Shown here piece after piece: positions 1 to 4,478 of a stretch of 4,478 nucleotides of DNA. Source of the stretch: a virus (lineage: Duplodnaviria > Heunggongvirae > Uroviricota > Caudoviricetes); IMG/VR virus record IMGVR_UViG_2681813227_000017. The stretch is one strand, 5' to 3'. The notes beneath the pieces were generated by a model, which saw nothing but the letters and a program-made list of their open reading frames with translations, was not told where the DNA came from and searched no databases. Within the stretch, counting starts at the first letter, position 1; the number at the start of each line of letters is the position of its first letter. The translations under genes and the position numbers were made by a program.

Positions 1-65
1 TCTGACTAACCTGTATTTCAAAATCAGGGAGGACCGCCGTAAGACGGCGCGGGGAGACTAAAGCG

Positions 66-1055
66 ATGAAGAAAAAATACGAACTGGTTGTTAAAGAGAT
101 AAATAATTACCCGGATAAGATTGCTGTTACTGTGGCACTTGAAATTGGCGGGCATCCGTCGTTGTTGTTGCCACATGTGGCGATTAGTCTTGACCGTACT
201 GAAGGTGCCACGCTGGAGTTCTACGAAGCTGAGGCGAAAAAACAGGCGAAGCAGTTTTTCATGGATATTGTTGCCGGGTTATGCGAAGGGGATGAACCGT
301 CACCGGAAAAGCGCCCCGTAATTTTAGATGCGCAGGATGTATTGATAACCTACAAAGGAAAGCTACCGGGAAGAATTACTTGTTCTCTGAAGATGCCGCC
401 GTCAACACTGCGGTCAGAAAAAGATGATGTTGAATCGCGTATTGAAAAACTGGAGTGCTATATCGCTGAATTGAAAAAAAGCACCCCAACAAAAAATGAG
501 GTGCTTGCAGCAGACGAAATGAAAGAAGCTATTCCTGATCGCGCGGCGAATCTAAGCTGCGCTTCATGGTTGAAAGAGCATCTTCAGCAGCCTGAAAAAA
601 AACGCCGCGATGAGCAGTTTGCTGCGTTTTACGATTATTGCCGGAAAGTGATGAGCAGAAATCTCGCAGAGTGTTTCAGTATTCATAATGATAATTTCAG
701 TGACCTGGAATGGGAGTGTAACCGGCCATCCTTTGTTGTATCCGGTGATGCTGGGAAAATAACCATCTCAGAAAATGGAAAAGTAACACCGCCATCGCAC
801 CAGCATAGTGAGGAGCTCATTGAATTTGCCATTGATTACCTGAAGAACAATAAAAAGCAGGGGCTGATGAAGTGCATTGGTCGTTGCATGGGATATCTGC
901 AGATAGCTGCTGAGATTGAAGCGCTGGCCAGTGGTGCGGACAAGGATGCAGTTGTGCGGGAGGCTCTTCTTCGTGATTTTGATAATCCGCCCTTTAAAAA
1001 AGTGCCGGCTTACTGGTTTCATCCAGGACTGACTTATCTTAAAGGACGTATATAA
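66..1055 (+). CDS. Hypothetical protein, 329 aa, probably soluble; function unknown. Candidate accessory (moron) gene just upstream of the endolysin.
   Basis: Uninterrupted 990-nt ORF starting at the first in-frame ATG after a stop at 3-5; GGGGAG at 51-56 sits 9 nt upstream as a possible RBS. No N-terminal hydrophobic segment and no motif I recognise (no Walker A, no CxxC pairs). Composition looks more AT-rich than Rz or terminase. Same strand as the lysis genes, 42 nt before the endolysin start. Confidence 0.6.
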   Translation: MKKKYELVVKEINNYPDKIAVTVALEIGGHPSLLLPHVAISLDRTEGATLEFYEAEAKKQAKQFFMDIVAGLCEGDEPSPEKRPVILDAQDVLITYKGKLPGRITCSLKMPPSTLRSEKDDVESRIEKLECYIAELKKSTPTKNEVLAADEMKEAIPDRAANLSCASWLKEHLQQPEKKRRDEQFAAFYDYCRKVMSRNLAECFSIHNDNFSDLEWECNRPSFVVSGDAGKITISENGKVTPPSHQHSEELIEFAIDYLKNNKKQGLMKCIGRCMGYLQIAAEIEALASGADKDAVVREALLRDFDNPPFKKVPAYWFHPGLTYLKGRI

Positions 1056-1097
1056 GCTGGCTCGTTATCTGTTGCCGATAAATCCTGATAAATATCC

Positions 1098-1631
1098 ATG
1101 AACACCAAAATCAAATACGGCCTGTCGGCTGCCGTTCTGGCGCTGATTGCCGCTGGTGCGCCTGCGCCTGACATTCTCGACCAGTTTCTGGATGAAAAGG
1201 AAGGTAACCACACCACGGCATACCGTGATGGTGCGGGGATCTGGACCATCTGCCGTGGTGCCATCATGGTGGATGGTAAACCTGTTGTTCCAGGCATGAA
1301 GTTGTCGAAGGCAAAATGCGCTCAGGTTAACGCCATTGAGCGTAATAAGGCGCTGGCATGGGTGGAGAAAAACATCAAAGTGCCATTGACCGAACCACAG
1401 AAAGCGGGGATTGCGTCATTCTGTCCGTACAACATTGGCCCCGGTAAGTGTTTCCCGTCGACGTTTTATAAACGAATTAATGCAGGCGATCGCAGGGGGG
1501 CGTGTGAGGCGATTCGCTGGTGGATTAAGGACGGTGGCAGAGACTGCCGTATTCGCTCAAACAACTGTTACGGTCAGGTATCCCGTCGCGACCAGGAGAG
1601 TGCGCTGGCGTGCTGGGGAATTGACAGATAA
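1098..1631 (+). CDS. R: SAR-type endolysin (phage lysozyme of the T4-lysozyme / glycoside hydrolase 24 type)
   Basis: The translation has the E-x8-D-x5-T catalytic spacing (EGNHTTAYRDGAGIWT). The N-terminus has a Gly/Ala-rich weakly hydrophobic stretch (YGLSAAVLALIAAGAPAP) followed by Pro, which fits a signal-anchor-release domain better than a cleavable signal peptide. It lies directly upstream of Rz/Rz1. No clear Shine-Dalgarno precedes the ATG. Confidence 0.88.
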   Translation: MNTKIKYGLSAAVLALIAAGAPAPDILDQFLDEKEGNHTTAYRDGAGIWTICRGAIMVDGKPVVPGMKLSKAKCAQVNAIERNKALAWVEKNIKVPLTEPQKAGIASFCPYNIGPGKCFPSTFYKRINAGDRRGACEAIRWWIKDGGRDCRIRSNNCYGQVSRRDQESALACWGIDR

Positions 1632-1725
1632 GCAGAATATTTTGCTGAAAAATGCGGTTTGCTCACACGGACGGATAACACGAAATCCTGCGAACTGACA
1701 AAAACTAAGTGAATAAAAGTAAAAA

Positions 1726-1760
1726 CCCCGTTTGTTGGCTGCAAGCGGGGTTTTGTGTTT
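1726..1760. terminator. Candidate rho-independent terminator hairpin, possibly bidirectional
   Basis: Stem CCCCGTTTG (1726-1734) pairs with CAAGCGGGG (1742-1750): 9 bp with one G-U pair and a 7-nt loop. TTTT follows at 1751-1754 on the + strand and AAAAA precedes at 1721-1725, giving a U-run on the other strand. It sits about 95 nt after the endolysin stop. Confidence 0.5.
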
Positions 1761-1829
1761 CCTGACTCTGGAAAAGTCAAAGGAGAAAGTGTGTTTGATT
1801 TTAGCAAACTGATTCGGGAGATTCGAGTG

Positions 1830-1928
1830 ATGGCTGAAAAATTATCCACCTGGAAGTTCATTCTTATCTGGCTGGTGTTTGTGATTATGGCCTCCGGTTA
1901 TTTCATCGGTCAGATACGCTGGTGGTGA
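1830..1928 (+). CDS. Small single-pass membrane protein, 32 aa (MAEKLSTWKFILIWLVFVIMASGYFIGQIRWW); function unknown
   Basis: Not in the ORF track because it is short. GGGAG at 1816-1820 lies 9 nt upstream of the ATG. Its TGA stop (1926-1928) is one base before the Rz ATG at 1930, suggesting translational coupling. An in-frame GTG at 1791 would give 45 aa. One hydrophobic helix is predicted. Confidence 0.35.
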   Translation: MAEKLSTWKFILIWLVFVIMASGYFIGQIRWW

Positions 1929-1929
1929 A

Positions 1930-2397
1930 ATGAACCGCGTACTGTGCGTGGTCATCATTGCCCTGCTGGTGGCCTGTGGTGCGCTTAGTCTGGGGCTGAA
2001 TCATTACCGTGATAACGCCATAACCTACAAAGAGCAGCGCGATAAAAAAGTCAGTGAGCTGGAGCAGGCAAATGCAACCATTACTGATATGCAGCAGCGC
2101 CAGCGTGATGTTGCTGCACTTGATGCCAGATACTCGAGGGAATTAGCCGATGCGAGAGCTGAAAATGAAACTCTTCGCGCTGACGTTGCCGCTGGTCGTA
2201 AGCGCCTGCGGATCAACGCCACCTGTCCAGGCTCCGTGCGTGAAGCCCCCGCCACCTCCGGCGTGGATAATGCAACCGGCCCCCAACTGGCAGACACCGT
2301 TACACGGGATTATTTCACCCTCAGAGAGCGGCTGATGACGATGCACAAGCAACTGGAAGGGGCACAGGACTATATCCGCACTCAGTGCCTGAAATAA
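1930..2397 (+). CDS. Rz: Rz inner-membrane spanin (i-spanin)
   Basis: 155 aa with an N-terminal signal-anchor segment and a charged coiled-coil-like body. Long stretches match lambda Rz as I remember it (NHYRDNAITYK, ITDMQ.RQRDVAALDA, RDYFTLRERL). A second ORF is embedded in its +1 frame. Confidence 0.92.
   Translation: MNRVLCVVIIALLVACGALSLGLNHYRDNAITYKEQRDKKVSELEQANATITDMQQRQRDVAALDARYSRELADARAENETLRADVAAGRKRLRINATCPGSVREAPATSGVDNATGPQLADTVTRDYFTLRERLMTMHKQLEGAQDYIRTQCLK
2150..2335 (+). CDS. Rz1: Rz1 outer-membrane lipoprotein spanin (o-spanin), fully embedded in Rz in the +1 frame
   Basis: 61 aa with a lipobox (VSAC, Cys20) and a proline-rich mature part (CVKPPPPPAWIMQP...GIISPSE) that matches lambda Rz1 closely by recall. 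The embedded arrangement is the same as in lambda. Confidence 0.9.
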   Translation: MRELKMKLFALTLPLVVSACGSTPPVQAPCVKPPPPPAWIMQPAPNWQTPLHGIISPSESG

Positions 2398-2747
2398 GTT
2401 TTGTTGATGCGCCGTATCGTCGCTGTATTCCCTCATTAACAGAGACCGCAGCCCGACAGGGAGACTCCTCTGCGCGAGTGTGCGGGGATAATCAAAAACG
2501 ATACACACCGGGGTTTACCGCGTTAACGGAGCGCGGCGTTGTCCCCTCATAGTCGCCTGTCCGGTGCGATGGTGGAAGAAGCCGGATGTTTATCACTATT
2601 AATTGATGACACAGAAATGGATTCATTGAATTTCAGCACGTTTTTGTATTCGTGTTATTGAACATCTGTTTATTTTACTTTTAACATATTGATAATAAAA
2701 AGAGCTGTAAATCTTTAGATGAGTCGATTTTGTCCGGGGAAGTTCAA

Positions 2748-2888
2748 ATGGATTTTATGCTGACGGTTTCTGGTGTGGTTATCCTGTCCATTGCTTATAC
2801 TGCAGATAAATATGGCTGCCATTTGTTATCACGTATTGGCGCTTATTGTTCGTTGATGCTGATTTTCTCGTCGCTTTTTTTTGAGTAA
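2748..2888 (+). CDS. Small hydrophobic peptide, 46 aa (MDFMLTVSGVVILSIAYTADKYGCHLLSRIGAYCSLMLIFSSLFFE); candidate small membrane protein
   Basis: Not in the ORF track because it is short. GGGGAAG at 2735-2741 lies about 6 nt upstream of the ATG, with an AT-rich region further upstream. Two hydrophobic segments. A 17-bp AT-rich near-palindrome (2889-2905) follows the stop. The only support is the RBS and hydrophobicity. Confidence 0.3.
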   Translation: MDFMLTVSGVVILSIAYTADKYGCHLLSRIGAYCSLMLIFSSLFFE

Positions 2889-3020
2889 GTTATATTAATT
2901 ATAACAAATAATTTTCTGTGTTATTTTTTCAGGCTATCCCGTCAGAGGGGAAGCCTGTACTGCCGGGGAGCGAATGGAAAACTGATGTGTCCGGTAACTG
3001 CGTGTTCTGTGAACACCATG

Positions 3021-3206
3021 TTACTTAATTATGTAATTCATACCCGAACTCTCTGTTGACAGCCTTCTTCTGCAGGCTTCAATAACCCACGCTGAAAAGT
3101 TTCCTGAACCTTTCAGATCAAGAGCGATGTTAATTTGTTCAATCATCTGGTTTGGAAATCGGATGTTGCGGGTTGTTGTTCTGCGGGTTCTGTTCTTTGA
3201 TGACAT
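3021..3206 (-). CDS. Small ribbon-helix-helix-like DNA-binding protein, 61 aa; resembles DUF3950/YlcI-type proteins found upstream of terminase genes in E. coli prophages (from memory)
   Basis: Minus-strand ORF MSSKNRTRRTTTRNIRFPNQMIEQINIALDLKGSGNFSAWVIEACRRRL..., with a basic N-terminus, a short beta-strand-like segment (NIRFP) and two helices, as in Arc/MetJ/CopG folds. GGGGAA is about 5 nt upstream of the ATG (which is CAT at 3204-3206 on the + strand). It is convergent with the 2748-2888 peptide and divergent from cos/Nu1. Confidence 0.55.
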   Translation of the reverse strand: MSSKNRTRRTTTRNIRFPNQMIEQINIALDLKGSGNFSAWVIEACRRRLSTESSGMNYIIK

Positions 3207-3353
3207 AATGTTTCCCCATATTCAGTGTTGCTGATTTGTATTATCTGAAGTTGCTTTTACGTTAATTTGATGCAGATCAATTAATACGATACCTGCGTCA
3301 TAATTGATTATTTGACGTGGTTTGATGGCGTAGATGCACGTTGTGACATGTAG

Positions 3354-3370
3354 ATGATAATTATTATCAT
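3354..3370. promoter_or_regulatory. Perfect 17-bp palindrome ATGATAAT-T-ATTATCAT; its core TGATAATnATTATCA matches the 7-1-7 Fur-box pattern. Candidate Fur box or operator.
   Basis: Read directly from the sequence: 3355-3361 TGATAAT, centre T at 3362, 3363-3369 ATTATCA. About 150 bp upstream of the minus-strand RHH gene start and about 35 bp before cosN. Several TAATTGAT-like inverted copies also lie at 3262-3309. Confidence 0.3.
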
Positions 3371-3405
3371 TTTGCGGGTCCTTTCCGGCGATCCGAGCGG
3401 TTACG

Positions 3406-3417
3406 GGGCGGCGACCT
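3406..3417. other. cosN: cosN: the 12-nt cohesive-end sequence GGGCGGCGACCT of the lambda type (terminase nicking site)
   Basis: 3400-3450 reads GTTACG|GGGCGGCGACCTCGCGGGTTTTCGCTATTTATGAAAATTTTCCGG, which matches the lambda right-end/left-end junction as I recall it, base for base across about 45 nt after the nick. The flank before it (GGGTCCTTTCCGG, about 3374-3390) resembles the lambda right-end region where cosQ lies. Confidence 0.85.
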
Positions 3418-3443
3418 CGCGGGTTTTCGCTATTTATGAAAAT

Positions 3444-3562
3444 TTTCCGGGAACCATGTCCGGTTTCTCTGCAAGTTAACTACATAAAAAATATAAAAAC
3501 AGGTTTTCCGTGAACCGGACATGCGCAAAAAATAGACATATAAACCGGACATGACCGGTTTT
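3444..3562. promoter_or_regulatory. cosB: cosB-like terminase small-subunit binding region: three copies of a CATGTCCGGTT(T) element (candidate R3, R2, R1) with an A/T-rich spacer that may be an IHF site
   Basis: CATGTCCGGTTT at 3455-3466 in one orientation; its reverse complement GAACCGGACATG at 3512-3523 and AAACCGGACATG at 3542-3553. The one-inverted, two-direct orientation pattern mirrors lambda R3 versus R2/R1. An A/T-rich stretch at 3471-3500 sits between the first and second copies. Identity to lambda ends exactly where lambda R3 would begin. Confidence 0.6.
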
Positions 3563-3600
3563 GTGCTGATTGTGAGGTAAGAGTTTTTGCGAGGTGAGGA

Positions 3601-4110
3601 GTGGCTACGCAGACTGAAGTTGCCAGGCATTTGAGTCTGACCGATCGCCAGCTTCGCAGATTGCAGAAATTGCCGGGTGCTCCGGTCTCGAATAAGCGAG
3701 GACAACTGGATCTGGATGCCTGGCGTGATTTTTACATATCGTATCTGAGGAGAAGTAAAAACGATGTGCCTGATGGCGATAGCGAAGACGACTATGAAGA
3801 AAAGTTACTCATTGCCAGATGGAAGTTGATCGAAGAACAGGCAATCGCCCAGCAATTAAAAAATCAGGCGTCCGAAGGAAAGCTTATTGACACCGGATTC
3901 TGTATTTTTGCCCTCAGTAAGCTGGCAATGGCGTTATCCAGTACGCTTGATTCCATCCCTTTATCCATGCAGCGACAGTTTCTTGATTTAACACCGCGCC
4001 ATCTTGACCATCTGAAAACCCTTATTGCGAAGGGGGCAAATCAGTGTGCGCGGGCAGGGGATAAATTACCGGATTTACTCGATGAATATATCAGAGCAAC
4101 AACTGAATAA
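3601..4110 (+). CDS. nu1: Terminase small subunit (Nu1-like)
   Basis: 169 aa starting at GTG 3601, the first start after an in-frame TGA at 3595-3597; GAGG lies at 3590-3593. The C-terminal half matches lambda Nu1 by recall (FCIFALSKLA...LSMQRQF...RHLD...LPDLLDEYI versus lambda FCTFVLSRIA...LSVQRRF...RHVD...IPGLLSEYI). The N-terminus has the helix-turn-helix region in a divergent form. Confidence 0.92.
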   Translation: MATQTEVARHLSLTDRQLRRLQKLPGAPVSNKRGQLDLDAWRDFYISYLRRSKNDVPDGDSEDDYEEKLLIARWKLIEEQAIAQQLKNQASEGKLIDTGFCIFALSKLAMALSSTLDSIPLSMQRQFLDLTPRHLDHLKTLIAKGANQCARAGDKLPDLLDEYIRATTE

Positions 4111-4478
4111 TATGATGGCTGCCGTTTCGGTTGCGCTGCAGCCTCTGGTCAGGGTTGTACCGATGACGGCAGTTGAATGGGCTGATCAAAATTATTATCT
4201 GCCTAAAGAATCCTCATACGGTGACGGCGAATGGAAAACTCTGCCATTCCAGATCGCCATTATGAACTGTATGGGTAACGACCAGGTTCGCACGGTTAAC
4301 CTGATTAAATCTGCCCGTGTTGGCTATACAAAGATGTTGCTGGGGGTGGTCGGGTATTTTATTGAGCATAAATCCCGAAACAGTCTGCTTTTTCAGCCCA
4401 CGGATTCTGCCGCTGAAGATTTTATGAAGTCTCACGTGGAGGCGACGATTCGGAACGTGCCATGCCTGAAAGACCTTT
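4082..4478 (+). CDS. A: Terminase large subunit (gpA-like), N-terminal part; runs off the 3' end of the window
   Basis: My own translation from ATG 4082: MNISEQQLNNMMAAVSVALQPLVRVVPMTAVEWADQNYYLPKESSYGDGEWKTLPFQIAIMNCMGNDQVRTVNLIKSARVGYTKMLLGVVGYFIEHKSRNSLLFQPTDSAAEDFMKSHVEATIRNVPCLKDL. It matches the lambda gpA N-terminus (MNIS..., TAVEWAD.NYYLPKES, KSARVGYSKMLLGV, YFIEHK, PTD...FMK.HVE). It overlaps the Nu1 3' end by 29 nt in another frame, as in lambda. It is absent from the ORF track because it has no stop in the window. Confidence 0.92.
   Translation, partial: MNISEQQLNNMMAAVSVALQPLVRVVPMTAVEWADQNYYLPKESSYGDGEWKTLPFQIAIMNCMGNDQVRTVNLIKSARVGYTKMLLGVVGYFIEHKSRNSLLFQPTDSAAEDFMKSHVEATIRNVPCLKDL

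Follow-up and report, generated by a model that had tools for sequence, protein, structure and literature searches.

The 329-codon open reading frame (ORF) at positions 66-1055 (plus strand) of the window, by which we mean the whole 4,478-nucleotide stretch of DNA that was analysed, almost certainly represents a long-form member of the YdfR/DUF1327 family and a real late gene. It is an ordinary, already catalogued accessory gene with a putative function, and its family is specific to lambdoid prophages. What is added here is its location inside the lysis cassette and the presence of a distinct, strongly conserved C-terminal domain encoded by codons that the RefSeq annotation omits. Most likely, the product is a cytoplasmic factor that is expressed late and binds a protein of the host. 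A host-interaction role was among the guesses offered in a first-pass annotation of this DNA, which was made from its letters alone, and it appears to be the best supported of them.

The ORF was assigned to the YdfR family because of two profile matches and the name that its exact protein carries in databases. Pfam PF07041 (DUF1327) matches aa 1-100 with an E value of 8.5e-39 and 132.1 bits (profile positions 1-88 of 93), where the curated gathering cut-off is 25 bits. PHROG 1085, a family whose function is not named in PHROGs, matches aa 1-329 (E 2.5e-180; profile positions 1-296 of 296). The exact protein is called "YdfR family protein" in nr and UniRef, is also entered as "Phage protein" (UniRef A0A0K4PT01), and is G2583_2458 of O55:H7 CB9615. 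The gene is therefore not "unrecognised", as the first-pass annotation described it. That annotation had also proposed a match to a characterised family as a test of novelty. A named family was indeed found, but the function of this family is still essentially undescribed. All eight PHROG matches are to families of unknown function, and the only published functional work that we found on DUF1327 or ydfR is a single report (PMC13232886). Searches of the lysis-cassette literature yielded nothing on the 329-aa gene.

Further searches covered both sequence and structure. NCBIfam profiles gave nothing meaningful against the 329-aa protein, Pfam scans recovered DUF1327 only, whether run on all alignment members or on the C-terminal domain alone, and searches of PDB by sequence, with the single protein and with a profile, gave nothing below E 0.03. 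An AF2 model of the protein was built with a diversified alignment. The structural-similarity search that had been suggested earlier, conducted with Foldseek against BFVD and PDB, produced nothing at E <= 0.001.

The window covers the end of the late region in a lambdoid prophage of E. coli. It opens with the 3' end of a class II holin gene (S; positions 1-61, plus strand). Frame 2 reads LTNLYFKIREDRRKTARGD followed by a stop, with the holin C-terminus encoded at positions 2-61 and the stop codon at 59-61. This matches the C-terminus of K-12 EssQ (which ends in LTNLYFKIKEDRRKAARGE before its stop), and RefSeq labels the identical DNA "class II holin family protein". The ATG of the 329-aa ORF lies 4 nt beyond the holin stop, and a Shine-Dalgarno GGAG, read from the sequence at 53-56 (plus strand), precedes this ATG by 9 nt and thus falls within the final part of the holin gene. 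After the 329 codons and the stop there is a gap of 42 nt, and the next gene of the cassette encodes lysozyme R (1098-1631, plus strand; PF00959 Phage_lysozyme, E 2.6e-24; phrog_7 endolysin), so that the ORF does sit directly upstream of the endolysin gene, as had been noted. The N-terminal segment of this lysozyme, MNTKIKYGLSAAVLALIAAGAPAP, is weakly hydrophobic (Kyte-Doolittle maximum 1.74), which suggests a putative signal-anchor-release type.

Because the holin C-terminus is encoded at positions 2-61, the 329-aa ORF is part of the lysis cassette and follows the holin gene, rather than lying between the late-operon leader and the lysis genes, where the first-pass annotation had placed it. 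Its comparison with the position of stx also does not apply to this gene. Accessory genes in the stx slot lie upstream of the holin gene, and in Stx2_95, where a 94.5% identical 329-aa gene follows the holin gene, stx2AB is found ~3.2 kb upstream of the latter. The same holin-X-lysozyme order recurs in BP-4795, PhiR5_1, CB9615 and strain D1, and K-12 has the equivalent arrangement essQ-ydfR-rrrQ (class II holin, ydfR, lysozyme). Homologues in other prophages thus occupy the same slot in E. coli (K-12 ydfR, Stx2_95, BP-4795 and PhiR5_1), but those in Salmonella prophages do not. Unlike the window gene, the Salmonella homologues do occupy an stx-type slot, located between the Q antiterminator gene, with toxin-antitoxin accessory genes, and the holin gene.

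Since only 4 nt separate the holin stop from the ATG, the two genes would be co-transcribed, and their translation is probably coupled. No promoter-like site was found on the plus strand in the 65 nt upstream of the ORF, which are occupied by the holin 3' end. Given this short gap and the absence of space for a promoter, expression should come solely from the Q-antiterminated late transcript. This arrangement bears on the possibility that the ORF is a "moron", an accessory gene that aids the lysogen through superinfection exclusion, anti-phage defence or virulence. Its base composition would suit such a gene. The GC content of the ORF is 45.3% (GC3 43.6%), which is below that of the neighbouring genes for lysozyme (53.9%; GC3 59.0%) and Rz (55.3%; GC3 57.7%), and it is lowest in the segment encoding aa 113-216 (43.3%). 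The AT-richness pointed out in the first-pass annotation is therefore evident against the lysis genes, but the ORF is close to the window mean (46.9%) and to Nu1 (47.1%). The family is also extremely mosaic, and the Salmonella homologues, lying in the region between Q and holin, have toxin-antitoxin pairs beside them. However, the 4-nt gap to the holin stop implies late-only expression, no family among the PADLOC-DB 2.0 defence models matched at E <= 1, and K-12 ydfR has almost no reads under standard growth (PMC13232886). A role in exclusion or defence, which had been floated earlier, thus lacks support, and we consider a moron function very unlikely. The description of the ORF as an accessory gene of the lambdoid late region nevertheless stands. 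The gene is non-essential, compositionally distinct and highly mosaic.

The 329-aa ORF is a real, intact gene under purifying selection in both halves. It is counted as real because of its substitution pattern, its full-length homologues in Salmonella and the presence of identical DNA in many E. coli genomes. Values of dN/dS range from 0.27 to 0.56 against four homologues. Comparison with the Stx2_95 copy gives 0.27, that of the head with BP-4795 ORF47 gives 0.29, and that of the C-terminal half with stand-alone copies gives 0.38-0.56. DNA with 100% identity to the first 1100 bases of the window is present in many complete genomes of E. coli, and 491 of 5426 such genomes (~9%) hold >=80% of these bases. 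The exact 329-aa protein is encoded on at least 999 contigs in public collections.

RefSeq/PGAP treats the identical intact ORF differently. In CB9615 and strain D1 it is called a partial pseudogene, "YdfR family protein, incomplete, missing C-terminus", and the call spans only codons 1-112 (L016 7066-7401 in CB9615 and L017 3666-4001 in strain D1, equivalent to window 66-401). Left out are ~650 nt, corresponding to the C-terminal 217 codons, including the most conserved domain of the family. The annotation implies a decaying or accidentally fused gene without function, a view to which the short forms (103-114 aa) could also be taken to point, since these are the ones found most often in sequenced phages. 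We find this interpretation largely refuted and assign it only the slightest probability. There is no interruption in the frame of 329 codons, both halves have dN/dS values below 1, the combination of head and C-terminal domain recurs in Salmonella at 27-30% identity, and the unannotated part holds the most conserved positions of the family.

The protein is soluble and, in agreement with the first-pass annotation, has no membrane segment. Its highest Kyte-Doolittle 19-residue mean is 1.09 and its GRAVY is -0.44, compared with Kyte-Doolittle values of 1.74-2.82 for the lysozyme anchor, the small membrane ORF and Rz. The type member of the family is a single-domain protein of ~100-115 aa, whereas the window protein has 329 aa and an additional conserved C-terminal domain. 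Four segments can be distinguished along its length. The DUF1327 head (aa 1-100; window 66-365, plus strand) has a core of three beta strands and one long helix at aa 1-73, over which AF2 gives pLDDT values of about 70-93. The head is acidic (pI 5.3) and aligns without gaps to K-12 YdfR over aa 1-74, at 41% identity. A helical segment follows at aa 118-140 (DDVESRIEKLECYIAELKK; window 417-485, plus strand), where AF2 places a helix at 122-138 that is probably a coiled coil. Residues E130 and L136 are near-invariant, and this segment aligns with the N-terminus of headless proteins of 185-213 aa, in which it opens the C-terminal module. The third segment is a variable linker (aa 141-216; window 486-713, plus strand) with pLDDT below 50 that contains homologue indels and recombination breakpoints. 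Homologues diverge after aa 112, ~175 and 204/209.

The C-terminal domain (aa 217-329; window 714-1052, plus strand) consists of three short strands, three helices and a near-invariant tail, and AF2 models aa 221-290 with pLDDT block means of 78-89. Among 114 unique sequences, 25 positions in this domain are at least 95% conserved compared with two in the head. Conserved motifs are GRxMGxLQxAAxIE and, in the tail, DFDNPPFK..W..PG..YLK.R, whose invariant residues include F305, P309, F310, K311, W317 and Y324. The near-invariant tail (aa 305-328; window 978-1049) has pLDDT values below 50, and its motif could be a candidate site for binding a partner. The SSB C-terminal tip, DFDDDIPF, is resembled by DFDNPPF, which in the 329-aa protein is internal. 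We also considered an internal duplication, as both the head and the C-terminal domain have three strands and then a helix, but this idea was rejected with an hhalign probability of 0.2%.

The modules of this protein are found in several combinations. Short forms of 103-114 aa carry only the part equivalent to aa 1-112, mid forms carry aa 1-204/209, stand-alone forms of 185-213 aa carry only aa 175-329, and full-length forms have 268-333 aa. Stx2-converting phage 86, like Stx2_95, has a long form. Among 266 cluster representatives, 123 combine the head and the C-terminal domain, 75 have the head only and 54 have the C-terminal domain only. BP-4795 ORF47, a short Stx-phage form of 114 aa, is 87.5% identical over aa 1-112 and occupies the same slot between holin and lysozyme. 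Whereas the short Stx-phage forms stop at about aa 114, the window gene runs 217 codons further. The stand-alone C-module proteins, such as P0092 and the product of the Stx2_12E129_PPompW gene, are 65-94% identical to aa 175-329 and lack the DUF1327 head. Their genes begin 3 nt after the same holin gene and, unlike the window gene, are followed by a convergent 104-aa ORF. In addition, the chimeric protein P0155 has a first ~60 residues near-identical to a 177-aa ORF encoded upstream of the YdfR-family gene in L003 (3292-3825), and its C-terminus is the conserved C-terminal domain. P0155 is further evidence of module shuffling in the region.

A full HMMER scan of 1.84 billion representatives found 74 relatives. 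Profile searches add a large Salmonella enterica clade that the Pfam DUF1327 model misses; its members have the same architecture of head and C-terminal domain and 27-30% full-length identity. A search with the C-domain profile returned E. coli, Shigella and Salmonella proteins only, and a scan of one genome per species yielded three loci. No member of the family was found outside Escherichia, Shigella and Salmonella in the HMMER scan, in searches with the full-length and C-domain profiles, or in the one-genome-per-species scan.

In other prophages the YdfR-family gene is directly followed, or overlapped at its 3' end, by a small convergent ORF from one of two families (L003 4881-5141, L002 3648-3908, L005 4807-5124 and L008 4652-4966, all on the minus strand). 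Each of these ORF families is kept between E. coli and Salmonella, with 32% identity for one and 45% for the other. The idea that a conserved antisense partner forms part of the gene's unit was rejected because tblastn showed both convergent ORF families to be absent from the window. An 84-aa antisense ORF (768-1022, minus strand) lies wholly within the 329-aa gene. It does not resemble the convergent ORFs described above and is probably spurious. Separately, the Salmonella prophage in L005 has, along with its long-form gene, a second, stand-alone DUF1327-like ORF of 80 aa (5294-5536), which matches the head profile with an E value of 1.8e-5 and lies just upstream of the gene for the holin.

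The place of the gene in the cassette raises the question of whether its product might be a soluble, antiholin-like regulator of lysis timing that binds the cytoplasmic tail of the class II holin, or otherwise delays or sharpens triggering. P1 LydB and T4 RIII are small-to-medium soluble antiholins that regulate their holins as soluble factors and are encoded beside the holin gene. Like them, the window protein has no membrane segment and its gene adjoins that for a holin. In E. coli the gene is located between those for holin and lysozyme, 3-4 nt after the holin stop, whichever gene form is present. However, no homology to LydB or RIII was detectable in PHROGs and Pfam, and no lysis-category or antiholin family from either collection matched at E <= 0.1. 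Furthermore, the Salmonella homologues, unlike the genes for LydB and RIII, are not adjacent to the holin gene but are parted from it by a convergent small ORF, and they accompany two holin families (PF04971 and PF16080), which speaks against a partnership with one specific holin. An envelope-integrity screen of K-12 that is cited in PMC13232886 did flag ydfR, but the envelope phenotype of the deletion could be explained by polarity on the lysozyme gene downstream. We therefore judge a role in lysis timing to be unlikely.

The binding of a host protein is suggested by findings for K-12 YdfR (b1555, Qin prophage), a 103-aa protein made up of the head and a short helix. The two proteins have homologous N-terminal domains that both match the family head profile (E 7e-31 for K-12 YdfR), and K-12 YdfR is likewise soluble and late-only in expression. 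The window protein differs in adding a coiled-coil linker and the 113-aa C-terminal domain. In a bacterial two-hybrid experiment with RNase G as bait, a fragment comprising codons 1-72 of K-12 YdfR was recovered three times, and both this fragment and full-length YdfR gave a signal with RNase E 1-597 (PMC13232886). RNase E 1-598 also co-eluted with Strep-YdfR, and nucleic acid that resisted DNase was purified along with YdfR; according to the authors, a contaminant as the RNA binder is not excludable (PMC13232886). Overproduction of YdfR changed few transcripts and left growth unaffected (PMC13232886). These data on RNase E binding concern K-12 YdfR alone, with which the window protein is compared by sequence.

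Because the RNase E-binding fragment of K-12 YdfR corresponds to the head of the window protein, we propose that this head docks onto RNase E. The head would bind the catalytic N-terminal half of the host enzyme, and possibly RNA, and would bring the conserved C-terminal domain, as the working part of the protein, to RNase E. Rather than being a lysis enzyme, the protein would thus modulate host RNA decay, or serve as an adaptor for it, at a late stage of infection. We hold this mechanism, which is drawn from homology to K-12 YdfR, to be possible rather than probable. In its favour, the head and the C-terminal domain stay joined down to 27-30% identity in Salmonella, and the restriction of the family to Escherichia, Shigella and Salmonella is in keeping with the binding of one particular host protein. 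Against it, overproduction of K-12 YdfR had the slight effect on transcripts and the lack of effect on growth noted above, the head is less conserved than the C-terminal domain (2 versus 25 positions), and structural and profile searches provided no biochemical clue. We do not rate the mechanism higher because the binding is that of a 103-aa relative with a head just 41% identical, because a pI of 5.3 is unusual for an RNA binder, and because the C-terminal domain also occurs in headless copies. The function of a domain that is found without any head cannot depend on the head.

In a more novel interpretation, the 113-aa C-terminal domain, which matches no Pfam family and no known structure, could be a new phage effector or interaction module, delivered to the host RNA-decay machinery by interchangeable heads such as DUF1327 and also able to act alone. 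Although we view this as distinctly unlikely, it would, if true, indicate that there are modular lambdoid late proteins that, shortly before lysis, reprogram RNase E or a different conserved hub of enterobacteria.

Several phage proteins, namely T4 Srd, T7 gp0.7 and phiKZ Dip, bind or modify RNase E and reshape mRNA decay during infection. They are possible functional analogues of the window protein by analogy only, as no relationship to them by sequence or fold was found in PHROGs, Pfam, PDB and BFVD. If the link to RNase E holds, the long forms would provide the first known example of lambdoid late-gene products that interact with host RNA decay, with a possible bearing on the stability of late transcripts and thus on the output of Shiga toxin and lysis genes in Stx phages. 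The practical value is small but real, as the gene is present in ~9% of complete E. coli genomes and in Stx-converting phages and is systematically under-annotated.

Beyond the lysozyme gene, the window contains, in order, a small membrane ORF, Rz with a putative embedded Rz1, an AT-rich stretch, cos, Nu1 and the start of the large terminase gene. Between the genes for lysozyme and Rz, inside the late operon, there is a strong hairpin of 14 pairs followed by a T-rich run (1722-1754). In other phages the gap between these two genes carries inserted genes (ant or KilA-N). A sub-threshold match to the Rfam rimP-leader on the minus strand (1698-1787; 29.9 bits versus 47) is probably due to chance. 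The small ORF just before Rz (1791-1928) encodes ~45 aa with one hydrophobic segment and matches phrog_6632, a family of unknown function, with an E value of 1.4e-29; in strain D1 it is labelled "hypothetical protein" by RefSeq. The +1-frame ORF embedded in Rz (2150-2335), which has a lipobox-like LVVSAC and a proline-rich body, is expected to be the Rz1 outer-membrane spanin.

The phage lambda cos sequence (from GGGCGGCGACCT through TTTTCCGG) has an exact match at 3406-3450, upstream of the Nu1 gene (3601-4110). With cos in this position, the packaged genome, like that of lambda, carries the lysis cassette at its right end. The AT-rich stretch between Rz and cos (2600-3350; 33-43% GC) includes a hydrophobic 52-aa ORF (2730-2888) with no family match and a YlcI/YnfO (DUF3950) gene on the minus strand (3021-3206).

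What the first reader, a model, noticed from the sequence alone, without database searches (positions are those of the whole stretch)
1632..1932. Lysis cassette interrupted between endolysin and Rz by a terminator and a tiny membrane ORF coupled to Rz
In lambda R and Rz are nearly contiguous. Here about 300 nt separate them, holding a strong hairpin with U-runs on both sides (1726-1760) and a 32-aa single-helix ORF (1830-1928) whose stop sits one base before the Rz start. The small protein could be a lysis accessory (for example an antiholin-like or spanin-associated factor), or the terminator may mark a small RNA derived from the endolysin 3' region.
Basis: partly seen in the sequence, partly recalled or inferred. 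Interest (0 to 1): 0.5.

Follow-up and report, generated by a model that had tools for sequence, protein, structure and literature searches.

The report
Gated small membrane-protein cassette before Rz
Between the endolysin and spanin genes of this Shiga-toxin-type prophage lies a conserved unit of a terminator hairpin, a ribosome-site-masking stem-loop and a real 45-residue membrane-protein gene; the unit recurs in phages across the Enterobacterales, and its function is unstudied.

Summary
A strong hairpin sits at 1722-1754, with an A-tract before it and a U-tract after it. An open frame ends one base before the Rz start.

It runs 1791-1928, starts at GTG behind AGGAG, and encodes 45 aa. It matches PHROG 6632 and is a PGAP hypothetical protein.

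The protein family is small and, wherever an organism is named, enterobacterial. The 3' half of the gene shows ample synonymous change.

In every copy examined apart from two short forms, a compensatorily varying hairpin (H1) lies about 36-40 nt upstream. A small stem-loop (H2) pairs the U-tail with the Shine-Dalgarno sequence.

Most copies lie between an endolysin and an inner-membrane spanin, across at least five endolysin and three spanin types. Others lie in baseplate operons or beside toxin-antitoxin genes.

The best reading is a tightly gated late accessory membrane protein, probably lysis-related, translationally coupled to Rz. Suppressed synonymous variation in codons 1-20 fits a dual start. 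It also fits an antisense promoter (TGCTAAAAT) that would give a type I toxin-antitoxin-like arrangement. That promoter is untested.

No known sRNA matches this region.

The parts
1098..1631 (+). Endolysin R. Phage lysozyme with a Gly/Ala-rich N-terminal segment that looks like a SAR (signal-arrest-release) type.
   Evidence: PF00959 at E = 2.6e-24 and PHROG 7 endolysin. The SAR-like character is read from the sequence and was not tested.
1632..1715 (+). Endolysin 3' untranslated stretch upstream of the hairpin.
   Evidence: megablast finds part or all of 1632-1932 in 2027 of 5426 complete E. coli genomes. Only 871 genomes cover at least 80% of it. The partial hits listed stop at query 129 or 156, that is window 1760 or 1787, just after the hairpin.
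1716..1760 (.). H1: a GC-rich hairpin (stem 1722-1754) flanked by an A-tract and a U-tract. It has the form of a bidirectional intrinsic terminator.
   Evidence: Terminator scan. Free energy -21.6 kcal/mol, z = -4.35. In 20 diverse homologues 97.7% of cells pair, 8 of 13 pairs change on both sides, and 0 of 500 shuffles reach the observed score. The hairpin core ends about 36-40 nt before the ORF start, with A and T tracts in all variants. There are 12 G.U cells and no A.C cells, so the structure is selected in the plus-strand RNA.
1758..1786 (+). H2: a small stem-loop in which the U-rich tail (UUUCCU, 1758-1763) pairs with the Shine-Dalgarno sequence (AGGAGA, 1781-1786).
   Evidence: Predicted in the window and, with different stem sequences (TGACT/AGTCA, CCTTG/CAAGG, CCTG/CAGG, CGTTA/TAACG, CCTTCTG/CAGAAGG, CCTAT/ATAGG), in nearly all variants, including distant ones. 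It is weak on its own in the window: -7.6 kcal/mol, z = -0.47. The lower stem is 93% paired but shows only one-sided changes.
1791..1928 (+). Small gene encoding 45 aa from a GTG start: MFDFSKLIREIRVMAEKLSTWKFILIWLVFVIMASGYFIGQIRWW. It has an N-terminal charged helix, one transmembrane helix (about residues 22-42) and a C-terminal RWW.
   Evidence: PHROG 6632 at E = 1.4e-29. PGAP WP_000459345.1 and CP-1639 CAH23245.1. 95 database proteins and 52 representatives at 50% identity. 46 distinct nucleotide versions of the ORF; among the 44 full-length (138-nt) versions, codons 22-43 show synonymous diversity of about 0.15-0.7. AlphaFold2 gives helices 4-17 and 20-44 at pLDDT 82. Hydropathy peaks at residues 22-42.
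1830..1928 (+). Possible second product of 32 aa from the internal ATG (Met14), served by the internal GGGAG at 1815-1819.
   Evidence: Met14 is invariant in 44 of 44 versions. Arg9 uses only CGG or AGG and Glu10 only GAG, which keeps GGGAG. Codons 14-20 show almost no synonymous change. Serratia and Dryocola loci encode only this short form. Two loci have lost the upstream GTG. Inferred, not shown.
1798..1806 (-). Predicted extended -10 promoter element (TGCTAAAAT) on the minus strand, lying inside codons 3-6. A weak -35 (TCGAAT) is the reverse complement of 1821-1826.
   Evidence: The reverse complement of codons 3-6 is TTTGCTAAAATC, or a variant that keeps T-12, A-11, T-7 and the TG, in all 46 nucleotide versions. 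The same holds in distant loci L170 (TGCTAGAAT) and GC-rich L173 (TGCTAAGAT). Ser5 is always AGC, Asp3 always GAT, and codon 4 always xTT. Promoter activity was not tested.
1712..1792 (-). Hypothetical antisense RNA of about 80 nt. It would start at the ORF's start codon, be complementary to the Shine-Dalgarno sequence and H2, and end at H1 with a UUUUUACUUUUAUU tail.
   Evidence: Follows from the geometry of the predicted promoter and H1. It folds to -21.9 kcal/mol, z = -3.83. No expression data are available and no Rfam family matches.
1920..1932 (+). Junction UGG UGG UGA A AUG. The small-ORF stop lies 1 nt before the Rz start, and the Trp-Trp-stop codons resemble a Shine-Dalgarno sequence.
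   Evidence: Read from the sequence. The same stop-N-ATG junction occurs in most lysis-cassette copies, including one with a DUF2570/LysB-type spanin. In baseplate copies the gap is 3-7 nt.
1930..2397 (+). Rz i-spanin, with the Rz1 o-spanin embedded at 2150-2335.
   Evidence: PF03245 at E = 4.5e-47 and PF06085 at E = 4.4e-20.

Best explanation
The 300-nt gap is occupied by a self-contained accessory gene cassette. It has three parts.

1. **H1** is an intrinsic-terminator hairpin that functions in the plus-strand RNA.
2. **H2** is a short stem-loop that pairs the terminator's U-tail with the Shine-Dalgarno sequence.
3. **The gene** starts at GTG and encodes a 45-aa single-pass inner-membrane protein. 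It has an N-terminal cytoplasmic helix, one transmembrane helix and a short RWW tail. It probably also has a 32-aa internal-start form.

**Proposed mechanism (inferred).**
- In the lysogen, H1 stops any transcription that leaks out of the holin-endolysin region.
- After induction, Q-modified RNA polymerase reads through H1.
- The small protein is then made at a low level, because its start codon is weak and its ribosome-binding site is masked.
- Ribosomes that finish at UGA reinitiate 1 nt downstream at Rz. The inserted cassette therefore does not uncouple spanin synthesis from the late operon.
- The protein most likely acts in the inner membrane at lysis, as a non-essential modulator working with the holin or spanin machinery.

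**What is shown.** The gene is real and conserved. H1 and H2 are conserved. The gene keeps its position and its tight junction with the next gene.

**What is inferred.** The protein's topology, its expression only by antiterminated transcription, translational coupling to Rz, and a role in lysis.
For: **The gene is real.**
- It has a full-length PHROG match.
- Homologues occur in Escherichia, Salmonella, Citrobacter, Enterobacter, Klebsiella, Yersinia, Edwardsiella, Sodalis, Brenneria, Providencia and others.
- The transmembrane half shows abundant synonymous change while the motifs SKxIRExRxM, LxxW[KR]F and [IV][RK]WW are kept.

**H1.**
- It shows strong covariation and only plus-strand wobble pairs.
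- It lies at a fixed distance upstream in every context.

**H2.** It recurs with at least six different stem sequences, always occluding the Shine-Dalgarno sequence.

**Start codon.** GTG in 41 of 44 full-length (138-nt) versions of the ORF.

**Position.**
- 108 of 160 units lie between a PF00959 lysozyme and Rz.
- Further units lie between Peptidase_M15_4, GH19, GH108 or an unclassified endolysin and Rz, DUF2570/LysC or other spanin candidates.

**Junction.** The downstream gene's ATG lies 1-7 nt after the stop in nearly all copies.

**Dispensable for lysis as such.** The cassette is absent from K-12 Qin and replaced by other inserts in Sakai, 86-24 and EcPF18.
Against: - No experiment bears on expression or function, and no paper mentions the peptide.
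- About 13 of 160 units sit in baseplate operons: after a gp138/GpV-apex protein, or near Baseplate_J and DUF2612.
- One type follows an LPD38 polyvalent protein. Distant members sit beside type II toxin-antitoxin genes upstream of terminase. The link to lysis is therefore a preference, not a rule.
- The sample is dominated by one E. coli Stx-phage type.
- H2 is not significant on its own in the window (z = -0.47).
- Q-dependent read-through is assumed from lambdoid biology, not shown.
- Synonymous-site conservation in codons 1-20 points to an extra nucleotide-level function that this model does not need.
Confidence: 0.45

Rival explanations
1. A type I toxin-antitoxin-like, antisense-regulated module. 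A constitutive extended -10 promoter lies inside codons 3-6 on the minus strand. It would drive an RNA of about 80 nt that starts at the start codon, covers the Shine-Dalgarno sequence and H2, and ends at H1 acting as a minus-strand terminator. This RNA would silence a toxic membrane peptide, and Rz coupled to it, until late transcription overwhelms it. This can coexist with the best explanation.
For: - Synonymous diversity is 0.19 in codons 2-20 against 0.47 in codons 22-43 (Mann-Whitney p = 7e-5).
- The invariant synonymous sites map onto G-14, A-11 and A-8 of TGCTAAAAT and onto T-35 and G-33. Ser5 is always AGC, Asp3 always GAT, codon 4 always xTT, and Arg12 is always the rare CGA, whereas Arg9 and Arg43 vary.
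- The element is kept in distant loci, including a GC-rich one that still uses GAT CTT AGC AAG.
- An A-tract upstream of H1 is conserved in nearly all variants, which gives a minus-strand U-tail.
- The predicted RNA folds well (z = -3.83).
- A non-homologous 60-aa ORF behind the same leader in strain 86-24 has TATACT at the same offset (read by eye).
- Distant members neighbour toxin-antitoxin genes.
- The ORF is small and hydrophobic, with an occluded Shine-Dalgarno sequence.
Against: - There is no expression evidence.
- The -35 element is poor (3 of 6), and the simple promoter scan did not report the site.
- No separate sense promoter for the 'toxin' was found.
- The wobble-pair test shows that H1 is shaped for the plus strand: 12 G.U cells and no A.C cells.
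- The 5' constraint can partly be explained by the internal GGGAG/ATG start, by A/U-rich initiation regions and by a conserved N-terminal helix. That helix is also conserved in distant proteins.
- The short forms lack the region entirely.
Confidence: 0.3
2. A dual-start effector/inhibitor pair, like holin and antiholin. The 45-aa and 32-aa products of one gene would differ by a charged cytoplasmic helix and act antagonistically to tune the timing of a membrane event at lysis.
For: - Met14 is invariant.
- The GGGAG 9 nt upstream is kept through restricted codon choice (CGG or AGG for Arg9, GAG for Glu10).
- An SD-like motif before the internal Met is seen in distant loci L170 and L173.
- Natural short-only forms exist, as do forms that have lost the GTG.
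- H2 masks only the upstream ribosome-binding site.
Against: - The two starts are 13 codons apart, not the 2-3 codons of lambda S or S21.
- There is no evidence that both starts are used.
- Met14 and Glu10 could be conserved for protein structure alone.
Confidence: 0.3
3. A moron expressed for the benefit of the lysogen, for example a small inner-membrane superinfection-exclusion or conversion factor. It would have nothing to do with lysis, and the R-Rz junction would simply be a tolerated insertion site.
For: - The cassette is variably present among close relatives: 871 genomes carry it, against 2027 with any match to the 301-nt query.
- The same junction holds unrelated cargo such as ant.
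- The cassette also occurs in baseplate operons and in accessory islands.
Against: - No promoter is evident between H1 and the ORF, which are only about 36-40 nt apart.
- The terminator lies upstream rather than downstream.
- The start is weak and masked.
- The gene is co-oriented and packed with late genes.
- All of this argues against expression in the repressed prophage.
- There is no PADLOC match.
Confidence: 0.12
4. No gene at all. The hairpin is just the endolysin terminator, possibly releasing a 3'-UTR-derived sRNA, and the ORF is a chance open frame.
For: - The region 1632-1760 travels with R in many E. coli genomes that lack the ORF.
- Several annotations, such as RefSeq TL-2011c, do not call the ORF.
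Against: - The protein family is conserved across genera with synonymous change.
- The frame, the start, the Shine-Dalgarno sequence and the stop are all kept.
- The hairpin accompanies the ORF in places where no endolysin is present.
- No Rfam family matches.
Confidence: 0.03

Closest known systems
PHROG 6632 / GenBank 'putative bacteriophage protein' (CAH23245.1, WP_000459345.1)
   Same: It is the same protein, matched over its full 45 residues.
   Different: The entries carry no function. They say nothing about the hairpins, the internal start or the conserved position.
Lambda S107/S105 and phage 21 S71/S68 dual-start holin/antiholin genes (own knowledge)
   Same: Both are small membrane proteins in a lysis cassette, with two in-frame starts that would give products differing by a charged N-terminal extension.
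   Different: Here the starts are 13 codons apart and there is one transmembrane helix. The window's lysis cassette already has a class II holin gene; only its 3' end lies in the window, at 1-61 (mapped through L004). There is no sequence similarity and use of both starts is unproven.
Type I toxin-antitoxin loci with 5'-overlapping antisense RNA, e.g. symE/SymR (own knowledge)
   Same: There would be a small product under an antisense RNA whose promoter lies in the first codons. That RNA would cover the Shine-Dalgarno sequence and start codon and terminate in the sense 5' leader. The toxin ribosome-binding site is occluded by structure.
   Different: The antisense RNA is only predicted. No dedicated sense promoter exists. 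The gene is embedded in, and coupled to, a phage late operon. Toxicity is unknown.
Colicin operon lysis (kil/BRP) genes preceded by an intrinsic terminator (own knowledge)
   Same: A small lethal envelope protein gene sits downstream of a terminator that limits its expression relative to the upstream genes.
   Different: Colicin lysis proteins are lipoproteins. The protein here has no lipobox, and read-through is presumably by Q antitermination.
Phage Mu gp25 'releasin' and other accessory lysis membrane proteins (PMC9239132)
   Same: A small single-TMD protein sits in a lysis cassette next to a SAR endolysin and spanins.
   Different: No homology was tested or found. The family here also accompanies endolysin families other than this SAR-like lysozyme (M15_4, GH19, GH108).
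Morons of lambdoid phages (Juhala et al. 2000, as cited in PMC4104026), e.g. HK97 gp15
   Same: It is an extra, variably present gene inserted between essential late genes. It encodes a small membrane protein.
   Different: Classical morons carry their own promoter upstream and a terminator downstream, and are expressed from the prophage. Here the terminator is upstream and no promoter is visible.

Membership tests
PHROG 6632 (unknown function) | Significant full-length match to the family HMM | tested here: met
   E = 1.4e-29. Residues 13-57 of the open frame align to profile positions 1-45 of 45.
Intrinsic (Rho-independent) terminator | GC-rich stem-loop followed directly by a U-tract | tested here: met
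   14-pair stem at 1722-1754, followed by UUUUGUGUUU. z = -4.35. The structure is conserved with covariation.
Intrinsic (Rho-independent) terminator | Actually terminates RNA polymerase, and is read through by Q-modified polymerase | not testable with these tools
   Needs Term-seq or in vitro transcription.
Type I toxin-antitoxin system | Small hydrophobic membrane peptide (under about 60 aa) | tested here: met
   45 aa with one transmembrane helix.
Type I toxin-antitoxin system | Antisense sRNA gene with its own promoter and terminator, overlapping the toxin's translation initiation region | tested here: inconclusive
   A conserved minus-strand TGCTAAAAT lies at codons 3-6, with H1 as a possible terminator. 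The -35 is poor, there are no expression data, and there is no Rfam match.
Type I toxin-antitoxin system | Independent promoter for the toxin mRNA | tested here: not met
   No promoter-like site was found between 1632 and 1790 on the plus strand (and inspection). The gene is co-oriented with and packed into late operons.
Type I toxin-antitoxin system | Toxicity of the peptide on overexpression | not testable with these tools
   Needs an experiment.
Dual-start holin/antiholin | Two in-frame start codons, each with a ribosome-binding site, in a small membrane protein of a lysis cassette | tested here: inconclusive
   GTG 1791 behind AGGAG, and ATG 1830 behind GGGAG. Both are conserved. Whether both are used is unknown. 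The spacing of 13 codons is unlike known cases.
Dual-start holin/antiholin | Homology to a holin family | tested here: not met
   No Pfam or NCBIfam hit.
Lambdoid moron | Own promoter upstream and terminator downstream; expressed in the lysogen | tested here: not met
   The terminator is upstream. The next gene's ATG lies 1 nt after the stop, and no promoter was found.
Lambdoid moron | Variable presence among otherwise similar phages, at a junction between conserved genes | tested here: met
   871 genomes carry the whole unit, against 2027 with any match to the query. The same junction holds alternative cargo. It is absent from Qin.
Known sRNA families (Rfam: AgvB, AsxR, Esr41, STnc100, Isr etc.) | Covariance-model match at the locus | tested here: not met
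   Only a sub-threshold rimP-leader (terminator-like) hit at 1698-1787 on the minus strand: 29.9 bits against a gathering score of 47. Nothing at the cassette in 11 related loci.

The most novel reading that the evidence does not exclude
The cassette is an undescribed, portable gene-plus-regulator unit of enterobacterial phages. A membrane-active peptide would be held under three stacked controls: an upstream terminator that needs antitermination, a Shine-Dalgarno-occluding hairpin with a GTG start, and a cis-antisense RNA whose promoter is written into the synonymous sites of the peptide's first codons. Two translational products (45 and 32 aa) would act as an inhibitor/effector pair that times or licenses the spanin step of lysis. 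This would be a type I toxin-antitoxin logic recruited into a phage lysis cassette.
Probability: 0.12. Interest if true: 0.7.

Novelty: new member of a known kind. Interest (0 to 1): 0.45.

Why it matters
**Relevance to Stx phages.** Toxin release from Shiga-toxin prophages depends on the phage lysis cassette. A conserved but unstudied membrane protein sits inside that cassette in 871 of the 5426 complete E. coli genomes searched. It lies directly ahead of, and probably coupled to, the spanin genes, so it could influence the timing of lysis and toxin release.

**Wider interest.** The unit shows how accessory genes can be plugged into a phage late operon. It brings its own insulator (a terminator), its own translational throttle, and a stop/start junction that hands ribosomes to the next gene.

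**If the antisense promoter is real.** It would be a clean example of a regulatory signal encoded in the synonymous sites of a 45-codon gene, and a new type I toxin-antitoxin-like family in phages.

**Annotation.** The gene starts at GTG and is often missed or mis-started by annotation pipelines.

Tried and rejected
1. **Known sRNA.** Rfam scans of the window and of 11 related loci found nothing at the cassette.
2. **Published Hfq-bound sRNAs in EHEC.**
   - I mapped Table S2 of PMC4104026 onto Sakai. EcOnc10, 11 and 12 lie downstream of Rz, not in the R-Rz gap.
   - The three Sakai prophages examined (Sp10, Sp12, Sp15) carry the ant variant, and Sp10 was shown to lack H1, so this dataset cannot test the idea.
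3. **Pas sRNAs** (bioRxiv 10.64898/2026.05.13.724894). PasA and PasC lie between the esterase and holin genes, and PasD lies upstream of the esterase gene; none is in the R-Rz gap.
4. **K-12 Qin small proteins.** I suspected YnfP-S might lie between rrrQ and rzpQ. They do not, and rrrQ and rzpQ overlap.
5. **Peptide in the literature.** No paper contains the peptide or WP_000459345. Salmonella locus tags gave nothing useful.
6. **Defence system.** No PADLOC hit.
7. **Minus-strand promoter at 1913-1884.** The scan reported it, but its -10 is not conserved in homologues, so I dropped it.
8. **Plus-strand promoter** between the R stop and H1, or overlapping H1. No convincing match by inspection.
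9. **Long-range alternative sense fold.** A fold pairing the U-tail with the internal GGGAG appears in the window, but the pairing partners are not conserved in other variants.
10. **Minus-strand 95-aa ORF at 1574-1861.** It is annotated in CP-1639 but overlaps the hairpin and the conserved plus-strand gene. I treated it as spurious and did not test it further.
11. **Query limits.** A smaller alignment worked.
Full report
**What the window is.** The 4.5-kb window is the late region of a Stx-type lambdoid prophage of E. coli.
- The stretch 1600-1960 is 98-99% identical to phages CP-1639, H-19B, TL-2011c and many Stx1a-, Stx2a- and Stx2c-converting phages.
- Gene order is as follows:
  - the 3' end of a class II holin (1-61, by mapping to DEC9B);
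  - a 329-aa ORF with an N-terminal YdfR/DUF1327 domain (66-1055);
  - lysozyme R (1098-1631, PF00959);
  - the gap under study;
  - Rz (1930-2397, PF03245) with embedded Rz1 (2150-2335, PF06085);
  - a YlcI/YnfO gene on the minus strand (3021-3206);
  - Nu1-type small terminase (3601-4110), followed by the start of the large terminase.

**Check of the observation.**
- The hairpin stem spans 1722-1754 (14 pairs). It folds at -21.6 kcal/mol, z = -4.35 against dinucleotide shuffles.
- An A-tract precedes it and a U-rich tail follows, so it has terminator form on both strands.
- The open frame ends with TGA at 1926-1928, and the Rz ATG is at 1930.
- One correction is needed. The gene starts at GTG 1791, five bases after AGGAG, and encodes 45 residues.
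  - The 45-position PHROG 6632 profile matches exactly that product (E = 1.4e-29).
  - GenBank (CP-1639) and PGAP (WP_000459345.1) annotate the same 138-nt gene.

**Is the ORF a gene? Yes.**
- Word-indexed searches found 35, then 95, database proteins. Every one that carries an organism name is from Enterobacterales.
- An exhaustive HMM search of 1.84 billion representatives found only 52 at E <= 0.001. The family is real but small.
- DNA loci came from Citrobacter, Edwardsiella, Yersinia, Izhakiella, Sodalis, Brenneria, Symbiopectobacterium, Providencia, Trabulsiella, Serratia and Dryocola. Viral contigs brought the total to 160 units and 46 distinct nucleotide versions.
- Among the 44 full-length (138-nt) versions, synonymous diversity in codons 22-43 is about 0.15-0.7 (mean 0.47) while the protein is maintained.
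- Distant members keep the motifs SKxIRExRxM, LxxW[KR]F and [IV][RK]WW.
- Hydropathy and AlphaFold2 (pLDDT 82) give an N-terminal charged helix (residues 4-17) and one long hydrophobic helix (20-44).
- A topology with the N-terminus in the cytoplasm is inferred from the charge distribution only.

**The hairpin belongs to the gene, not only to the endolysin.**
- In E. coli the segment 1632-1760 travels with R. 2027 of 5426 genomes have a match, but only 871 have the full unit, and many matches break just after the hairpin.
- Yet every full-length homologue examined, including those not preceded by an endolysin, has a hairpin of the same design about 36-40 nt upstream of its start. The design is an A-tract, a GC stem and a U-tract.
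- On an alignment of 20 diverse versions, 97.7% of cells in the 13 H1 pairs are paired. Eight pairs show changes on both sides, and no shuffle of 500 reaches the observed covariation.
- All wobble pairs are G.U in the plus-strand sense (12 cells), and none is A.C. The structure is therefore selected in the plus-strand RNA.
- Between H1 and the start there is always a second small stem-loop (H2). In the window its lower stem pairs the U-rich tail with the Shine-Dalgarno sequence (UUUCCU 1758-1763 with AGGAGA 1781-1786).
- H2's upper stem has at least six different sequences in different lineages.
- H2 is weak on its own in the window (z = -0.47), and its lower stem shows only one-sided changes. 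Its support is recurrence, not energy.

**Where the cassette sits.**
- Of 160 units, 108 lie between a PF00959 lysozyme and Rz.
- Others lie between a Peptidase_M15_4, GH19, GH108 or unclassified endolysin and Rz, a DUF2570/LysC pair or other spanin candidates.
- In these copies the stop is usually 1 nt before the next ATG.
- About 13 units lie in baseplate operons: after a gp138-N/GpV-apex protein, or near Baseplate_J and DUF2612.
- Some follow an LPD38 polyvalent protein.
- Three distant members lie next to type II toxin-antitoxin genes upstream of terminase or head-morphogenesis genes, where a flank was visible.
- Even in these copies the next gene usually starts 3-7 nt after the stop.
- The R-Rz junction itself is a variable site.
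  - K-12 Qin has R and Rz overlapping.
  - Sakai Sp10, Sp12 and Sp15 carry ant plus a 48-aa TM ORF.
  - Strain 86-24 carries H1-H2 followed by two other small TM ORFs.
  - EcPF18 carries four small TM ORFs in a row, the last ending IRWW-stop one base before Rz.

**A second layer of information in the first 20 codons.**
- Synonymous diversity is 0.19 in codons 2-20 against 0.47 in codons 22-43 (p = 7e-5).
- Part of this fits a second start.
  - Met14 is invariant.
  - Arg9 is only CGG or AGG and Glu10 is only GAG, which preserves GGGAG nine bases upstream.
  - Serratia and Dryocola encode only the 32-aa form, and two loci have lost the GTG.
- Part of it does not fit a second start. Ser5 is always AGC, Asp3 always GAT, codon 4 always xTT, and Arg12 is always the rare CGA.
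- On the minus strand these sites are G-14, A-11, A-8, T-35 and G-33 of an extended -10 promoter (TGCTAAAAT). Its transcript would begin at the start codon, cover the Shine-Dalgarno sequence and H2, and end at H1, giving about 80 nt (z = -3.83).
- The element persists in distant loci, including a GC-rich one that still uses GAT CTT AGC AAG.
- This resembles symE/SymR-type type I toxin-antitoxin loci (my own knowledge). It remains a prediction.
  - The -35 is poor.
  - The simple scan did not call the site.
  - H1 is tuned to the plus strand.
  - I found no expression data.

**Literature and databases.**
- No paper in the searchable library contains the peptide.
- Rfam has nothing at the cassette.
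- PADLOC, Pfam and NCBIfam have nothing for the protein.
- The Sakai Hfq-CRAC list (PMC4104026) has no entry in the R-Rz gap, but the three Sakai prophages examined carry the ant variant, and Sp10 was shown to lack H1.

**Verdict.**
It is a portable three-part cassette of terminator, ribosome-site mask and a GTG-start 45-aa membrane-protein gene. It lies preferentially between endolysin and spanin and is packed against the next gene.
- I commit to a gated, late-expressed accessory membrane protein with a probable role at lysis, at confidence 0.45.
- The antisense-RNA and dual-start ideas are compatible refinements, each at about 0.3.
- The reading 'chance ORF plus endolysin terminator' is essentially excluded.
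- The protein is already catalogued as a hypothetical family, so this is a new member of a known kind rather than a new kind of system. Its regulatory architecture has not been described in anything I could search.

Noticed in passing
window 2371-2580 (peak equivalent about 2471-2519, minus strand): This stretch, just downstream of Rz, is 95% identical to the Sakai Sp10 region holding EcOnc11. EcOnc11 is a strong Hfq-CRAC peak on the strand antisense to the late operon (PMC4104026, Table S2). EcOnc12 (Sp9) and EcOnc10 (Sp12) appear to be its counterparts in those prophages, judged from their position only. An uncharacterised Hfq-bound RNA is therefore probably encoded here.
   Followed up: partly
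window 66-1055: A 329-aa ORF lies between the holin and the endolysin. Only its first 100 residues match YdfR/DUF1327, and the usual YdfR protein at this position is about 114 aa. The rest matches PHROG 1085 and others of unknown function. In strain DEC9B PGAP marks the equivalent gene as a partial pseudogene.
   Followed up: partly
window 2730-2888: Another small hydrophobic ORF (52 aa as listed). PGAP annotates a 45-aa version, WP_000347012.1, at the equivalent place in DEC9B. It lies in the AT-rich region between Rz and the YlcI/YnfO gene and has no family match.
   Followed up: no
L005 2656-2982; L006 about 2660-3141; L099 about 2680-3111; Sakai ECs_1966 / ECs_5741 / ECs_5732: At least three other families of small single-helix ORFs occupy the same R-Rz junction. 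Examples are ...TDDVSRALAFAIKWVAVGIAVSPMLYGLAKLVIALKS, MSDKLITLAKILCVIVGISF..., and the 28-aa MSAELIRAMAFAIRIVAIAVLVWAIRWW. They form tightly packed arrays of 2-4. At least two of them also appear with the 45-aa family in a baseplate operon (Dryocola).
   Followed up: partly
L005 about 2620-2700 (strain 86-24): The same H1-H2 leader precedes a non-homologous 60-aa ORF. That ORF has a TATACT -10-like hexamer on the minus strand at the same offset from its start codon as TAAAAT in the 45-aa gene. The leader, and perhaps an antisense promoter position, may therefore be modular.
   Followed up: no
L170, L171, L172, L173: Distant members of the family (44-49 aa) sit as isolated genes beside type II toxin-antitoxin genes (ParE/RelB, YafQ, HicB, BrnT, PrlF/YhaV). 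Where a flank was visible (L170-L172), terminase or head-morphogenesis genes lie downstream. They still carry H1 and H2.
   Followed up: partly
window 1920-1928: The conserved C-terminal Trp-Trp-stop (UGGUGGUGA) resembles a Shine-Dalgarno sequence at the right distance from the next gene's ATG. The invariant WW may be partly a nucleotide-level constraint.
   Followed up: no

Follow-up and report, generated by a model that had tools for sequence, protein, structure and literature searches.

The DNA between the lysis genes and cos of one lambdoid phage raises the question of whether two small open reading frames (ORFs) lying there side by side act together or have only come to be neighbors. The window analyzed here is a stretch of 4,478 nucleotides from a Caudoviricetes virus (IMG/VR record IMGVR_UViG_2681813227_000017). 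In its 2398-3400 region, an earlier note had described an accessory island carrying a hydrophobic peptide and a small DNA-binding protein as a possible toxin and regulator. The current work indicates that this region is probably a standard lambdoid cargo ("moron") slot, running from the spanin genes to cos and consisting of four independently inherited pieces rather than a single functional module. The accessory nature of the slot is borne out, with variable cargo flanked by conserved backbone, and the 46-aa and 61-aa ORFs lie where the note had placed them (Table 1). The slot is ordinary for lambdoid phages; its cargo is uncharacterized.

Table 1. Positions of the features in and next to the cargo slot, numbered from the first base of the window
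Feature	Position	Strand	Basis or remark
Segment A spacer	2408-2600, core 2408-2523		Homology to lambda and 434; GC-rich, non-coding backbone
Imperfect hairpin	2510-2546		Folds on the + strand with -17.6 kcal/mol
AT-rich insertion cassette, comprising segments B, C and D with the last ylcI codons	2601-~3065		All-or-none presence
35-nt block, candidate promoter element	2668-2702		100% identical between lineages that are ~22% diverged around it
46-codon candidate ORF MDFMLTVSGVVILSIAYTADKYGCHLLSRIGAYCSLMLIFSSLFFE	2748-2888	+	ORF list; PGAP WP_000347013.1
T8 homopolymer at the 3' end of the ORF	2875-2882	+	Length differs between genomes
ylcI/ynfO (DUF3950), 61 aa	3021-3206	-	Pfam, NCBIfam and PHROGs; PGAP WP_001329960.1
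Lambda right-end homologue (ylcI upstream region and cosQ)	3207-3405		Alignment to lambda and 434
cosQ GGGTCCT	3376-3382	+	Transferred from the curated 434 annotation (L002 2805-2811, offset 571)
12-nt cohesive-end sequence GGGCGGCGACCT in cosN	3406-3417	+	Read directly; starts after the lambda-end base

Among 80 related loci, the segments of the slot come and go independently, which gives the region a mosaic structure. In other loci the same slot contains a lipoprotein-like ORF, a 141-aa ORF (which we take to be YbcV-like), bor or other ORFs as cargo. The absence of bor reported in the earlier note is confirmed, since a tblastn search of the window with the 434 Bor protein gave a best E of 4.5 and no Bor/Iss lipoprotein was found between Rz and cos. 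Both ORFs are annotated by PGAP in an E. coli chromosome, within a prophage and with 100% identity to the window, the shorter one as "hypothetical protein" and the longer one as "YlcI/YnfO family protein".

The right ends of lambda and 434 (Rz/Rz1, bor, spacer, DUF3950 ORF, cosQ and cosN) have the gene order and orientation of the window. Segment A is homologous in both phages (lambda 46868-46981; in 434 it separates bor from the DUF3950 gene), the YlcI core differs from that of the window at about 4 of 49 residues, and the last 199 bp, including cosQ, are 90-93% identical. However, lambda and 434 possess bor (lambda also lambdap78/p79), whereas the window has none of these and contains instead a 465-bp insert with the 46-codon ORF between segment A and ylcI, by which the C-terminal tail of YlcI is replaced. 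The cosB and the small terminase subunit of the window also belong to another specificity type (repeats AACCGGACATG).

The rightmost piece can be assigned with precision. Window positions 3072-3405 align with lambda 48169-48502 at 90% identity, and with 434 and other lambdoid phages at 93%. Base 3405 pairs with 48502, the final base of the lambda record, and 3207-3405 is the counterpart of the terminal 199 bp in the lambda chromosome. Between the window and strain SHP24 this part is 98% identical and the adjacent ylcI 82%. The 7-bp cosQ lies upstream of a 12-nt lambda-like cohesive-end sequence, the arrangement of a lambda-type cos, and the 12-mer is the lambda cohesive end itself. The cosQ subsite serves in packaging termination (roles of the cos subsites in PMC4669245), and the copy in the window would end packaging in cis. 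The stretch 3207-3370 had been considered regulatory-looking and full of inverted repeats, but it is conserved lambda right end adjoining cosQ, and its 8 inverted repeats compare with 3.5 +/- 2.4 expected, a count reached by 8.7% of shuffles. A common operator upstream of ylcI was also considered and rejected: the ylcI genes of prophages with an HNH-type packaging module have nothing in common with 3207-3370, and the cos-type and HNH-type contexts share no k-mer of 9 nt or longer.

The 61-aa protein belongs to the DUF3950/YlcI family, as the earlier note had supposed. It scores 67.5 bits against Pfam PF13132 (cut-off 25; E=9e-19) and 35.2 bits against NCBIfam NF041551 (curated cut-off 30), and matches phrog_949 at E=9e-32. 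The same note had called it divergent; it is in fact an unexceptional representative of a family that is very common. Copies of the ylcI core numbered 9,487 and were spread over 4,174 of 5,426 complete E. coli genomes. There is almost no variation in residues 1-49; the C-terminal tails differ with the neighboring cargo. With a dN/dS of 0.04-0.06 at a dS of 0.75-0.85, the core is, as judged from substitutions, under strong purifying selection. Thus ylcI is a strongly constrained backbone gene in lambdoid phages, and among the small prophage genes of E. coli it ranks with the commonest and with those under the strongest constraint (dN/dS about 0.05). Lambda itself contains an intact copy at 48109-48303 that has no RefSeq annotation. 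The ylcI gene of DLP12 and the ynfO gene of Qin in K-12 belong to the same family, in which the window protein scores above the curated cut-offs, and both lie next to the terminase-like noh gene, a position like that in the window. To our knowledge, no member of the YlcI/YnfO family has a known function, so that the name adds nothing mechanistic.

A ribbon-helix-helix (RHH) fold had been suggested for this protein, and the pattern is indeed RHH-like. YlcI resembles the P22 repressors Arc and Mnt in size and in having a basic N-terminal arm, a strand-like motif and two helices split by a Gly-rich turn. The AF2 monomer (overall pLDDT 72) is extended over residues 1-18 and forms helices at 19-32 and 37-59 with pLDDT 85-90, which fits a strand-helix-helix topology of about 45 residues, the strand itself not being called in a monomer without its dimer partner. 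Matches to known members are weak. In hhalign, YlcI is placed against Arc in the correct register ("NIRFP" on "NLRWP"), but with P=0.018 and a probability of 2.5%; a Foldseek search of the PDB returned HP0222 first and AtaR2 fourth, both RHH proteins, at E>1; the HicB-like antitoxin family phrog_497 was matched at E=0.012; and neither YlcI nor 10 distant relatives matched an RHH family in Pfam. From the pattern and these weak matches, it is plausible that YlcI is a small RHH-type DNA-binding protein.

The position of ylcI invites another reading, in which the protein is a packaging accessory acting at or near cos or terminase and not a transcription regulator. The gene is always found at the boundary of the packaging module, beside cosQ or beside HNH-TerS, and a satellite-like element encodes one distant relative in which DUF3950 is fused to Terminase_2. 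However, this fusion is a single protein. Other distant DUF3950 members lie in unrelated contexts where no terminase is close by, beside integrases, beside cdtABC and transposases, or, in a conjugative island, beside CbtA toxins, and a general DUF3950-terminase link was rejected. In addition, ylcI is oriented away from the late/packaging operon and opposes it, and minimal cos fragments are packaged without ylcI in cis. We consider a packaging role for YlcI very unlikely.

The AT-rich insert has a different distribution. It was found at 788 places in 734 of the 5,426 complete E. coli genomes, and among the 80 related loci it behaves as a unit that is either present or absent. Its GC content is 0.33-0.40 against 0.50-0.59 in the flanks, and on its right side lambda homology picks up again at 3072. 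The comparisons place the insert in E. coli prophages exclusively and show that it contributes the final codons of ylcI. It occurs together with ylcI beside another type of packaging module (HNH/TerS), and in three loci (L084-L086) it occurs without any ylcI.

Morons are extra DNA between the backbone genes of lambdoid phages (Juhala et al. 2000, in the passage cited in PMC4104026). The insert corresponds to this description: it sits between backbone genes, is present or absent among relatives, has a base composition unlike that of its flanks, and occupies the slot of bor and other lysogenic-conversion cargo. It differs in that its coding is only a candidate and in that a scan for consensus sites found no convincing promoter or terminator of its own around the cargo, the two that make up the classical moron signature. 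Promoter-like sites numbered 3, with 3.0 expected from shuffles, and terminator-like sites were likewise not in excess. One stretch may be a promoter element. When the window was aligned with strain SHP24, a 35-nt block upstream of the 46-codon ORF was found unchanged. The cassette has a single consensus promoter-like site (- strand, TTTACA-17-TATGTT, from 2711 to 2683), whose -10 falls within this block.

The 46-codon ORF keeps its frame open in three lineages. These have the positions of start and stop in common although nucleotide identity falls as low as 82%, and all of them retain a Shine-Dalgarno-like GGGGAA at 2736-2741. The predicted product has two hydrophobic segments of about 15-17 residues each with a conserved polar loop, and its C-terminus varies, ending in ...LFF, ...LFFE, ...FFFLSKLY (P0002, 46 member sequences) or ...FFELSYIN. 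At 18% divergence the dN/dS is 0.27-0.31, the lowest of the six frames, with simulations giving P of about 0.06-0.08. A 94%-identical lineage by itself pointed to no purifying selection on the ORF, a reading softened by the 82%-identical SHP24 lineage, in which dN/dS is 0.31.

The opposite reading is that the ORF is not a gene but a frame that happens to be open on a T-rich strand, the insert being non-coding, AT-rich DNA that is a remnant in decay or carries regulatory sequence such as 2668-2702. Among dinucleotide-preserving shuffles of the insert, 44% hold an ATG-initiated ORF of 46 codons or more; the GRAVY of 1.11, against 0.58 +/- 0.45 for shuffled + strand frames, is reached by 11.5% of these frames. 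Where the strand is T-rich, a hydrophobic mini-ORF is thus no evidence by itself. Homologues were found in E. coli only, in 16 clusters, with nothing more distant among 5.8 billion proteins. The 94%-identical lineage has 7 substitutions, 5 of them non-synonymous, and its ORF has changed at the rate of the flanks; variable sites are distributed 11:8:15 over the codon positions, a skew that is not significant; and frameshift, deletion/truncation and poly-T variants occur. On the other side stand the low dN/dS and the retained start codon, stop position and GGGGAA motif. Moreover, the substitutions are largely conservative (V/I, S/A, F/L, M/I), the central ADKYG..LLSRIGAYC is invariant, and variability in the ORF (24.6%) is below that of segments B (30.6%) and D (54.5%). 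A chance frame has, in our estimation, somewhat less than an even chance of being the correct explanation. The support for coding is conservation and nothing else; from it, the ORF may specify a small protein in which two segments are hydrophobic. Since there is some sign of purifying selection on the ORF (dN/dS about 0.3), the cargo may well have a function.

The proposal that a toxic membrane peptide is paired here with an RHH-like regulator or antitoxin, in a toxin/regulator, exclusion or lysogeny module, could draw on the two hydrophobic segments and polar loop of the peptide, on its open frame in three lineages, and on the RHH-like pattern and weak HicB-like match of YlcI. However, the two are not inherited together: the insert, at 788 places against 9,487 for ylcI, lies beside at most 8% of ylcI copies and also occurs without the gene. 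Nor are they arranged as an operon, being convergent and 132 nt apart; the adjacent, co-transcribed and co-inherited genes of a type II toxin-antitoxin system are thus not seen. The length and hydrophobicity of the 46-codon ORF are at chance level for T-rich DNA, and the sequence upstream of the window ylcI is not shared by ylcI copies in other contexts. Homology searches of the peptide, as the earlier note had advised, returned no match in Pfam, PHROGs, NCBIfam or PADLOC; no toxin, antitoxin or defense family of these collections was matched in the locus, and the defense-system models of PADLOC matched none of the small ORFs.

Type I toxins (Hok, Ldr, TisB, Ibs, ShoB and ZorO) are also short hydrophobic ORFs in mobile elements. 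Unlike them, the 46-codon ORF matches no family, has two short hydrophobic segments in place of one transmembrane helix, and lies in a locus that is not repeated outside prophage copies. A cognate antisense or divergent sRNA with a terminator was not detected: the - strand has one weak promoter-like site with no terminator after it, and an Rfam search at E<=1 matched nothing within 2398-3400. Neither known toxin homology nor an antisense sRNA therefore marks the locus as type I. We regard a toxin/regulator module as highly improbable. The apparent pair of adjacent small ORFs is better understood as a mosaic recombination accident at a known cargo slot, and the peptide and YlcI would have become adjacent through recombination, not as partners.

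The expression of the slot can be sketched by analogy with lambda biology and K-12. Late transcription from PR', Q-antiterminated on induction, would cross the + strand through lysis genes, spacer, ORF, cos and terminase. As a result of such read-through, the 46-aa peptide, if translated at all, would be made late as a small membrane protein. Expression of ylcI would be separate, with transcription from the other strand running toward the + strand cargo. In a K-12 RNA-seq survey, ybcW and ylcI form a convergent overlapping pair (PMC12288877). In DLP12, ylcI faces ybcW, and in the window it faces the 46-codon ORF, so that a convergent layout with a small + strand gene is found in both.

The left part of the slot had been described as about 340 nt of GC-rich non-coding sequence. 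About 350 nt from Rz to the ORF do lack an annotated gene, and the GC content falls from 0.555 (2401-2600) to 0.33 (2601-2800). The GC-rich part, segment A, is 79% identical to its lambda counterpart and 84% identical to that of 434, an unannotated spacer from bor to the DUF3950 gene. Its core occurs at 4,468 places, spread over 1,852 of the 5,426 complete E. coli genomes, and is annotated in none. A non-coding block of ~115 nt is therefore conserved from lambda to thousands of prophages without annotation. A conserved reading frame is excluded because homologues differ by indels of 1, 2 and 11-12 nt; these frame-breaking indels also dispose of the + strand ORF 2385-2552, which matches phrog_6954 "Rz-like spanin". 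Segment A is not a bor remnant either, having no Bor similarity and corresponding to the spacer that lies upstream of bor in 434 as well as in lambda. A genome-wide pattern scan for it returned mostly lambda control-DNA contamination and chance matches.

The conservation of segment A could reflect a structured RNA of the late + strand transcript, maintained from lambda to the prophages, which might stabilize or process the long late mRNA. Compared with column-shuffled alignments, the consensus fold of segment A is better on the + strand (z=-2.2 to -3.7) but not on the - strand (z=+0.8 to -0.8). Across 15 sequences, 98% of pair cells are paired, and unpaired columns are 2-4 times denser in substitutions. 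In 8 sequences that played no part in deriving the fold, pairing survives in 33 changed cells and is lost in 11, of which 6 come from one truncated contig; one new compensatory change, C-G to U-A, was seen in the same sequences. However, the alignment consists of close relatives and is itself the source of the structure, nearly all of the support consists of G-U-compatible transitions, and double-sided changes number just 2-3. Single-sequence stability is unremarkable and not strand-specific (z=-0.3/-0.9 in the window, +0.4/+0.2 in L131, -2.4/-3.1 in lambda), and the minimum-energy fold of the window's own segment A retains only the outer helix. In addition, Rfam gave no match, and segment A is wholly absent from some ylcI-bearing prophages. 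A structured RNA appears unlikely on balance. The combined proposal, in which the segment A core (~115 nt) is an RNA element of the late transcript and the 46-aa product of the insert is a late membrane protein acting with the upstream lysis cassette, is equally doubtful. The known prophage sRNAs AgvB/AsxR and the Pas sRNAs, tried as candidates, map near PR'/holin, away from the slot between Rz and cos.

The imperfect hairpin in segment A does fold, as the earlier note had seen, but it is no more stable than shuffled sequence (z=-1.7 on the + strand and -1.2 on the - strand). The 11-12-nt deletion has removed it from lambda and also from one prophage lineage (L081/L082). In 434 it is kept, with two pairs changed on both sides as read from the alignment.

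The window spans 4,478 bp in the late region of a lambdoid E. coli prophage, and the E. coli UTAK-1 chromosome matches its interval 2398-3400 at 100% identity. This interval is a mosaic and not a module: an ordinary lambdoid cargo slot, in which a narrowly distributed, previously uncharacterised cassette adjoins a very common backbone gene. When its segments were mapped onto 80 IMG/VR loci encoding a YlcI relative, together with lambda, 434 and phage PPyecE_EH1910, they proved to be inherited independently of one another. Segments B, C and D (2601 to about 3065, here called the insert) are either all present or all missing. Homology to lambda restarts at 3072, within the 3' end of ylcI; thus, the last YlcI codons come from the insert. 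In insert-free loci the slot holds a lipoprotein-like 110-aa ORF, a 141-aa minus-strand ORF (which we take to be YbcV/DUF1398-like), a 104-aa ORF, or bor. Among 5,426 complete E. coli genomes, the insert was found at 788 places in 734 genomes, the ylcI core at 9,487 places in 4,174, and the core of segment A (2408-2523) at 4,468 places in 1,852, annotated in none. The interest of the interval rests on the strongly constrained DUF3950 gene, left out of the lambda reference annotation, and on segment A, which is conserved but likewise lacks annotation.

Features of the window
Feature	Position	Strand	Remark
DUF1327 protein	66-1055
Lysozyme	1098-1631
45-aa ORF	1791-1928		WP_000459345.1 (PGAP); phrog_6632, E=1e-29; has hydrophobic segment
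Rz	1930-2397
Rz1	2150-2335		embedded in Rz
Interval in question, then lambda-type cos	after Rz, before small terminase
46-aa ORF	2748-2888	+	WP_000347013.1 (PGAP), 'hypothetical protein'
61-aa ORF (ylcI)	3021-3206	-	WP_001329960.1 (PGAP), 'YlcI/YnfO family protein'
cosQ, GGGTCCT	3376-3382		position transferred from 434 annotation
Cohesive-end sequence	begins 3406
Nu1-like small terminase	3601-4110		large terminase start lies beyond

The earlier note had placed the 46-aa and 61-aa ORFs correctly, and its outline of the slot agrees with the present data: about 350 nt 3' of Rz carry no annotated gene, GC content falls from 0.555 (2401-2600) to 0.33 (2601-2800), and bor is absent (434 Bor protein against the window by tblastn, best E 4.5). 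The hairpin it described at 2510-2546 lies within chance (z=-1.7/-1.2 against shuffles). Its interpretation of the hydrophobic peptide and the small regulator as a toxin/regulator module is not supported. The insert adjoins at most 8% of ylcI copies, and in the prophage lineage with a 94%-identical insert (L084-L086) it occurs without a DUF3950 gene, and a different packaging module comes after it. Distant members of DUF3950 occur singly in a variety of mobile-element contexts, and the 46-codon ORF and ylcI are convergent and do not form an operon. On these grounds the two were rejected as a pair.

In lambda, Q-antiterminated late transcription from PR' reads the lysis genes, cos and the terminase genes on the plus strand. 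By analogy, a late PR' transcript would cross the whole plus strand of the window, lysis genes, cos and terminase included, so that the peptide, if translated, would be made late. Judging from K-12, ylcI would be transcribed from the opposite strand, towards the cargo; in K-12 DLP12, ybcW and ylcI have the same convergent layout as in the window and form an overlapping transcript pair in an RNA-seq survey (PMC12288877).

YlcI falls squarely within DUF3950 / NF041551, the family named in the earlier note for the homology search, and the description of a divergent DNA-binding-type protein does not hold. The family is compact: its members among 1.8 billion representatives fall into 106 clusters at 50% identity. 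Residues 1-49 are nearly invariant, and the C-terminal tail varies with the adjoining cargo. Against SHP24 (a strain with a diverged cassette), lambda, 434 and PPyecE, the dN/dS of the ylcI core is 0.04-0.06 at dS 0.75-0.85; the core is under very strong purifying selection. Lambda itself (NC_001416) carries an intact 64-aa DUF3950/YlcI ORF at 48109-48303 on the minus strand, 200 bp from the right end; compared with the copy in the window, its core has a dN/dS of about 0.04. The RefSeq lambda record omits this ORF and annotates only lambdap79 (+) further left; the DUF3950 copy of 434 is annotated in the curated record.

Two further arrangements of the domain were observed. In L088 (4001-4390), a 129-aa protein, P0206, has DUF3950 fused to the N-terminal portion of a small terminase subunit (Terminase_2, E=2e-6), in a small element with integrase and primase that looks like a phage satellite. 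The other case is that of L091 (1330-4189) and L092, where transposases flank a cdtABC-like (cytolethal distending toxin) cluster and the distant DUF3950 gene P0194 follows about 440 nt downstream; thus, the gene accompanies toxin cargo beyond the layout of the window too.

The status of the 46-codon ORF is less clear-cut. Its product matches nothing in Pfam, PHROGs, NCBIfam or PADLOC, and among 5.8 billion proteins its relatives form 16 near-identical clusters, restricted to E. coli, several of them frameshifted or truncated, including a poly-T variant of 51 aa that has 46 member sequences. Of the dinucleotide-preserving shuffles of the insert, 44% contain an ATG ORF of 46 codons or more, and the GRAVY of 1.11 (0.58 +/- 0.45 in shuffled plus-strand frames) is reached by 11.5% of such frames, hydrophobic frames being the default on the T-rich strand. 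Coding was examined by comparing three diverged lineages. Against L084-L086, 5 of 7 coding substitutions are non-synonymous, and the ORF changes as fast as its non-coding flanks (5.7% vs 4.1%). In the comparison with the SHP24 lineage (82% identity) the frame is still open with start and stop unchanged, the central ADKYG..LLSRIGAYC is invariant, swaps in the hydrophobic flanks are conservative, and the dN/dS of 0.31 is lower than in the other five frames (0.55-1.7). Random placement of the same substitutions left the ORF open in 51% of trials, gave a BLOSUM score at least as high as observed in 7.9%, and both jointly in 5.7%, which is borderline. Across 20 haplotypes, variable sites make up 24.6% of the ORF, 30.6% of B and 54.5% of D, with a codon-position ratio of 11:8:15 in the ORF; one mid-ORF frameshift occurs, and the T8 tract is altered in several. 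That the ORF is kept as coding among relatives finds support in the SHP24 comparison, borderline in the simulations, while the L084-L086 comparison and the frameshifted variants count against it; the balance tilts slightly towards a weakly constrained small protein. Such a product, if real, would have a conserved polar loop between two hydrophobic segments, each about 15-17 residues long.

Upstream of this ORF, a 35-nt block (2668-2702) is 100% identical in two cassette lineages whose sequences to either side have diverged by about 22%; it overlaps the -10 of a minus-strand promoter-like site, TTTACA-17-TATGTT (2711->2683).

Segment A (2408-2600) belongs to the backbone. In lambda, the sequence that aligns with its core is 46868-46981, between bor and lambdap78; in 434 it is the unannotated spacer between bor and the DUF3950 gene. 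A plus-strand ORF across the segment matches the PHROG family 'Rz-like spanin'; a protein was nevertheless rejected and the segment regarded as non-coding, because homologues show indels of 1, 2 and 11-12 nt. That it acts as a functional RNA is improbable, although a plus-strand consensus fold (40 pairs, 98% paired across 15 sequences) has some support, exceeding column shuffles (z=-2.2 to -3.7) where the minus strand does not (+0.8 to -0.8). The fold holds moderately in 8 sequences outside the derivation set (33 changed cells paired, 11 not; one new compensatory change). It is weakened by single-sequence stability, which is unremarkable and shows no strand-specificity (z: window -0.3/-0.9, related locus L131 +0.4/+0.2, lambda -2.4/-3.1), and by the window's own minimum-energy fold, which retains the outer helix alone. 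The default reading of segment A is a conserved recombination linker between cargo sites.

At the right end, window 3072-3405 shares 90% identity with lambda 48169-48502 and 93% with 434 and other lambdoid phages, which identifies this part with the lambda end, including cosQ. The window and SHP24 agree at 98% over this block but at only 82% over the adjoining ylcI; the block owes its conservation to the cos region to which it belongs. [quoted passage not shown] The region 3207-3370, previously considered rich in inverted repeats, has 8 against 3.5 +/- 2.4 expected (8.7% of shuffles reach 8), which is no more than chance; nor do promoter-like sites exceed chance (3 vs 3.0 expected). In HNH/TerS-type prophages, ylcI lies 41 nt from a divergent HNH gene, and these loci share no k-mer of at least 9 nt with 3207-3405, so a YlcI operator there lacks comparative support. 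The Pfam Phage_Nu1 match covers only residues 49-150 of the small terminase, so its N-terminal DNA-recognition part differs; together with the cosB repeats described below, this suggests a non-lambda packaging specificity joined to lambda-type cosQ/cosN.

Several other features of the window were recorded. The cosB region (3443-3571) contains AACCGGACATG / CATGTCCGGTT repeats in both orientations (3455-3465, 3513-3523, 3543-3553, 3550-3560), unlike the lambda sequence downstream of cosN. The ORF at 66-1055 is uninterrupted (329 aa), with a DUF1327/YdfR-like domain followed by segments matching phrog_36381 and phrog_26186; PGAP calls its first 336 nt only, as a partial YdfR-family pseudogene. 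An insertion of about 300 nt (1632-1929) separates the lysozyme gene from Rz and contains a strong hairpin at about 1724-1756 flanked by an A-run and a T-run (aaaaaccccg...cggggtttt), the 45-aa ORF at 1791-1928, and a match to the Rfam rimP leader that falls below threshold (1698-1787, minus strand, E=0.058).

A further 26 loci (in the range L100-L156) match the right end of lambda at 99% identity or more; they lie on contigs of 26 species-representative assemblies, whose taxa (among them Pseudomonas, Bacillus, Cohnella and Flavobacterium) are unrelated. Many of these contigs are about 3.5 kb or 48.4 kb long, and one is the 3,566-bp 'Arcanobacterium hippocoleae plasmid unnamed1' (CP136411.1). 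They look like lambda control DNA left in assemblies, partly deposited as 'plasmids'. A paper on A. hippocoleae reportedly mentions ylcI and ynfO, which the control DNA in that assembly probably explains.

Follow-up and report, generated by a model that had tools for sequence, protein, structure and literature searches.

A Fur box accompanies cosQ, the packaging termination signal, in most of the lambda-type cos sites that we surveyed. In 60 of 81 sites, including those of lambda, 434, phi80 and N15, a palindrome with at most four mismatches to the Fur 7-1-7 consensus ends 3–7 bp before cosQ, and its position holds despite a wholly different upstream flank, cosQ–cosN spacer and small terminase. 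The copy described here lies in a 4,478-nt stretch of viral DNA, analysed at its full length and called the window below. The interest of the finding rests on the conservation of the box beside cosQ and not on the site itself, which is already known as a Fur site from E. coli K-12 prophages. Because it has been known since the 1990s, the window's own instance is an ordinary one; among 5426 complete E. coli genomes, 3018 carry the same 101-bp segment, with about 5000 copies in all. The conservation beside cosQ appears to be undescribed in the searchable literature, where we found no open-access paper mentioning Fur together with cosQ, and nothing on ynfO with Fur or on nohA with ChIP.

The palindrome and the packaging junction around it

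The window is the late/packaging junction of a lambdoid prophage (Table 1). A search with its 1.7-kb core (2400–4100) gave a match of 100% identity in E. coli strain UTAK-1. A lambda-type cos sits between the DUF3950 gene and the Nu1 gene, and the role of its cosQ element in packaging termination has been described (PMC4669245). To the right of cosN, the cosB-like repeats comprise CATGTCCGGTT (3455–3465), two copies of AACCGGACATG (3513–3523 and 3543–3553) and CATGACCGGTT (3550–3560). They are arranged like R3, R2 and R1 of lambda cosB but differ from them in sequence, and by analogy with the lambda layout they are putative binding (R) sites of the small terminase. An Rfam scan of the window returned nothing relevant.

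Table 1. Features of the window (coordinates count from its first nucleotide).
Feature	Coordinates	Strand	Basis or detail
DUF1327 protein	66–1055		Pfam
Phage lysozyme	1098–1631		Pfam
Rz	1930–2397		Pfam
Rz1	2150–2335		Pfam
DUF3950 (YlcI/YnfO family) gene, the "RHH gene" of the earlier note	3021–3206	−	Pfam DUF3950, E = 9e-19; RefSeq annotation
Sigma-70 promoter-like match toward cos/Nu1	3343–3370	+	−35 GTGACA 3343–3348, 16-nt spacer, −10 TATCAT 3365–3370
Cluster of overlapping matches to the classical 19-bp box GATAATGATAATCATTATC (extended Fur site)	3350–3374		Consensus match
Fur box, ATGATAAT-T-ATTATCAT	3354–3370		Consensus match; 15-mer same as in DLP12, 434 and phi80
cosQ GGGTCCT, packaging termination signal	3376–3382	+	Same heptamer annotated as cosQ in phage 434
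cosN region, with cohesive-end sequence GGGCGGCGACCT at 3406–3417	3401–3422	+	Identical to annotated lambda/DE3 cos
cosB-like repeats	3455–3560		Families D7, I1, I3, I7
Small terminase subunit, Nu1 family, GTG start	3601–4110	+	Pfam Phage_Nu1, E = 4e-18
Large terminase gpA, N-terminal part, runs off the window	4112–4478	+	Pfam GpA_ATPase, E = 2e-19

Between the endolysin and Rz genes, a gap of about 300 bp (1632–1929) holds a terminator-like hairpin with a T-run (about 1725–1760) and a 57-residue open reading frame (1755–1928) without a Pfam match, an unusual insertion within the lysis cassette. The AT-rich segment at 2590–2940, between Rz and the DUF3950 gene, takes the place of bor and its neighbours in lambda-type phages. 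It contains a 52-residue hydrophobic open reading frame (2730–2888), also without a Pfam match, which may be a cargo gene.

The sequence at 3354–3370, ATGATAATTATTATCAT, is a perfect 8-1-8 inverted repeat that contains, at 3355–3369, the 7-1-7 palindrome TGATAAT-T-ATTATCA that the earlier note had pointed out. The distances given there, about 150 bp to the minus-strand RHH gene and about 35 bp to cosN, also hold: we measured 148 bp to the start of the RHH-like DUF3950 gene at 3206 and 36 bp to the cohesive end. The note had overlooked cosQ, which begins 5 bp past the palindrome. In the whole window, the palindrome is the sole match to the consensus TGATAATNATTATCA at two or fewer mismatches, and shuffled windows gave a mean of 0.04 such matches, with at least one match in 7 of 200 shuffles.

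We judged the resemblance to Fur sites by consensus matches and published bit scores rather than by a weight matrix. On this basis the site agrees fully with the 7-1-7 consensus (14 of 14 positions); 17 of 18 positions agree with the 9-1-9 consensus AATGATAATNATTATCATT and 16 of 19 with the classical 19-bp box. Several registers of the 19-bp box overlap here: 16/19 on the minus strand at 3356–3374, 15/19 on the plus strand at 3350–3368, and 15/19 at 3356–3374.

Fur binding at the K-12 copies and the site in lambda

The same site occurs in two prophages of E. coli K-12, DLP12 and Qin, where it has been studied as a Fur target. Chen et al. (2007, PMC2189734) placed a cluster of three to four overlapping Fur sites at each of nohA and nohB. 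The nohB prediction (25.3 bits, coordinate 579824) is the third strongest cluster of K-12, and the nohA prediction (22.3 bits, coordinate 1634624) lies at position −233; an oligonucleotide from nohA was gel-shifted by 150 nM purified Fur (PMC2189734). As cited in that paper, a nohA fragment was recovered by in vivo selection (Vassinova and Kozyrev 2000), and its table entry for nohB cites a 1994 Fur titration study (Stojiljkovic et al.). A review also places nohB among the Fur-regulated genes. After conversion of the published coordinates to the current K-12 record (offsets 1976 and 777, checked on nohA and gpmA), the nohA and nohB predictions both hit the central base of the Qin and DLP12 palindromes, respectively.

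The DLP12 (nohB/nohD) 15-mer is identical to that of the window. The two sequences agree from far upstream of the box through +12 from its centre and differ at +13 (C versus T). The Qin (nohA) 15-mer is the lambda version, TGATAATCATTATCA, whose sole difference from the window's is the central base (C versus T). Like the window's site, both K-12 sites lie 5–6 bp before cosQ and about 233–239 bp before a Nu1-type gene. The prophages themselves are less alike: DLP12 and Qin are cryptic, whereas that of the window has apparently complete lysis and terminase genes, and its cosB and Nu1 type differ from theirs. Fur binding at the K-12 sites is shown or strongly supported. Because the window's palindrome is homologous to these tested sites, sharing its 15-mer with DLP12 and having a homologue in Qin that Fur gel-shifts, binding there is well supported, and as a statement about binding the earlier reading of the palindrome as a Fur box was correct.

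The earlier note knew of no such palindrome at this position in lambda. In fact lambda (NC_001416) carries TGATAATCATTATCA at 48452–48466, 6 bp before cosQ (48473–48479), and the distance to cosQ and the upstream DUF3950-type gene are the same as in the window. The records of lambda, DE3 and 434 do not, as far as we found, annotate the site. The 15-mers of 434 and phi80 are identical to the window's, and the N15 version of the box is CGATAACTATTATCG; in phi80 and N15 the box stands directly after a rightward gene. A second cos family with the box includes phages mEp213, mEp043 and LLS and a Klebsiella phage.

Conservation of the box beside cosQ

The 81 cos sites of the survey are distinct, true lambda-type sites and were gathered without using the palindrome. 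The cosQ–cosN pattern alone, scanned over genome contigs, gave results dominated by chance matches in GC-rich genomes. Mismatches to the 7-1-7 repeat were bimodally distributed: 53 of the 81 sites had two or fewer, and the 21 sites without a box were at background level, with six or more. Among 14768 background windows in the surveyed loci, seven reached two or fewer mismatches. When the two cos families were compared, their boxes were 80% identical, while cosQ–cosN spacers and upstream flanks were at 25%, the random level; the six unselected positions flanking the box were 61% identical.

These figures bear first on the suggestion of the earlier note that the palindrome might be an accident of AT-rich DNA. 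The region is indeed AT-rich, and the hairpin that the palindrome could form is weak (−4 kcal/mol). Against a background of 7 in 14768, however, 53 of 81 is too strong a conservation for such an accident, and the box persists where the flanks have fallen to random-level identity; we give this explanation practically no credence. The same weak hairpin makes a structural role unlikely, and at −4 kcal/mol we rejected a function as a DNA hairpin or cruciform.

To see which positions are conserved, we aligned 28 representatives with unrelated upstream flanks on the centre of the box. Information content was negligible to the left of −14 and high between −7 and +10. Conservation tracked the Fur 9-1-9 motif at one position after another, G at −6 and C at +6 among them, and the positions that are independent of how the loci were selected (A at −9 and T at both +8 and +9) matched the extended Fur motif as well. 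Farther out, at −13 to −9, the 28 lineages share a weak TGCAA-like motif (0.2–0.9 bits per position). The window has TGTAG there (3349–3353), and the motif agrees only in part with the first hexamer of the classical 19-bp box.

A different reader, either a phage protein or another host factor, could in principle recognise this motif, Fur binding then being a by-product of resemblance. The link to cosQ would suit a reader concerned with cos, and the TGCAA-like motif, which agrees with the Fur consensus in part, can be counted on the same side. Yet the conservation follows the Fur 9-1-9 motif even at the unselected positions −9, +8 and +9, the Qin copy binds Fur experimentally, and nearby phage proteins vary between lineages. 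We regard another reader as improbable.

The neighbouring RHH-like protein of the DUF3950 (YlcI/YnfO) family had been proposed as such a reader, with the palindrome as the operator of its gene. The palindrome does lie on the appropriate side of this gene, 148 bp upstream. However, about 30 box-bearing loci have no DUF3950 homolog within 1.5 kb upstream, the upstream gene of phi80 and N15 is a different, rightward one, and a closer inverted repeat makes a better operator candidate. That repeat, ATCAATTAATACG / CGTCATAATTGAT at 3276–3288 / 3296–3308, precedes the DUF3950 gene by 70–100 bp, and lambda and 434 have conserved it. With the box present in so many loci that lack the homolog, the proposal fails, and we hold it to be very unlikely; the DUF3950 gene is a neighbour of the box and not its partner. 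Small terminase type likewise varies among the box-bearing loci, and the box follows no one type. Its constant partner is cosQ.

This partnership also limits the comparison that the earlier note drew with stx1. The stx1 promoter of Shiga-toxin prophages is Fur-repressed, and the box there controls a defined cargo-gene promoter. Both are Fur boxes on lambdoid prophages that could couple prophage expression to iron, and to that extent the analogy stands. It does not extend to cargo-gene control: the window's box has cosQ as its constant partner, and the comparison is a loose one because no cargo gene travels with it.

The box is not universal. The lambda-like phages 2B8 (LR595859.1, right end; L248) and 4A7 (LR595864.1; L249) have cosQ and cosN and lack the box, as do satellite-like cos sites and several prophages. 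Both 2B8 and 4A7 were deposited as complete phage genomes, and on that ground we assume them to be viable; as they have cosQ without the box, it is not essential, and these absences argue against its being a required subsite of cos. In both phages unrelated sequence, ending in CCAGAACGGCTGAC or CCAGAACGCCTGC, directly abuts cosQ; they are in effect natural deletions of the box.

A further arrangement was seen in six viral contigs (L006, L015, L018, L045, L068 and L073), each with two inverted lambda-type cosQ–cosN sites about 550–900 bp apart. In L018 the pair lies at 3767–3804 on the plus strand and 4668–4706 on the minus strand. L018 and L045 have a Nu1-like gene between the paired sites, with 33–50% identity to Nu1-type proteins. 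None of the six contigs has a Fur box, and in one cos copy of each pair a terminator hairpin, GGCCGGAGAAATCCGGCTTTTTTT, takes its place 2–3 bp before cosQ. These paired sites look like the cos regions of phage satellites (PICIs).

Transcription, cos and the possible roles of Fur

A rightward promoter-like match overlaps the box with its spacer and −10 element. It scores 10/12, judged against the consensus only, and random-flank controls gave an expectation of about 0.6 of 29 lineages at this score. The window, with its 434/DLP12-type flank and its GTGACA-16-TATCAT, is an exception in this respect. Across the 29 flank lineages there was no conserved −35 element in either direction, and the best box-overlapping promoter scores in both directions equalled those obtained when the flanks were swapped for random DNA of the same loci. 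We accordingly rejected a conserved promoter as a companion of the box.

Lambda differs from the window in its central C and in its flanks, and its version, GTGATA / TATCAC, is a poor promoter match. Taken from lambda to the window, the three changes (GTGATA to GTGACA, central C to T, and TATCAC to TATCAT) each improve the match to sigma-70. The 434/DLP12/window type may thus be a better promoter than lambda's.

We think it reasonably likely that the palindrome is a genuine high-affinity Fur–Fe2+ operator, conserved yet dispensable, which stands at the left edge of the cos/terminase region and silences rightward transcription. In an iron-replete cell, one or two Fur dimers would occupy 3350–3374 and cover the spacer and −10 of the rightward promoter. 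Bound Fur may also block RNA polymerase arriving from the left without antitermination. In a lysogen, the transcript across cosQ, cosN and cosB into Nu1 and A would then be silent, and scarce iron would derepress transcription into these two genes. Late transcription antiterminated by Q would pass the bound Fur. We infer that the effect of Fur in this window is most likely repression of rightward transcription across cos into the terminase genes. Against the regulatory part of this model speak the lack of a conserved −35 element and lambda's poor promoter match. A purely transcriptional role, moreover, has no need of a tight link of 3–7 bp between box and cosQ, and the benefit to a phage of expressing terminase under iron limitation is not apparent.

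The tight link would be natural if Fur acted at the box in DNA handling instead of transcription, which we consider possible but unlikely. Bound Fur might slow the translocating terminase just before cosQ and make termination surer, or it might protect or anchor the right end. The box would on this account mark the end of the chromosome that is packaged last, which in lambda is the first to be injected. The constancy of the box next to cosQ across unrelated flanks, spacers and small terminases speaks for such a role, as does the lack of a conserved promoter alongside it. The lineages concerned include phi80 and N15, in which a rightward gene ends just before the box. The Feiss laboratory worked with cos fragments that begin at lambda 48442 or 48446 and always include the box, so that these constructs never separated it from cosQ.

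Other observations weigh against a role in DNA handling. The box is missing from 2B8, 4A7, several prophages and the satellite-like cos sites. Its centre lies anywhere between 11 and 15 bp from cosQ, a spread that speaks against a fixed protein–protein geometry. The accessible cos literature defines cosQ, cosN, I2 and cosB but no element on the left side of cosQ, and a dependence of lambda on fur is, to our knowledge, unreported.

A broader form of this idea, to which we give a similarly low probability, is that Fur serves lambda-type cos as an unrecognised host accessory factor and is more than a promoter operator's ligand. It would, if this doubtful proposal is right, improve packaging termination, insulate or protect cos, or tie terminase and cos activity to iron status. 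Equally tentatively, such a service could explain why lambda, phi80, N15 and the mEp213/mEp043 group have all retained the box next to cosQ. The closest parallel is the IHF site I1 in lambda cosB, which like the box is a site for a host DNA-binding protein within cos and is conserved in lambda-like phages. I1, however, has a demonstrated role in the start of packaging; the Fur box is not known to take part in packaging, and some phages do without it.

A Fur site that ranks among the strongest predictions for E. coli is part of the lambda cos region, and it stays next to cosQ among phages with unrelated DNA around it. If Fur does affect packaging or terminase expression, iron availability, for example in the gut, would be linked to phage production and transduction.

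Follow-up and report, generated by a model that had tools for sequence, protein, structure and literature searches.

Three packaging specificities have been documented among the lambda-like cos phages, those of lambda, phage 21 and N15 (PMC4669245). In known complex cosB sites, such as that of Monarch, R2 is oriented opposite to R3 and R1; N15 has a simple cosB, composed of R3 and a remote rR2 (Feiss et al. 2015, PMC4669245). The core of the R sequence is TTTCCGTT in lambda, TGTCGGT in phage 21 and GGTTGTTGTT in N15. In lambda, the motif cores are at bp 53 (R3, plus), 114 (R2, minus) and 155 (R1, plus). For the Sakai prophage Sp4, DNA is reported to be packaged, probably by the terminase of Sp14, which has a nearly identical putative cos (Asadulghani et al., PMC2669165). 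This putative Sp4/Sp14 cos was noticed in 2009, without dissection (PMC2669165).

We analysed a cos region in a stretch of 4,478 nucleotides from a virus of the Caudoviricetes (IMG/VR record IMGVR_UViG_2681813227_000017), hereafter the window. Its packaging mechanism is already known and is not new. The window carries a terminase/cos pair that, judged by comparison, most likely has its own packaging specificity, other than those of lambda, phage 21 and N15, because its recognition helix and its R core both differ from theirs.

Gene context and the lambda-type cosQ and cosN

The DNA belongs to a lambdoid prophage of E. coli and covers its late-region junction. Ahead of the cos region are, in order, genes for a DUF1327 protein (66-1055) and a phage lysozyme (1098-1631), then Rz (1930-2397), in which an Rz1-like frame is embedded, and a minus-strand DUF3950 gene (3021-3206). 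Directly after it come terS, a homologue of Nu1 (3601..4110, plus strand; 169 aa, GTG start), and the 5′ part of terL, a homologue of gpA (4082..4478, plus strand), which is cut by the end of the window. The two genes overlap at 4082-4110, as read from the sequence. Both terS and the start of terL are intact, and so are the lysis genes.

A scan of the window for promoters and terminators gave matches at chance level, and an Rfam scan gave no credible RNA, the sole match being a sub-threshold rimP at 1698-1787. A weak sigma-70-like match was seen at 3343-3370. A 5-bp hairpin at 3447-3463, which overlaps the R3 element described below, was rejected as a terminator; it results from CCGG at the border of I2 pairing with CCGG of a repeat. 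One copy of GGTTGTTGTT, the N15/Monarch-type R, is present at 3171-3180, within a gene and 235 bp left of cosN.

We numbered cos by setting window position 3406 as lambda bp 1. The packaging-termination element cosQ (GGGTCCT; 3376..3382, plus strand, cos bp -29 to -23) is identical to that of lambda, and its distance to the nick is equal in both. cosQ is also found upstream of cosN in distant relatives. The 12-nt cohesive end in cosN, GGGCGGCGACCT (3406..3417, plus strand), is identical to lambda bp 1-12, as are the flanking bases, including the conserved flanking CG. By analogy, we infer nicks at 3405/3406 on the top strand and at 3417/3418 on the bottom strand. An I2-like match for IHF, TATGAAAATTTTC (3435..3447, plus strand, bp 30-42), is common to lambda and phage 21 in sequence and position, and I2 is annotated in the phage 21 record (M81255).

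The window is exactly identical to lambda over cos bp 1-45, ending in TTTTCCGG at 3450, and all similarity is gone from bp 46. When 3300-3700 was used as a query, more than 100 lambda-like phage records matched 3300-3450 only. Phage 2H10 was near-identical through 3450 (TTTTCCGG) and then carried lambda-type R sites. Therefore, we concluded that the junction is a clean mosaic one. An earlier reading of the window, made from sequence only, had proposed a lambda-type cosN joined to a different set of cosB repeats, and this agrees with the exact identity over bp 1-45 and the other repeats beyond it. It had also placed the end of the lambda match correctly, at about 45 nt, but not at the exact edge of lambda R3: similarity stops at bp 46, about 4 bp before R3 (bp 50-65).

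The cosB repeats and the small terminase

Three exact copies of CATGTCCGGTT were found, at 3455-3465 (plus), 3513-3523 (minus) and 3543-3553 (minus). In 200 dinucleotide-preserving shuffles, repeat matches were always fewer than observed. A fourth copy, CATGACCGGTT(T), with one mismatch, is at 3550-3561 (plus) and was overlooked in the sequence-only reading. Copies three and four share 4 bp and form a palindrome, AAACCGGACATGACCGGTTT (3542-3561), just upstream of the terS ribosome-binding site; because of this overlap, they may not be occupied together. All four cosB elements are of the type CATG(T/A)CCGGTT.

The putative R3 equivalent, CATGTCCGGTTT (3455..3466, plus strand, cos bp 50-61), is an exact repeat in the place of R3 of lambda and phage 21 (bp 50-65). 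The putative R2 equivalent is inverted and contains the exact 11-mer (CATGTCCGGTTC on the minus strand; 3512..3523, cos bp 107-118). So does the next inverted copy (CATGTCCGGTTT on the minus strand; 3542..3553, cos bp 137-148). The imperfect copy, CATGACCGGTTT (1 mismatch; 3550..3561, plus strand, cos bp 145-156), has the orientation of R3 and matches lambda R1 in orientation and position (plus, core bp 155). From its position, and from the rule that R2 is opposite to R3 and R1, we assigned this imperfect fourth copy as the R1 equivalent and the third exact copy as extra. The result has the plan of a complex cosB, with R3 at about bp 48-65 plus matching copies, and R2 opposite to R3 and R1. 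The three exact copies had been reported before, but not this arrangement: they were described as one inverted and two direct, while there are four copies and the imperfect plus-strand one takes the place of R1. Relative to lambda and phage 21, the R motif is displaced by about 3 bp towards cosN.

The A/T-rich spacer noted earlier was confirmed (71-72% A+T in the spacers versus 53% in the whole window). Between R3 and R2, the spacer is 71% A+T, with A/T tracts phased at about 9 bp (3487, 3496, 3505). No convincing I1 was found there by an IHF consensus search. The candidate I1, TAACTACATAAAA (3477..3489, plus strand, bp 72-84), is weak, with 3 mismatches to YAANNNNTTGATW; at the same place, lambda has 2 mismatches to the IHF consensus and phage 21 (I1 at 72-86, M81255 annotation) has 1. 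The relative L164 has TAACATATTGAAA, with 1 mismatch, at the same bp 72.

The start of TerS, MATQ, is kept in its homologues. Pfam Phage_Nu1 (PF07471) matched aa 49-150 only (E = 4e-18), and the C-terminal part is about 42-45% identical to lambda Nu1. The N-terminal 55 residues showed no match to Nu1 by BLAST, Pfam or PDB sequence search, and PDB sequence searches with the TerS protein and with a family profile returned nothing relevant. For this N-terminal domain, AlphaFold2 predicted a helix-helix-wing-helix fold (pLDDT 84-88). In the predicted DNA-binding domain (aa 1-55; 3601..3765, plus strand), a helix at 4-10 is followed by the recognition helix at 15-22 (DRQLRRLQ), a beta wing at about 28-36 and a helix at 38-54. 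In a comparison with the Nu1 domains of lambda, phage 21 and N15, hhalign aligned TerS aa 4-45 with lambda Nu1 5-50 (probability 81%, E = 1.2e-5). The best Foldseek matches were winged helix-turn-helix domains of the MerR/excisionase type, small-terminase domains and the entries 6hn7/6hlk from the RppC-TerS study, all non-significant (TM 0.57-0.68, E > 0.3, range 0.3-1). The TerS N-terminus is probably a diverged winged helix-turn-helix domain of the Nu1 kind. Its predicted recognition helix reads TDRQLRRLQK, compared with SIRTIQNWQE in lambda and DPRTIERWQS in phage 21.

TerL matched Pfam GpA_ATPase (E = 2e-19), and of its first 125 residues, translated in frame from 4103, 122 could be aligned with lambda gpA, at 63% identity. 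The ATG of terL at 4082 opens MNISEQQ..., as read from the sequence (compare MNISNSQ... in lambda); the extreme N-terminus, the TerS-binding end, has diverged from lambda gpA. The DNA-binding region of Nu1 had been called divergent and the C-terminal half lambda-like; the first statement was borne out, while the second was overstated, with about 42-45% identity. The further suggestion of a large subunit compatible with lambda is unsupported, because the TerS C-terminal half is only about 45% identical and the TerL N-terminus has diverged.

Conservation and covariation among relatives

The window's type of cosB was present in 1185 of 5426 complete E. coli genomes (about 22%), including Sakai Sp4, where nu1 is cut by ISEc8 although its DNA is reported to be packaged (PMC2669165). 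Copies in Shigella and E. coli are cut by an element of the IS3 family. The same cos and TerS are carried, at 92.8% nucleotide and 93.5% amino-acid identity, by PhiR12_1 to PhiR12_5, five deposited phages whose listed host is E. coli K-12 MG1655 or E. coli C.

Among 41 distinct E. coli variants of cosB, R3 was invariant and R2 nearly so, with 2 variable columns touching 4 of the 41 variants. The extra inverted copy was less constrained: position 3544 was changed in 10 of 41. Of the 44 columns within the repeats 7 varied, compared with 43 of the 105 other cosB columns (Fisher p = 0.004, uncorrected for phylogeny). This conservation is weak evidence because the E. coli variants are 90-100% identical.

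In two relatives, L164 and L166, the TerS proteins are 64% and 53% identical to that of the window (alignment A5) and the spacers are unalignable, yet the repeat plan is kept. The cosB of L164 has ATGTCCGGTT (plus) at bp 51, an IHF-like site at bp 72, AACCGGACAT (minus) at bp 108 and TTTCCGGAT (plus) at about bp 137. That of L166 has CATTTCCGGTT (plus), AAACCGGAAATG (minus) and CACTTCCGGTT (plus), with R1 (plus) at bp 147. In the window, as in L164 and L166, the R3 and R2 cores are spaced 56 bp apart. The cohesive end of L164 is of N15 type. The extra inverted copy has no counterpart in L164 or L166 and is specific to the E. coli lineage.

The domain family, MATQxEVAxHLxLSDRQ..., comprised 44 clusters in 1.84 billion representatives. 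It was always N-terminal in TerS-sized proteins, with one exception (P0024; 2465 aa, 19 domain matches), which we rejected as a tandem-repeat artefact. A search of a 5.8-billion-protein collection with the 70-aa domain returned E. coli fragments only, and a scan of genome contigs with the single protein returned four close loci only.

In phages like Aeromonas phiARM81ld and Pseudomonas LPPA33, and in many metagenome phages, the domain is preceded by (C)(A/G)TTTCCGGTT(CCGGTT). This site is about 55-65 bp from a lambda-like cosN with cosQ upstream (about 50-60 bp when the Escherichia phages are counted in), where the cosN positions in the Pseudomonas and metagenome relatives were placed by similarity. 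The TCCGGTT core is at bp 54-63 in the relatives from other genera. The relatives' CGTTTCCGGTT resembles lambda CGTTTCCGTT. For distinct domain sequences from Aeromonas, Pseudomonas and metagenome phages, we compared the recognition helix with the DNA upstream of terS. All 29 domains with a [DE][RK]Q helix had TCCGGTT there, as did 2 of the 9 with other helices (Fisher p ~3e-6, not corrected for shared ancestry); the motif occurred in 1.6% of control 200-nt windows. L169, with the helix SARQVQRL, has TGTCGTGTCG in place of TCCGGTT. The repeats are thus conserved among phages of the same Nu1 type, in L164, in L166 and with 29 of 29 [DE][RK]Q domains, which was the point on which the earlier reading could have failed.

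In the relatives from Aeromonas and Pseudomonas, and in L168, R3 is accompanied only by an inverted AACCGGA(A) about 195-207 bp downstream, within terS. The latter corresponds to x-Pro-Glu codons in an otherwise variable terS linker.

An exchange of cosB together with the domain was seen in E. albertii L007. Over the C-terminal third of TerS and terL, from about 3940, most 40-nt blocks of L007 share 90-100% identity with the window, and two blocks have 0.80-0.82. Its cosQ-cosN is 85% identical, and the part corresponding to 3420-3780 is unrelated. In this part, L007 carries a domain of N15/Monarch type along with GGTTGTTGTT repeats ordered +/-/+. This swap, taken with the left junction at bp 45/46, shows that cosB and the domain exchange as one unit. 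In these alignments, cosB and the DNA-binding domain behave as one exchangeable cassette, with putative bounds at cos bp 45/46 on the left and at the TerS linker/core on the right. Nothing could be learned from L009 and L010, which had lost cos and the domain to an IS element.

Packaging specificity and comparison with known cos systems

From the sequence comparisons, the four repeats are very likely the TerS binding sites (R sequences) of a complex cosB. From bp 46, cosB would consist of four CATG(T/A)CCGGTT elements bound by the winged helix-turn-helix domain of the adjacent TerS. By analogy with lambda and phage 21, TerS on R3 (bp 50-61) would position the gpA-type large terminase to nick cosN, and the inverted R2, 56 bp off, would let a dimer of the TerS domain clamp R3 and R2. 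The A/T-rich spacer between them is probably bent, either with the assistance of IHF or by intrinsic curvature. R1 and the extra inverted copy may be accessory and add affinity, again by analogy with lambda and phage 21.

The main rival is that the specificity is not distinct and that the repeats are a slight variant of the phage 21 type, with cross-recognition by the terminase of phage 21 or lambda, as N15 terminase does with lambda DNA. It is the main rival because the cores of the window and phage 21 are one base apart. When CATGTCCGGTTT was compared with phage 21 R1 and R2 (CATGTCGG(G/A)CCT), 8-9 of 12 positions matched, with that one core difference, and R3, R2 and R1 have nearly the positions of phage 21. 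TCCGGTT occurs once in lambda itself, at bp 41-47, and asymmetric cross-packaging between N15 and lambda is documented (PMC4669245). However, the domain showed no similarity to gp1 of phage 21 or lambda Nu1 by BLAST or Pfam, but only by hhalign, and its recognition helix differs from both at most positions. Two base pairs of the R site account for more than 1000-fold discrimination between lambda and phage 21 (PMC4669245), the helices compared here are much further apart than that, and the R motif here is shifted by about 3 bp relative to cosN. We consider this explanation unlikely, though less so than the two that follow.

The repeats could also be operators of another DNA-binding protein, such as a regulator of late genes or Nu1 expression or the DUF3950 protein, with TerS binding elsewhere. 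The palindrome AAACCGGACATGACCGGTTT, placed shortly before the terS ribosome-binding site, does resemble a dimer operator, and there is the weak sigma-70-like match (3343-3370). Yet promoter-like matches were at chance level, and the motif follows the type of TerS domain rather than neighbour genes, in genera without DUF3950 at that place. Its distance from cosN is fixed, as for R3 of lambda, phage 21 and N15, and in L007 it was replaced together with the TerS domain. Such an operator function is highly improbable. We regard it as just as improbable that the locus is a relic of a defective prophage whose cos is no longer used and whose repeats were kept by recent common descent only. Many carriers are indeed defective, as with the ISEc8 insertion in nu1 of Sakai Sp4 and the IS3-family insertions in Shigella and E. 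coli, and the near-identity of the E. coli variants makes their conservation weak evidence. Against this, the window has an intact terS, terL start and set of lysis genes, the same repeat plan is found in lineages with unalignable spacers, and K-12 or E. coli C is the recorded host of deposited phages with this cos.

The pairing of a lambda-type cosQ and cosN and another cosB repeat set with a diverged Nu1 DNA-binding domain has comparative support; the distinct packaging specificity suggested in the earlier reading is what we infer from it. On balance, we lean towards the broader view that TCCGGTT-type cosB and its TerS domain form a fourth functionally distinct and old specificity across Escherichia, Aeromonas and Pseudomonas. 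It would be mobile as a cassette between near-identical backbones, and its complex and simple forms would imply repeated interconversion. We found no paper on this R motif or domain class in a literature search that had subscription journals outside its range, and searches with motif strings returned unrelated primer sequences only.

Packaging specificity decides which DNA a terminase puts into capsids. In polylysogenic E. coli such as O157, a distinct specificity, if true, would decide which terminase packages which of the co-resident, often defective prophages. Knowledge of a further class, present in about one fifth of complete E. coli genomes and in EHEC prophages, would help to predict the trans-packaging and mobilisation of defective prophages and islands as well as interference between co-resident prophages. 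The single-base differences in R cores between lambda, phage 21 and the TCCGGTT class would provide a natural series for how a winged helix-turn-helix domain reads its site, as would swaps of the domain with cosB and the presence of complex and simple cosB within one specificity class. The cosB of the window is a further probable packaging specificity of a well-understood kind, common in sequenced genomes.

Compared with lambda, the window shares cosQ, the 12-nt cohesive end and identity over bp 1-45, an R element at bp 50-61, the order +/-/+ with R2 inverted, and an A/T-rich R3-R2 spacer. It also has terS immediately downstream and overlapping terL, and a winged helix-turn-helix followed by a Phage_Nu1 core. 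It differs in the R core, TGTCCGGTT in place of TTTCCGTTC, and in the recognition helix; neither the lambda R type, CGTTTCC(G/T)TT(CT), nor the helix SIRTIQNWQEQ was found in it. The I1 match is weaker, and an extra inverted copy overlaps R1. cosB is called shorter, with the start of terS at bp 196 (191 in lambda) and R1 8 bp nearer to cosN. Identity to lambda is about 45% in the TerS core and about 63% in the N-terminal region of TerL.

N15 and Monarch have another R motif (GGTTGTTGTT) and another domain sequence. Their R and the N15-type helix are absent from the window's cosB and present in L007, which bears a Monarch-type cassette on the terminase backbone of the window. The TCCGGTT class resembles the N15/Monarch pair in having both complex (window, L164, L166) and simple forms; the Aeromonas phiARM81ld-like and Pseudomonas LPPA33-like phages and L168 share the R3 plus rR2 design of N15, and the window has no rR2 in terS.

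The cos of PICIs with Rpp (Fillol-Salom 2019; Murialdo & Feiss 2022) likewise combines a lambda-type cosQ and cosN with a non-lambda cosB read by a winged helix-turn-helix protein. There, a single R3 has been proposed and Rpp redirects the TerS of the helper, and the likeness is one of described layout. In contrast, no rpp gene is present here, and the element has a full prophage late region that supplies its own terS and terL.

Phage 21 has the closest known R type, CATGTCGG(G/A) compared with CATGTCCGG in the window. It too combines a lambda-type cosQ and cosN with a cosB and a TerS recognition helix unlike those of lambda, and in our alignment of the window with lambda and phage 21 the positions of R3, R2 and R1 correspond, those of phage 21 being almost superimposable (50-65, 107-122 and 150-165, M81255 annotation). 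At the two positions that discriminate lambda from phage 21 (bp 56 and 59 in their register), the R of the window (CATGTCCGG) has the G of phage 21 and the C of lambda. One core base differs from phage 21 in every window copy, the register is about 3 bp nearer to cosN, there are four copies instead of three, and the domain sequences are not alignable by BLAST. Neither the phage 21 R type, C(A/G)TGTCGG(T/A/G), nor its helix, DPRTIERWQSQ, occurs in the window. The conservation of the repeats, the covariation of motif and domain across genera and the natural swap of the cassette agree with the earlier suggestion that the situation is comparable to that of lambda versus phage 21.

Exchange of cosB, cohesive end and TerS domain among relatives

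The Escherichia albertii NBRC 107761 locus (L007) carries a Monarch-type complex cosB (1201-1440), in which copies of GGTTGTTGTT lie at bp 51 (+), bp 110 (-) and bp 188 (+); the TerS domain that goes with this cosB is of N15 type. From about window position 3940 on, its terminase backbone was 90-100% identical to that of the window in most 40-nt blocks, with two blocks lower (0.80-0.82). With a Monarch-type cosB and an N15-type domain on a near-window backbone, L007 is a natural specificity-cassette swap.

The complex-cosB relative L164 has the R motif and complex cosB of the window alongside an N15-type cohesive end, GGGCGGCGTCCG (800-811), which differs from that of lambda at bp 9 and bp 12. 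Cohesive-end variant and cosB type therefore assort independently.

In lambda, the core TCCGGTT is present once, at bp 41-47 as TTTTCCGGTTTAAGG, immediately to the left of lambda's own R3. The junction between window and lambda falls inside this copy, after TTTTCCGG (window 3446-3450). The lambda copy might allow weak cross-binding, or might mark a past recombination point.

Carriers disrupted by insertion sequences

A cosB of the same type as that of the window was found in prophage Sp4 of E. coli O157:H7 Sakai (L170, 2501-2937), where nu1 is cut off after 276 nt by ISEc8. Sp4 DNA was reported to be still packaged, probably in trans by the Sp14 terminase (PMC2669165). Two further loci, from Shigella flexneri SFBU1023 and from E. 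coli ECMA0423 (L009 and L010, 517-1809), have lost cos and the TerS DNA-binding domain through insertion of an IS3-family transposase and retain only amino acids ~62-169 of TerS.

Motif matches elsewhere in the window

One copy of GGTTGTTGTT, the N15/Monarch-type R3 decamer, was observed at 3171-3180, about 235 bp to the left of cosN. It lies within the DUF3950 gene, where it codes for Thr-Thr-Thr on the minus strand, and belongs to a weak hairpin detected in the terminator scan; its occurrence is probably a coincidence.

A match to the rimP leader on the minus strand (1698-1787) scored 29.9 bits (E = 0.058), below the Rfam gathering score of 47. A GC-rich hairpin with a T-run, located 3′ of the lysozyme gene, overlaps this match, which most likely reflects no more than a terminator.

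Other arrangements of binding units

In simple-cosB relatives, an inverted AACCGGA(A) occurs inside terS, about 195-207 bp downstream of R3 (L006, 251-261; L005 and L091-L129, at +172 of terS; L168, 1683-1690). This inverted element is similar to rR2 of N15 and codes for x-Pro-Glu in an acidic linker that is otherwise unconserved. Among the metagenome loci of Pseudomonas type, about half have no such copy.

L169, a member of the TerS-domain family with the recognition helix SARQVQRL, has upstream of terS (390-420) not TCCGGTT but the tandem TGTCGTGTCG, whose TGTCG units are like those of phage 21. This member may represent yet another specificity.
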